Below, in pieces: positions 1 through 64,000 of a stretch of 64,000 nt of DNA. Each line of letters begins with the position of its first letter. Positions within the stretch are counted from its first letter, which is position 1. The stretch lies in the NCBI GenBank assembly GCA_963793485.1, contig CAWCAB010000003.1:740418-804417 (forward strand), written 5' to 3'. The notes under the pieces were generated by a model. That model made no database searches. It was not told the DNA's origin and worked only from the letters and a program-made list of their open reading frames with translations. Source of the DNA: an uncultured Bacteroidota bacterium (GTDB lineage Bacteria > Bacteroidota > Bacteroidia > Bacteroidales > B18-G4). The position numbers and the translations under genes were made by a program.

Positions 1-2
1 AC

Positions 3-146
3 CCTATCCTGACTACCATCGAGAATTTCCGTCCACTTTATGAAGCACTTGTAAAATCAGATGACGATTATGTTTCTGAATTTGACATGGACAAGGCGGT
101 ACAGGAATCTTGCAACTATGTTGGCAGGGTGCCGAATGTACATTAA
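3..146 (+). CDS. hoxF: NAD-reducing hydrogenase diaphorase subunit HoxF, C-terminal fragment (truncated by window edge)
   Basis: Frame 3 reads PILTTIENFRPLYEALVKSDDDYVSEFDMDKAVQESC...*, resembling the HoxF/NuoF C-terminus; lies directly upstream of hoxU. Confidence 0.7.
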   Translation, partial: PILTTIENFRPLYEALVKSDDDYVSEFDMDKAVQESCNYVGRVPNVH

Positions 147-178
147 TCACAATTACGAATCTGAAACGACATAAAAAT

Positions 179-877
179 ATGAACGACAAGATAAAAATAG
201 TCATTGATGGTAAGGATTGCTGGACCGAACCAGGTAAAACCATCATCGATGCTGCCAAGGATAATGGTATCTATATTCCATCTCTCTGTCATGTGGAAGG
301 TGTAAAACCTGCCGGTTCCTGCAGAATTTGTAACGTAAGTGTGAATGGCCGTAATATGACTGCCTGCAGCACCCCAGTTGCTGATGGAATGAATATAGAA
401 AGCAATACTCCCGCTTTGGAAGATATGCGCAAGGCTATCATCGAAGTGATGTTTGTTGCCGGAAACCATTTTTGTCCTGCCTGCGAGAAAAGCGGCAATT
501 GCGAACTCCAGGCCCTGGGATACAAGTACCAGATGATGGTGCCACGCTTCCCATATGAATTCCCTATGAAAGGCGTGAATGCTGAGAGTAAGTATATCTA
601 TCATGACCGCAACCGTTGTATCATGTGTAAAAGATGTGTACGCAGCGTGATAAAAGATGGTAAACACGTATTTGCATTTAACAGCAGGGGAGGGGAAAAC
701 CTTCATGTTGAGATCGATACCGGACTTGCTTCACAGTTGACAGAAGCTGAAGCCCAGGAAGCCATGGATATCTGTCCTGTAGGCGCGATCATCAAGAAAG
801 AACGTGGTTATTTTGAGCCTATCGGAGAGCGTAAGTATGACAAAACGCCAATTGGTAGTGAAATTGAAAACAAATAA
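179..877 (+). CDS. hoxU: NAD-reducing hydrogenase Fe-S subunit HoxU
   Basis: IPSLCH...GSCRIC...TAC (2Fe-2S), NHFCPACEKSGNCELQ, RCIMCKRC...CPVGA; start placed at ATG 179 (MNDKIKIVIDG). Confidence 0.9.
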   Translation: MNDKIKIVIDGKDCWTEPGKTIIDAAKDNGIYIPSLCHVEGVKPAGSCRICNVSVNGRNMTACSTPVADGMNIESNTPALEDMRKAIIEVMFVAGNHFCPACEKSGNCELQALGYKYQMMVPRFPYEFPMKGVNAESKYIYHDRNRCIMCKRCVRSVIKDGKHVFAFNSRGGENLHVEIDTGLASQLTEAEAQEAMDICPVGAIIKKERGYFEPIGERKYDKTPIGSEIENK

Positions 878-895
878 AAAAAAGGAGACCAAATA

Positions 896-1444
896 ATGAG
901 CAAACCAGTAGTAGCAACAACATCACTGGCCGGCTGTTTCGGTTGTCATATGTCCTTACTCGATATCGACGAGAGGATACTTGAACTGATCGAGTTGGTT
1001 GAATTCAATAAATCTCCGGTAGATGATATCAAGACTTTTACAAAGCAATGTGACATAGGCCTGATAGAAGGCGGATGCTGTAACAGCGAGAATGTCCATG
1101 TTTTGAAAGATTTCCGGAAAAACTGTAAGATCCTCGTATCACTGGGTGAATGCGCGATCATGGGTGGCCTTCCTGCCCTCAGGAACGGGATCCCGGTTGA
1201 GGAGTGCATCAGGGAAGCGTATCTCGACGGTCCTACTGTTGGACTGAACAAAGAAGGAATTCTTCCTAATGATGATGAACTGCCGATGATCCTTGACAAA
1301 GTATATCCCTGCCACGAGATCGTAAAGATCGATTATTACCTGCCGGGATGTCCTCCAAGGGCTGACCTCATCTGGAATGCACTTATTGCCCTGGTAACGG
1401 GTGATGAGTTGAAATTACCCTACGAAGTAGTAAAATTTGATTAA
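896..1444 (+). CDS. hoxY: [NiFe]-hydrogenase small subunit HoxY
   Basis: LAGCFGCHMSLLD, GECA, PGCPP motifs; 182 aa single-cluster small subunit. Confidence 0.92.
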   Translation: MSKPVVATTSLAGCFGCHMSLLDIDERILELIELVEFNKSPVDDIKTFTKQCDIGLIEGGCCNSENVHVLKDFRKNCKILVSLGECAIMGGLPALRNGIPVEECIREAYLDGPTVGLNKEGILPNDDELPMILDKVYPCHEIVKIDYYLPGCPPRADLIWNALIALVTGDELKLPYEVVKFD

Positions 1445-1459
1445 AAAGGAGACCATACT

Positions 1460-2912
1460 ATGGCACAGAAAATAACTATCGAACCGGTAACCCGAGTTGA
1501 AGGACATGGCAAGGTTACCGTACACCTGGACGATCAATAATAATGTTTCACAAACCAGGTTGCATATCGTAGAATTCAGGGGATTCGAACGCTTTGTGCA
1601 GGGGCGCCCCTACTGGGAAGCACCTGTTCTTGTACAGCGTTTATGCGGAATTTGTCCTGTAAGCCACCATCTGGCAGCTGCCAAAGCCCTCGACGTGATC
1701 GTAGGTGCTGGCACAGGTGATGGTCTTACCCCCACAGGAGAAAAAATGCGTCGCCTGATGCATTACGGACAAATGTTCCAGTCACATGCTTTGCATTTCT
1801 TCCACCTCGCCTCACCCGACCTGCTATTTGGTATCGACGGTGACCCGGCAATCAGAAACGTGATCGGCGTGGCCCTCGAGCATAAAGACCTTGCTGTACA
1901 GGGTGTGATGATGCGTAAATACGGTCAGGAGATCATCCGTGCAACTGCAGGTAAGAAGATCCATGGAACCGGTGCTATCCCCGGTGGGATCAATAAACAC
2001 CTCAGCGCTGAAGATAAAGAATCATTCCTGAATGGCCCCGATCCACTCAACATCGAGTATATGATCGGCTGGGCACAGGGAGCACTCGATTTCTTTAAAG
2101 GATATTATAAAGAGAACAAGGGCTTTATCGACAACTTTGCACAGTTTGATTCAAACCACCTCAGCCTTGTACGCAAGGATGGTGCCCTCGACCTATATCA
2201 TGGGGTGCTCAGGGCAGTTGATACAAACGGAAACAAGATCCTCGACGATATCGACTATCAGTATTACAATGATTATATTGAAGAAGAAGTTCGTTCATGG
2301 AGCTATATGAAATTCCCTTACCTGAAGACCTTGGAAAAGAAAAAGGATGGTACAGGGTTGGACCACTGGCCCGTTTGAATACATGTGATTTTATTCCTAC
2401 TCCTCTGGCACAGAAGGAGTTCGAAGAATATAAATCGCTGACCAACGGTAAGCCTAACGGTCATTGCATGCATTATCATTATGCTAGGCTGATCGAAACA
2501 CTTCACTCTGCTGAGATGATTAAAGAACTTCTTAATGATCCTGACCTGATGAAGGGCGACCTGACAATTAAGGGTGAAAAACGTTCTGAAGGTGTTGGTC
2601 TTATTGAAGCTCCTCGCGGAACCTTGTTCCATCACTATGCAGATCAATGAGGATGACCAGATCACTATGGCGAACCTGATCGTTTCCACTACCAACAACA
2701 ATGAACCTATGAACCAGTCGGTGAACAGGGTTGCCAAGAGTTGGATGAATGGACAGAAAGAGATTACTGAGCCGATGATGAATGCTGTTGAAGTAGCGAT
2801 CAGGGCCTATGACCCTTGCCTGAGTTGTGCAACACATGCTCTTGGTAAAATGCCTCTTGAGGTTTCTTTATATGATTCTTCAAACAACCTGATTGATAAA
2901 AAGAGGACCTAG
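1460..2912 (+). CDS. hoxH: [NiFe]-hydrogenase large subunit HoxH (group 3d), three apparent frameshifts near 1535, 2328 and 2639
   Basis: [18 protein letters not shown] from ATG 1460; L1 motif [22 protein letters not shown]2 motif DPCLSCATH followed by a cleavable tail; pieces lie in different frames joined by 1-nt indels. Confidence 0.9.
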
Positions 2913-2918
2913 AAACAC

Positions 2919-3398
2919 TTGAAAATACTTATTTACGGATACGGGAATCCGGGCAGACAGGATGACGGCCTCGGAAATGCTTTTACAAACAGGATACAGG
3001 AATGGGTTGCCATTGAAGGCCTGCACGATTTTCATTTCGACAGCAACTACCAGTTGAATATAGAAGATGCTGAAGAAATTGCAGGTATGGACCTTGTTAT
3101 TTTTGCCGATGCATCAGAAGAAGAAATTGATGATTTCTGCCTGAGCAAGGTGGATGGCACTTCCGGGCTTTCTTTCACTACCCATGCTGCATCGCCTGGG
3201 TATATCGTTAAATTATGTGAGGAACTGTTCAACAAAAATCCTCTTGTGTTGTTATTACACATTAAAGGTTACGAATGGGAATTTAAAGAAGGGCTCAGTG
3301 AAAAGGCTACGGCCAATCTCAAAGCTGCCCTTGTCTATATGAAAAAACATCTGCTTCATCCAGATGAATTCCTGAAGCCGGATTTAAAATTTTGTTAA
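2919..3398 (+). CDS. hoxW: Hydrogenase maturation endopeptidase
   Basis: GYGNPGRQDDGLG, FADA, TTH motifs; immediately after hoxH. Confidence 0.88.
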   Translation: MKILIYGYGNPGRQDDGLGNAFTNRIQEWVAIEGLHDFHFDSNYQLNIEDAEEIAGMDLVIFADASEEEIDDFCLSKVDGTSGLSFTTHAASPGYIVKLCEELFNKNPLVLLLHIKGYEWEFKEGLSEKATANLKAALVYMKKHLLHPDEFLKPDLKFC

Positions 3399-3419
3399 AC
3401 TATCAATTATTCAGTTATT

Positions 3420-4391
3420 ATGGATATGAAAACTACTTATATGGGGTTGGAGCTTAAAAACCCCATCATCGTAAGCAGCTCAAAACTTACCAGCACCATT
3501 GAAAATATTCGCAAGTGTGCTGATCAGGGTGCCGGAGCCATCGTGCTCAAATCACTCTTTGAAGAGCAATTGCTGGCTGATTCAGATAAGTTGATGGACA
3601 GGGATGAGAAATATTTCTGGTACCCTGAAGCTGTTGACTTTATCAATCAGCATTCGAAAGACTATGGCGTAAATGAGTATCTTGAACTCCTTGCTGAAGC
3701 TAAGAAATACACAACTATTCCAATCATTGCCAGTATCAATTGTACTACTGCCGATGAATGGCCTAAATTTGCCAAAACACTGGAAGAATCGGGTGCTGAT
3801 GGCATCGAGTTGAATATTTCGATCATTCCCATGAGTGGGGAGATCAGCAGCCTGGAGGTTGAAGACAGGTATGTTGAGATCATCAAGGAGGTGAAGAAAT
3901 ATACAAGCCTCCCGATCTCGGTTAAATTTGGACCATTGTTCACTAATCCTGTGAATATCATTCAGCGGATGGATGATGCTGGTGCAGATGCCCTGGTGAT
4001 CTTCAATCGTTTTTATCGCCCCGACATTAACATCCACACAGAATCTATCGTTCATAATAATATCCTCAGCGGGCCGGAAGAAATGACACAATCATTGCGT
4101 TGGGTATCATTGCTTTCTGATAAAGTAAAATGTGATGTGGCAGCCAATACAGGTATCCATGATGCAGGTGGTATGATCAAACAGCTGCTTGGTGGTGCTG
4201 ATGCAGTACAGATATGCTCTACTCTATACAGCAACGGTATCAGCTATATCGATACTATGCTCAATGATCTGAAAGAATGGATGGAAGATCATAACTATAA
4301 CTCGATCAATGACTTCAAAGGCAAGATAGCCCGTGATAATGAGCATGCCGCAGCTTTTGCACGTGTTCAGTTTATGAAAAGGAACATTTAG
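3420..4391 (+). CDS. Dihydroorotate dehydrogenase-like FMN protein
   Basis: LKNPIIVSSS, GAIVLKSLFEEQ, PIIASIN, FNRFYRPDI, GADAVQICS; lacks the NxSCP catalytic Cys. Confidence 0.85.
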   Translation: MDMKTTYMGLELKNPIIVSSSKLTSTIENIRKCADQGAGAIVLKSLFEEQLLADSDKLMDRDEKYFWYPEAVDFINQHSKDYGVNEYLELLAEAKKYTTIPIIASINCTTADEWPKFAKTLEESGADGIELNISIIPMSGEISSLEVEDRYVEIIKEVKKYTSLPISVKFGPLFTNPVNIIQRMDDAGADALVIFNRFYRPDINIHTESIVHNNILSGPEEMTQSLRWVSLLSDKVKCDVAANTGIHDAGGMIKQLLGGADAVQICSTLYSNGISYIDTMLNDLKEWMEDHNYNSINDFKGKIARDNEHAAAFARVQFMKRNI

Positions 4392-4432
4392 AGGTACTTG
4401 AAATATTTAGAGTACTTATAGTACTTAGAATT

Positions 4433-4467
4433 AGGGTGAAATTTTTAAAAAAAAGTTCACCCTTTTT
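4433..4467 (+). terminator. Hairpin terminator between hox operon and convergent genes
   Basis: AGGGTGAA...TTCACCCT followed by a T-run. Confidence 0.55.
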
Positions 4468-4469
4468 AC

Positions 4470-4520
4470 TTAGGCATTAGGCACTGGGCATTAGGCACTG
4501 GGCACTAGGCACTAGGCACT
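4470..4520. repeat. Heptamer tandem array (TAGGCAC/TGGGCAC-like, about 7 units)
   Basis: taggcat taggcac tgggcat taggcac tgggcac taggcac taggcac. Confidence 0.85.
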
Positions 4521-4712
4521 TGCAACTTTTTCCTCCACAAGCCCATACTCTCCAATCCTATACCCCAAATGATTCCTGCCTGTCCGTACAATATCCTGCC
4601 CCTCACAGGCCGAAATCCCTGTCCATTTGCAGTTTTTACAATGGCTGGTACCATTGATCTGAACGCCCCAACATTCGTCATGGGAAAGTTTTGAAGTATC
4701 GACCTTTTTCAT
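4512..4712 (-). CDS. Small Cys-rich hypothetical protein (66 aa)
   Basis: ECWGVQ...HCKNCKW...ACEG with 4 Cys; TAGATTTG -7 box upstream (plus-strand 4727-4734). Confidence 0.6.
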   Translation of the reverse strand: MKKVDTSKLSHDECWGVQINGTSHCKNCKWTGISACEGQDIVRTGRNHLGYRIGEYGLVEEKVASA

Positions 4713-4766
4713 TGCACTATTTTTTACAAATCTATAAAAAACATATATAAAGAAAAAATAAATATG

Positions 4767-5480
4767 TTATATTGTTGAAAGGAACCAGTAGATTCCTATC
4801 CCAATCGCAATGAAACCACCAATAAGCCTGACGACCTGGAATGCTTTAGGGCTTTTAATGGCATCTGAACGCTGACCAATATATCCGAGTATGGCAGCAT
4901 ATAGCGTCATGGCGGCCAGGGTTCCGATGGCAAATCCTGCCAGGTAAAGCACTGAGTCGGTCATGGAAGGGAGTGCCAGTGTGGGGAGAAGGAGAATTAG
5001 ATGGGATACTCCGGCAAAACCATGTATGGTTCCTACACCCAGCGCGGCCATATTGTTTTGCCTGATCACTTTGCTGTGAGTATGGCTGTGTTCCGGTACA
5101 TGTGTATGTTCATGCTCATGTGGATGTGCATGAATGTGTACATGAGGTTCCGGATCCTTATGAAAATGCGGATGCTTGTGTTTTGGGATACTTTTATTAA
5201 AAACCTTGTAAATAGCCCATATCCCGATTCCAATCAGAATGAGTCCAACGATCTGCTCACTGTATTGAGAAATCGCTTCTACCGGAATAAATTCCTTAAA
5301 CAATAGGAACAGCATGCCGATCAATAGCATGCCCAGAATATGTCCCAATCCCCAAAAAAGGCCAACACCCCAGGAGCGCTTTTTGCTTTCAATGGCAAGA
5401 GGAGTAACAGCGGCCAGGTGGTCAGGACCTGTGATCACATGAAGTGAACTGGCTATGAAGCCGGCAATGATCTGTATCAT
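4767..5480 (-). CDS. Nickel/cobalt permease (UreH/NiCoT-like) with His-rich loop
   Basis: LHVITGPDHLAAV, WGLGH, HKHPHFH..HVHIHAHPHEHEHTH..HSHTH, GTIHGFAG; about 6 TM segments. Confidence 0.85.
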   Translation of the reverse strand: MIQIIAGFIASSLHVITGPDHLAAVTPLAIESKKRSWGVGLFWGLGHILGMLLIGMLFLLFKEFIPVEAISQYSEQIVGLILIGIGIWAIYKVFNKSIPKHKHPHFHKDPEPHVHIHAHPHEHEHTHVPEHSHTHSKVIRQNNMAALGVGTIHGFAGVSHLILLLPTLALPSMTDSVLYLAGFAIGTLAAMTLYAAILGYIGQRSDAIKSPKAFQVVRLIGGFIAIGIGIYWFLSTI

Positions 5481-5481
5481 A

Positions 5482-6930
5482 TTATTCTGATTGTGTTATT
5501 TTAAATATTTCATTTCTATCAAGCTTAACCCAATATTGAATTGCCAGGGCTCTTATGTATTTCCAGTAATCCTCTGATCCCAGAGTATAATGCTCAATGG
5601 CAAAATGAATCTCATCCCTGATCATTTTTATATATTCATCTTTAAGTGTAATCCTGATCTTTGCGTTTTTAAAGCTAAATTCTGCTGCCGGAAGGGGCCT
5701 TTCCAGGTGGGTTGCATAAATCAAACCATGGCCTAGTGTAGAACCTGTGCTTACCTGCAAACCGTCGTTCATGCAGCTCACTGGAGGCTCTGTTCCTGCC
5801 AGAGAAATAATTTGCAGATCATCAAGACCAATGTTGAAATATTCTCGTGCCCTGATCCCCATTTTCATCCCTATAATGGCATAAATACCCAGGTGCCCGT
5901 GTAGCTCATTGGTCAGGACCCCTGCCCTCCATTCTACTTTGCCGTGGTTTTCTATCACGGCTTGTATCGCGGGTGCGATATCTTGGGCATAATACATGCT
6001 ATCTTCTGGAATGGCACTGAAGACTTTGTAATCCGGCTCTTTCTCTTCCAGGAACTGGAGATAATAATCCAATATTGAATCAGTGCTGCACAGGCTCATG
6101 TACTTAACATATGCATATTCGGGAGATGGTGTAGCACTGAATAAACCCGGTTCAAGCATGTATATTGCAAGAAGATCATCCCACATTGTTTTTCGCCCGA
6201 CACTTAGTTTATTCTTTGAATAATCTGACAAATGAATTTCGGCAAGGTGCCTGGCATATCTGGAAGGGGTAGAGCCCGCCTTTTTCCAGAATGCATCATC
6301 AAGATCAGGAGTATGCGTATTGATCTCATTAACAATAACTACGGGTATTCCCGACCTGGCTACGGACTCATATGCTTTTGGTGAAAACTGATAGTTCAAA
6401 CCAGATTGCATTTCTCTATCATTGAACCAAAGGATCATTTCTATTTTGTCTGCAATGTTTTTTTCTGCCTGAAACACTCTTGCTGCCGAACAAAGGGAAC
6501 CCATGCAAATAATACATACTTCTTCCTCTTCTTCCAGGATCACATTTGATATGAATCCATCATCTTCTGTGAATATTTGGGTTGAATCAGAAATTCCCCA
6601 GGATAATTTGGATATTTTATGTCTTATCGGGGGTATGTCGGTGAGAATTTCTTTGCCCATCCCAACAGGAATGCCTTCATGGTGATATACAGAAAGTAAT
6701 GATCTTACTTTTTCGGCCGTTTGAAAGGGGGCAAGGACACCGTCTGAACAATGAATCGCCAAAACTTCCACTTCTTTGGATGCAAGAAAGAGTGTAATGG
6801 CCCTGAGATCATCCATACCCCCATCGGTATCAATGATCACATGATACCTGGCCTTGCCGGAATGCGCCAGCATAGAGGTTGCCAGGAGCAGAAGAAGACT
6901 AATTAAAATGATGTGTTTTACAAGGCTCAT
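5482..6930 (-). CDS. Exported nucleoside-hydrolase-fold protein fused to a C-terminal FmdE-like domain
   Basis: Signal peptide; IIDTDGGMDD (DxDxxxDD) and WDD motifs; C-terminal ELHGHLGIYAIIGMKMG...SCMNDGLQVSTGSTLGHG (FmdE-type). Confidence 0.8.
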   Translation of the reverse strand: MSLVKHIILISLLLLLATSMLAHSGKARYHVIIDTDGGMDDLRAITLFLASKEVEVLAIHCSDGVLAPFQTAEKVRSLLSVYHHEGIPVGMGKEILTDIPPIRHKISKLSWGISDSTQIFTEDDGFISNVILEEEEEVCIICMGSLCSAARVFQAEKNIADKIEMILWFNDREMQSGLNYQFSPKAYESVARSGIPVVIVNEINTHTPDLDDAFWKKAGSTPSRYARHLAEIHLSDYSKNKLSVGRKTMWDDLLAIYMLEPGLFSATPSPEYAYVKYMSLCSTDSILDYYLQFLEEKEPDYKVFSAIPEDSMYYAQDIAPAIQAVIENHGKVEWRAGVLTNELHGHLGIYAIIGMKMGIRAREYFNIGLDDLQIISLAGTEPPVSCMNDGLQVSTGSTLGHGLIYATHLERPLPAAEFSFKNAKIRITLKDEYIKMIRDEIHFAIEHYTLGSEDYWKYIRALAIQYWVKLDRNEIFKITQSE

Positions 6931-7331
6931 TACTTGATCATTGAAGTTACCAGTTTACCATGCTTAACCCCCTTTATCGCTATTAATCGATCAGCCAATG
7001 TTCGCAACTCATTGGATTTGCCTTTTAAAGAGATGGTTTCAAGACAATTATGATGATCAAGGTGTACATGTTGGACAGCCAGGATAAGGTGGTGAAAATC
7101 GTGTTGTATTTCTGTAGAACGGTTTTGCAGATCGCGCCTGTGATGATCATACACAAGAACAATTGCACCGGCTACTTCTTCACTTCCTTCCCACTGATTA
7201 TCAACCTTGCTCAAACTGATCAAATGCCTGATGGCCTGAGAACGGTTAGGAAATTGTTTTTGTGAAACCAAGTCGTCGAGGTAATACAGGTATTCCTCCT
7301 CAATTGAAACGCCAAAACGTTTTAAACTCAT
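6930..7331 (-). CDS. nikR: Nickel-responsive regulator NikR
   Basis: Ribbon-helix-helix RFGVSI...[27 protein letters not shown]i ligands; start at ATG 7331. Confidence 0.95.
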
Positions 7332-7398
7332 AGTAACATCATTTTTAAAAAAGTAACACGCAAAAATAATAAATCCTTTGTGTTGTAGTAACACGCAA
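7332..7398 (-). promoter_or_regulatory. nikR promoter with repeated GTAACA(C) boxes (candidate NikR operator)
   Basis: AGTAACACGCAA at 7352-7363 and 7387-7398, AGTAACA at 7332-7338; minus-strand TATTTTTG -7 box at 7361-7368. Confidence 0.55.
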
Positions 7399-7499
7399 GC
7401 TAATTTTTAAGATTTCTAAACAAACATTTTGTTTGCTGGGCTGCAGGCCTTGGATTGTGGGCAATGATGTAATACTTTTTGTATTATCTTGCACTTAAA

Positions 7500-8246
7500 A
7501 TGAGTACGAATTACAGGTATTTTATCAAACTGGCCTATAATGGAAAAGCCTACCACGGCTGGCAGGTACAGGACAATGCCATCAGCGTTCAGCAGGTTTT
7601 GGAGGATGCATTTTCTACCATTTTTGGCAATCCGATCGCGATCACAGGAGCCGGCCGGACGGACACCGGTGTGCATGCAAGGAAATTCTATGCTCATTTC
7701 GAACTCGATAAGCAATTATCAGATGATGAAGTAACAGAAAAGCTATTCAAGCTGAATAATTTTTTACCAAAGGATATTTTGTTATTCGATATTTCTCCTG
7801 TGAAGCCAGATATTCATGCCCGTTTTTCGGCCATTTCACGAACCTATGAGTATGTGATAAGCACCCGCAAAGATCCCTTCAATGATGAATTTTCCTGGTT
7901 GGTCTATCACAAGCTGGATGTGGATAAAATGAATGAAGGTGCCGCTATATTATTGGAATATAAGGATTTTACTAGTTTTTCTAAGCTCCATACACAGGTA
8001 AAAACCAACAACTGTGATGTGAAGGAAGCATTTTGGGAACAAAAAGGTGATTTGCTTATTTTTACCATTAAGGCAGATCGATTTCTGAGAAATATGGTCA
8101 GGGCTATTGTGGGTACCCTGGTTGATCTGGGCAGAGGAAAAATCAATCTTGAGGAATTCAGAACCATCATTGAAGCAAAAGACCGCTCCGAAGCCGGCCT
8201 TTCCGTCCCGGCCCAGGGTTTATACCTTATTGACATCGAATATTAG
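7500..8246 (+). CDS. truA: tRNA pseudouridine(38-40) synthase
   Basis: YHGWQVQ, GAGRTDTGVHA, FLRNMVR motifs. Confidence 0.95.
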   Translation: MSTNYRYFIKLAYNGKAYHGWQVQDNAISVQQVLEDAFSTIFGNPIAITGAGRTDTGVHARKFYAHFELDKQLSDDEVTEKLFKLNNFLPKDILLFDISPVKPDIHARFSAISRTYEYVISTRKDPFNDEFSWLVYHKLDVDKMNEGAAILLEYKDFTSFSKLHTQVKTNNCDVKEAFWEQKGDLLIFTIKADRFLRNMVRAIVGTLVDLGRGKINLEEFRTIIEAKDRSEAGLSVPAQGLYLIDIEY

Positions 8247-8262
8247 CAGCCCCCAGCCTTGT

Positions 8263-8848
8263 CTACCGCCTACTACCTACTCTCATTTGAACTGCTGCTT
8301 CAACAATATCTACCGCCCTCATCCCATACTTATCCATTAATTCCCCGGGTTCACCAGATTCTCCAAAACGGTCAGGCATGCCAGTCATCCGTATCGGTAG
8401 GGGCTGAACCCTAAGGACTACTTCCGCAACAGCGCTGCCAAGACCTCCTGTGATCTGGTGCTCTTCGGCTGTGATAATGTAAGCAGTTTCTTTAGCTGCT
8501 TTAATGATGGCTTCTTCATCAATTGCTCGTCCGAATCTCAGGTAAACAGGTCCGTTGACCTGCTCTATGGCTGCCATAGTAGCTGCTCTGGTCTGTTTAG
8601 CGTCGCAGGGTGATAGAACGATCATGTGAGGCAGGACACGCATGACGGCAATATCTTCCAGGGCCTGATGGGTAACACAATCCGGGCCCACGGAAATACA
8701 GGTATGTGAAAATATCGGCCAGCCCGAGTGAGCCTCCGGTATGGCCGGAACCAGCCTCAGATATACTACGGATAATGTTGGCCCTGATTTCTTTGGAGAT
8801 CTTCTTAAGTTCCGGATCGGGAAGTCTGTCAATATTTATGATGACCAT
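8263..8848 (-). pseudogene. Remnant of a two-subunit transketolase, collapsed by deletions
   Basis: N-subunit start (AGSGHTGGSLGLADIFTYLYF) joined out of frame to C-subunit pieces (VGPDCVTHQALED...GPVYLRFGR|AIDEEAI...EEHQITGGLGSAVAE...DRFGESG). Confidence 0.8.
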
Positions 8849-8862
8849 TTATTCTATAATTC

Positions 8863-9381
8863 TTACCACATGGGATATGAGAAAGCATATTTAAAGAAAT
8901 AGAAAGCACAGACCCCTGAGTAAACGAGCTTGAGGAAAGTGCCTGTGAGAAAGCCAATAAAAGAGCCGATAGCAGCAATAAAAGATTCTTTGGAGTCGCG
9001 GTTGCCAGTGGCTTCACCAATATAAGCGCCAACAAAGGGACCTAAGATGATGCCAAACACGCCAAAAGGCCCGAGCACAACAATGGATGGCAATATAAAA
9101 ATTCCAAATATCAGACCTATGGTACTACCCCAGACGCCTCGTTTGGTCCCGCCAAATTTTTTAGTTCCGTATATGGGTACAATATAATCAAGCACAGTTA
9201 CCAGCACCATGATCCCTGCCAGGGTCCAGATGGTATCCCCATCCAGGCGTGGTGGATCCATAAACCGGAGCAGAATCAATGAGAGAAATGCTACTGCCTG
9301 CCCCGGCAAGATGGGAAGAATGCAACCTACAATGCCTACCAGAAGCAGGATAATCCCTAAGACAAACAATAAAATATCCAT
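8863..9381 (-). CDS. DUF456-like membrane protein
   Basis: GCILPILPG, GTKKFGGTKRGVWGSTIG, GPFVGAYIGE; hydrophobic. Confidence 0.8.
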   Translation of the reverse strand: MDILLFVLGIILLLVGIVGCILPILPGQAVAFLSLILLRFMDPPRLDGDTIWTLAGIMVLVTVLDYIVPIYGTKKFGGTKRGVWGSTIGLIFGIFILPSIVVLGPFGVFGIILGPFVGAYIGEATGNRDSKESFIAAIGSFIGFLTGTFLKLVYSGVCAFYFFKYAFSYPMW

Positions 9382-9474
9382 GGTATTAAACTTTATAACA
9401 AAAATAAGAAATAAGATGGAGTAGAATATGTTAATTCGTTTCAGAAAGTAGTTTTCTGGTAAATTATAAAATGG

Positions 9475-10227
9475 TCATAAGCCGAGTTCCTTGCCAAGAA
9501 GATTTAATATATATGTGGCTTTTCCCGGCAGGAAGATATCTACAGTATTCGAAGTATAATTAGATTCTTCAATATTCACCTCAATAATAGTGGCACCTGC
9601 ATCTTTGGCGATGGAAGGGATTTGCCCTGCCGGCATAACTTCTCCTGTCGTGCCAATGATGATAAGTACATCTGACTTTGATGCAGCTTCAACCGAATCC
9701 TGAAAAGCTTTCTGAGGTATTCCTTCACCAAAGAAAATGAAATCAGGCTTTAAAAGTCCACCGGTGGCCGGATGAATAGGAGGGAGGGCATCCAGATCGG
9801 CATAAGCAGTAGCTAATAATTCACCAGTCTTGGTACAGATCAGGTTCTTTGAATTGCCATGAAATTCATGCACAATGGTATTTCCTGCTTCCTGGTGCAG
9901 GTTGTCGATATTTTGCGTGATCACTTCTTGCAGATAACCAGCCTTTTCCATGGCTGCCAGCACATCATGGGCACGGTTGGGTTTTGCACTTCCAAAGGTA
10001 TCGTAAAAGATCTCTTTAATCACTTTCCAGGACTTTTCCGGATGAGCCAAAAAATATTGTAAATCAAGCAGTTTTGGGTCATATTTATCCCATAAACCAT
10101 TGGCACCCCGGAAAGGAGGGATGCCGCTTTCCACGGAGATGCCTGCCCCTGTAAAAGCTGATACGAAATCTGCCTTTTTAATGCATTCGGCCGCCTTTGC
10201 TATCCTGCTTTGCAGATCCTTCATCAT
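9475..10227 (-). CDS. cobB: Sir2-family NAD-dependent deacylase
   Basis: GAGISVESGIPPFRG, TQNIDNLH, HG, LKPDFIFFGE, GTTGEVMPA. Confidence 0.9.
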   Translation of the reverse strand: MMKDLQSRIAKAAECIKKADFVSAFTGAGISVESGIPPFRGANGLWDKYDPKLLDLQYFLAHPEKSWKVIKEIFYDTFGSAKPNRAHDVLAAMEKAGYLQEVITQNIDNLHQEAGNTIVHEFHGNSKNLICTKTGELLATAYADLDALPPIHPATGGLLKPDFIFFGEGIPQKAFQDSVEAASKSDVLIIIGTTGEVMPAGQIPSIAKDAGATIIEVNIEESNYTSNTVDIFLPGKATYILNLLGKELGL

Positions 10228-10415
10228 CCTTTTTTTGATCGTTTATAAAGGTATTCTGCCCAGAGTCCGAGTGCTACACCAAGTCCTACACCGATACCTG
10301 TGCCAACCACAAAACTATGGAATATGCCACCTCCGATCAGGGCTCCCATACCGATGCCGATAACAATCCACATGAAGAAGTATGGCCTGCGCTGCATTTT
10401 CTTGTTTTCTTCCAT
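10224..10415 (-). CDS. Small Gly-rich two-TM membrane protein
   Basis: GIGMGALIGGG...GTGIGVGLGVALG glycine zipper; stop overlaps the sirtuin start. Confidence 0.55.
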   Translation of the reverse strand: MEENKKMQRRPYFFMWIVIGIGMGALIGGGIFHSFVVGTGIGVGLGVALGLWAEYLYKRSKKG

Positions 10416-10544
10416 GATTAATATTTGGGTTAAAAATACAGAAATGATCATTGCATTTTACGGGTGGATTTTCTTTTTCTCCTTATCCTGATAGATCCGG
10501 GATTTTGACATCAATCGGGCTTTGTCCTGTAAATATACTTAAAT

Positions 10545-11084
10545 TTGGAATTGGTGAGAAGCTATCATGATATCGCTTATCTCCTTGATGGGGATGAAAA
10601 ACAGAAAGAAGTTTATGCTGTTTTGCAGCAAAGCAGGATATTGAAATTCCTGTATGCTTTCGACCCTGTCCTGGCAGGGACCTATCCAATTGGTATCTAT
10701 CTTCCGGAAAGTGATATCGATATCATATGTCAGTATAACAAGCCTGAGCATTTTATAAGCGTCCTTAAAAATGCCTTTTCAGGTTTAGAAGGCTTTCATA
10801 TCAAGACAAAATCAATTCGTGAGATCGAAAGCATTATTGCACGCTTCCGCTTCGCGGGATTTAAGTTTGAGGTATTTGGCCAGCCCATACCCGTTAAAGA
10901 GCAATATGCCTATCGTCATATGTTGATTGAAGACAACATACTATCTGCACAAGGAGCTTATTTCAGAATAGAAGTGCTCACCTTAAAAGAAAAAGGCCTC
11001 TCTACAGAAGAAGCCTTTGCTTTTTTACTTGGGATCGAAGGTGATCCTTATGATGGATTGTTAGAATATAGTATTGAGACATGA
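10545..11084 (+). CDS. DUF4269-like (nucleotidyltransferase-fold) protein
   Basis: PVLAGTYPIGI..ESDIDII, FEVFGQ, AYRHMLIE, STEEAFA..LGI.GDPY; start codon uncertain. Confidence 0.75.
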   Translation: MELVRSYHDIAYLLDGDEKQKEVYAVLQQSRILKFLYAFDPVLAGTYPIGIYLPESDIDIICQYNKPEHFISVLKNAFSGLEGFHIKTKSIREIESIIARFRFAGFKFEVFGQPIPVKEQYAYRHMLIEDNILSAQGAYFRIEVLTLKEKGLSTEEAFAFLLGIEGDPYDGLLEYSIET

Positions 11085-11124
11085 GTAATGAGATGTCTCA
11101 ATACTCAAATCTCAAATCTCAATA

Positions 11125-11934
11125 CTATTCTTTTATCACATGAACATCCATTTGCGGGAACGGAATGTTGAGTCCTGCTCCGGTGAAGTTTTTATAAACT
11201 TTTTCATTCATGTCGAAGTAAATACCCCAATAATCAGCACCTTTGGCCCATACCCTTACAACGATATTCACTGAACTATCAGCTAGCTCAGAGAGTGCGA
11301 TAAAAGGCTCAGGATCTTTCAAGATACGATCATCGGCATTGATCAGCTCGAGCAGAACTTTCTTTGCTTTGTCGTAATCATCACCATATGCAATTCCAAA
11401 AGTAAAATCAACCCTTCGGGTCTCCATGGCAGAGAAATTGGTCAGGGATGAATTTGATAGCTGTGCATTCGGAATGATAATGATCTTATTATCAGGAGTG
11501 TTCAGGATGGTAGTAAAGATCTTGATTTCTTTAACCGTTCCCATATGGCCCGCACCATCGACGAAGTCGCCAACCTTATAAGGTTTAAAAAGCAGGATAA
11601 TCACCCCACCGGCGAAATTCTGAAGTGTGCCCTGCAGGGCTAAACCAACAGCAAGGCCGGCAGCACCGAGAATGGCAATGAATGAGGTTGCTTCGATGCC
11701 AACCATGCCCATCACACTAATGAAGAGTAATACTTTCAGTAAGATAGAAACCATGCTTTTTAGGAATCCTTGAAGTGAAGGATCAGTATCCTTCTTTTTC
11801 ATCATACGGCCGAAGCCTTTGGTGATGAGACTGATGACCCAGAGGCCGATGACCAGTACTACGAGGGCTCCAAGAACTGTTGGAGCATAAGCCAAAGCCA
11901 TATCAGCGTAATAGTTTACATTAAATAATAACAT
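11125..11934 (-). CDS. mscS: Small-conductance mechanosensitive channel
   Basis: GAAGLAVGLALQGTLQNFAGG, KVGDFV, IIIPNAQL, NIPFPQMDV. Confidence 0.93.
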   Translation of the reverse strand: MLLFNVNYYADMALAYAPTVLGALVVLVIGLWVISLITKGFGRMMKKKDTDPSLQGFLKSMVSILLKVLLFISVMGMVGIEATSFIAILGAAGLAVGLALQGTLQNFAGGVIILLFKPYKVGDFVDGAGHMGTVKEIKIFTTILNTPDNKIIIIPNAQLSNSSLTNFSAMETRRVDFTFGIAYGDDYDKAKKVLLELINADDRILKDPEPFIALSELADSSVNIVVRVWAKGADYWGIYFDMNEKVYKNFTGAGLNIPFPQMDVHVIKE

Positions 11935-12030
11935 AGGTATTGGGTTTAATTAATAATTGCACTTGGTATTTATTCGTTTGTTTTCAATCGTAAAACAATT
12001 TCATATGCTTTTTGTTCAGCCATTTATATT

Positions 12031-12116
12031 AGTATTGAGTACTGAGTACTGAGTACTGAGTACTGAGTATTGAGTATTGAGATAGTCTCACTACTCAAAT
12101 CTCACTACTCATATCT
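12031..12116. repeat. Heptamer array (GAGTACT/GAGTATT) followed by an inverted degenerate array
   Basis: About 7 units of gagtact/gagtatt, then tctcact actcaaa tctcact actcata; same family at 11071-11125 and 54985-55020. Confidence 0.85.
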
Positions 12117-14207
12117 CTATTTAAGATATTTATCCAGCCAGTTATAAAATGTCCTTTGCCATAATATTCCATTCTGTGGCGATAGCACCCAGTGGTTTTC
12201 GTCGGGAAAGAACAGGAATTCGGCGGGTACGCCTCTCAGAACAGCGGCATTGAATGCGCTCATGCCCTGGGTATATGCGATCCTGTAATCGAGTTCACCA
12301 TGAATGATTAAGATGGGTGTATCCCATTTATCGACGAATTTGTGTGGTGAATTAGCATATGAGTTCATGGCTATCTTATTATCTTTCTCCCAGAAAGCAC
12401 CACCAAGGTCCCAGTCAACAAACCACATTTCTTCGGTTTCCAGGTATTGTGATTCAAAGTTGAACATGCCGTCGTGGGCAATGAAGGCACTGAAGCGTTT
12501 GTCGTGGTTTCCGGCCAGCCAGAACACAGAAAATCCTCCATAACTGGCTCCCACGGCACCCAGACGCTCACTATCAATAAAGGGCTCCTTAGAAACTTCA
12601 TCTATAGCTGCAAGGTAATCTTTCATATTCTGCCCGCCATAGTCGCCGCTGATCTGTTCATTCCATGCTTGTCCGAAGCCCGGAACACCACGCCTGTTGG
12701 GAGCGACAATGATATAATCGTTTGCTGCCATCATCTGGAAGTTCCAGCGGTATGACCAGAACTGGCTTACCATGCTCTGGGGCCCTCCCTGGCAGTATAG
12801 CAGGGCAGGATATTTCTTGTTTGGATCGAAGTGGGGTGGATAGATTACCCATGTGAGCATATCCTTGCCATCGGTAGTCTTGATCCACCTTTTCTCTACC
12901 TTGCCCATGGTGATCTTGTCTAGCAGCTCTTTATTAGTGAATGAGATCTGTGTGTCGGCACCATTCTCAGGATTGACTGAATAAATTTCGGTTGGCATTG
13001 ACATTGACTGCCTGGTAGCGATCAACTGATCACCAACAACAGCGACTGAATTGTAATTGTGAATGCCTTCAGTAACCTGCCGGAAAGCTCCTGTGGCAAG
13101 GGTGTAATTGAATATTTCATAAGATCCCAGGTGAGCACTGATGAAGTATATGCTTTCATTTCCCTTCCATGCATATCCTCCTGTATTCTGATCGAAAGAG
13201 ATGGAGTGATCTTTCTTCTCACCGGTAGCAGCATGATAGATGATGAGCCTTGTCTGGTCTGATTCATAACCGTCACGTTCCATGCTTTCCCATGCTATCA
13301 TGCTCCCGTCGGGAGAAAATACCGGGGCCATATCGAAGCCCATCATGCCTTCTGAAATATTTTCAGTTTCACCGTTCTCTACATTATATAAATATATATC
13401 GGAGTTCGTTGAAACTGAATATGCCATTCCCGTTTTTTTCTTACAGGTGTATGCGATGGCCTTTCCGTCAGGGCTCCAGCTGATTTGTTCCATACCACCA
13501 AAAGGACTCAGTGGTGCTCCCCAGGGTTCACCTTCCATAATATCTTTCATATTGGATATACCATCACCATATTCAGCAATAAAAATATGAGTGTATGCAT
13601 CTACCCAATGATCCCAATGCCTGTACATGAGATCGTTGTTAATGCGGCCACTTGCTTGTGGCAGTCCTTCATAGAGTTCTTCGAAGGAATTCTCGATGAC
13701 GACATCTTTAATAAAGAGGATGTGCTTTTGATCCGGAGCATAGCTGAATCCACCCACACCACCTTCTATGTCTGATTTTTGTTCGATTCCCGTCCCATCG
13801 GGATTCATTTCATATAATTGTACACTGCCTGATGCTGAAGATAGAAATCCAATCTTTTTACCATCGGGGCGCCAGAGGGCGTTGAATTCACTTTTTGGTG
13901 AGTGCGTGAGCTGGAACAACTCACTGCCATCAGGGTTTATAAGGTATAATTCCCTGTTACCTTTGTTTTGTTCCACACTGTAGTAGGAAACACCATAGAG
14001 CAGTTTGCTGCCATCCGGTGAAACCTGCACATCACCAAGCCTTCCGTATGCCCAGAGCACTTCAGGGCTTTGGATATCATTTTTCAACTCCAGTGCCGGC
14101 TTGCCGATGATATCAGCTTCCTTTTTTTGCTCATTTGTACAAATGTCGTTGCATGAGGCCAGGATCAGCATGATAAAGGCCATGGGGATCAGGATTCGGA
14201 AATTCAT
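12117..14207 (-). CDS. S9 family peptidase (dipeptidyl-peptidase 5-like), probable lipoprotein
   Basis: LASC lipobox; PD40-like SPDG propeller repeats; QGGPQ, GASYGG nucleophile, GELDYRI, DENHWV. Confidence 0.9.
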   Translation of the reverse strand: MNFRILIPMAFIMLILASCNDICTNEQKKEADIIGKPALELKNDIQSPEVLWAYGRLGDVQVSPDGSKLLYGVSYYSVEQNKGNRELYLINPDGSELFQLTHSPKSEFNALWRPDGKKIGFLSSASGSVQLYEMNPDGTGIEQKSDIEGGVGGFSYAPDQKHILFIKDVVIENSFEELYEGLPQASGRINNDLMYRHWDHWVDAYTHIFIAEYGDGISNMKDIMEGEPWGAPLSPFGGMEQISWSPDGKAIAYTCKKKTGMAYSVSTNSDIYLYNVENGETENISEGMMGFDMAPVFSPDGSMIAWESMERDGYESDQTRLIIYHAATGEKKDHSISFDQNTGGYAWKGNESIYFISAHLGSYEIFNYTLATGAFRQVTEGIHNYNSVAVVGDQLIATRQSMSMPTEIYSVNPENGADTQISFTNKELLDKITMGKVEKRWIKTTDGKDMLTWVIYPPHFDPNKKYPALLYCQGGPQSMVSQFWSYRWNFQMMAANDYIIVAPNRRGVPGFGQAWNEQISGDYGGQNMKDYLAAIDEVSKEPFIDSERLGAVGASYGGFSVFWLAGNHDKRFSAFIAHDGMFNFESQYLETEEMWFVDWDLGGAFWEKDNKIAMNSYANSPHKFVDKWDTPILIIHGELDYRIAYTQGMSAFNAAVLRGVPAEFLFFPDENHWVLSPQNGILWQRTFYNWLDKYLK

Positions 14208-14305
14208 AGTTTTTTGTTTGAGGAAATGAATAATATGTATGTTCTTCATCGGTAAATGTCGCAATAATTCGAAAATATTGCAAATCCCTGTCTTTTTCAT
14301 CTTTC

Positions 14306-14358
14306 AACCGTTGACTGATTTTCTAATACCGTTAACTGAATGATATCAGCCGTTAAAT
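14306..14358 (+). promoter_or_regulatory. Three direct repeats with 21-bp period (LytTR-type operator)
   Basis: CCGTTGAC 14308, CCGTTAAC 14329, CCGTTAAA 14350; -7-like TATCTTTA at 14391-14398. Confidence 0.6.
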
Positions 14359-14546
14359 GGAAGATGATAGGATGCACTCTTTACTTGTTATATCTTTATC
14401 TTCCAGAGAAAAAACTCCGAATTTCGAACTCCCAACTCCGAACTATTTCAAAGTTCCTTGTTCCTTGTTCGTTATTCGTTATTCAAAATAATCCTGCCCT
14501 GACACATATTCTGTTTGACGAGTGCGGAATCGTCAGAAGCAGCACC

Positions 14547-14572
14547 AGCCCCGGGATACCGGGGCTTTTTTT
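14547..14572 (+). terminator. Intrinsic terminator
   Basis: AGCCCCGG-GATA-CCGGGGCT followed by a T-run. Confidence 0.85.
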
Positions 14573-14841
14573 GATAGAAGATAGAAGAATGAAGAAGTGG
14601 ATAGTAAAAGGAGAAGGAGATTTTTGAAGGCTAAATACTTCTTCTATCTTCTATCCCTTTCTTCTATCTTCTCTCCACTTCATATATCGACATATCATAT
14701 CTTCCATAATTATTTAAAAGCTATTCCTTCCAGTGCAACTATTGCTAATCCTTTATATATTCTTGAGAAGAGGATATGGTGGTTGCTACAAAGGATAGTA
14801 ATTTGTACAAGTAAAATTAGCTCTACAAATCAAAAAATATA

Positions 14842-14849
14842 TATATTTG
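14842..14849 (+). promoter_or_regulatory. Bacteroidota -7 promoter box of tRNA-Met
   Basis: TATATTTG matches TAnnTTTG, 13 nt before the tRNA. Confidence 0.7.
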
Positions 14850-14862
14850 CACCCGCAATTAT

Positions 14863-14936
14863 GGCGAGGTAGCTCAGTTGGTTAGAGCGTCGGATTCATA
14901 ACCCGGAGGTCTCGAGTTCAATTCTCGATCTCGCTA
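14863..14936 (+). tRNA. tRNA-Met (CAT), elongator-like; CCA not encoded
   Basis: GGCGAGG/TCTCGCT acceptor stem, AGCTCAGTTGGTTAGAGC D-arm, TTCATAA loop, CTCGA-GTTCAATT-CTCGA T-arm region. Confidence 0.95.
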
Positions 14937-14940
14937 CAAC

Positions 14941-14971
14941 AAAAACCCGGCTCGGGAGAGCCGGGTTTTTT
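14941..14971 (+). terminator. Terminator after tRNA-Met
   Basis: AAAAACCCGGCTC-GGGA-GAGCCGGGTTTTTT. Confidence 0.85.
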
Positions 14972-15496
14972 ATTTGCAAGTGAGCTCCGAGCTTGCTCGA
15001 GAGCGATACATGCAAATAAAAAACCGGAAGTGACCGTAGGGAACGAAGGGTTTTTGTTGTAAGCCTCCCCCTCCAAGAATCGCCGAAGGCAATTCTTGGA
15101 AGTGATAGTGCCTAGTGCCTAAGTGGAGTAAACATTGAATAAATGATGATATTTAATAAACCACAACTGAGCGCAGCGCAGGAGGGTTTTTGTAGTTTGC
15201 TTCCCCCAAACGAATCAGCGAACTTAATTCTATGAGTGGCGGGGGAACTACCGCGTTCCGCACATCGCGTCCACCGTACCGCAAATAAACAAGCAGAACA
15301 ACTAAACCTTACTACGTGTTATTGCGTATTATGCTTGGTGATTGTACGGAAATTAACTGGCCGACTTGAAATTCAGAAAAAACTATATCTATATTTATGA
15401 AACATTTAAACGGTCATCAAGTATAAAACCATAAAATCACTGTAATGGTGATGAACCCAAATTGCAAATTGTAGTTAACCAACAAACCAAACAGTT

Positions 15497-16159
15497 ATGA
15501 AGAGGATGCGTTATTTAGGAGTCTTGATGCTGGTCACATTATTCTTTTCTCAGGGGATCCAAGCCCAGGAGATTGAAATCACTCCGATGTTAGGATATAC
15601 AGTTAGAAATGACCTTAAGTTCGTTGAAGGTACCATGGCTGTAAATGATGTTCTCAATATAGGTGCCAACTTCAGCTTTCCTACATCAAATCGAAATAGC
15701 AGGTTTGAGATCACACTCTCAAATTCATTTGCACATGCAAAATGGAACGAGTCTCCGGACTATGCCGATTTGATCCCTGAAACGGATTATAATATGAATG
15801 TGACCTACTTCCAGCTTGCCTGGGTTGTACAAGGTTACATCGACAAGAATTTCAATATTTTCTTCGGACCCAACCTCGGACTGGTGAATTATAACCTGTC
15901 TAAGTCGGGCGTCGGAAACGTACCAAGGTTTTCAATCGGTGCACAGACTGGGATAAATTACTATTTCGATCGCGTACTTGGAATCAAGGTACAGGCGCTT
16001 ATGGCCCTACCGGTATTCATGGGTGAAGGAAAACATTTCAGAAATATTATCGAAGATACAGGTGCAGGCGTGAACGATTACCTTACAGTAAGCGAAACTA
16101 CATTTCCTGTGAACCTGGTCATGAGTGCGGGCTTGATCTTCCGCATCAGAACGAGATAA
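15497..16159 (+). CDS. Outer-membrane beta-barrel protein (hypothetical)
   Basis: Signal peptide, IEITPMLGY start, alternating beta-strand pattern, terminal SAGLIFRI. Confidence 0.65.
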   Translation: MKRMRYLGVLMLVTLFFSQGIQAQEIEITPMLGYTVRNDLKFVEGTMAVNDVLNIGANFSFPTSNRNSRFEITLSNSFAHAKWNESPDYADLIPETDYNMNVTYFQLAWVVQGYIDKNFNIFFGPNLGLVNYNLSKSGVGNVPRFSIGAQTGINYYFDRVLGIKVQALMALPVFMGEGKHFRNIIEDTGAGVNDYLTVSETTFPVNLVMSAGLIFRIRTR

Positions 16160-16184
16160 CCAATCTTATAAGGCAATAATATAT

Positions 16185-16216
16185 GCGCATCACCCGGAAG
16201 GATGGTGCGCTTTTTT
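16185..16216 (+). terminator. Intrinsic terminator
   Basis: GCGCATCA...TGGTGCGC followed by a T-run, between convergent genes. Confidence 0.6.
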
Positions 16217-17348
16217 ATTTCACTGACCTCTTGTAAAAGATATTCCGCTTTTCGAATTCTTCGAAAAGGAAAGAAACACATGCTTCATGCTTTCCAAGGT
16301 ATTCGGGAGGAGAGATCCCTTTATGATCGTACATTCCGTTTAAAACCATCCTGGCGGTGATGGTGGCCGTATATCCTGTGGTGCGGGCCATGGAATGTAT
16401 TCCGCTAATGGGATCATATTCATCATACAGGTCGTAGCTTATGCTCATGGGGTTCCCATTTTTGATGCCGCTTACGATCACCTTCATCACAGTAATATCC
16501 ACCTCGCCCTCTTCCAGTTTCCACTGGTCGAAGAGCAAGCTTGAGGTCATGTCGAGCGGGCTGAGCATGTTATTGCCGAATTTTTTCTTTTCCTGACTAA
16601 AAAAACCAGAATCACGCAGGATCTCTATCAACCTTGCATGGCCTGGGTAACGCAGCGTCTTTTCTTCCATATCAGGGGCCTCGATGGTACGGATGAGGGA
16701 CCTGAGCCCATCGCTGATGAAAGCTTCCAGTGTACCAACACCTTCAATTTCCACAAGTTCCTTTTCGCAGAGGGCCGGTAGTATGCATTCTTCTCCATTT
16801 CTGACGATCCTGGCCGGACGAGTATATTCTTCGATCACATCGGCTGGGGAAAAGACTGCTTTGTATTCCCAGGGGTGCTGCCTGACCCTTGGAAGGCCGC
16901 CAACCATGATCTTCACTTTCAGGGTTTCATCGAGCTGATCTGATGCGTACGCCGTCAGTATGTTGCTCATTCCGGGGGCAACGCCAATATCCGAAATCGC
17001 AATAACACCTTTCTCCCTGGCCAGACCTTCGAGCATGAAAAGGTCTTCTGGGAAAAATGCAATGTCCACTACGTTTTTTCCACAATCAATAATGGTTTCC
17101 AGTGTTTCAAAACCCATATGCCCTGGAACGGCGTTGATCACAAGATCGAAGTCAGTAATTAGTTTCCGTATCGTATCTTCTTCTGAAAGATCACAGACAA
17201 TACTTTTAATCGGGAAGTTCCCAATAGCCTTTTTGAGATTGCTTTCCCGTATGTCGGCCAGGCTAACATCAAATTCTTTGGCCAGGTCTCTGGCCATTGG
17301 TCCACCAACAAGGCCTCCGCCCAGGACAATGATCTTTTTCTTTTTCAT
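16215..17348 (-). CDS. Saccharopine dehydrogenase / lysine 6-dehydrogenase family protein
   Basis: VLGGGLVG, NAVPGHMG, DIGVAPGMSN, VGGLP, KTLRYPGH, SMARTTG. Confidence 0.85.
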   Translation of the reverse strand: MKKKKIIVLGGGLVGGPMARDLAKEFDVSLADIRESNLKKAIGNFPIKSIVCDLSEEDTIRKLITDFDLVINAVPGHMGFETLETIIDCGKNVVDIAFFPEDLFMLEGLAREKGVIAISDIGVAPGMSNILTAYASDQLDETLKVKIMVGGLPRVRQHPWEYKAVFSPADVIEEYTRPARIVRNGEECILPALCEKELVEIEGVGTLEAFISDGLRSLIRTIEAPDMEEKTLRYPGHARLIEILRDSGFFSQEKKKFGNNMLSPLDMTSSLLFDQWKLEEGEVDITVMKVIVSGIKNGNPMSISYDLYDEYDPISGIHSMARTTGYTATITARMVLNGMYDHKGISPPEYLGKHEACVSFLFEEFEKRNIFYKRSVK

Positions 17349-18245
17349 TTATTTTTTCAATTTATTGATCTGTGTGATGATTACACCAAAAATAACGATA
17401 ATAATGCCGGCGATCTTATTGCCGGTAAATATTTCATCCAAAATATAATATGATGCTATAGCCGTTATGACCGGGATGAGGTTGCTGTACACATTAGCCC
17501 TGCTAACGCCAAGATGCTTAATGCTTGTAGCAAAAAGGATGAAGGCCAGTGAAGAGGCCAGTATGGCGAGTGAACAAAGGGAAAAGATCAGCCTGCCATC
17601 GGGAACCACACTGATAAATTCATCAAGGTCCAGAACCAGGAATAATGGCATAAACAAAACTGCCCCTGTCAGGTTTTGCCATGCGATAAGGTTCACAGCT
17701 GTATAAAACTGCATGAGTTTTTTTAGAAGGATAGAGTAGATCACAGCGGAACAAACAGCAATGAAAAGCAGGGCAATACCCTTCGGATCGGTAGAAAAGC
17801 TGAGGTCAGGTTCGATGAGCATGACCAGGATGCCAGCAAAAGAAATGACGATCCCTGCGATGTTCAGATTGGAGACCTTTTCCCTGATCAGGATCCAGGC
17901 GGCAAAGGGTGTGAATACAGGGATGGTGGCAATTACAACTGCACTGATGGAGGCACTAGAATGTTTCAATCCATAATTCTCCCCCAGGAAATAAAAGAAA
18001 GGGTTGAAAATGGCCGATGCCAGGAACAGGAGCAAATGCTCTTTCCTGATCTTTTTTAAAAATCCTGATATGGCTAGTATAATAAATAGAAAAGTACTGG
18101 AGATAACCAACCTCAGGAAAATGGTGGTGATGGGAGGATAATACTCAAAAACGATGGATGTCCACACAAATGACATTCCCCAGAAGATCATCGCCAGCAG
18201 TGCCGCAATGTAAATATATGCCCTGGGGAAAGTCCTTTCTTTCAT
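17349..18245 (-). CDS. DMT/EamA family transporter
   Basis: 10-TM pattern, FWGMSF, YGLKHSSAS, SNLIPV duplicated EamA halves. Confidence 0.9.
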   Translation of the reverse strand: MKERTFPRAYIYIAALLAMIFWGMSFVWTSIVFEYYPPITTIFLRLVISSTFLFIILAISGFLKKIRKEHLLLFLASAIFNPFFYFLGENYGLKHSSASISAVVIATIPVFTPFAAWILIREKVSNLNIAGIVISFAGILVMLIEPDLSFSTDPKGIALLFIAVCSAVIYSILLKKLMQFYTAVNLIAWQNLTGAVLFMPLFLVLDLDEFISVVPDGRLIFSLCSLAILASSLAFILFATSIKHLGVSRANVYSNLIPVITAIASYYILDEIFTGNKIAGIIIVIFGVIITQINKLKK

Positions 18246-18278
18246 AGAGCAAAAATATGCAAAACATTTGCAATAAGT

Positions 18279-18372
<94 letters not shown>

Positions 18373-18383
18373 TTTAGCTATCT

Positions 18384-18409
18384 TGTAACATCCAAAAAAA
18401 ATCACAGTC
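18384..18409 (+). promoter_or_regulatory. Putative ECF-sigma autoregulatory promoter
   Basis: TGTAAC (18384-18389), 17-nt spacer, GTC (18407-18409) just upstream of the ECF sigma gene. Confidence 0.5.
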
Positions 18410-18430
18410 ATTAACCCAAAGAACGCCTTG

Positions 18431-18997
18431 ATGAAGCGAAGCGTAAATATTCATGAAGAATTGATCACGGGCTGCAGGTCGAACAACCGGAAATCCCAGC
18501 TACAGATCTACAATCTATATTATAAAGCTATGTATAACGCAGCATTTCGTATTGTAAAAAACAGCGCCGAAGCGGAGGATATCATGCAGGAAGCATTCCT
18601 GACGGGATTCCAGAAGATCGGTGATTACAAGGGTGATGCAAGTTTTGGTGCATGGCTGAAAAGGATCGTTATCAACAGGGCGATCGACCAGTTGAAGAAG
18701 AAAAAGGAGAGTGTGTCTATCGAGGAAACGGGCATTGAGCTTCAGGCTGATGACGCAAGTGAGAACTACCTTGAGGTATTGTCATATAAGACAGATCAGA
18801 TCAGGAAAGGGATAGAGCAACTGGGAGAAGATGATAGGATGATCATGAGCATGTTCTTGCTGGAGGGATACGATCACGAGGAAATCTCACAAGTGCTGGA
18901 TATTTCGAACAATGCCAGCCGTACACGTTACTCCAGGGCAAAACAACGCCTGAGGGACTGGCTCAAACAGCAAAAGATCGATGAACTTGTAAACTAA
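18431..18997 (+). CDS. ECF RNA polymerase sigma factor
   Basis: AEDIMQEAF, FGAWLKRIVINRAID (region 2), EGYDHEEIS...SRTRYSRAKQRL (region 4). Confidence 0.92.
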   Translation: MKRSVNIHEELITGCRSNNRKSQLQIYNLYYKAMYNAAFRIVKNSAEAEDIMQEAFLTGFQKIGDYKGDASFGAWLKRIVINRAIDQLKKKKESVSIEETGIELQADDASENYLEVLSYKTDQIRKGIEQLGEDDRMIMSMFLLEGYDHEEISQVLDISNNASRTRYSRAKQRLRDWLKQQKIDELVN

Positions 18998-19002
18998 GAC
19001 CT

Positions 19003-19518
19003 ATGAGTGTACTTGAAGATAAAATTAAGAAGAACCGTGAGCACTATGATGTGCATGAGCCGAATGAGGGGCATTTCGACCGATTTGCTTCCAGGCTCGA
19101 CGAGAAGTTCCACACCGGAGAACCAAAATCCGCATGGCCCTGGTGGCGCATTGCTGCTGCCGTTGTGCTTGTTGCTGCACTTGCAGGCATAATGCTCTTT
19201 CAATATGCCGATAATTCATCCTCATTACAGGCTGGCCAGATGAGTGATGAACTCAGCCAGGTGGTTGACCATTATAACCACCTTACAGATCAGCGCCTGG
19301 GTGATATCAATAATTGTGCGGCATCCGATGAGGAAGCAGCCAGGATTGATGAGATGGCCCGAACTCAACTTGAGCAACTGGAAAAAGATGCCGACGTACT
19401 GCAGGCAGAACTGAGCAATGATGAATCCAATCAACGCGTATATGGAGCACTTGTAACTAATTACAGGACAAGGATCAGAATACTTGATAATATCATTACT
19501 AAAATATGTCAACTTTAA
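19003..19518 (+). CDS. Probable anti-sigma factor
   Basis: EPNEGHFDRF N-terminus, single TM (WWRIAAAVVLV), helical C-terminus; directly after the sigma gene. Confidence 0.65.
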   Translation: MSVLEDKIKKNREHYDVHEPNEGHFDRFASRLDEKFHTGEPKSAWPWWRIAAAVVLVAALAGIMLFQYADNSSSLQAGQMSDELSQVVDHYNHLTDQRLGDINNCAASDEEAARIDEMARTQLEQLEKDADVLQAELSNDESNQRVYGALVTNYRTRIRILDNIITKICQL

Positions 19519-19535
19519 ACTTAAAACCGGAAAAA

Positions 19536-20582
19536 ATGAAAAGTTTTACACGAATTTCAATCATGATCAGCCTGATGCTGATGTTTGCCCTGGCAAGCGT
19601 TTCAGCCCAGGAGCTTAAAAAAAGCTATCACGAAACCTATGACGTGAAGTCAGATGCCAAGGTCCAGATCGACAACAAATACGGACAGGTGCATATTCAA
19701 ACCTGGGATAAGAATCAGGTCGCTATCGATGTTGAGGTCAGTGTGGATGCCAGAAATGAGAAAGACTCACAGAAGATCCTTGATAAGATCAATGTGAAGA
19801 TCTCGGGGAGCAATGACCTGGTAAAAGCATATACTTCATTCGATGGAAAACTGAATTGCAAAAATTGTGAGATGAATATCGAATATGAAGTGAAGATGCC
19901 CGCCAGCTTATTGCTCGACTTGAAGAACGAGTTTGGAAACGCCTATGTTGGAACCCTAACAGGACCGGCCAAGATAAGAGTGGATTATGGTAACCTGGAG
20001 CTAGGAGGACTTGGAGCTAAGGATAATTCAGTTACTGTGAAGTTTGGAAATGCGGATATTGGTGATATTAAAGCTGCAGAAATGCATTTTGAGTACAGCA
20101 ACCTGGAACTCGGGAAGGCCGGATACCTCGATCTGTACTCAAGGTTCAATGGAATTGAAATAGGTGAAGTTTCAGAGCTTATACTTGATTCACAATATGA
20201 TGGGTTAGAGATTGGAAGTGGAGATGTGATGGAAATAAAAGCCAGCTTTACAGATATTGAGATCGGCGAACTTTTCGATAAACTGGTGTTGAATTCCAAT
20301 TACGGTGGTGTTGAAGTTTTACGCGTATCAGGTGGCTTTTCTTTGATCGATATTGATAGTGAATTTGGCGGTGTTGACGTGGGGATCAGTAAATCGGCGA
20401 GTTATAAACTGAAAGCTTATGCCAGCTTTGGCGATATAGATTTTCCTGAGGATAATGCCAGCGTTAGCAAGAGAATTGAGAAAGACTTTTCAGAAGAAGT
20501 GGAAGCTTTTATCGGTGATGATAAAAATTCATCCTCTGTAGTGAATATATCCGTAAAAAATGCAAGTGTAGATATTAATTAA
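19536..20582 (+). CDS. Exported beta-strand-repeat (DUF4097/adhesin-like) protein
   Basis: Signal peptide; IDNKYGQVHIQTWD, YEVKMP, repeated xFGxxxI units. Confidence 0.65.
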   Translation: MKSFTRISIMISLMLMFALASVSAQELKKSYHETYDVKSDAKVQIDNKYGQVHIQTWDKNQVAIDVEVSVDARNEKDSQKILDKINVKISGSNDLVKAYTSFDGKLNCKNCEMNIEYEVKMPASLLLDLKNEFGNAYVGTLTGPAKIRVDYGNLELGGLGAKDNSVTVKFGNADIGDIKAAEMHFEYSNLELGKAGYLDLYSRFNGIEIGEVSELILDSQYDGLEIGSGDVMEIKASFTDIEIGELFDKLVLNSNYGGVEVLRVSGGFSLIDIDSEFGGVDVGISKSASYKLKAYASFGDIDFPEDNASVSKRIEKDFSEEVEAFIGDDKNSSSVVNISVKNASVDIN

Positions 20583-20605
20583 TCCAAAATTAAAAATTAC
20601 AAAAC

Positions 20606-21331
20606 ATGAAAACAACAAAGACATTCTTAATAATCTTTTCACTCCTTCTGCTGGCCAGCACAGGCCTGATGGGAAGTTGCATTGATATCACAGGTGAGAA
20701 AGGTGATGGCAATGTGGTCAAAGAAGATCGCCAGGTATCTGGCTTTACCAGCCTGGAAGTTAGCGGGGCATTCCAGGTTTTCCTCTACCAGGGAAAATCA
20801 GAATCGCTGACCGTGGAAGCTGATCAAAACCTGATGCCTCTCATCAAAACTGAGGTCAAGGGCGACCGCCTCAAGATCTACACCGAAGGTAGTATCAAGA
20901 AAGCAACGAAGATGAATATTTATCTCACCTTCGAAGAACTGGAGATGATCGATATAAGCGGTGCCGTAAGTATCAAAAGTGATGATATGCTCCATTTTGA
21001 TGAGTTGGTCCTTGACGGTAGCGGTGCTTCAGAGATCCATCTTAATATGGATGTGGCTGTGCTCAATGCTGATTTCAGCGGAGCCAGCGAGATAGATCTT
21101 GCAGGCAGTGCCAAGAGCGCATCTTTCGACCTCTCAGGTGCATCTGAAATTGATGCCTATGAATTTGTTATTGCACATTGTGAGTTGGATGTCAGTGGCG
21201 CAGCAGAAGCAAACATACATGTAAGCGACAACCTGGAAGTAGATATTTCTGGAGCCGCCTCAGTAAGGTATAAAGGTAATCCGCGCGTGAGTAGCGACAT
21301 CTCAGGTGCAGGAAGCCTGAAATCACAATAG
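20606..21331 (+). CDS. DUF2807 / head-GIN-domain lipoprotein
   Basis: MGSC lipobox; GDGNVVKEDR; repeated SGASxI units; YKGNP. Confidence 0.85.
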   Translation: MKTTKTFLIIFSLLLLASTGLMGSCIDITGEKGDGNVVKEDRQVSGFTSLEVSGAFQVFLYQGKSESLTVEADQNLMPLIKTEVKGDRLKIYTEGSIKKATKMNIYLTFEELEMIDISGAVSIKSDDMLHFDELVLDGSGASEIHLNMDVAVLNADFSGASEIDLAGSAKSASFDLSGASEIDAYEFVIAHCELDVSGAAEANIHVSDNLEVDISGAASVRYKGNPRVSSDISGAGSLKSQ

Positions 21332-22149
21332 AATGATATAGGCCTTAGCTTGAAAATGGAAGGCCTAAGGAGTAAAACGATCCCCTTGTTGGGCTCAGGA
21401 TGAAATGATCTTGGGTTTGGCCGGGGGATTGGTTTGTCTGATTCCCATTTTGGGACGGTTTGTCCCAAAATGCTCATTCATAGTATATTGGCACAATGGA
21501 TTTTTGATAATAAAATCGTTTTGTGCAGTTTTTGTGAGGTGCTATATAATTGCTTAGTATTCAGAAGTGTTATGATCACTATACCCAAGTAATTGTACGC
21601 GGTTACCGCTGAGATAGCCATCAAGGTTTGGTTTTAATACTGGCGTAACATATCTTTACTTTGATTTTACGAAAACCCAAATTCTTTATCTCTGGCTACT
21701 TATTGTTTGATTGATCTATGGTTATGATCTTCATGCTCATTTTGCAGGAAACTTGTAGCTAAAGATTACGTATAATCACTTATCAGATAGGCTTATAATG
21801 TCTTAATTTTGTAAAGAGAAGTTCTGATAGGTGAAAAAGAAAAAAACGTTCATTCATTTGTTGGTACTTTTTAACGATCTCAAAGGCGGGAGGTCATGAA
21901 CTGGATTGATTATCTAAGTTTCATTGAAACAGATAATTATATGCGTTTTTCAGTTTTATCCATTGGCTTGGAAATCTTTGAAAAACAGAAAAAGAGAACC
22001 GGAGAGACGTTGAAAATATCGTTATATTATTTAGTATTAATACTATTCTGAATAGATTTCGATAACTTTGCAGGAATTCTTATATAGAATTGATATAGAT
22101 TACAGACACGGAAAATAAATTACGATACGAAAAATTAACACAGTACGAT

Positions 22150-23730
22150 ATGAAAAAGCTTTTAAATCTTGCGGGAGGCCTGATGATTCTCATTGTCCTT
22201 CTTGCGATCAGTAGCGGCTCAGCTTTTGCCGATATTGTAATCAAGAACGGATCCACCATGAAGGTTTCATCAGGGACAAGCATTGTTGTTAGCTCTGATG
22301 TAGAAATTGAATCAGGGGGAACCGTTACGAACAGTGGAACGGTAAAGATTGCCGGTGATTTTACAAATGATGGCACTGCAGCCCTGGGCAGCGGTGATGT
22401 AGTTTTTAATGGAACTGCTGTACAAACCATCGGTGGAACTACAGCTTCACAGTTTGGAGATATTGAGATCACCAATGCACTTGGTGTGAACCTTGGCTCT
22501 GGAGCTCAGGTTGATGGAACACTTACCCTGACCAATGGTGTTCTTGGAATAGGTGCTAATAACCTTAGATTCGGAGTTGCAGCCTCTGCAGTGGCCGGCG
22601 CACCTTTTTCAGCCACCAATATGATCCAGGCTGATGGTACCGGACAGGTACAGAAATCATTTACGGATGGTACCAGTGACCCGGGTAGCTTCCTTTTCCC
22701 TATCGGCAGTGCAGCCGAATATTCCCCAGTTGAGATAGATTTTAACAACAGCACATTCAGTTCCGCTTACACAGGAGTGAATATCACTGCAAGCAAAGAA
22801 CCCAACAATACAAGCTTAAGTAATTACCTTGAACGTTATTGGACTATAGAAAACGTAGGGATATCATCATACACTTATGATATTACAGCTACCTATGTTG
22901 ATGCCGACATTGCAGGTACTGAAGCCGATATCAGTGGCGGTCTTTATCATGGAGCCGGATGGTATGTCCTTGACCCGGTCACTGCCGGAGCAAATACCTT
23001 CTTTGGAGATGATGTAGATGATGACGGTAATATTACCGGTGTTGAGTTTAGGATATTGAGTGATTTAAAAATACTTTGTGAAGGAGCATATCAGGCAGCT
23101 AGTAATGAAATGACAACAGTAAATAATCCTAATATTACCCCTTACGGCAGCTGCTGCTTATGCACATATTGGATATCTGGTACAGAGTCGGTTGCTGCAA
23201 TTCCTTCTGCAGATATAGTTGATTGGATCCTTGTTGAAGTACGTGATGCGGCTACACCAGCAGCAGCGACAAGTGCTACTGTTGTTGAAACAGTTGCAGG
23301 ATTTCTTCTGAAAGATGGCTCTATTGTTGGGCTGGATGGTGTTAGCCCTCTCCCATTCAATGTAATCATTACGAATAATGCATATTTTGTAATTATTCAT
23401 AGAAACCACCTGTGCAATAATGACAGCTGCATCACCGATCGGAGACATTTGGCAATTATGCATATGATTTTACGGATGCCAATGCTAAAGCATATGGAAC
23501 AAATGCTCAGGTTCAGGTGGATACAAGTCCTGTAGTTTTTGCTCTTTTTGCAGGCGAAACTAACTTGTCTGGAGTAATAACTCACTGCTGACAAACAGGA
23601 CCGATTGATAATAACTTGAATGTTACTGGTTACGAAGTAGGGGATACAAATTTCTCTGGTGTAGTAACTCACGCTGATAAGCAATACATTGATAATAACC
23701 TATAATGAAACTGGACAAGTTCCATTATAA
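22150..23730 (+). CDS. Large exported surface protein with C-terminal dockerin-like module; frameshifted after about 23100
   Basis: Signal peptide; beta-helix-like region, FLFPIG..YSPV, RYWTI; EGAY, DIVDWILVEVR, HRNHL; fragmented twin G(E/D)TN(L/F)SGV..xADKQ repeats ending GQVPL* at 23728-23730. Confidence 0.6.
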
Positions 23731-23763
23731 TCCTGATCATAAATGCATTAAAAGGAATACACA

Positions 23764-25956
23764 ATGAAAAAAATAATTATTCTCCTTGTTTTAATTGGCT
23801 GTTTGAGTATACATGGGTATAGTCAACCAACTGCATTGATAACAGTAGAAAATCCTCGGATAGATGGGAATCAATTCTTGTTTGATATGTACTTTCAGCG
23901 TACAAATGATGATCCATTATGGTATGGTACTGGTTTTCCTTATCCAACATATGCAGGATTAGCTGCAGGTTCTTGGTGGTTTACTGCTAATGTGACAGCT
24001 TTAAGTAATCCAACTATTTCCAATGTTAATGCAACTTATTTTTCGACCTAAAATTTTACTGACATTACTTGAATGTTCCAATTGGTAGCATTGCTGTACA
24101 CAGGCAGTAACAGCGCTTCCACCAGCTCTACCCTTAACGTTTCTTTTCATGCATTTACTGTCAGCAGTACAATTGTTACTCCGGCTGCAAATTCGCTTTT
24201 AGTTAGTGATGCTATAAACACAGGCCTGTTTCCTTTGGAGGTGCTTCAGGTATTCCTTATAGTGTAACAGAATCATATTTGACATCAGGCTGTAATATTG
24301 CATTAAATCACAAATGTTGGGATGGGTCTACAAGTGGATTGGGATGATGCAAACAACTGGAGTCCACCTGGGATTCCGATTGCAACTGATGATATAATTT
24401 ACCCAAATAATCCAACAAATGAATTATTGCTTTTAATGACTATGTGATGACTCATGCAACTGTTGAATAATCTTAAGGATAAACCACTTTGCTGAAATGC
24501 AGTACTTCAAACATCGGACTTACGGTGAATGGCAATATTGCTCTTTATGGTGGTCCAATCGAATTATAGATGTAGCACGGGTGTCAACTAATGCAATATT
24601 TATCATCAGCTTTTATTCCTAACACAATTAATTATGTGCATATAGCGTTGAAGATGGACACATTGAGGTTCACGTACTTTATATTTCGCATCTACCGCAT
24701 CAGACTATTATATGCATCAGGTAGCTGCACCAGTTTCAGGGGTAATTCTTGACGACTGGGACATGCAGGTATTAAGTACATATGCTTTTGAGTGGAGAAC
24801 TGCTACACAAGAATGGTATAATATTTATGCTCCATCTGGCGTTCTAACTCCTTCCGGTTATGGTTTGTAATCAGCCTTGGGGGCAGACGGCTTCAACAAG
24901 AGATTTGGTGTTTGATAGCTTGGTTTTAAGCAATATGACCTAGTAATTTTGATGCGATTTCAGTTGATAGTAGTGCATTGATAGGAAATCCATATATTGC
25001 TCCGGTTAACTGGGACGTTATGTATTCAGGCAATCAAATATTTCAAAGGTCAAAGTATGGGTGTGGAATCCTGCTACTAATGGCTATGTGACATATGTGC
25101 AAGGAACAGGCGGGAATAGCTCAGCAAGGTATATTCAGCCAGGACAATCATTCTTCATTGAAGCTCAGGAGGGAGTGTCTCATCTTTCCAGTATTGATCT
25201 GACTGACAGGGTTGAAAATATAGAACCCTACATGAAAAGGATGGAGGTATCCTAACTTACTTAGTTTATGCACTGAAGGGGGGAATGGTTCATCTGAGGC
25301 ATATATTCGTTTTAAAGAAGGGGATGATGTGACCAGGCATATGATGTGAGTCATGATGGAAAATTCATAAAGAAAGCGAGTATCCTAATTTTGCAACTGA
25401 GCTCTATACACAGTTACGTTCGGATAATGTAGAGCTTGCAGTAGATGCGCGGCCTAATGCTATGTTAGGTGATGATGTAAGTGTTCCGTTGCACTTCAAA
25501 CCTATAGAAGATGATAGTTACAGAATAGTAGCTGATGAGGCATCCATGAATACTTTTGCACCAAGCATCAGCATTATGCTGGAAGATACTTTTGAACCAC
25601 AACAGGAATGGACTGACCTGAGGGCAGAAGGATATTACGAGTTTGAAGCAGAAAAATGGGATCCTCGTGACAGGTTTATTATACATTTTTACGATTTAGA
25701 ATTCGGCATAGAAGATGGTGTAGTTGAGCCCATCAAGATCTATAGTGATCGCACAGATGCTTTTATCATAAACGACAGCGAGCAACTTATTAAAGAAATC
25801 CATGTCTATGATATAAGCGGTAACTTGATCACAAGCAAATCTACTGTGAATAATGCGCGTACAAGGATATTTGTTAGCGATGAGGTTGGTTATTATGTCG
25901 TTAAAGTGATCACCGATAAAGCTGTGTATTCTGAAAAGGTGTTAATCACCAAATAA
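23764..25956 (+). pseudogene. Large T9SS cargo protein, broken by many indels/stops (decay or sequencing error)
   Basis: Signal peptide at 23764; fragments WDDANNWSP.G.P, LIGNPY, WNP...YIQPGQSFFI; intact C-terminal IKIYS..IHVYDISGNLI..GYYVVKV..SEKVLITK sorting domain. Confidence 0.6.
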
Positions 25957-26006
25957 GATTACAGGAAATATATATAAAACGAACGGGAATTTATATATTT
26001 GCGGTC

Positions 26007-26247
26007 ATGAAAAAATCTTTAGGGGTAATTGTTCTAATTTTCATTTTAGTACGTGGTGGTTGGGATTACAGTGTATGCTGCCCCACCACCACCAGGACAG
26101 CCTCCTGATCCACCTGATCCGGGTGGTGGAGATATTCCGATTGGGGGATCCCCAATATCTGAAGGAGTCATGATCCTTATTTCACTTGCTCTTGGATATG
26201 CAGGCCGCAAGCTATACAACGCCCGAAAAAGAAGAATCAGCGAATAA
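26007..26247 (+). CDS. Tiny Pro-rich protein with PID-CTERM-like sorting tail (one apparent frameshift near 26052)
   Basis: MKKSLGVIVLIFILV from ATG 26007 continuing as VVGITVYA-APPPPGQPPDPPDPGGGDIPIGGSPISEGVMILISLALGYAGRKLYNARKRR. Confidence 0.65.
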
Positions 26248-26279
26248 AAAGACTGATACAACAATATACAAACCGGTAA

Positions 26280-29868
<3,589 letters not shown>

Positions 29869-29891
<23 letters not shown>

Positions 29892-30735
29892 AGTATACCT
29901 TTCCGGTCATAACCGGGTTGATACACATTACAGGGATCTGGGCTTTGTTGAACATCATCTTTTCATCCCATGCTCCGGCATTGAAATCGGGTGAGAAAAT
30001 GTCGGCATCAGTCATGATCATGATCATGTCAGCTTTCTCAAGCATGGCATAATCGAGCATGCGCTCTGCAAACTTTCCGGATTTTTCAGCATCCTGGATC
30101 TTATAATCAATCCCATTTTTCTTGAATGCTTGTTCAATCTGTGAACTCACAATATTGATCTTATTTGCAACGTCAGAATCAGAATGGGGTTCCCTGAAAA
30201 TATGTATGAAGGAGCCAAAGGTTTTCGCCATATGCATGGCCCACTGAACTTGTTGACGTGCTTCAGTAAAGCTGTTGATGGGGAAGACGATATTTTTATA
30301 TCCCTGGCCAAATGACTTTTCCTGCACAACCACAGTAGGCACAGGTGATTTGGTGACTACTTTTAAGGCAAAACTGCCAACCAGATATTGCATACCTTTC
30401 TTGCCATGTGTGCCAAGAATCATGAGTTTTGCCCCAATATCGGATGCGGTGCCATGAATCTCGTCAAAGATGCTTCCTTCGCGGGTTATTGTTTCCACTG
30501 AGATCCGGGAATTTTCGCGGATATCGTTAGCAATATCATTCAACTTGTCGGCGATGGCCGATACATCCAGATTTTCCTTTTTAAGCTGTGATTTCGTTTC
30601 ACGGTTGATCACATGAAGGATAACCAGTTTATAGTTGAGATATTCTGCCATTTCAACGCCATGGTTGATGGCATTCTGGCATGTCTGGGAAAAATCTGTC
30701 GGGACAAGAATAATATCGTTCAGTTGCTGTGCCAT
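29869..30735 (-). CDS. Universal stress protein (tandem USP)
   Basis: ILVPTDFS, LHVI, LGTHGKKG...GS.ALKVV..SPVPTVVV. Confidence 0.88.
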
Positions 30736-30859
30736 ATATATAATTTTGAATGTTTAGATAGTATAACAAAAATAGGAAAATTATCGAATTAGGTGCAAAG
30801 TATAATGCATTCCGGCTGCTTTTAATTTTTTAGCTCCGTGTTTTTATTAAATTCGCATT

Positions 30860-32785
30860 ATGTTTAAGAATAAGGGATTGGCATTCAGACTCAGTGTTTC
30901 GCTGCTTTCGGTGGGCACTGTAGTACTGTTTTCTATTCTGTATTATAATTATACTATTTCCAGGAACCTGGCATTAAATGATGCACATAATGATGTGCAG
31001 AAACTCACTGAACTTACTGTGGCACAAATTGAGAATGTGCTTCAAAATGTTGAGAATATTCCAACAAATCTGGCGTCAGTCATAGAGAACCGCGATACCA
31101 TCATGTTTGTTGGGACGCGATACGTTATTGAGGATGTTTTGCGTAAAAATCCTTTGATTTATGGAGCAAGTATAGCTTTCGCACCCAGGATAGAAGGAAC
31201 TGATACATTTTATTTTGCACCTTATCTATATGATTCCGGAGATACTATTGCTTTCAAAGATCTTGCAAGTGATGAATACGGCTACACAACAAAGGCATGG
31301 TATACCGCAGCAAGAGACAAAGGGACCGGCGTGTGGTCTGAACCATATTTTGACCTTGGTGGAGGAGAAGCTTTGATGGCTACCTATGCTGTGCCATTTT
31401 ATCGTGATCATGGAAATGGTCCTGTGTTTGCCGGTGTGGTTACCGCTGACCTTTCACTGGAAGGTCTTCAGCAATTGATCCAGGGAATCAAATTTTTTGA
31501 TTCCGGACGAGGGTTCCTCATTTCATCAAAAGGTAATATTGTTACCTGGCCGGAAATTGACTCTACCGATCAAAAGTTCGTATATAATATTTTTGAGGAG
31601 GTTGATGCACCGGGTACATTGGAGGTTTTAACCAGGATGGTCGAAGGTAAAAGTGGTATTGTTTCAATGCGTTCGATAGGGGCTGAATTACACCGTGACC
31701 GATGGATCAGTTATGCCAATGTTCCAACTACAAACTGGTCATTGGGCATTCTATTCCTTGAAAGTGAACTGTATGAAGACATTCATATCCTGTTTATTAA
31801 GTTGATCGCAATTGGCCTGGCCGGCTTTATTATTCTGGCTTTCCTCATCATCTTCTTCTCCAGCCGTTTTGTGAAACCTATTGAGAAACTGGCTTTTGCT
31901 ACCCGTAAGATTGGTGCTGGTGAATTTGATTTTCAAGTCCCTTCTTTTAAAGGTAATGATGAGATTGCTCAGCTTGGCAACTCATTCAGAATCATGCAGG
32001 TCCAGCTTCGTGATTATATCAGGAACCTGAAGGAGACCACAGCCCTGAATGAGAGGATGGAAAGTGAATTAGACATTGCGAGTACCATACAGCAGCAGAT
32101 GCTTCGTCCTTCGGAGAAGGTTCCCGGATGGGAAAATATAGACCTCTTCGGCTTACTGCAGCCTGCACGTAGAGTTGGAGGCGACCTCTATGATTTTATT
32201 GTGAATGACGATCATTTGTACTTTGCCATTGGTGATGTGTCGGGCAAGGGAATACCAGCTGCCCTTTTTATGGCCAAAACGCTAACATTGTTCAGGGCAA
32301 AGGTGAGTAAGGGTCTTTCGCCGGAGGCGATTGCATGGGAGATAAACAGGGATCTTGGACAATATAATGCCCAATCGATGTTTGTTACTTTTTTCATAGG
32401 GAAACTGAATATGAATACAGGGGAGCTCTTTTATACCAATGCCGGGCACAATCTTCCCCTTCTCCTCAAACCCGGTCATAAACCAGCTATACTCCGTGGC
32501 ACACATGGTACTCCGCTTGGCAGCATACCGGATTTAGATTTTACTTTTGATAAAACCAGCCTGAAAAGCGGAGAAAAACTATTCCTGTATACCGATGGAA
32601 TCTCAGAGGCAGTAAATATTCAGGATGAATTGTTTGGCGAAAACAGACTGGTAAATCTGCTGGATGATTACAGTGGCAAAGAGCCCAGAGAGATCTCCGG
32701 GTTAATTCTTTCAGAGATCGAATCATTCGCGAATGGTGCTGAGCAGGCTGATGATATCACTATGCTTATACTGGCCTTTGAATAA
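30860..32785 (+). CDS. Cache-HAMP-SpoIIE (PP2C) sensor phosphatase
   Basis: Two TMs, WSEPYFD Cache domain, HAMP (DEIAQL), VGGDLYD, GDVSGKG, NAGH, YTDG, DDIT. Confidence 0.92.
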   Translation: MFKNKGLAFRLSVSLLSVGTVVLFSILYYNYTISRNLALNDAHNDVQKLTELTVAQIENVLQNVENIPTNLASVIENRDTIMFVGTRYVIEDVLRKNPLIYGASIAFAPRIEGTDTFYFAPYLYDSGDTIAFKDLASDEYGYTTKAWYTAARDKGTGVWSEPYFDLGGGEALMATYAVPFYRDHGNGPVFAGVVTADLSLEGLQQLIQGIKFFDSGRGFLISSKGNIVTWPEIDSTDQKFVYNIFEEVDAPGTLEVLTRMVEGKSGIVSMRSIGAELHRDRWISYANVPTTNWSLGILFLESELYEDIHILFIKLIAIGLAGFIILAFLIIFFSSRFVKPIEKLAFATRKIGAGEFDFQVPSFKGNDEIAQLGNSFRIMQVQLRDYIRNLKETTALNERMESELDIASTIQQQMLRPSEKVPGWENIDLFGLLQPARRVGGDLYDFIVNDDHLYFAIGDVSGKGIPAALFMAKTLTLFRAKVSKGLSPEAIAWEINRDLGQYNAQSMFVTFFIGKLNMNTGELFYTNAGHNLPLLLKPGHKPAILRGTHGTPLGSIPDLDFTFDKTSLKSGEKLFLYTDGISEAVNIQDELFGENRLVNLLDDYSGKEPREISGLILSEIESFANGAEQADDITMLILAFE

Positions 32786-32875
32786 AATTCAAATTTTATC
32801 TCATAATTCCCCAAGTTCCAATCTGTAAATTATAATCAAATTCAAATGATTTAAACGTTCCAATTCATCAATGCA

Positions 32876-32942
32876 CCTCACCCCCTAAATCCCCCTCTTC
32901 CCTCGCCTTCGCTCGGGACAGGCTCTAAAGGAGATGGGGACT
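32876..32942. repeat. REP-like dispersed repeat nested in a C-rich/G-rich palindrome
   Basis: 32900-32922 reverse complement CCTGTCCCGAGCGAAGGCGAGGG matches 39854-39877 CCTGTCCTGAGCGAAGTCGAAGGG. Confidence 0.6.
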
Positions 32943-33027
32943 ATGAAGAATTGTCTCATTGAAATTTGTAAAATTGTTTAGAATTTGGAACTTGGAGCCT
33001 GGAATTTTTAGCAGGCCCTTTAAAACA

Positions 33028-33059
33028 ACAGACCCCGATTGCTTGCAATCGGGGTCTGT
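33028..33059. terminator. Hairpin terminator downstream of the USP gene
   Basis: ACAGACCCCGATTGC-TT-GCAATCGGGGTCTGT. Confidence 0.7.
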
Positions 33060-33084
33060 ATATTGGTACGAAAATCAGTATCTG

Positions 33085-33924
33085 CTAGTACGGTACAATC
33101 TTTTTCCAGTTGTAATCACGAGGATTTACACACATTACTGGTATCTGTGAGGTGTTGAAGATCATTTCTTCATCGTAGCTTCCAAGGATAAAGCTGGTGA
33201 CTCCCTTTCCAGGGTTGGTCATGATGAGGATTATATCTGAATTGTTTGCCGTTGCAAACTCAATCACCTGGTTAGAGAACCCACTTGATTTGGGTGCTAC
33301 ATCGATGGTATATTTCACATCATTTTTATGGAAATGGCTTGTAATACCTGCTACAACCTTGTCGATATTTTCACCGGCCTGTTGATAGATCTTGATCGTA
33401 GCCTTGAACTGCTTGGCAATGTGGACGGCCCATTCAGTTTTTTCCCAGATACCTGAATCGCTGGTGATCGGGAATACGATCTCGTTGTAAGGGCCATCAA
33501 ACTGACGCTTTTGAACAACGATTACAGGAACTGGTGAACTTGTTACAACCTTAATGGCATAGCTTCCTGTAAGCTTCTGCATCCCTACCTTTCCATGTGT
33601 TCCAAGGTACATTATAGAAGCATCAACTTCTGTAGCTACCTTGCTGATAGTTGAAAAAATATCACCTTCTTTGGCTATGGTCTCAACCTCGATACCGAAA
33701 TCGGCAACTACGTTGGCCGCTATAGTTTCAAGTTGCTTGTCAACGTAATCTGCTGCCTGCCCTTCACTTTTAAGAAAAGACTTGGTGTTTTTATCTATGA
33801 CATGAAGCAGTACTAATTTGTACTGAAGGTGCTTAGCTGCACCGGCAGCCTGGTTAATGGCATTGGCACAAACCTCAGAAAAATCTGTAGGTACCAGGAT
33901 GATCTTTTTTAACATGCTTTCCAT
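33085..33924 (-). CDS. Universal stress protein (paralogue of 29869-30735)
   Basis: ILVPTDFS, LGTHGKVG..LTGS.AIKVV.SSPVPVIVV, IPVMCVNP. Confidence 0.88.
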   Translation of the reverse strand: MESMLKKIILVPTDFSEVCANAINQAAGAAKHLQYKLVLLHVIDKNTKSFLKSEGQAADYVDKQLETIAANVVADFGIEVETIAKEGDIFSTISKVATEVDASIMYLGTHGKVGMQKLTGSYAIKVVTSSPVPVIVVQKRQFDGPYNEIVFPITSDSGIWEKTEWAVHIAKQFKATIKIYQQAGENIDKVVAGITSHFHKNDVKYTIDVAPKSSGFSNQVIEFATANNSDIILIMTNPGKGVTSFILGSYDEEMIFNTSQIPVMCVNPRDYNWKKIVPY

Positions 33925-34061
33925 GCGTACTATTATTAAGGGTTCTTACACTTAGAATTGTTCTACACAAATATAGGAATTATTTTTTTCGGCAACGGTA
34001 ATATATTAAATATTTGGTAATAGGTGCTGGCTACTGGGAGTCTGCCGCCCAAAGCCTGCAG

Positions 34062-34658
34062 CTAACGCCTATCCATAAAACAAACCAATTCTTTAACTTG
34101 ATTCAGGTTATCTTCTTTTTTCTCATTCCTTAGCTCTTGCGCAGACTTGGTGAAGAAGGTATGGTTTCCAAGAAACATTATTTGCAACTCATACCATTCC
34201 CGCAAAGTTGTGTGCCTGATATTCAGTATATTCCACTCATATTGCAATTGATGGGCAATCATGAAGAAATCCTCCCGTCCAAGGTAGTCAAGGTCAGAGT
34301 CACAGAGTATCTTATCAAGATAGTTAGTGGCACTTTGGGGCAATTTTGTTGTTATGATCATATCTGATATGAGATCAATATCGCTGGTGTCATACCCAAA
34401 CTTAGGCAGGTATTTACGAACGATTTCAACGCTGGCATCTTCGTGTCCTATATATGTTTTTAGCATACCTGAGTCATGAAATAGGGCTGCAGTTTCCAAA
34501 ATGATTCTGTCCCGTGGATCGATCTTTTCGAGCTCTGCAAAATTTCCGGCTGCATTCAGAACATCCAGCGTATGTTCTATGCTATGATAGGTCAGGTCCG
34601 GGTCAAGTTCGTTTGATAGCTTCTTGATAATAAAGTCTCTTGCTTCTGGATAATTCAT
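34062..34658 (-). CDS. HD-domain phosphohydrolase
   Basis: YHSIEHT, ALFHDSG, GHE, CDSDLDYLG. Confidence 0.85.
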   Translation of the reverse strand: MNYPEARDFIIKKLSNELDPDLTYHSIEHTLDVLNAAGNFAELEKIDPRDRIILETAALFHDSGMLKTYIGHEDASVEIVRKYLPKFGYDTSDIDLISDMIITTKLPQSATNYLDKILCDSDLDYLGREDFFMIAHQLQYEWNILNIRHTTLREWYELQIMFLGNHTFFTKSAQELRNEKKEDNLNQVKELVCFMDRR

Positions 34659-34724
34659 AAGAGAGTGATTGCTGCTTTGTTATAAAACGATTTCAATGAT
34701 AGTTTTGTTTTGTAAAAGTATATA

Positions 34725-36866
34725 TTAATTGAACCGCTCAACGCCATCCCAATCATCAGGGAATCCCAGATCGATAAATTTCTGGCAGCGTTTCATATAC
34801 AGGGCTGCAGCCTGATCTTCAGGATTGATATCCTGAACTTCAGTAAACAACATCAGCGCTTCCTGGAATTCTTTGCTCTTATAGTGCTGAATGGCCTGAT
34901 TAAACTGGTTCTTTGTCTTGTTTTTCAGTTCCCTGATATCTTCCGGGTCACCATCGATGATCTCAAAGATATAAACCGCCTCATTCTTTCCTTTCACCTT
35001 CACTACATCCAGGAAACGGTAATTGTACAGGGTAGGATCGTTGATCTTGATCAGGGTTTCTTCGGTGATTAGAATCTTCGATCCATAAACCTTGGTCAAT
35101 CCTTCAAGCCTGGCAGCCAGGTTCACGGCGTCTGAAATAACGGTTCCTTCCATTCTGCCTTCACCGCCAACTATGCCCAGCATCAATGACCCTGTATGAA
35201 TGCCAATGCCTGAGTCGATGGGTTGCTGTCCAAACTGGTTTATAATATGATTGAACTCGGCGAGTTTGATCCTCATTTCAATGGATGCATTGATCGCATC
35301 TTCCGTATTATCGGGGAAGAGAGCCATGATGGAATCACCAATGTATTTATCAACAAAGCCCCCGTTATTCCTGATCACGGGCTCCATATAACCCAGGTAG
35401 TTGTTTAGAAAGTTGAAATTCTCCTTGGGCGTCATCTTTTCCGACAGAGTAGTAAAATCCCTGATATCAGTGAACAGCACTGTCATCTCTTTTTGTACCT
35501 GGTCTCCCAACTGTATATCAGCAATGCTTTCTTTGCCCAGATATTCGAGGAACTGCCTGGGTACAAAACGGGCATTGGCTTTATTCATCATTGAGATGTT
35601 CTCGATATAGTCTTTGATCTTCCCGCTCATCTCATTGTAGCCTTCCGTAAGTTCTCCGATCTCATCATTGGTCCTGACAATGCTGTAGGATTCCATTTCA
35701 CCCCGGCCGGTGCGCTGCATATTCAACAGCAACTCTTTTACAGGGTAAACAATATCTCGTGTAGTCCAGCGAATGAACAGCAGCAGGTAAAAGAATGAGA
35801 TCATGATACCGCTGAAGGTTCCTATGAGCATGATATAAGTATCGAAGAGGTTCACATAAACCACCCCTTGTTCAGAATTCATGGAAGTTTCTCCGAAATA
35901 GCTTTCGTACTTACCTACCAAAATCTCCACCTGGTCATCAGTAGGTGGGCCATCCAGTACATCGCGAACATTGGTCACGCTAATAAGCATATAGAATAAT
36001 ACGATGAGCAAGGGTAGGAATGTTGTCATGGCGCTGGAAATCCATAGCCTGTTCTTAATCCTGCCAACCTTGATATTGAATATCCTTTTTCTGAGTTCAT
36101 CCGGTGTGAAGAAAAACTCCAGGTACCTTATATGCACCCGGTGTTTCTGCCAGAAGTATACAAACAGGATGTTCAGTAGTGACGAAACGATCATGATGAA
36201 GAAAAACTGCCTGTAGAACCTGATGGTGATCTCATTAAAATCGCCGTGAAACAACAACTGGTAAAGCATGAAGCCGGAAGTGATACCATAGGTGATGAAG
36301 AGTATCCCGGCATTGATCATTGGTGTCTTGAGGATATACTTCTTGCAGAATTTAAACAAGCCGTCTTTGATCTTTTTATTCCGACGTTTCTTCCTGAGAT
36401 ATATCTTAAATGGTAAATTAAATGCCAATCCAAGGAAAAAACTAATCAGCAACAGCCTGAGCCACAGCCTGGATACCCTGCTGAAGTGCCCGGTCATCTT
36501 ATCATCTTCATTTTCCCTGATGGGATCGTCCGGATTTACACTGTTTTCGTTTGGCAGGTCGACAGTAACATTTGTAGTGTCAATATTAAATGAAATGTTA
36601 TTGTGCTCAATTGGTGGTGCTTCTGAGCTGTCAGCAGGCAAGGGTTGTGGCGCATATTGGAGGGCGATAGTATCAGCTGTGAACCTAATGCTATCCGGGA
36701 GGTTGAACTCATAGGCTCCCGTACGATATTTTTGAAGGTCGGGGGCATGCTTTATCAGCAGTATGCCGGTGATCGGGAATACCAGGAACATGAAAAGGAT
36801 CGTCGAGATCGCATAGATCCTGAACCCATAGTATGCCGGTACCGGCCTGTATTTTTTTTTAGCCAT
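34725..36866 (-). CDS. Membrane-bound class III adenylate cyclase (TMs-HAMP-cyclase-TPR-like tail)
   Basis: FTDIRDFT, DKYIGDSIM, GIGIHTG, TVISDAVNLAARLE; HAMP (DEIGEL); C-terminal DWDGV. Confidence 0.9.
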   Translation of the reverse strand: MAKKKYRPVPAYYGFRIYAISTILFMFLVFPITGILLIKHAPDLQKYRTGAYEFNLPDSIRFTADTIALQYAPQPLPADSSEAPPIEHNNISFNIDTTNVTVDLPNENSVNPDDPIRENEDDKMTGHFSRVSRLWLRLLLISFFLGLAFNLPFKIYLRKKRRNKKIKDGLFKFCKKYILKTPMINAGILFITYGITSGFMLYQLLFHGDFNEITIRFYRQFFFIMIVSSLLNILFVYFWQKHRVHIRYLEFFFTPDELRKRIFNIKVGRIKNRLWISSAMTTFLPLLIVLFYMLISVTNVRDVLDGPPTDDQVEILVGKYESYFGETSMNSEQGVVYVNLFDTYIMLIGTFSGIMISFFYLLLFIRWTTRDIVYPVKELLLNMQRTGRGEMESYSIVRTNDEIGELTEGYNEMSGKIKDYIENISMMNKANARFVPRQFLEYLGKESIADIQLGDQVQKEMTVLFTDIRDFTTLSEKMTPKENFNFLNNYLGYMEPVIRNNGGFVDKYIGDSIMALFPDNTEDAINASIEMRIKLAEFNHIINQFGQQPIDSGIGIHTGSLMLGIVGGEGRMEGTVISDAVNLAARLEGLTKVYGSKILITEETLIKINDPTLYNYRFLDVVKVKGKNEAVYIFEIIDGDPEDIRELKNKTKNQFNQAIQHYKSKEFQEALMLFTEVQDINPEDQAAALYMKRCQKFIDLGFPDDWDGVERFN

Positions 36867-36947
36867 CTTACTTATAGCAAAATCAATACGTAAAGATAGG
36901 AAAAAGAACTAAAGATTGTCGATGTTCGATGTTCGTTCTTCGGTCTT

Positions 36948-37493
36948 CTAAGAAACAGAATATATGATCTCCATTCCTCGAAGGATAGCTTTCTCATTGT
37001 CGGGGATCATGTGATGATATCTTTCAGGAAGAGATTTTTTCAATCCTAAGATCACATTTTCCAGTTTCACAACAGGGTTCACCTTCAGGTAACCACCCAA
37101 CACTATCATGTTGAAGATCTTGGTGAGGCCTAAATTTGCCGCTTCATCGGCAGCATCAATGCGCCAGATTCTGATATCTTTCCTTTCGGGGTGGTGACTG
37201 ATGCCGTTTCCGTCATAAATAAGCAGCCCACCGGGTTTTACAGCTGATTCGAACTTGTCCATCGATTGCTGGTTCAGGATGATGGCAGTATCATATTCAG
37301 TAAGGATAGGAGAACTGATGCGTTCGTCACTGAGAATAACGGTTACATTGGCTGTTCCACCTCTCATCTCAGGTCCGTACGAAGGCATCCAGCTAACTTC
37401 CTGGTCCTGCATAATGCCTGAATAAGCGAGGATCTTGCCCATTGAGAGAACGCCCTGCCCACCAAAACCGGCTATAATGATTTCTTCTGTCAT
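36948..37493 (-). CDS. 2-oxoacid:ferredoxin oxidoreductase gamma subunit
   Basis: AGFGGQGV, SYGPEMRGG. Confidence 0.92.
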   Translation of the reverse strand: MTEEIIIAGFGGQGVLSMGKILAYSGIMQDQEVSWMPSYGPEMRGGTANVTVILSDERISSPILTEYDTAIILNQQSMDKFESAVKPGGLLIYDGNGISHHPERKDIRIWRIDAADEAANLGLTKIFNMIVLGGYLKVNPVVKLENVILGLKKSLPERYHHMIPDNEKAILRGMEIIYSVS

Positions 37494-37504
37494 GATATGC
37501 TGTA

Positions 37505-38296
37505 TTACTTATTTACTAATTCAAAATCAACTTTAATATCGCCAAGAGGATAGAAGGGAAACATATTTTCTTCCATCCATTTGTTGGATTGAACGGGGGT
37601 CATCTTCCATCCCGAATTACAGTTGGAGACGATCTCCACAAAGTTCAGTCCTTCTTTAAAGTTTAGCTGGTTTTCGAAGGCTTTCTTGATTGCACGTCTT
37701 GCTTTTCTGACATTACCCGGTGTATGCACAGAATGCCTGCTTACTGAACGTACTCCAGGGAGTTGAGCTACCAGTTCCGTGATCTTCAGTGGGTTGCCCA
37801 TGATATGTACATCACGCCCGTATGGTGAAGTGGATGATTTCATCCCGGGAAGTGTTGTAGGGGCCATCTGGCCACCTGTCATCCCATAAATACCATTATT
37901 TACAAAAATGATCACGATATTTTCACCGCGGTTACAGGCGTGGATTGTTTCGGCTGTGCCGATGGCAGCAAGGTCGCCATCACCCTGGTATGTAAAGACC
38001 ACCTTATTGGGCCAGCAACGCTTAATTCCTGTGGCCAGTGCCGGAGCACGACCATGAGCGGCCTGCTGCATGTCCACATTCATGAAATCGTATGCAAGAA
38101 CAGAGCACCCCACGGGTGCAATGCCTATGGTATCCTGACCAACACCCAGCTCTTCGAGTACTTCCATGGTGATGCGATGAGCCGTACCATGTCCGCAACC
38201 CGGGCAATAGCTCAGGATGTTATCGGTCATGAGAGGGGTCTTTTTGTAGACTAAATTCTCCTCGTTGATGATTTCTGATAATATTTCGTCTTTCAT
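37505..38296 (-). CDS. 2-oxoacid:ferredoxin oxidoreductase beta (TPP-binding) subunit
   Basis: YCPGCGH, HGRA, QGDGD, NNGIYGMTGGQMAPT. Confidence 0.92.
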   Translation of the reverse strand: MKDEILSEIINEENLVYKKTPLMTDNILSYCPGCGHGTAHRITMEVLEELGVGQDTIGIAPVGCSVLAYDFMNVDMQQAAHGRAPALATGIKRCWPNKVVFTYQGDGDLAAIGTAETIHACNRGENIVIIFVNNGIYGMTGGQMAPTTLPGMKSSTSPYGRDVHIMGNPLKITELVAQLPGVRSVSRHSVHTPGNVRKARRAIKKAFENQLNFKEGLNFVEIVSNCNSGWKMTPVQSNKWMEENMFPFYPLGDIKVDFELVNK

Positions 38297-38300
38297 GCTT

Positions 38301-39383
38301 TTAGCCTCCTATAATTTTGTCTTCAAGTGCCTGAAGCGCTTCTGCCGGTGAGTGAATGATGCCACCCATACGACCAAAATGTTCAACTTTAATGTTGCAG
38401 CCTACCGAAAGCCTGATGTCTTCTACCATCTGCCCGGCGTTGAGTTCCAGAGATAGGATGCCCTTCACCTGTAATGACAGACGTCTGACAGCTTCGCTGG
38501 GGAAGGGGAAGAGGGTGATAGGCCTTAAAAGACCGATCTTGATTCCTTTGGCACGTCCCAGGTCGATGGCCTTTTGCGCAATACGGGCACTGGAACCAAA
38601 GGCAATGAACAAATATTCAGCGTCATCGCACATAATCTCTTCAAACTCCACTTCATTTGCCCTGATCTCATCATATTTCTTCTGAAGGTGGATGTTATGC
38701 AATTCCTGCTTGGCTGAATCCAGGTCGAGGGAAGTGATGATGTTGCGTTCACGTGTTGAAGGCTTGCCAACGGTTGCCCATGGGCAATTTTCAACGATCT
38801 CCTCGTCTGTCCAGCGTGGTGTATGTTCGGGCATGATCACCTTTTCCATCATCTGGCCGATAAGGCCGTCACTGAGGATCATCACAGGTGTACGGTATTT
38901 GTATGCCAGGTCGAAGCCTTTTGGAACAAAGTCGGCCATTTCCTGAACGGAGGCAGGAGCCAGCACGATCATGTGATAATCACCATGTCCGCCACCCTTC
39001 ACTGCCTGGAAATAATCAGCCTGTGATGGCTGAATGGTTCCCAGGCCTGGGCCGCCCCTGACTACATTTACAATGACGCAGGGCAATTCTGCACCTGCCA
39101 TATATGAGATTCCTTCCTGCTTCAGGCTTATGCCCGGGCTGGATGAAGATGTCATGGTCTTTTTCCCGGCTCCGGCAGCCCCATAAACCATGTTGATAGC
39201 AGCTACTTCGCTTTCTGCCTGCAAAACTACCATCCCGGTAGTTTCGTATGGTTTTTCTGCCATGAGGTATTCGATCACCTCCGACTGTGGGGTAATGGGG
39301 TACCCGAAATAGGCATCTACACCGGCACGGATAGCCGCTTCAGCGATTGCCTCATTGCCTTTCATTAGCTTTAATTCGCCCAT
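38301..39383 (-). CDS. vorB: 2-oxoacid:ferredoxin oxidoreductase alpha subunit (VorB-like)
   Basis: GNEAIAEAA, GYPITPQSE, QAESE, TSSSSPG, RGGPGLG. Confidence 0.88.
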   Translation of the reverse strand: MGELKLMKGNEAIAEAAIRAGVDAYFGYPITPQSEVIEYLMAEKPYETTGMVVLQAESEVAAINMVYGAAGAGKKTMTSSSSPGISLKQEGISYMAGAELPCVIVNVVRGGPGLGTIQPSQADYFQAVKGGGHGDYHMIVLAPASVQEMADFVPKGFDLAYKYRTPVMILSDGLIGQMMEKVIMPEHTPRWTDEEIVENCPWATVGKPSTRERNIITSLDLDSAKQELHNIHLQKKYDEIRANEVEFEEIMCDDAEYLFIAFGSSARIAQKAIDLGRAKGIKIGLLRPITLFPFPSEAVRRLSLQVKGILSLELNAGQMVEDIRLSVGCNIKVEHFGRMGGIIHSPAEALQALEDKIIGG

Positions 39384-39404
39384 TCTTATCTTATTTTGAC
39401 TGAA

Positions 39405-39635
39405 TTATGAATTCATTTTTTTACGGTACACCGTGATGACTCCATCAGGGCATACTACTGCACAATTGGCACAACCCACACAGTTTTCGGGATTAAGCAT
39501 ATATGCATATTTGTAACCTTTGATATTCACCTCTTTGGCGATGCCGATGACATCGTGCGGGCATGCACCAACACAAACTTCGCAACCCTTGCAACGATCA
39601 ATGTCAACTACGATCGCACCCTTGAATTTTGCCAT
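39405..39635 (-). CDS. 2x[4Fe-4S] ferredoxin (delta subunit)
   Basis: CKGCEVCVGACP and CVGCANCAVVCP. Confidence 0.92.
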   Translation of the reverse strand: MAKFKGAIVVDIDRCKGCEVCVGACPHDVIGIAKEVNIKGYKYAYMLNPENCVGCANCAVVCPDGVITVYRKKMNS

Positions 39636-39891
39636 TTTATTGTTTGTTAGCTTAGATAAAATTGCTGTTTAAAAAAGTGCTTCAAATGTACGATTTTTAG
39701 CTATAATGCAGAGGGGTCATGAGCTAATTTAGAATGGACTCAGGCAATTTATATTGGGTATAAATTAGGCACGGGATGCGGGGCGTGGGGCGTGAGGGGA
39801 AAGAGTAACGAGTATCGAAAAACGAGTAACGAATATCGAAAATAACTCAACGACCTGTCCTGAGCGAAGTCGAAGGGCTCAACACTCAAAA

Positions 39892-41211
39892 CTATTTAAT
39901 GGGGTGATCCTGACGAAACTGCTTCAGCCTTCTTTCCAGGTCGGGAAACTGTTCTCTCTTTACCAAACTCACGCAGGCGCGTATGCCTTCCAGCCGTTCG
40001 CTGCCGGTGATGGCCAGTGAGATGGCACTTATACCATAATATACAAGTTCATTCAGCAATTCTTCGCCTGTGAAACCTGGATAGGCAAAAGTGAAGTAAA
40101 AACCGTCGGCGATGGGCTTGTCCTCATCTTTATCGTAAACGATGTTGAAGCCATTGTCGATGAACATCTTTTTCATGATGACAGCCTTCGCTCCATACTC
40201 TTTTACTACCTCCACAAAGTTGTATTCTCCGTCATTAACCGCTTTCAGGATGGCTGCCAGGCCATATTGAGGTGTATGTGCTGTTCCTGATGAAAGGGCA
40301 TACATAGAACCGAAGATCATGGCGTAACCAAACTGATCGGATACATAATATCTTTTCAGGTCAGGGAAATGGCTGTTGAAAAGTTTGTCGGAGATCACCA
40401 TCATCCCAATTCGCTGACCCGCATAGCTGAAGGCTTTTGAACTGGAGATCAACAGCATGAAATTATCGGTGTATTGAGCAACGCTGGGCTGGTATGGGGG
40501 TTCTCCCGGGCGGGAAAAGTCCTGCCTGAAATCCATGCCGATATAGGCGAGGTCTTCCAGTACGATCACATCATATTTTTCAGCCAGCTCGGCGATGATC
40601 TTCAATTCTTTTTCCGTGAAGCAAATCCAGGAAGGATTGTTTGGATTGCTGTACAGCAAACAGGAAATATGCCCTTTCGAAAGGAAAGACTCCAATTTAT
40701 CACGAAGCTTGTCGCCTCTATAATTATATACATCGAAACTTTCAAAATCAATGCCCAGAACCCTGTGTTGCTGCTTGTGAACTGGGAAACCGGGATCGAG
40801 AAAGAGAGTGGTGTTCTTCTCTTTCCTCATCCTGTTCAGAGTCATGAATGCAGCAAAACCACCCTGCATAGAACCAACGGTTGGGACACAACATTCTTCG
40901 CTTACATCAATATTTATAAATAGTTTTACAAATCTTGATATTTCCTTTTTAAGCGGAGCGATGCCGAAAATATCAGGATAAATGGCAGGAATTCCTCTTC
41001 GAAGAGCTTCTATTTCAGCTTCAATACCAATTTGAGCAGGGGGGAGGCCCGGGATGCCCATTTCCATACGGATAAATTTTTCTCCTGTGGCAGCTTCAAT
41101 CTGGTCAATGAGTTTTTTGATATCCCTGATAGAAGCCTTCCCAACACTTTCTATCGGGCTCTCATTTAATTTTTGGGTAACTATTTCGTAATTAATGGGC
41201 GTCTCTTTCAT
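39892..41211 (-). CDS. PLP-dependent aminotransferase, class I/II
   Basis: SNPNNP, EDLAY, SSSKAFSYAGQRIG. Confidence 0.88.
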   Translation of the reverse strand: MKETPINYEIVTQKLNESPIESVGKASIRDIKKLIDQIEAATGEKFIRMEMGIPGLPPAQIGIEAEIEALRRGIPAIYPDIFGIAPLKKEISRFVKLFINIDVSEECCVPTVGSMQGGFAAFMTLNRMRKEKNTTLFLDPGFPVHKQQHRVLGIDFESFDVYNYRGDKLRDKLESFLSKGHISCLLYSNPNNPSWICFTEKELKIIAELAEKYDVIVLEDLAYIGMDFRQDFSRPGEPPYQPSVAQYTDNFMLLISSSKAFSYAGQRIGMMVISDKLFNSHFPDLKRYYVSDQFGYAMIFGSMYALSSGTAHTPQYGLAAILKAVNDGEYNFVEVVKEYGAKAVIMKKMFIDNGFNIVYDKDEDKPIADGFYFTFAYPGFTGEELLNELVYYGISAISLAITGSERLEGIRACVSLVKREQFPDLERRLKQFRQDHPIK

Positions 41212-41251
41212 CTTTTATCCGTGTTATGAATACCAAATATAGAAATTATTA

Positions 41252-42487
41252 TTAAAAGAAATAGAAGACGGCTGCGAGACAGCGTAAATTGCACACTTCC
41301 TTTGCATCTTGCACCCTTCCACTCAAATCAACATCCCCATATGCGGCTACAGTATATTCAAATTCAAGTCCGATCATCACTCTGCCGGAATAATACTCTA
41401 ATCGGGGAGAAGCCCTGTACAGGTAAGCAATATCCTGACCCATTCCAAAATATGCCCCCATGGCCGCACCTTCATAACCCAGGTTGGCGGCATATCCTGC
41501 CAGCAAGCCGAATTTGAACTGTTTTCCCTTTGAGGAGATGTCGGCCCAGACTGAAACCTGTGATGTAGGCGTATAGCTGATCTTATGGTCTATTGAATCG
41601 ATATCCGTTTCAACGTAACCTCCCAGCATGATAAATTCTGTCAGGTTTTGACCCCAAACCAGCTGGGTCTTTACTAGTATTGCAGGGAAATCAAGTTTGG
41701 CGAAGGCTGTAACTGCCCAAGACTTCACTTTTTCATTGGCTTTGTATTCCCCTTCAGGAGGAAAATTTACCGTTAGCCTTGGCTGGATCATCTTATAATC
41801 TACTCCGGCACCAATGACATGATCTCCCGGTTTCCACTGCAATTGCAGGTCGAGATTAGGCAAAATTGCATCCCTGAGGTATTTCGGCGACCTGCCTTCA
41901 GGCCCTGAACTGGCATAGTCTCTCTGTGAAGCCGCTACAGCTATAAGATGAAAGTTCCCGCTCCGGTATGTAGCTCTGATCTGGATATGTCTGGCAAATG
42001 GGTGAAAGGGTGCACCCAGGTTGAGCCCTATGGTCTTTGGCCTGACTTCAGGAACATATAGAGGATGCCAGTATTGGCCCACCATCACACTGAATTGCTT
42101 CCAGCTTAGCTGCACCCAGGCTTCTCTCAGGCGCAAACCATTATTGTCGGCATTTGAGGATCCTGTAAAGTCAGTTTCGATCACACCCAGGGTTTGTGCA
42201 CCTAATGCATTCGGGCCCGTCATCGTAGCTCGTATGCGAGTAGTCATGGCTGCCTGATTGAACTGGGCTTTGGCATTGATGTCGTTTCCCTCCCTGTCAG
42301 GGAGTTCATTCTTCGGAAATAGACTTACCATCCCGGCCCGGGCTTCTACTATCTGGCGCGTATCATAAAAGGCCTGGGCGTTCACAAAACCTGAGAAACG
42401 GATGCCCCATTCACTTTTCTGGGCACTTGACGAAAAATTGCAAGCAAGGAGAAGAAGGATAATATATAATGCCGGCTTTCTAAGCAA
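41252..42487 (-). CDS. DcaP-like outer-membrane porin
   Basis: Signal peptide; FSGFV...YDTRQ, IETDF, RLREAW, GQYWHP; C-terminal YFF. Confidence 0.7.
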   Translation of the reverse strand: MLRKPALYIILLLLACNFSSSAQKSEWGIRFSGFVNAQAFYDTRQIVEARAGMVSLFPKNELPDREGNDINAKAQFNQAAMTTRIRATMTGPNALGAQTLGVIETDFTGSSNADNNGLRLREAWVQLSWKQFSVMVGQYWHPLYVPEVRPKTIGLNLGAPFHPFARHIQIRATYRSGNFHLIAVAASQRDYASSGPEGRSPKYLRDAILPNLDLQLQWKPGDHVIGAGVDYKMIQPRLTVNFPPEGEYKANEKVKSWAVTAFAKLDFPAILVKTQLVWGQNLTEFIMLGGYVETDIDSIDHKISYTPTSQVSVWADISSKGKQFKFGLLAGYAANLGYEGAAMGAYFGMGQDIAYLYRASPRLEYYSGRVMIGLEFEYTVAAYGDVDLSGRVQDAKEVCNLRCLAAVFYFF

Positions 42488-43925
42488 TTTCTTTCTTATT
42501 TGGAATTAGTAGACTGACTAACGGGTTGATCGCAAGAGAGGTGAGCATCCCAATGGTACCAGCAGAAGGGGAGGGCATACCTGTACCATATAATATAAGG
42601 CAGGTCGCGAGCCCGATGATACCAGAACTGATGGCGCCGGCTTTTCCTGCATCTTTCCATAATATGCCCCAGATGAAGGGCCCCAGGAAGAATGATCCTA
42701 AAGCACCCCAGGAAATCCCCAGAATGGCAACTATGGAATCCAGATCGAGCCAGGCCAGTATCACCGAAAGGAGCACAAAAAAGGCACTGCCTATTCGCAT
42801 TAGCTTCGTAAGTCGCTTGTCAGATGCATTTTTATTGACGAAACCATGGTAAAAGTCTTTGGTGAGCGATGAACTGGAAATTAGTACAAGGGCTGCCAGT
42901 GTTGACATGGAAGCCGACAGGATCAGTAGCAGTATGATCACCGATAGTGACTCAGGTATAACTTTAGAGAGTAATTCTGGCATGAGCCGGTCGTACATGG
43001 GAACCCCATTTGTAAAAACATGACTGAATTCCGGGTCAGTCGGTGATATGAATATTCGGGTAGTGGAACCGATATAGTAAGCAACACCGCCGATCAATAA
43101 GGCAAAGAAAGTGGATGCCACCATCCCGATACGTATCGACCTGCGATCACGGATGGCATAAAATTTTTGTACCAGCTGCGGCATGGCAAAAGGGGCCACA
43201 CTGGTCAGGAATATCAATGAAAACAGTGGCCAGAGTCCCGGCGGGCCCACAGGGGCTATAAGTTTGGGCTCAATGGCCTTTAGTGTATTTGTGATCATGG
43301 CCATGCCACCGCCTTCATTTAGGGTGGAAAAGTAAAGGATGATCACGCCAACAGTCATGATGATGCCGAAGATCATATCGATCATAGCCATCGACTTGTA
43401 TCCGCCCAGCACGATATATGAAGCAGTAAATATGCCTATGAAGAACAGGGCATGCCAGTATTCCAGGTTGAAATTGGAGGTGAATAAGTATGAAAGACCC
43501 ATAAATACGGCTGCAGAGTAAGGGATCATGAATACGAATATGACCAGCGCAGCTGAAAGCTTCAGGAAGGGGCTGTCGTATCGCTTTTCAAGGTATTCGC
43601 ACATGGTGCTGACCTTATAATTGACCTGTATTTGCTTGATCTTCCAGCCAAAAACACCCCAGACCAGCAAGACACCAACCAGGGCATTAAAAAGGGCGAT
43701 CCACAGGCCGGAGTATCCAAAATTCCAACCAATCTTTCCGGCGAAGCCTATGAAGAGCACAGCACTGAAATATGCTGTTCCATATGAAAATGCAGTCATC
43801 CAGGGCCCTACCTTGCCTCCTCCGAGGAAGAAATCATTAAAGGAACGGGTTTTTCTCAGGCCAATGATACCTACCGTGATGATCATGGCGGCATAAAGGG
43901 CGATAACAATAAGCTTAACGATCAT
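42480..43925 (-). CDS. Sodium:solute symporter
   Basis: DFFLGG, SAVLFIG.AG, YLEKRY, LGGY, PQLVQKFY, SASMST. Confidence 0.9.
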   Translation of the reverse strand: MIVKLIVIALYAAMIITVGIIGLRKTRSFNDFFLGGGKVGPWMTAFSYGTAYFSAVLFIGFAGKIGWNFGYSGLWIALFNALVGVLLVWGVFGWKIKQIQVNYKVSTMCEYLEKRYDSPFLKLSAALVIFVFMIPYSAAVFMGLSYLFTSNFNLEYWHALFFIGIFTASYIVLGGYKSMAMIDMIFGIIMTVGVIILYFSTLNEGGGMAMITNTLKAIEPKLIAPVGPPGLWPLFSLIFLTSVAPFAMPQLVQKFYAIRDRRSIRIGMVASTFFALLIGGVAYYIGSTTRIFISPTDPEFSHVFTNGVPMYDRLMPELLSKVIPESLSVIILLLILSASMSTLAALVLISSSSLTKDFYHGFVNKNASDKRLTKLMRIGSAFFVLLSVILAWLDLDSIVAILGISWGALGSFFLGPFIWGILWKDAGKAGAISSGIIGLATCLILYGTGMPSPSAGTIGMLTSLAINPLVSLLIPNKKEIA

Positions 43926-43931
43926 ATGGGT

Positions 43932-45992
43932 CTATGATTTTTTGATGTTGATCCTGGCATCGACGGCTATAATTATATCCTTGTTCCCTATCAGGGGGTT
44001 GAGGTCCAATTCAAATATTTCCGGGGCGGTGATCAATAGGGCTGATAAACGGGTGATGATCCCTGCAAAAACAGTTTCATCTATAGCTGCCTGTCCGCGC
44101 ACACCTTTCAATATTTTGTAGCCCTTCAGGCTCCTGATCATCTCCAGGGCCTCATCTTTGGAGATGGGGCATAGGCCGGCATTAACATCTTTAAGCACTT
44201 CTATAAAAATTCCGCCCAGACCACTGAGGACCAGGTGCCCGAACTTTTCTTCCCTTTTTGCTCCGGCGAAGAGCTCAATCCCACTGAACATGGGCTGCAT
44301 CAGTACAGAAGTTGTCTCCGGGATCTCCATGATCTTACGGAAGGCTTCTTTCACTTCTGTCTCTGTTTTAATATTCAGTCTAACACCTCCTACATCGGAT
44401 TTATGCACAGGGCCAACAGCTTTCATCACCACCGGGTAACCCAGCTTTGCTGCTGCCTCGACTGCGTCATTGATAGCATTCACAACTGCTTCCGGAATCC
44501 TGGGGATGCCTGCAGAATCGAGCAGAGCCTGTATCTTGTGTGGTTCTATGTATCCATCTTTACAACTGTCTATCACCTCCCTGATACGTACGGTGTTTAT
44601 CTCAGGTAGCTCAGGGTGCTGAGGGACTGGAGGGAGGGTGTTTTTTATCTTTCCAAGTGCCTTTCCGAAAACCACTTCGTCGGAGAAGATGATCTGGCCT
44701 TTATCGATAAAAGACCTGATCTCATCACTTGCTGTAAATGTTGATGGCAGAATAGGGTAGATGGGCTTTTTTGATGTTTTCATCTTCTCATCCAGAAGCT
44801 CATAAACATCATAGATAGGAAATAGTCCCGGTGTGCCGAAAATCACCGCCATACCATCGATCTCATCGAACTTCTGATCACAATAATCGATGATATGCCC
44901 GAGCTGCTCAGCATTCCCTGTAGCAAGGAAATCAATAGGGTTGGCCACGGATGAACCCGGGTAGAGCAATTCCAGTAGTTCATCAGCATAGTCATTTTCA
45001 ATATGAGGAACTTTTAATCCACCTTCAGAAAGCGAATCTGTCAGCATTACTGCCGGTCCACCCGCATGGGTGATCACAGCCAGACGGTCGCCTTTAAGTT
45101 CGGGGAACATGAATATACTGGCTACAGATATCAGTTCTTCACGGCCATAGCAGCGAACGATACCTGCTTTTTTGAAGAGTGCATCCACGGCCACATCTGA
45201 ACTTGCGAGGGCTCCGGTATGTGATGATGCCGCCCTGCTGCCAGCTTCAGAAGAACCGGCTTTGATGGCTGCTATGCGGCAACCCTTACGGATAAGAGAA
45301 GCCGCGTGCTTGAGGAGCAATGTAGGCTTGTCAATATTTTCGATGTACAAAAGCTTCACTTTTGGGCTCTGACCATCAACATAGGTCTCATCCATATACT
45401 GAAGCACTTCTTCTACACCCATCTGGGCACTATTGCCAACACTGAAAACGCGTGCAAACGGCAGCCCCATTGGTATTCCGGCCTCCATGATGAAACAGGC
45501 CGTTGCTCCTGAACCGCTGATAAAATCACATCCAGCCATGTCGAGTTTTGGGATGGGCATGGTAAACACACCGTGATATTCAGGTGTCATGACTCCAATA
45601 CAATTTGGGCCGATCAATCCACCTCCTACTTCATCTATAGTATCGACAATCTGTTGCTCCAGCAACTTTCCCTCTTCGCTTTCTTCACTGAATCCGGCGG
45701 AGAGTATGATGAAGCCACGTGTATTCTTTTTATGGGCCAATATTTCTACCGTTTCCGGGATATATTTGGCTGCAATGGCTATGATGGCCAGATCCACATC
45801 AGGTAATTCGTTGGGGTCCTGATGGCATTGAATGCCAAGCACTTCCTCTTCTTTGGGGTTGCTAACATATATTTCCCCTTTGAATCTTCCATCCAGCAGG
45901 TTTTTCAATACTTTTCCACCGGGTTTTCTAAGATCATTCGATCCACCAACAACAACGATGCTTTTGGGGTCGATAAGTGCTTGTGTGATCAT
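43932..45992 (-). CDS. ADP-forming acyl(acetate)-CoA synthetase, fused alpha/beta
   Basis: PKSIVVVG, GPNCIG, SHTGALA (phospho-His), NPIDF, HKSDVGGV, LDLNPL..AVDARI. Confidence 0.9.
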   Translation of the reverse strand: MITQALIDPKSIVVVGGSNDLRKPGGKVLKNLLDGRFKGEIYVSNPKEEEVLGIQCHQDPNELPDVDLAIIAIAAKYIPETVEILAHKKNTRGFIILSAGFSEESEEGKLLEQQIVDTIDEVGGGLIGPNCIGVMTPEYHGVFTMPIPKLDMAGCDFISGSGATACFIMEAGIPMGLPFARVFSVGNSAQMGVEEVLQYMDETYVDGQSPKVKLLYIENIDKPTLLLKHAASLIRKGCRIAAIKAGSSEAGSRAASSHTGALASSDVAVDALFKKAGIVRCYGREELISVASIFMFPELKGDRLAVITHAGGPAVMLTDSLSEGGLKVPHIENDYADELLELLYPGSSVANPIDFLATGNAEQLGHIIDYCDQKFDEIDGMAVIFGTPGLFPIYDVYELLDEKMKTSKKPIYPILPSTFTASDEIRSFIDKGQIIFSDEVVFGKALGKIKNTLPPVPQHPELPEINTVRIREVIDSCKDGYIEPHKIQALLDSAGIPRIPEAVVNAINDAVEAAAKLGYPVVMKAVGPVHKSDVGGVRLNIKTETEVKEAFRKIMEIPETTSVLMQPMFSGIELFAGAKREEKFGHLVLSGLGGIFIEVLKDVNAGLCPISKDEALEMIRSLKGYKILKGVRGQAAIDETVFAGIITRLSALLITAPEIFELDLNPLIGNKDIIIAVDARINIKKS

Positions 45993-46038
45993 GTCTCTAT
46001 GATTATAAAATGCTGTCGGCTAAATTAGAAAAAAAGAA

Positions 46039-49000
46039 TCAACGGATGAACCTTTTGAAAACAGAACTTCGGCGAGTGACAGCGTTCAGGGAGAACTTAT
46101 CAGCAAGTGCATTGGTTCTTTCCCTGATCTGGTTGAGCATGCGTAGTTTGTTCTTTTCTGCTTCCTTCAACTGCCTGTCGAAAATATCTATAGACTGCCC
46201 AAGCTGGGGCATGTCTGTGGATTTGCCCGAATCAGTCTTGATCATGCTCAGGATGATGATGGTCTTTCCGATATGATCCAGGGTCTCATCTATCTCTTCT
46301 TCAAACCAGCTCATGGTTTCTTTGATCACTGCTTCTATCTGGGTAACAAAATCTTCCCGGAGAACATATTCGGCGAGTTTTCGTGCCCTAAAAGTAACAG
46401 ATTTATGGTCGCTGAATTGTGAAGCTTTGAAATCATCATATATACTACGCTCCATCAGGTTGATCTTATTCGTGATCTCTCCGGCATAAGATTTGAGTGC
46501 CCGAAGTGTTTCATATAAGTTTTCCTGCCACTCTTCGTCAAAGCGTTCTGCATCAAGCTGATCAGCCGTATCAACGAGCGTATCGTGGAAAATTTGTGTT
46601 GAATGGTGCTTGGCTGCTTCTATATTTTGTAAAAATGTCAGATACTGGTGGTTGATCTGTTGATCAAGAGAAAGGTGCAGCTTATGCAGCAAGTCTTTAG
46701 CACGTGTAATGAAAACGAACAGCTCAAGCTCAAGATTGGTGAAGTTGTTCAGAAGCTTTTGATTGCTTTTCCATTTTTGAGGGATGGAAGAAAAAACGTC
46801 GGCTTGCTCTTCCCGGGCAAGGGCCTTCTTCTCATTCCTGCCAATAAATCCTGAAGTATTGGCTTCCCGGAGTTCCCTGCTGATCTGTCTGACCACAAAC
46901 ATGGTCTTATTCATCATTAAAGTATAGAAAGTTTGAAGTGAGGCCTCATTCAGTTTGTCGATCTGCTCCCTGTATTCTATATAGCCTTGCATTTTCTCCT
47001 CTATCAAGGCAGCAGTTGCTTCATCAGGATGTAGCTTATTGAAAAGGAAGAACTGGTCAAAGACCTTATTGTTCACACCCTGCGTTTTAATCACCTGTTG
47101 TATACTGATCATACCCCAGTTTTGGAATACCTCGGTGAGTTCTGCAAAGATTTGTTTCTCAAAGTGGGAGGCAATTAGTTTCCTGAACCGGACTTTTTGC
47201 ATTTTCGTGCCCTTGAATGAACCATACAATAACTGTTTTCTTAGTTTGTAACGAACAGTCTTCCAGGAGTCTCCTTTCTTTAGTGACAGGTCGGAACGTG
47301 TGATGCCTTTCATAAGAGTTTCAGGTGCCTGAAGGATGATTTTTTTGCACTTATCTTGATAAAGCTCAATGGCGCTCATGAGAATCTCTTCTTGCTCGCT
47401 GAATGCACTTTCTTCCTGTAGGCTGATGATTCCTGTGATTTCTTCAAAGATACTGCGATAAACTTCGCTGATGCTGTCTTTCCAGTGTTCCTCACCCTTG
47501 ATACTGGGAACTTCCTTCATGAATTTTTCGAGCAGTTTGTTTGTGGCAACTACGATATCAGCATATACTTTTCGATTCAGGTTGAAGAGATCAACTATCA
47601 GGGTATTGAAGACTTCTTCGTTCATGGCCTTAACCTCATTGAATATCTCCCTGAGCTGTTCAGCAGCAGCAGGATCATCAGGGTAATTGATATCCGGTAT
47701 CTTCAGTCTTCTGCTTATCACAAGATCGATATCTCCTTCGGTATATTCGGATTTTTCCTGTTTTACCATGCCATCGTTCCTGCCAATCTCAAAGTTTTTA
47801 AAATAGGATGAGGCTTTTACGAGGACAACGGTACCTACATTTTCACATAAATGGTTTACCTGGTTTACATAATCCTGCTCGCCACCTTCACGGATATCCG
47901 GGATGCCAAGGAAAACAATATCTGAGTTGGAGGATTCCACTTCGATAAGTTCGTTGACAGGACGTTTCTCGATCTGGTTGTTGATCACCTTGATCTCAGC
48001 ATCCATACGTATACTTTCCAATACGTCTTCTACATCCTGGATCAACTTTTCTTTTTCATCATTGATAGGGTTGATCATCAAAATCCTGATACGGGCATTC
48101 TTCCAGTTTTCTGATAACCACATGAATTTAACCAGTGAGAGTACCAGGTTGCAGTTGTTTCCGCCACCGCGGCACCATACATCGATGATCTCGCTCTTAC
48201 CGAAACCATGGTGCTTGTCGTAATCCATCATGAGGATATTGAGATCAAGCTCAGCAAGTGATCGGATCATCTGCGCAAAGCGGACAGGGTTCTGGCTTTG
48301 CCTGGCCCACCCAAACAGTATGGTATTCGGTTCCACTCCGGAAAAACCATAGGTAGAGGAGATGGCTTCAATGCCTTCATAGATGTCTTTGCACTCCTGC
48401 CTGCGTGTGAACATCCCTTCCATGTCTCTTGTATATTCATCATCAATAACCTGCTGATGCTTCTTAAAGAGCACATTAGATGATTCGTTCAGGATGAGGT
48501 CGAAGTTGGAAAGGAAGCCCTGGTTCCCAACAATATCTTTACCAAATTGTATCAGGTGAGGGCGGTTCTTGCTTCCACCGCTGAAGAGGATCACATTTGG
48601 CCTCCAGTTTCTTTCTTCAATACCCTTACGGTCGATGCGATGGAGGATTGAGCGCGCGATAGATGACCATACACTCTGCCAGACATCGCCAAAATCGAGT
48701 TCCAGTTTCTTTCTTTTAATATAATGGTATATCCCTGCCAGGATGATCAGTGAAAGGAACATAACAGGTGTATCCAGCTTGAACATCACCCCGAAGCAGG
48801 CAGCAAAGCCTATGATACCGACCCATTTGGAGATCTTGAAGGTGGGTCTGAAGTCGGCACTGGCCCATCTTTCCAGGGCAAATGCCAGGTTGATGAAGCC
48901 GTAGGCAGCAATATAAAACATACTGACCACGGCAGCAATGACGTCGAGTTCCCCTATAAGGATACCGCCTTCAGCAATGAGAAAAGTAAGGATAAGGGCA

Positions 49001-49974
49001 TTTCTGGGTTCATTGTTCACTCCCTGACCCTTGCCAAAAATTTTCGGTGTGATCCTGTCACGAGACATAGCCTGAAGTATGCGTGGACCACCCAATATCC
49101 CTCCCAGTGCAGAGGACAGGGTAGCTCCCCAGATACCTGCTACCACCAACGGTGATGACCATGCAATCTTCATCAGAAAGTTGTTGTCGGTCAGCAATAA
49201 TTCCCTGTCGACAAGTAATCCAAACCCAAGGGCCAGGGCAATGTATACAATGAGGCCTGTGCCTATGGCGGCCATTGTACCAAAGGGGATGTTCTTTTGT
49301 GGATTTTTAAGGTCGCCCGACATAGCAACCCCGGCCGTAAAGCCGGTAACAGCAGGGAAGAATATCGCAAAGACTGTTGTGAGGGAAACGCCATCGGCTA
49401 CAGGTAGCCAGCTAACATCTTCACTGGCCGGGATATCAGCAGTAAACAAGCCCATACCAATGGAAACCAGGGACAGTACTATGGCACCAAGAATAAAGAA
49501 CTGAGTTTTGATAGCTATTGATGTGCTGATAAAAGCAATAACTACCAGAATGATCAGGATGATACTCCCCAAAATCCTGAAATCCTGTATCGTATCTCCG
49601 AGGCCAGTTATATCGCGAATCATCTCTATGCCCAGGAAGTTTTCACAGAACCCTATAATATACAGGGCTATACTTAAAGCAGTACCGATGAACATGGTGA
49701 TCCCGATGGAACCACCCATAGGCAATCCGAGGCTTCGCGACAGCATATAATATATGCCGCCGGTCTTGATCTTTTTATCTGTAGCGATGCTAGAGATGCC
49801 GAGGCCTGTGGTGATGGAAATAACATGGGCCAGAAGGATAATGCCAATGGCAGTGATGATTCCGGACTGTCCAACCACCCATCCCATCCTCATATACATG
49901 ATCACACCAAGGATGGTGAGGATAGAAGGTGTGAAAACACCTGAGAATGCACCGAATTTTTTCTGTCCCGACAT
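46039..49974 (-). CDS. SLC12/CCC-like APC transporter with very long C-terminal extension
   Basis: GVFTPSILTILGVIMYMR, GGIYYMLSRSLG, FFPAVTG..AG..MSGDLK.P, NWRPN; about 580 extra helical residues. Confidence 0.8.
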   Translation of the reverse strand: MSGQKKFGAFSGVFTPSILTILGVIMYMRMGWVVGQSGIITAIGIILLAHVISITTGLGISSIATDKKIKTGGIYYMLSRSLGLPMGGSIGITMFIGTALSIALYIIGFCENFLGIEMIRDITGLGDTIQDFRILGSIILIILVVIAFISTSIAIKTQFFILGAIVLSLVSIGMGLFTADIPASEDVSWLPVADGVSLTTVFAIFFPAVTGFTAGVAMSGDLKNPQKNIPFGTMAAIGTGLIVYIALALGFGLLVDRELLLTDNNFLMKIAWSSPLVVAGIWGATLSSALGGILGGPRILQAMSRDRITPKIFGKGQGVNNEPRNALILTFLIAEGGILIGELDVIAAVVSMFYIAAYGFINLAFALERWASADFRPTFKISKWVGIIGFAACFGVMFKLDTPVMFLSLIILAGIYHYIKRKKLELDFGDVWQSVWSSIARSILHRIDRKGIEERNWRPNVILFSGGSKNRPHLIQFGKDIVGNQGFLSNFDLILNESSNVLFKKHQQVIDDEYTRDMEGMFTRRQECKDIYEGIEAISSTYGFSGVEPNTILFGWARQSQNPVRFAQMIRSLAELDLNILMMDYDKHHGFGKSEIIDVWCRGGGNNCNLVLSLVKFMWLSENWKNARIRILMINPINDEKEKLIQDVEDVLESIRMDAEIKVINNQIEKRPVNELIEVESSNSDIVFLGIPDIREGGEQDYVNQVNHLCENVGTVVLVKASSYFKNFEIGRNDGMVKQEKSEYTEGDIDLVISRRLKIPDINYPDDPAAAEQLREIFNEVKAMNEEVFNTLIVDLFNLNRKVYADIVVATNKLLEKFMKEVPSIKGEEHWKDSISEVYRSIFEEITGIISLQEESAFSEQEEILMSAIELYQDKCKKIILQAPETLMKGITRSDLSLKKGDSWKTVRYKLRKQLLYGSFKGTKMQKVRFRKLIASHFEKQIFAELTEVFQNWGMISIQQVIKTQGVNNKVFDQFFLFNKLHPDEATAALIEEKMQGYIEYREQIDKLNEASLQTFYTLMMNKTMFVVRQISRELREANTSGFIGRNEKKALAREEQADVFSSIPQKWKSNQKLLNNFTNLELELFVFITRAKDLLHKLHLSLDQQINHQYLTFLQNIEAAKHHSTQIFHDTLVDTADQLDAERFDEEWQENLYETLRALKSYAGEITNKINLMERSIYDDFKASQFSDHKSVTFRARKLAEYVLREDFVTQIEAVIKETMSWFEEEIDETLDHIGKTIIILSMIKTDSGKSTDMPQLGQSIDIFDRQLKEAEKNKLRMLNQIRERTNALADKFSLNAVTRRSSVFKRFIR

Positions 49975-50013
49975 AGATGCGTATTGCTTTATTACAAAGC
50001 TAAGAAAAATACA

Positions 50014-50046
50014 GAGACCTGGCAGGTCACCGACCTGCCAGGTCTC
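50014..50046. repeat. Perfect 15-bp inverted repeat of two self-palindromic arms (REP-like doublet)
   Basis: GAGACCTGGCAGGTC-ACC-GACCTGCCAGGTCTC. Confidence 0.75.
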
Positions 50047-50079
50047 CTCAGTCGAAATGACATTAGTATTATGTGGTTT

Positions 50080-50592
50080 CTACTTCAATTTTCTGAATTT
50101 ACTGAAATCATTTCCTGAAATGATGGCGTTCAGTTCTTCAACCTCCTTCTTGTAAATTGCTCGTTTTCCGCAATTATACATTTCTGTAATCGGATCATTG
50201 TCAATGATCAAGCCCATAAGTTCATCTTTGCCCGGGCTTTTTTTGAGGGCCATATAATCTTCGTAGGTGATGTTCAGGAATGCAACATTTTTAGTTATTC
50301 CACGATTATCGAGCAGGAATCCATCTTCTAACAGGGTAGGTGTGGCCATTTCACCCTTGTATTTGAGGTCGCCGGGGGCGGGATAAGAAACTATGTCAGT
50401 TTTTTCTGCATTCATAATGACCGGGACCAGCATATTATAGTCATCTTTAGTCTTATAAATGATGGCATCCGGGCCGCTGACACCAACACCTGTGCTTACA
50501 ATAGGTTTATTTGATGTGTTTTTCTTCTGGTTCGAGCACGAGAAGGACATGATTGAGATAATTGCGATAAGCAGGAAAACAACTTTTTTCAT
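50080..50592 (-). CDS. Hypothetical lipoprotein
   Basis: MKK...SFSC lipobox. Confidence 0.65.
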   Translation of the reverse strand: MKKVVFLLIAIISIMSFSCSNQKKNTSNKPIVSTGVGVSGPDAIIYKTKDDYNMLVPVIMNAEKTDIVSYPAPGDLKYKGEMATPTLLEDGFLLDNRGITKNVAFLNITYEDYMALKKSPGKDELMGLIIDNDPITEMYNCGKRAIYKKEVEELNAIISGNDFSKFRKLK

Positions 50593-50713
50593 AATAATTA
50601 AGTATAATGGAATGACTTTTGGTTACAATGATAGAAATTATATTTGAAAATTGATTACATACACAATAATTATTAATTTTGTAGTTCTCTTATAAACACT
50701 AAATTCAATTAGG

Positions 50714-51175
50714 ATGAAAAAGTCATTGTTTATTTTGGCCCTTACAGTATTTGCGGCCTTCCATCTCACTGCCCAAACGAGCAACCCACAAATTGAAAAT
50801 CCGAATGCACCTGTGATCACTTTTGAAAAGGTAGTTCACGACTATGGTACTATCCAGCAGAACGGAGATGGCGGTTGTGAGTTTGTGTTCACCAATGACG
50901 GCAAGGAACCGCTTATCCTTTCCAGGCCGAAATCCAGTTGTGGTTGTACTGTTCCTACATGGCCCAAGCAGCCCATACTTCCGGGAAAGAGCGATGCGAT
51001 CAAGGTTACTTACGCAACTAACAGGGTAGGGCCCTTTAATAAAACTGTAACCATTTACAGTAATGCATCCAACAACCCGATCAAGCTTCAGATCAAAGGA
51101 AAGGTGGTCAAAGCGCCATCAGAGGTTATGCCTGAAAAAGAAACCAATACCGGTGCAACACCGGTGAATAAATAA
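50714..51175 (+). CDS. DUF1573 family protein
   Basis: HDYGTI, F.FTNDG..PL, SSCGCTVP, PILPG, FNKTVTI.SN. Confidence 0.88.
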   Translation: MKKSLFILALTVFAAFHLTAQTSNPQIENPNAPVITFEKVVHDYGTIQQNGDGGCEFVFTNDGKEPLILSRPKSSCGCTVPTWPKQPILPGKSDAIKVTYATNRVGPFNKTVTIYSNASNNPIKLQIKGKVVKAPSEVMPEKETNTGATPVNK

Positions 51176-51184
51176 GATTACTAT

Positions 51185-51209
51185 ACCCTCGCATTTGCGG
51201 GGGTTTTTT
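51185..51209 (+). terminator. Intrinsic terminator
   Basis: ACCCTCGC-ATTT-GCGGGGGT followed by a T-run. Confidence 0.65.
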
Positions 51210-51228
51210 ATTACCCAACTCAACCACT

Positions 51229-52428
51229 ATGCCTAAGATCTCTCAAAAAGGGCATCGCATGCCCGAATCACCCATCCGTAAGCTTGTTCCTTTTGCCGAG
51301 GAAGCCAAGAAAAGGGGACGCACTGTGTATCATCTTAATATCGGCCAACCCGATATAGAAACACCTGAGGTGGCTCTCAATGCCATTCGTAATTTCGACC
51401 AGAAGGTGGTTGCATACAGCCACTCGGCAGGAATTTTATCATACAGGGAGAAATTATGTGAATACTACAGCCGATTTGATATTCAACTCGAGCCGGATGA
51501 TATCATTGTAGGGGCAGGCGCTTCAGAAGCCATCCTCTTTGCCATGAACTCATGTCTCGATCCGGGCGATGAGATCATCATTCCTGAACCTTTCTATGCA
51601 AATTACAATGGTTTTGCCATTAATGCCGGGGTTAATGTAGTGCCTATATTTTCCGAGATTGAATCGGGATTTGCACTGCCTCCGATTGCTGAGTTCGAAA
51701 AAGCCATCACCGACAGGACCAGGGCTATTCTGATCTGTAACCCGAACAATCCAACAGGTTACCTTTATTCAAAGGAAGAACTGGAGATTCTGAGGGATAT
51801 CGTGAAGAAATATGACCTCTTCCTGATCACTGATGAGGTATATAGAGAATTCTGCTACGATGGCAACACCCATTATTCAGCCATGTTCCTGGAAGGCATC
51901 GAACAGAATGTGATCATGATTGATTCGGTAAGTAAGCGTTACAGTGCATGCGGTTTCAGAATCGGTTGCATGATTTCCAAGAACAAGGAGGTGATGAAAA
52001 CTGCCATGAAGTTTGCCCAGGCAAGGCTGAGTCCGCCTACCTTCGGGCAGGTTGCTGCTGAAGCTGCCGTGGATACCCCGGACAGTTATTTTGAGGCCGT
52101 TGCCAAAGAATATCTTGCCAGGAGGGATGTGGTGGTTGAATCGATCAACAATATGCCAGGTGCGTTTTGCCCTGTACCAAAAGGCGCTTTCTATGTAGTG
52201 GCCAGGCTTCCGATCTCCGATTGCGACCATTTCTGCCAGTGGCTGTTGGAAGATTTTGAATATGAGAACAGCACAGTGATGCTGGCTCCCGCTTCGGGAT
52301 TTTACTCTACCAAAGGCGAAGGGAAAAATGAGGTAAGGATCAGCTATGTGCTGAATGTACCTGACCTGAAAAATGCCATGAAATGCCTCGCAGAGGCGCT
52401 AAAGGTTTATCCCGGCAGGACGAATTAA
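51229..52428 (+). CDS. PLP-dependent aminotransferase (aspartate aminotransferase-like)
   Basis: LNIGQPD, CNPNNPTG, DEVY, SVSKRYSACGFRIG. Confidence 0.9.
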   Translation: MPKISQKGHRMPESPIRKLVPFAEEAKKRGRTVYHLNIGQPDIETPEVALNAIRNFDQKVVAYSHSAGILSYREKLCEYYSRFDIQLEPDDIIVGAGASEAILFAMNSCLDPGDEIIIPEPFYANYNGFAINAGVNVVPIFSEIESGFALPPIAEFEKAITDRTRAILICNPNNPTGYLYSKEELEILRDIVKKYDLFLITDEVYREFCYDGNTHYSAMFLEGIEQNVIMIDSVSKRYSACGFRIGCMISKNKEVMKTAMKFAQARLSPPTFGQVAAEAAVDTPDSYFEAVAKEYLARRDVVVESINNMPGAFCPVPKGAFYVVARLPISDCDHFCQWLLEDFEYENSTVMLAPASGFYSTKGEGKNEVRISYVLNVPDLKNAMKCLAEALKVYPGRTN

Positions 52429-53622
52429 TTACTCGAAATCCTCGTAAATGAGGTATTTCTTCCTGATATTCTTGAATTTCTGAAGGCCTGGCTGCCAGCT
52501 TGCCTGGATATCAATTTCCGGCACTCCGGTGATAATTTGATTTCTTAACTCATCTGTTCCAACCAATTTCTCGAAATATGGAATAAAGAAGCTGCTGTCG
52601 TTTCCGAGTACATTATAAGCATTAATAAGCCATTGCAGGTTGATATGATGACTGATTTCCTGATATGATTCCGCATAACCGGATAGATTTTGTCCAAAGC
52701 AGGTATCACCTTCCAGTTTAGGGTGTTTTGCTCCGGCTTTAGACTCCGGTATAAAGGTATAGCTTCCGATCATAAAGTCAGGATGCCCATAAATAGTAAA
52801 TGGATGATCTGTTCCTCTTCCAACACTCATCACCGTACCCTCAAAAAGACATAAGGAAGGGTAAAGATAAATAGATTGCCAGTTGGGAAGGTTTGGGGAT
52901 GGTTTAACAGGTAGCTTATAGAGCATCTTCCTGTCATAATTTTTTAAAGGAATCACAGTAAGGTCACACTGAAGGCTGTCGGAGAGCCAGTATTCACCAT
53001 TTACCATGCGACCATATTCTCCGATGGTCATGCCATAAACAATGGGAACAGGATGCATGCCGACAAAAGAAGTGTATTCCTCTTCCATCACAGGCCCATC
53101 GACATAGAAGCCATTGGGGTTTGGCCGGTCGAGTACCATGACCGGGATACCTGCTTCCGCAGCTTCTTCCATAACATATGTGAGGGTGTAGATATATGTA
53201 TAGAAGCGTGCTCCCACATCCTGCAAGTCGAAAAGGATCAGATCAATATCCTGCAAACTTTCCTGTGATGGCTTTTTGTTTGATCCATAGAGGGATTCTA
53301 CTGGCAGACCGGTTTGGACATCTGTTCCATCCTTTACATATTCCCCGGCATCGGCCGAACCCCGGAAACCATGTTCCGGGGCAAACACTTTCACTATTTT
53401 TATGTCCTTGCTAAGAAGGGTATCAGCCAGATGGGTATTTCCCAGAAGGGAAGTATGATTCGCTACCAGTGCAATTCTTTTACCCTCTAATGCCGGTATG
53501 TATGTATCCATCTGTGAAGCTCCGGTCATCAGGATGGCTTCTTTTTGCTGCGGGCTTTGTAGGCATGCTTGCAAAGAAAAGCAAAGGAGGCAGGATACTA
53601 TCAATGATTTTATTCTGTCCAT
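52429..53622 (-). CDS. namZ: Exo-beta-N-acetylmuramidase NamZ (DUF1343) family
   Basis: FAPEHGFRG, SLYG, DLQDVGARFYTY, LDRPNP, PSPNLP, EGT..SVGRGT. Confidence 0.85.
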   Translation of the reverse strand: MDRIKSLIVSCLLCFSLQACLQSPQQKEAILMTGASQMDTYIPALEGKRIALVANHTSLLGNTHLADTLLSKDIKIVKVFAPEHGFRGSADAGEYVKDGTDVQTGLPVESLYGSNKKPSQESLQDIDLILFDLQDVGARFYTYIYTLTYVMEEAAEAGIPVMVLDRPNPNGFYVDGPVMEEEYTSFVGMHPVPIVYGMTIGEYGRMVNGEYWLSDSLQCDLTVIPLKNYDRKMLYKLPVKPSPNLPNWQSIYLYPSLCLFEGTVMSVGRGTDHPFTIYGHPDFMIGSYTFIPESKAGAKHPKLEGDTCFGQNLSGYAESYQEISHHINLQWLINAYNVLGNDSSFFIPYFEKLVGTDELRNQIITGVPEIDIQASWQPGLQKFKNIRKKYLIYEDFE

Positions 53623-53667
53623 CAGGGCTTAAATTTAATAAATTTGTAGGGTCTGCAGGGAATAAAC

Positions 53668-54894
53668 ATGAATTTCGAACTTTTTATAACGCGTCACATC
53701 GTCAACAGGGATAAGGAAAACCTTTCCCGCCCGGCTATCCGTATCGGGATTATCAGCATTGCACTTGGACTGGCAGTGATGATCATAGCGATCTCGATAT
53801 TGACCGGTTTCCAGCGTGAGATAAGGGATAAAGTGTCGGGCTTTGCTGCTCATATCACTATAAGTAGTTATGATTTCAATAAGTCGCTTGAATCAACACC
53901 TATACTGATCAATCAGCCATTCTACCCCTACCTTGATACTATTGATGGAATCCGTCATATTCAGATATTCAGTACCAAAGGAGGGATCATTAAGACTGAA
54001 GACCAGATGGAAGGCGTGATCCTGAAAGGGATTGGCCGCGATTATGACAGAACCATATTAGATGATTGGATGGTGGAGGGTGAAGCTCCGGTATTTTATG
54101 ACTCTGTTCGATCGACGGAAATTGCGATCTCATCAACTATAGCCGATAAACTGGGATTTTCCGTAGGGGATGATGTTCGTATGTATTTCGTGACTGAAGG
54201 GCAACAACAACCAAGAGGAAGGAAATTCCAGGTGACTGGTATCTATAGCTCCGGATTGGAAGAATTCGATGCCCACTATATATACGGAGATATCAGGCAG
54301 ATACAACGCCTGAATAAGTGGAGTGAGGACATGATCAGTGGTTTTGAAGTGCTTGTGGATGACTTTGACCGGGTGGATGAGATAGGTGCAGATATTAAGC
54401 AATATATTGGCTATCATCTTAAATCAGAAACAGTTAAGCAGACTGAAGAGCAGATATTTAGCTGGTTAGAGCTGCAGGATATGAATGTGATCGTGATCAG
54501 CATACTTATGGTGGTGGTAGCCGGTTTTTCGATGATCTCGGCCTTGCTGATCCTTATACTGGAGAAAACGAATATGATTGGCATCCTGAAAGCATTGGGA
54601 ACACTGAATTCGAGTATCAGGAAGATCTTTATTTATAATGCTGCTTATATTATCGGTATAGGCTTACTTTGGGGAAATATCATCGGAATTGGCCTCTGCC
54701 TGATACAATCTTATTTTAGCCTTGTGCCGCTTCCGGTCGAATCTTATTATGTATCAAGCGTACCCATCGATCTGTCATTGTCATATATTCTCATCTTGAA
54801 TGCAGGGACCTTTATTTTTTGCACCCTCATGCTGATCATCCCTTCATATGTGATCACACGCATTACGCCAGTGAAAGCCATCAGGTTCAAGTAG
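53668..54894 (+). CDS. LolC/LolE-like ABC permease (FtsX family)
   Basis: ILTGFQREI, periplasmic domain, IGILKALG, YYVSSVP, PVKAIRF. Confidence 0.85.
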   Translation: MNFELFITRHIVNRDKENLSRPAIRIGIISIALGLAVMIIAISILTGFQREIRDKVSGFAAHITISSYDFNKSLESTPILINQPFYPYLDTIDGIRHIQIFSTKGGIIKTEDQMEGVILKGIGRDYDRTILDDWMVEGEAPVFYDSVRSTEIAISSTIADKLGFSVGDDVRMYFVTEGQQQPRGRKFQVTGIYSSGLEEFDAHYIYGDIRQIQRLNKWSEDMISGFEVLVDDFDRVDEIGADIKQYIGYHLKSETVKQTEEQIFSWLELQDMNVIVISILMVVVAGFSMISALLILILEKTNMIGILKALGTLNSSIRKIFIYNAAYIIGIGLLWGNIIGIGLCLIQSYFSLVPLPVESYYVSSVPIDLSLSYILILNAGTFIFCTLMLIIPSYVITRITPVKAIRFK

Positions 54895-55142
54895 ATTCTC
54901 ATATAAGATTCCAATAGTGCCTCTATAGTTCGTATTCTTATTGGTTTGTGTATAAATACGACGATATTGGATGCAATTGAGATAGTATTGAGTATTGAGT
55001 ATTGAGTTTTGGGTGTTGAGTTATTTTAAAGGTTAATTATCCCAACCCGGCATTAGAGAGTTTGTTCCTTGTTACTCGTTGCTCGTTCTTCGGTCCTTTT
55101 TCGCTTGGAGGTAATGATTAGTGTTTCTCAGTGTATTAGAGC

Positions 55143-55838
55143 TTAGTCCTGTCCAATTGCAAACTTCACAGCTGCATCAGCATGAATCTCTGTTGTATTA
55201 AACAGGGGAATGTCGAAATCTTCCTGATTCAGTAGTAATGGGATCTCTGTACAGCCCAGGATGATACCTTCAGCTCCCAGTTCCACCATGTCACTAATGA
55301 TGCGGGTATATTCCGATCTTGTCTCGTCCGAGAATATTTCTTTGCTGAATTCTTCGAAGATGCTACGGTTAATAAATTCGCGATCGTCAAAACCGGGAAT
55401 AATGGTTTCTATATTAAACTCTGCCATTTTTTCGCGATAAAAGTCTTTCTCCATGGTGACCTTGGTTCCCAGGAGAGCAACTTTTTTAAGCCCCTTCTTA
55501 GCGATGACTTTAGCTGTTTCCTCGCCGATATGGATCAGTGGAATGGAAATTCTTTCCTGAATAAAATTGGCCATCATGTGGATGGTATTGGCACCGAGTA
55601 AAAGACAATCAGCGCCAGAATATTCAAGTTTATTGGCAGCATCGAGGATCATTTTTTTTAGTGCATCTTCCCGTCCTTCTGCCTTGAAGGTCATCACGTC
55701 CTGGAAATCCACCGAGTACAGGATTACCCTGGCAGAATGGTTTCGTCCCAGTGCTTTGGAAATTTTCTGGTTAAATAGCTTATAGTAATCTACAGTGGAA
55801 ACCCAGGTGGTGCCACCAACAATTCCGATTGTTTTCAT
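55143..55838 (-). CDS. Aspartate/glutamate racemase family protein
   Basis: MKTIGIVGG..W.ST..YY, ANTIH, LLGT..TM, ILGCTEIP. Confidence 0.88.
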   Translation of the reverse strand: MKTIGIVGGTTWVSTVDYYKLFNQKISKALGRNHSARVILYSVDFQDVMTFKAEGREDALKKMILDAANKLEYSGADCLLLGANTIHMMANFIQERISIPLIHIGEETAKVIAKKGLKKVALLGTKVTMEKDFYREKMAEFNIETIIPGFDDREFINRSIFEEFSKEIFSDETRSEYTRIISDMVELGAEGIILGCTEIPLLLNQEDFDIPLFNTTEIHADAAVKFAIGQD

Positions 55839-55996
55839 AAGCTAAAGATAATAAAAATTGGCGTTGGGCAGTAGGCCTTGGGCACTAGAAAACAGCTAAT
55901 TCAAAACCGAGCTTAGGAGTTATTTCACTGTTTTACTGATTCACTGATTCACTGTTTCACTGTTTCCTTGTTCCTTGTTCCTTGTTCCTCTGTTCT

Positions 55997-58367
55997 TTAT
56001 TCTTCTGTTCCATGATGCTCTGTCCGTCTGATGATCTCATCCTGGAGTTCTTCTGTAAGGTCAACGAAGTAATCGCTATATCCCGCCACACGGACGATCA
56101 GGTCACGGTGATCATCAGGATTCTTCTTTGCCTTGCGCAGGGTATCCACATCAACAACATTGAATTGTATGTGGTGTCCATTCATCTTAAAGTATGAACG
56201 GATCAGCTGACGCACTGCTGTGATCCCTTTTTCATCCTCAAGGAAGGAAGGCGTAAATTTCTGGTTTAAAAGGGTGCCTCCGGTGAGTAAATGGTTCATT
56301 TTTGCCGCTGATTTCAATACAGCAGTAGGTCCTTTACGATCAGCACCTTGCATGGGAGAGATGCCTTCAGAAAGGGGTTTGCGAGCATGGCGGCCATCAG
56401 GTGTGGCGCCGGTAACACTGCCAAAGTAAACATGACATGTTGTTGGAAGCATATTGATACGATAGTGTCCACCTTTCATATTGGGCCTGCCATCTACCGC
56501 GTCGAAATACATCTTAAATACAGTAAGCATGAACTGATCGGCCTCATCATTATCGTTGCCATATTTTGGGGTCTCATTCCAGAGTTTGCTCCTGAGTTCC
56601 TCCATCCCTTCAAAATCAACTTTAATGGCGTCCATTAACACATGGAATGAAATGCTTTTTTTATCGAAAATATGATGATTGATGGCAGATAGCATGTCGG
56701 TGATGCTTCCAATCCCAACACCTTGAATATAATTAGTATTATATCTTGCACCGCCGGCATTATAGTCAATACCTTTGGTAATACAGTCATCAGTGATCAT
56801 CGACAGGAAAGGAACAGGAAGGTATTTTGCATATAGCTTCTCAATGATATTATTCCCTTCGATCTTGATGTTGATAAAGTGATTCAGCTGCTTTTTGAAG
56901 GCGTCTAAAAGCTCTTCCATCCTTTTAAATCCGGTTGGCTCACCACTTTCGATCCCGATCATTTTTCCGCTTTGAGGATCTATACCGTTATTCAGAGTGA
57001 TCTCAAGTACTTTAGGGAGGTTGAAATAGCCTGTCAGGATGTACGCTTCCTTCCCGAAGGCACCAGTTTCCACACATCCGCTGGCACCACCATTCCTGGC
57101 ATCAACCAGGGTTTTTCCATGGTTCAACATTTCCTGGACGATGGCATCAGTATTGAATATGGAAGGCTGCCCAAAGCCAGTCTTTATGATCTTCAAAGCC
57201 CTGTCCACGAAGGCGTCAGGATTTCTATGACTCACCTGAAGCATTGAACTGGGTTGTAAGAGCCTCATTTCCTCAATCACATCCAGTATGAGGAAGCTTA
57301 GATCATTTACAGCATCACTGCCATCTTCTTTGAGCCCCCCTGTATTGATCAGGGAAAAGTCGGTGTAGGTATTGCTTTCTTTTGCCGTGATACCCACTTT
57401 CGGCGGGGCCGGATGGTTATTAAATTTTATCCAGAAAGCTTGCAATAGCTCCTTCGCTCTTTCCTTCTGCATTCTTCCTTCTGCAATTTCCTGTTCAAAG
57501 AATGGGAACAGATGCTGATCCAGGCGTCCGGGATTAAAGGAATCCCAGGGATTCAATTCTGTGATCACCGCCAGGTGGACAAACCAATAATATTGAAGGG
57601 CCTGCCAGAAATTTTCAGGCGGGTTGGCTGGAATATGCCTGCAATTTTTTTCCATTTCGAGCAGTTCAGCTTTCCTGTCTGCGTTGGTTTCTCTTGCAGC
57701 CAGGTTTGCCAGTGCATCCGCATAGCGCAATGAAAAACTCATAAGGGCATCGGCTACAATGTCCATGGCTTTTAACTCCTCATTCTTGTTGGCAGCTTCA
57801 GGATCCTTATCGAAATCCAGCGCCTGGATGCTCGTTTTGATCTTGTTTTTGAAATCGAGCATACCCATTCGATAGATCTTATCATCAAGTACGGTATGGC
57901 CAGGGGCACGCTGTTCCAGGAATTCAGTAAAGATACCTGCTGTGTAGCAATCTTTCCATTGTGATGAAACAGATTCGAAGATTTTTTCACGTATCGACTT
58001 GCCAGTCCAATATTCAGAAACTTCGCCGGTGAGAGTATTTACTGTATGATTCGATGCCTTGAACCAGACCTTCTCCCTGTCGTTCAGATACCTGGAGATC
58101 TTCCGGAGTGTGTACACAGATCTCAGGATAGCTTGGTGTTGCCTTTGGCTTAGGGCCACGTTCGCCAACGATAAGTTCGCCTTTGCCGATATAAATTTCT
58201 TTGTTATTGAGGATGTAACTCAATGCCATTGCACGTTGTACCGGAATAGACAGTTCATCTATGCCTTTCTGCTTGTAAAACTTGGTCAGAAGCTTAGCGC
58301 GTTCTTCAGAAATATACGGCACTGCATTCAGGCTTTTTTCGCGTAATGTTTTTATTCTCTTATTCAT
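55997..58367 (-). CDS. hypD: Glycyl radical enzyme trans-4-hydroxy-L-proline dehydratase (1-nt frameshift near 58090)
   Basis: EQRAPGHTV, PWDSFNPG, ESNTYTDF, SGCVE, TGYFN, LPTTCH, VRVAGYS match recalled HypD active-site motifs. Confidence 0.85.
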
Positions 58368-58375
58368 GATCAGTT

Positions 58376-59137
58376 TTATCCTCCAATATTTACTTTAAAT
58401 CCCATGGATTTGAACTTGTCACGGATCTCCAATATCCTGTTTTCGTCGGGGGCTGTGAGCGTATTGCTGCTCTTGATTCCCATTTTCTCTTGTTTTCCTT
58501 TTCCCAGGTCATGATATGACAGCAGGTCGATCTCAACATTTTCGGCACTACTCAACATGCTTGCGATCCCATCCAGGTTGCCATCATCGGCTGTGATCTC
58601 ATTCACCAGCGGGATACGAATGCGGTAAGGAACCTTCATCTCTGCCAGGTGTTTGAGATTAATATGAATCAGGCTGTTTCCGGTCCCTGTATAGAGCTCA
58701 TGTCTCTTATTGTCAATGATCTTCAGATCGAAGAGGATAAGGTTTGTTAAACTCGCCACCTCGTTGAATATCTCCTCCGGGGCATATCCCGATGTATCTA
58801 CTGTGGTGTGGATGCCCTCTTCTTTAAGCTTTTTGAGTATTTCCAGGAGGAATTCAGTTTGCATCAGGGGTTCTCCACCGGAAAAAGTCACACCGCCACC
58901 CGACTCTTCATAAAATACTTTGTCCTTAAGGATTTCATCCAGCAGTTCATCTATTGAGTACTTCTTTATGGATGATTGAGGAGCATATCTGCCCTTGCTT
59001 TCAATATGTTGCGGAATTCCTTCAGGATTATGACACCAGGAACATTGCAAGGGGCAGCCCTGGAAAAAGACTGTTGTCCGGATGCCGGGCCCATCGTGGA
59101 TAGAAAATCGTTGGATGTTAAAAATGTATGCGTGCAT
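58376..59137 (-). CDS. Glycyl-radical enzyme activating enzyme (radical SAM)
   Basis: HDGPGIRT, CPLQCSWCHNPE, GVTFSGGEP; no ferredoxin insert. Confidence 0.92.
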   Translation of the reverse strand: MHAYIFNIQRFSIHDGPGIRTTVFFQGCPLQCSWCHNPEGIPQHIESKGRYAPQSSIKKYSIDELLDEILKDKVFYEESGGGVTFSGGEPLMQTEFLLEILKKLKEEGIHTTVDTSGYAPEEIFNEVASLTNLILFDLKIIDNKRHELYTGTGNSLIHINLKHLAEMKVPYRIRIPLVNEITADDGNLDGIASMLSSAENVEIDLLSYHDLGKGKQEKMGIKSSNTLTAPDENRILEIRDKFKSMGFKVNIGG

Positions 59138-59379
59138 GACTTATGCTTCTTGAAGCATTAATGAATAAAACGAAAGACAGGGGGGAGTCCGGACTAATAT
59201 ATCCAACATTCAAAGAGTCCCTTCCAGGACTTTTTGTACCATTTGCCGATATTAAGGATATAAGGCATAATAGTCTTAGATTGTGTTACAAAGATAATAC
59301 ATTTTCTACCGAAGTGGGACATTTTTTGATTTTCAGTATTAATAAGTAGGGCTGTCTTCGATGTGAGATAAAAGAAAAA

Positions 59380-59847
59380 TTTACCGCAAAGGTCACAAAG
59401 TTATTCGCAAAGAACACAAAGATTGTTAGGAATGAATGAGGAAAAACTGTTTAAGGATGTCTTGGATTTGTCTTTTAAGGTCCATATCTCATTGGGGCCT
59501 GGTTTACTTGAAAGTGCATATGAACAATGCTTATTTTATGAACTTTCGAAATCTGGTTTGTTTGTTGAAAAACAGAAGCCATTGCCATTAGTTTATGAAG
59601 ATGTTAAATTAGAAGTTGGATATAGAGTTGACTTATTTGTTGAGAATCAGATTGTTATTGAAGTCAAATCTGTCGAGGCATTAGCTGATGTGCATCTTGC
59701 CCAAATATTGACTTATTTAAAGCTCTCAAATTGCAGACTAGGATTACTTGTAAATTTTAACGTTCGGTATCTAAAAGATGGTATCCGACGAGTGATATTT
59801 TCCTCTTCGCGGTCTTAGCGGTAGTCTTTGTGTCCTTTGAGGTTAAA
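59380..59847. mobile_element. Candidate GxxExxY cassette bounded by imperfect inverted 9-mer arrays
   Basis: 59380-59422 matches the reverse complement of 59804-59847 at about 32/44 positions. Confidence 0.5.
59432..59818 (+). CDS. GxxExxY protein (PD-(D/E)XK nuclease family)
   Basis: LGPGLLESAYE, YRVDLFVE..IVIEVKS, AQILTYL, GLLVNF. Confidence 0.92.
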   Translation: MNEEKLFKDVLDLSFKVHISLGPGLLESAYEQCLFYELSKSGLFVEKQKPLPLVYEDVKLEVGYRVDLFVENQIVIEVKSVEALADVHLAQILTYLKLSNCRLGLLVNFNVRYLKDGIRRVIFSSSRS

Positions 59848-59899
59848 CGAATTCTTATCTATTCATTCGAAGTGATATCTTTGTATAAATTAGTCTTGG

Positions 59900-60853
59900 A
59901 TGATGGAATTTGAACTGCCGGAAGATATATTTACTCCTTTGGAAGAACTAAGGGCATGTAATATATGTCCCAGGAAGTGCAATGCCGATCGTTTTTCATC
60001 CAAAAAAGGCTATTGCAAAGCCGGAACAGAATTCAGCATCTCATCTATTTGTATCCATAGGGGAGAGGAGCCGGTGATCAGCGGCAGCAAAGGGATTTGT
60101 AATGTGTTTTTCACCCACTGTAACTTGCAATGTGTATATTGCCAGAACTGGCAAATCAGCGATAACAGCCTGGATCATAGCCCGGAATTCATGGAACTGG
60201 ATGAAGTGCTAAGACAGATCATATTTATTCTGGATACAGGCATCAATATTCTTGGATTTGTATCTCCGGGGCATTACATCCCTCAAATGAAGATCATTGT
60301 GAATGCGCTCAATCATCTTGGGTATAAGCCTACTATTGTTTATAATTCAAATGGTTACGACGATGCAGCACAATTGAAGAAACTGGAAGGGATGGTAGAT
60401 GTTTACCTGCCGGATTTCAAGTATATGGAAGAGGGGACTGCCCGGAGGTATTCCGATGTAAAAGATTATCCTGAGATTGCCCTGAAGGCTCACAAGGAGA
60501 TGTACAGACAGATGGGAAGCAACCTCATCATAGACAATGAAGGTTATGCCATGCGAGGAATGCTTATACGGCACCTTGTTCTGCCGGGGCATACGGAGAA
60601 TAGTATTAAAGTGCTGGAAGCGATTGCGAATGAGTTATCGCCAAGCGTGCATGTTGCCTTGATGTCGCAATATTATCCGACTCACAGAGCAAATGAATAT
60701 GCGCTTCTGAATCAGACAGTTGATTCTAAAGAATACCATAAAGTCATCGATAAAATGACGGAATTAGAAATTACAAGGGGCTTTGTGCAGGGAATTGAGA
60801 GTGCTGATAATTACAGGCCGGATTTTGATGGAAATCATCCATTTGAAAATTGA
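59900..60853 (+). CDS. Radical SAM protein, PflX-like
   Basis: CNICPRKC, HRGEEP.ISG, CNLQCVYCQN, YLPDFKY, IRHLVLPG, MSQYYP. Confidence 0.85.
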   Translation: MMEFELPEDIFTPLEELRACNICPRKCNADRFSSKKGYCKAGTEFSISSICIHRGEEPVISGSKGICNVFFTHCNLQCVYCQNWQISDNSLDHSPEFMELDEVLRQIIFILDTGINILGFVSPGHYIPQMKIIVNALNHLGYKPTIVYNSNGYDDAAQLKKLEGMVDVYLPDFKYMEEGTARRYSDVKDYPEIALKAHKEMYRQMGSNLIIDNEGYAMRGMLIRHLVLPGHTENSIKVLEAIANELSPSVHVALMSQYYPTHRANEYALLNQTVDSKEYHKVIDKMTELEITRGFVQGIESADNYRPDFDGNHPFEN

Positions 60854-60854
60854 A

Positions 60855-60966
60855 AAGCTGGCTGCTGATAGCTGGTGGCTGTTGGCTGTGTCAAAGATCC
60901 AGGATCTAGTATCTAGTATCCAGGATCTAGTATCTAGTATCCAGTAACAAGTAACAAGTAACAACA
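60855..60966. repeat. Heptamer arrays (TAGTATC/CAGGATC; AAGTAAC)
   Basis: caggatc tagtatc tagtatc caggatc tagtatc tagtatc cagtaac aagtaac aagtaac. Confidence 0.8.
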
Positions 60967-60967
60967 T

Positions 60968-61856
60968 ATGTATTATCCCATTGACTACAGCGAACCCCTT
61001 TTCCGCCCTCCCAGCGAGGCCTATTCTCTAATCTTGCAACCCACCATAGGATGCAGCTGGAACTCTTGTGCATTTTGCGAGATGTACACCACCAAGAAAT
61101 TCAGTATCAGGGAACTGGATGATGTGCTTGCTGAGATCCAGTCAATGGCCGAATACAAAGATCAAATTCGTAAAGTATTCCTGGGAGATGGCAATGCCAT
61201 GGCCCTGCCTGCAGATTATCTGATCGACTTGCTGGATGAGTTGAATCGTGCATTTCCCAGGCTGAGCCGGGTTTCATCCTACGCCATCCCAAAAGACCTG
61301 GCAGGCAAGACCGATGAAGAATTGAGCAAGATCAGGGAGGCTGGGCTGAAACTCATCTATGTGGGCATTGAATCAGGTGATGATGAAGTGCTTGCAAATG
61401 GTGAATAAGGGTGAAACTCACGAAAGTACTATTGAGGGCATGTTGAAGTCAAAGGAAGCAGGGATGAAGAGCTCTGTGATGATCTTAAGCGGATTAGGGG
61501 GTAAAATATACAGCCAACAGCATGCAGCCAACAGTGCTATGGTGGTAAATGCAGTCCAGCCGGAATACCTCTCCACGCTGGTCTTGAGCTATCCCCACGG
61601 ACTGGAGCATTTTAAGAAACGCTTTAAAGGTGATTTCGAAGCCTGTGAAATCCCGGATCTTCTGCTTGAACTGAGGACCTTCCTGTCCAGTACAGAGCTC
61701 GAACACACTATTTTTCGCAGCGATCATGCCTCAAACTACCTCATACTGAAAGGAAACCTGGGACGTGACAAAAATCGTATGCTGGAAGAGATTGATGCTG
61801 CCCTGAACAATCCTCTAGGGGCAGGGCTGAGGCCGGAGTGGCTGCGCGGACTTTAA
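60968..61856 (+). CDS. Radical SAM protein (1-nt frameshift near 61395)
   Basis: RPPSEA, GCSWNSCAFCEMY, FLGDGNA, GIESGDDEVL|MVNKG, FRSDHASNY. Confidence 0.8.
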
Positions 61857-61941
61857 GATATCTGATATCTGATATTTGATATTCGAACCTCTTTCATGGG
61901 CTGCTTTGAAAAAGTGTTAATTTAGATTTATATTTTAATGC

Positions 61942-62127
61942 ATGAGGAAATCTTCTTTAATATTGATACTTCTCGTGACTTTGTCATTCTCTGTGAATGC
62001 TCAGCTGAATATCTTTAAAGGTGATTCCGTTACGATTGGCAAATTAAGGGTGCCTGCACAACTTTCATTAGGTGGGGCGATCAGGCTGAATGAGAATTTG
62101 CATGATTATTATAAAAAATGTCAGTAG
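61942..62127 (+). CDS. Short signal-peptide-bearing ORF, possibly a truncated gene
   Basis: MRKSSLILILLVTLSFSVNAQ Bacteroidota-type signal peptide (Gln at +1), only 61 aa. Confidence 0.4.
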   Translation: MRKSSLILILLVTLSFSVNAQLNIFKGDSVTIGKLRVPAQLSLGGAIRLNENLHDYYKKCQ

Positions 62128-62195
62128 GGGTGCTTTCTTATTAAGATTTCGATAAAACCTGGATGAGAAATTAAAGAAATTAATAGATTTGCATT

Positions 62196-62549
62196 ATGTC
62201 AGAAATAACAGGGAAAATCATTAAGATCATGGATCCCGTAAATGGAGAAGGCAAGAACGGGCCATGGAAGAAACAGGAATTTATATTTGAAACTCCGGGA
62301 GAATACCCAAAGAAGGTTTGTATTGCCAACTGGAATGATAAGGTCTCACCTGATGAACTGAAGCTTGGTTCAGAAGTTACCGTCAGCATCAACATCGAAA
62401 GCCGCGAATTCAACGATCGATGGTATACCGATGTGAAGATGTGGAGAATAGAAACACAGGGGCCTACAGACCAGCCATCAGCTCCACCGCCTCATGATAT
62501 CTCGGATGCTCCACCACCTATTGAAGAAGATGATGGCTTGCCGTTTTAA
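62196..62549 (+). CDS. DUF3127 (OB-fold, SSB-like acidic tail) protein
   Basis: WKKQEFI.ET..EYPKKV, SREFNDRWYTDV..W, DDGLPF tail. Confidence 0.88.
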   Translation: MSEITGKIIKIMDPVNGEGKNGPWKKQEFIFETPGEYPKKVCIANWNDKVSPDELKLGSEVTVSINIESREFNDRWYTDVKMWRIETQGPTDQPSAPPPHDISDAPPPIEEDDGLPF

Positions 62550-62620
62550 AGAAAAAAAACGTATCATGCAAGTAACCTGATATTTTCGACAGACGCGAAT
62601 TAATCTTATTTCAATTATAC

Positions 62621-62654
62621 AAAAAAAAATGAGCCATTACGGCTCATTTTTTTT
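62621..62654. terminator. Bidirectional terminator
   Basis: A-run, TGAGCC-ATTAC-GGCTCA, T-run between convergent genes. Confidence 0.8.
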
Positions 62655-62677
62655 ATTAATATTTTATATAATAGATA

Positions 62678-63723
62678 CTAATCAAAGTTTCCACATACCA
62701 CTGAGTGAGCAGTTACCCATATTTCTCCTGAAAGACCATCAATTGTAAAGGAATTCCCTCCGGAATAATCAAACTGACCTGGTGCAGTTATAAATTTATT
62801 CTTCTTATTCAAAGGTAACCTTGTTCCTTCTGTTTCTCCAATATGTAAGTGTGTTTCCTCCAGAGTATACCCCGGCATCAATATTGTAAGTGATGGTTGC
62901 TGTACCCGCAGCATACACAATATCTAGGGTTCCTACAAGGGTACCCTTACTGATATCGCATTGTCCGGCTCCTGCATAAATAGGCCCACTGGTAGGTTCC
63001 TTCACCTATTCCCCCATTTGACCAGCCCCAGTTATTACCCTGTGTATTAAGGTTGAGGAAACAGTCATCCTGATCCCCTCCATAAGCATATGCGGTTTCG
63101 CATGTTGGTTCTTCACAAGGTTCAATGCAAAAATCAACATAATATCCATAGGATTTAAGTGAGGAATTGGCAAAAACCCTATAAACCCATGCATTTGTAG
63201 CTGTATCCTTAAGATTGACTACAGCCACAATATCCAGACATTCATTTAGATCAATTCCTTCATTCTCTAATTCAGTGAAAGAAATTATTTCCTGATGCTC
63301 CTGGGTATTTATATTGGTTGTTATGAAAGGGAAATTTTCTAAATCTATAAAATGAGCAGATCCGTCCGGATTCCATGCATCGGCAATCGTCGATAGTGGC
63401 GTCATGCCATCATTAATAATATAGATATAAGTTTTCCGAATATTGTAGCCGTTATTTTCATCAATATCAAAATTGAAAATCAAATTAGATTCATCATTGC
63501 CAATCGTTACCGTACCAAAATCATTTGTTTGGTCCCACTGGTTTAATGTAAAGGTCAATGTATTACCGCAATAATCTTTAATGTCAATAGATGTATTGTC
63601 AATAAATTCATCTGCAGGTGTTTGAACTGGTTCATCAATTTGATCAGTTTTCTCGCATGAGAAAGAAACTATGCTAAAGACTATGATCAGGCCTAGCAAC
63701 TTTAAAATTTTAATCTGTTTCAT
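62678..63723 (-). CDS. Hypothetical lipoprotein with two related beta-rich domains (frameshifts near 62975 and 62830)
   Basis: SFSC lipobox; CETAYAYG..CF..NNWGW, IYAGAGQCD..KGTLVG, ETHLHIG, APGQF, AHSVVC in successive frames. Confidence 0.6.
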
Positions 63724-63847
63724 AATTTTTAAATTTAGGTTAAATAAATATTTTAAAAGGTCAATAAACACGACAATTGTATTAATGATACATGCTTATA
63801 AAAATTTGTCTGGACGAATGAATAAGATAGCAGTGTATCAATATATC

Positions 63848-64000
63848 TTATATAGTATGGCTATGTTTCATCCTGAACCAGTACTTGCCATGCTTTTTCC
63901 TGCGATAGGCGATCACTGCCGACGGTAATACGGAGGCAAGTATTCCTAAGGAAAGGACAATGAAGAACAGGCTATAGTAACCGGTCGCATTAATGCATAA
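63848..64000 (-). CDS. C-terminal end of a membrane protein (truncated by window edge)
   Basis: Open frame LCINATGYYSLFFIVLSLGILASVLPSAVIAYRRKKHG...HTI*: a TM followed by a basic tail. Confidence 0.45.
   Translation of the reverse strand, partial: LCINATGYYSLFFIVLSLGILASVLPSAVIAYRRKKHGKYWFRMKHSHTI

Follow-up and report, generated by a model that had tools for sequence, protein, structure and literature searches.

The window analysed here, a stretch of 64,000 nucleotides (G000:C3:740418-804417, G000 being the genome from which it comes), holds between positions 59380 and 59847 a small gene of the GxxExxY family framed by two repeat arrays in inverted orientation. By its relatives and its gene content, G000 would belong to the Bacteroidales. 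GxxExxY proteins form a widespread family, and their function is listed as unknown in PMC3424549. The initial annotation had put the locus forward as a minimal mobile cassette, adding that the ends of its transcript might pair into a long stem.

Architecture of the cassette

In the cassette, which is about 470 bp long, inverted arrays of a 7-base unit stand on both sides of a GxxExxY gene (Table 1). In inverted comparison, 31 of 43 positions match between the arms (72% complementary), and a best ungapped 43-nt inverted match of at least 31 is reached by the flanks of 3 of the 3,245 ORFs in the genome, the GxxExxY gene included. The inverted match proposed initially is real, at this count instead of 32/44, and each arm does contain four units spaced 9-12-9, starting at 59385, 59394, 59406 and 59415 on the left and at 59805, 59814, 59826 and 59835 on the right; as a notation for the unit, C[AGT]C[ACGT]AAG is preferable to a 9-mer. 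As had also been noted, the stop codon (TAG, 59816-59818) lies inside the right array, in its second unit, the gene is AT-richer than its surroundings (34.6% GC against 42-45% in three neighbour genes) and no transposase accompanies it, neither the eight neighbouring proteins scanned nor the cassette itself containing a transposase domain of the DDE, HUH, serine or tyrosine type. Likewise, no Rfam match was found within 58900-61000. Gene and arms had been recognised from the start, but two things had been overlooked: a promoter-like motif lying 60 bp further left, and the hairpin family spread over the genome.

Table 1. Features of the cassette and its immediate surroundings, in window positions.
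Feature	Position	Strand	Remarks
Glycyl-radical enzyme activase, left neighbour	58376..59137	-	Context
TATCTTTG box	59289..59296	-	Likely housekeeping -7 element for the activase/hypD operon; bounds the variable region on the left
GACA-N14-GTATTAAT motif	59318..59343	+	Likely alternative-sigma (ECF-type) promoter shared with competence genes, which would drive the nuclease gene
Left arm	59380..59422	+	TTAC lead and four CNCNAAG units, spacing 9-12-9
GxxExxY nuclease gene	59432..59818	+	128 aa; last 5 codons and stop extend into the right arm
Right arm	59804..59846	-	TAAC lead and four units, spacing 9-12-9; inverted relative to the left arm
TATCTTTG box	59876..59883	+	In front of the PflX-like gene; seen too in relatives without the cassette
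PflX-like radical SAM gene, right neighbour	59900..60853	+	Right neighbour in only some relatives

Both sides of the cassette carry a TATCTTTG box of the TAnnTTTG form, which we take to be the housekeeping -7 element. The box on the activase side is conserved in relatives both with and without the cassette, and the one ahead of the PflX-like gene implies that this gene likely has a promoter of its own. Directly upstream of the activase, a 24-codon ORF (59194-59268, minus strand) ends in KWYKKSWKGLFECWIY; its 16 C-terminal residues are near-invariant, with synonymous changes, in 13 of the 14 genus loci matched, and it might encode a leader peptide or a small partner of the hydroxyproline dehydratase operon. 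Both hypD (55997-58367) and a second radical SAM gene (60968-61856) are split by a frameshift; since the contigs of relatives are one base shorter at 58087-58089 and at 61390, these frameshifts are likely sequencing errors of the assembly. Positions 60896-60946, between PflX and the next gene, present very high contig depth and many loose ends, which points to another widespread short repeat.

The nuclease

The protein belongs to the GxxExxY family, matching TIGR04256 with 142.4 bits (cut-off 35) and PF13366 with 137.4 bits (cut-off 22). As these are its sole domain matches, it is not a Y1 transposase of the HUH type, and no GIY-YIG match was found for it in Pfam or NCBIfam. The catalytic residues D67, E77 and K79 are invariant in 91 sequences, and Q91 and Y95, whose layout we take to be that of the QxxxY motif, are intact in the window's protein. 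The predicted structure (pLDDT 94) adopts a PD-(D/E)XK restriction-like fold, as had been stated initially for the family. The best Foldseek matches are Cas4 and lambda exonuclease, none with E <0.001, and VIA-align retrieves BpuSI (Z 8.6, rmsd 2.7, 93 aligned residues) and Cas4 (Z 8.1, rmsd 4.8, 105 aligned residues); these scores, middling in size, speak for the fold but not for a substrate, and family membership does not follow from them. A sequence search for solved structures returned none. The nearest folds, Cas4/RecB-family domains (SSO0001, Pcal_0546, lambda exonuclease), share the D..ExK and QxxxY layout, but the GxxExxY protein comprises 128 aa, has no Fe-S cysteines among its conserved columns and lies outside any CRISPR context. 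In 10.1101/2021.01.26.428298, one annotation tool is mentioned as having labelled a GxxExxY gene cas4.

The GxxExxY genes are under purifying selection, with dN far below dS against relatives (for example, dN 0.041 and dS 0.60). The family had no match in 50,697 phage records and was found in 8 of 72,556 plasmids, a distribution that fits spread via chromosomal DNA.

A motif shared with DNA-uptake genes

Alignment of left flanks brought out the conserved motif GACA-N14-GTATTAAT, of which the genome contains 38 exact copies at spacing 14 and at most one at any other spacing from 8 to 21. A matrix built from the exact copies locates 49 sites, 42 of them with a same-strand ORF within 260 nt, and 40 downstream proteins were scanned, the cassette's gene being excluded along with cases that were weak or short. 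In G000 the motif precedes genes for ComEA-like, ComEC, DprA, ComM/YifB, YraN, RadC, SSB and TopA proteins, so that DNA-uptake and recombination genes have an upstream motif in common. It also precedes two ECF sigma genes, 15 four-helix-bundle genes, three RAYT-like genes (one under the cut-off), an IS200-type TnpA gene and genes of the GIY-YIG, DUF559, RhuM and ORF6N types, as well as the second GxxExxY gene. For the four-helix-bundle, RAYT and GIY-YIG types, this takes in most of the genes. In the recA operon the motif stands before a peroxiredoxin-like gene that recA follows, and comF has a weak variant (12.6 bits); neither of the two uvrA genes is preceded by the motif. According to PMC8459023, transformation in Riemerella requires ComEC, DprA, ComF and RecA, and YraN and ComM have been described as processing the D-loop in transformation. 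From this gene set we infer that the motif is a promoter tied to competence.

The exact motif is present in all 15 genomes of the genus, mostly in 17-44 copies (1 in G013, 4 in G014 and 7 in G010), and falls to background level outside family f1. Among the 22 GxxExxY genes of the genus, a motif score of at least 25 is reached by 13, two of which contributed to the matrix. For a further gene the motif stands on the other side of a contig break, and five others follow, at 56-73 bp, a long helix-hairpin-helix gene; the motif of that operon is known from G000, which retains the left arm alone at that site. In total, 19 of the 22 are thus located behind the motif or behind a gene of its operon, and three are not. 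At GxxExxY loci outside the genus, 0 of 97 scored 25 (best 13.4 and 7.3); two of the genes there lie directly behind comM. Within family f1, two or three GxxExxY genes appear by eye to have local motif variants, and upstream variants for radC and comM are found, among the matches listed, within this family only.

The gene set of the motif presents some further features. Sixteen of the 19 TIGR02436 four-helix-bundle genes of G000 (one frameshifted) lie directly behind it, and two more follow radC or comF. The two ECF sigma genes, G000:C2:821271-821843 (L095) and C1:613018-613587 (L124), carry the motif themselves, which makes them candidates for the competence sigma factor of the lineage. A LanC-like gene (G000:C2:62622-63728, L089) and a 69-aa peptide judged by eye to resemble a lanthipeptide precursor (C2:815585-815791, L128) carry it too and might represent a competence-linked bacteriocin. 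A pair that appears by eye to be HicA/HicB-like follows another copy (G000:C1:656663-657252).

Array families across genomes

A scan of the genome for clusters of the unit yielded 24 arrays; three Markov controls gave 2, 0 and 0. The 24 include five pairs of closely spaced inverted arrays with no gene between, arms standing alone and a pair bracketing a second GxxExxY gene (C2:839213-839599), so that both GxxExxY genes of G000 have arms. As in REPIN-RAYT systems, the repeats occur also as dispersed inverted doublets. Over 7 cassettes and 4 hairpins, the first and fourth units span 30-33 nt, about three helical turns, with a C-A/G-C-N-A-A-G core and free spacers.

The comparison was extended to 41 related genomes and one contig scan, which yielded 119 distinct homologous genes once frameshifted and partial matches had been left out; 109 of these have full flanks. 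Inverted arrays with at least three units on each side were found at 61 of the 109 loci, the remaining 48 lacking them, against 19/109 for direct orientation, 39/250 for mismatched loci, 1/109 for shuffled flanks and 6/300 for random ORFs. Other GxxExxY genes do carry such flanks, as the mobile-cassette proposal had anticipated. The unit varies by protein clade (CACAAAG, CACAGAG, CACAGAT, CACGAAT, CACGGAT), and array type tracks the clade across hosts, one genome having several types, each coupled to a gene of its own. A valine in position 111, which follows directly on the invariant N108-F109, accompanies 33 of 33 G-ending units and 0 of 21 T-ending units. This position is the top column for residue-base covariation, which is non-significant by independent pairs, a test without power here, the unit changing only three times on the tree; residue 111 may be regarded as a candidate specificity residue.

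Arrays without a matching intact gene number 14 in G013, 3 in G002 and 102 in G037, the last accompanied by broken or weak matches only. The 102 three-unit arrays of G037 are of the CNCNAAG type and its only GxxExxY gene is broken (G037:C338:6226-6536), making this genome a case of a repeat burst whose gene decayed. In a record titled Ignavibacterium album (L170), from another phylum, a nuclease 75% identical to that of the window has the same arm type and lies amid tandem hairpins; horizontal transfer of the cassette is likely.

Occupancy and history of the site

In the genus, the site belongs to a block comprising hypD, the activase, a sulfatase-modifying-factor-like gene (a label assigned by eye), a helicase or esterase gene and PflX, in varying order, many of the junctions being occupied by arrays. 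G000 is devoid of three of the genes that lie between array sites in relatives, namely the sulfatase-modifying-factor-like gene and those for the helicase and the esterase. The activase junction, readable in 14 genus genomes, holds an intact cassette in six (G000, G004, G005, G006, G008 and G011), a truncated one in G012 and none in seven. Apparent decayed promoter scars can be discerned by eye in G003, G009 and G013, while G002, G007 and G014 present other repeat types and G010 is bare. In front of PflX lie a decayed gene in G005 and a cassette with an internal deletion in G012. As to the empty sites that were to be looked for between the activase and PflX, the site is not stably occupied, but no clean empty allele was seen, G009, in which the two genes adjoin, retaining its decayed promoter-like scar. 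More generally, target-site duplication, clean insertion and precise empty alleles were not seen, the compared sites being too diverged or replaced wholesale.

In two paralog pairs, shared sequence extends no further than the arm ends. In G031, L161 and L162 are 90.9% identical from -35 to +70, and in G006, L044 and L131 share sequence from -107, in the promoter, to +36. In the concatenated tree the sister of G000 is G011, and the activase also joins the two (support 97), rejecting a grouping of G000 with G012/G003/G006 (AU p 0.0003; PflX p 0.004). The nuclease of G000 is 68% identical to that of G011 and 80% to that of G006, the latter pair sharing the 9-12-9 arm type. In AU tests run with these identities already known, gene plus arms place G000 with the G006 copies (97/96) and reject both G000+G011 (p 6e-5) and a four-species group (p 0.003); the protein alone rejects the former (p 0.006) and leaves the latter unrejected (p 0.10), and gene DNA in 17 rows leaves vertical descent unrejected (p 0.27, 0.39). 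Taken together, the phylogenies suggest that the cassette at the window's site was probably swapped at an occupied site. A chimeric origin from two cassettes found no backing, identity along the gene being flat against all relatives, although G000 lacks the three genes named above.

Other intergenic sites are variable as well. At L300:990-1095, a CACAAAG hairpin occurs in G000 only among five genomes compared (equivalent sites L305, L309): G004 and G009 have a four-helix-bundle cassette together with a promoter there, while in G011 and G006 the place is taken by short repeats of other kinds. Another gene-less hairpin is present in G000 and G004 among six genomes. Such sites behave as interchangeable slots, and some copies have resided vertically at theirs for a long time. 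Excised forms, which the initial annotation had suggested looking for, did not come to light: contigs of near relatives (4 runs, positions 57500-62000) contain no empty or excision joint, and for two gene-less hairpins no joint skipping the hairpin. One 1,418-bp contig (55 differences) spans the cassette and PflX. The one joint, from 59422 to 59825, was rejected as an excision and read as a hairpin from elsewhere (24-letter side, 25 other letters between). The minimal mobile cassette is thus partly supported: similar flanks at other GxxExxY genes, patchy occupancy, paralogs bounded by arm ends and tree discordance agree with it, whereas target-site duplications were not seen at the sites compared and some copies have long been vertically resident.

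A putative competence-coupled repeat nuclease

The gene, its arms, the hairpin family, the patchy occupancy and the shared upstream motif are all observed features. Sharing a motif with DNA-uptake genes, together with gain, loss and swap among relatives, argues for a selfish cassette whose protein would act on the flanking repeats during DNA uptake. If the motif is a competence promoter, the protein would be produced at times when the cell contains D-loops and single-stranded donor DNA. It would read the CNCNAAG units, which form four sites roughly a helical turn from one another, and nick at or near them, and repair of the cut by host RecA/ComM/YraN recombination would copy, swap or delete cassettes and gene-less hairpins at intergenic sites. 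Such repair might also rearrange the genes between cassettes, and would need neither a transposase nor target duplication. For this competence-coupled, selfish system we see a likelihood only a little short of even.

Its nearest rival is restriction of the kind attributed to the GIY-YIG nuclease SsnA of Neisseria meningitidis, in which the nuclease would cut incoming single-stranded DNA bearing arrays and lower its integration, the cassette persisting by shielding itself and repeat-marked loci against replacement; the host may even use such a nuclease to tune gene exchange. The Ssn-NTS/SRM system, as presented in PMC11893778, also has a small nuclease gene, of a single domain, lying between repeats that belong to it, with extra repeat copies genome-wide and a link to natural transformation, and deletion of ssnA is reported there to raise transformation 5-fold for repeat-bearing DNA. 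The cassette thus has the architecture of NTS-ssnA-NTS, and the competence-type motif, the purifying selection and the long residence at some sites are congruent with restriction. The proteins differ, however, Ssn being a GIY-YIG nuclease with demonstrated ssDNA cutting and the present one a PD-(D/E)XK protein (PF13366), and the NTS is described in the same source as a hairpin with an upstream motif, whereas the cassette arm is made up of four phased 7-base units, pairing-type covariation not being seen in 7 cassettes and 4 hairpins. Moreover, restriction alone leaves the arm-bounded new copies, the swap at the window's site and the gain of hairpins unexplained, and we consider it unlikely, although restriction and spread may be stages of one system. 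The arrays that outlast their gene in G013, G002 and G037 count against both.

It is less probable still that the gene is a passenger, caught between arrays spread by a RAYT, by slippage or by ordinary repeat recombination. The many arrays of G013 and G037 without a matching intact gene, the three RAYT-like genes and the IS200-type TnpA gene behind the motif in G000 and the filling of the same intergenic sites by unrelated repeat types in sister genomes would all agree with such an origin, but array type follows protein clade across hosts, with several types per genome each paired with its own gene, and such arms are rare at random genes (6/300) while both GxxExxY genes of G000 possess them.

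REPIN-RAYT systems, as treated in PMC5581495, resemble the cassette in having a low-copy nuclease gene between repeats, gene-less inverted doublets in intergenic DNA and few occurrences on plasmids, and the E. coli RAYT is reported there, citing Sinha 2009, to rise on competence induction. According to the same source, RAYTs are HUH tyrosine transposases and REPs short palindromes, unlike the GxxExxY nuclease and its arrays, and RAYTs seem not to copy themselves, whereas the GxxExxY cassette has arm-bounded paralogs within a genome.

That the arms act as RNA, forming a stem round the gene through which the cassette is excised from transcripts, or stabilised in them, in the manner of rRNA intervening sequences, is the least probable of these readings: the minimum-energy RNA fold does pair both arms, folding of the pairs without a gene reaches z -2.7 to -6.0 relative to base shuffles and the left arm, being downstream of the motif, would be transcribed, but the whole cassette reaches a z of only -1.4 (RNA) or -1.6 (DNA), spacer complementarity is 0.57 within pairs against 0.50 between pairs in cassettes (permutation p 0.11, variable core positions) and 0.28 against 0.42 in hairpins, about half of the mismatches are transversions and a solo array elsewhere resembles each arm (34 and 37 of 44) more than the arms resemble one another (31). 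The covariation values (p 0.11 and 1.0) come from the small sample of 7 cassettes and 4 hairpins; the long stem suggested initially finds no backing in them, the arms having no excess complementarity at free positions and giving no sign in this sample of being kept for pairing.

For the competence-coupled cassette, two other comparisons are pertinent. YraN and CoiA, as characterised in 10.1101/2024.02.06.579203, are small endonucleases of the PD-(D/E)XK fold that work on ssDNA or D-loops during transformation, and yraN of G000 lies behind the same motif as the cassette; they are host core genes without flanking repeats, whereas GxxExxY genes are patchy, multi-copy and repeat-bound. Insertion sequences and MITEs likewise have a gene between inverted ends, with internally deleted and gene-less derivatives, but the cassette has no transposase domain, no target duplication was found for it, its copy number is low and its dN is far below dS. 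By analogy, it would appear to resemble REPIN-RAYT and Ssn-NTS in working, but its protein is of neither class.

Implications

We would propose, more tentatively than for the cassette itself, that GxxExxY proteins constitute a third class of repeat-specific nucleases, after the HUH RAYTs and the GIY-YIG Ssn proteins, homing via natural transformation. They would carry competence promoters or insert behind them and read a 7-base unit via a reprogrammable residue 111, host recombination moving both nuclease and hairpins, and more than half of the competence-regulon promoters of the lineage would serve such small repeat-flanked genes. A literature search found no account of these repeats with the GxxExxY family or of GACA-N14-GTATTAAT; subscription papers and supplements, which lay outside the search, may hold one.

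For the GxxExxY family, the locus puts forward the arms as candidate substrate, competence as candidate time of action and residue 111 as candidate specificity residue, and the function of the family is therefore testable with a 128-aa protein and short oligonucleotides. To this come a series of alleles at a single site, with a probable swap, and a full candidate regulon from a genome in three contigs; a Bacteroidales lineage gains a candidate promoter and regulon for competence. A small sequence-specific nuclease for ssDNA or junctions would, in addition, make a useful tool. Finally, the locus points to a lifestyle tied to DNA uptake that small genes of otherwise unrelated kinds, all flanked by repeats (four-helix-bundle, RAYT, GIY-YIG, DUF559 and GxxExxY), would have in common.
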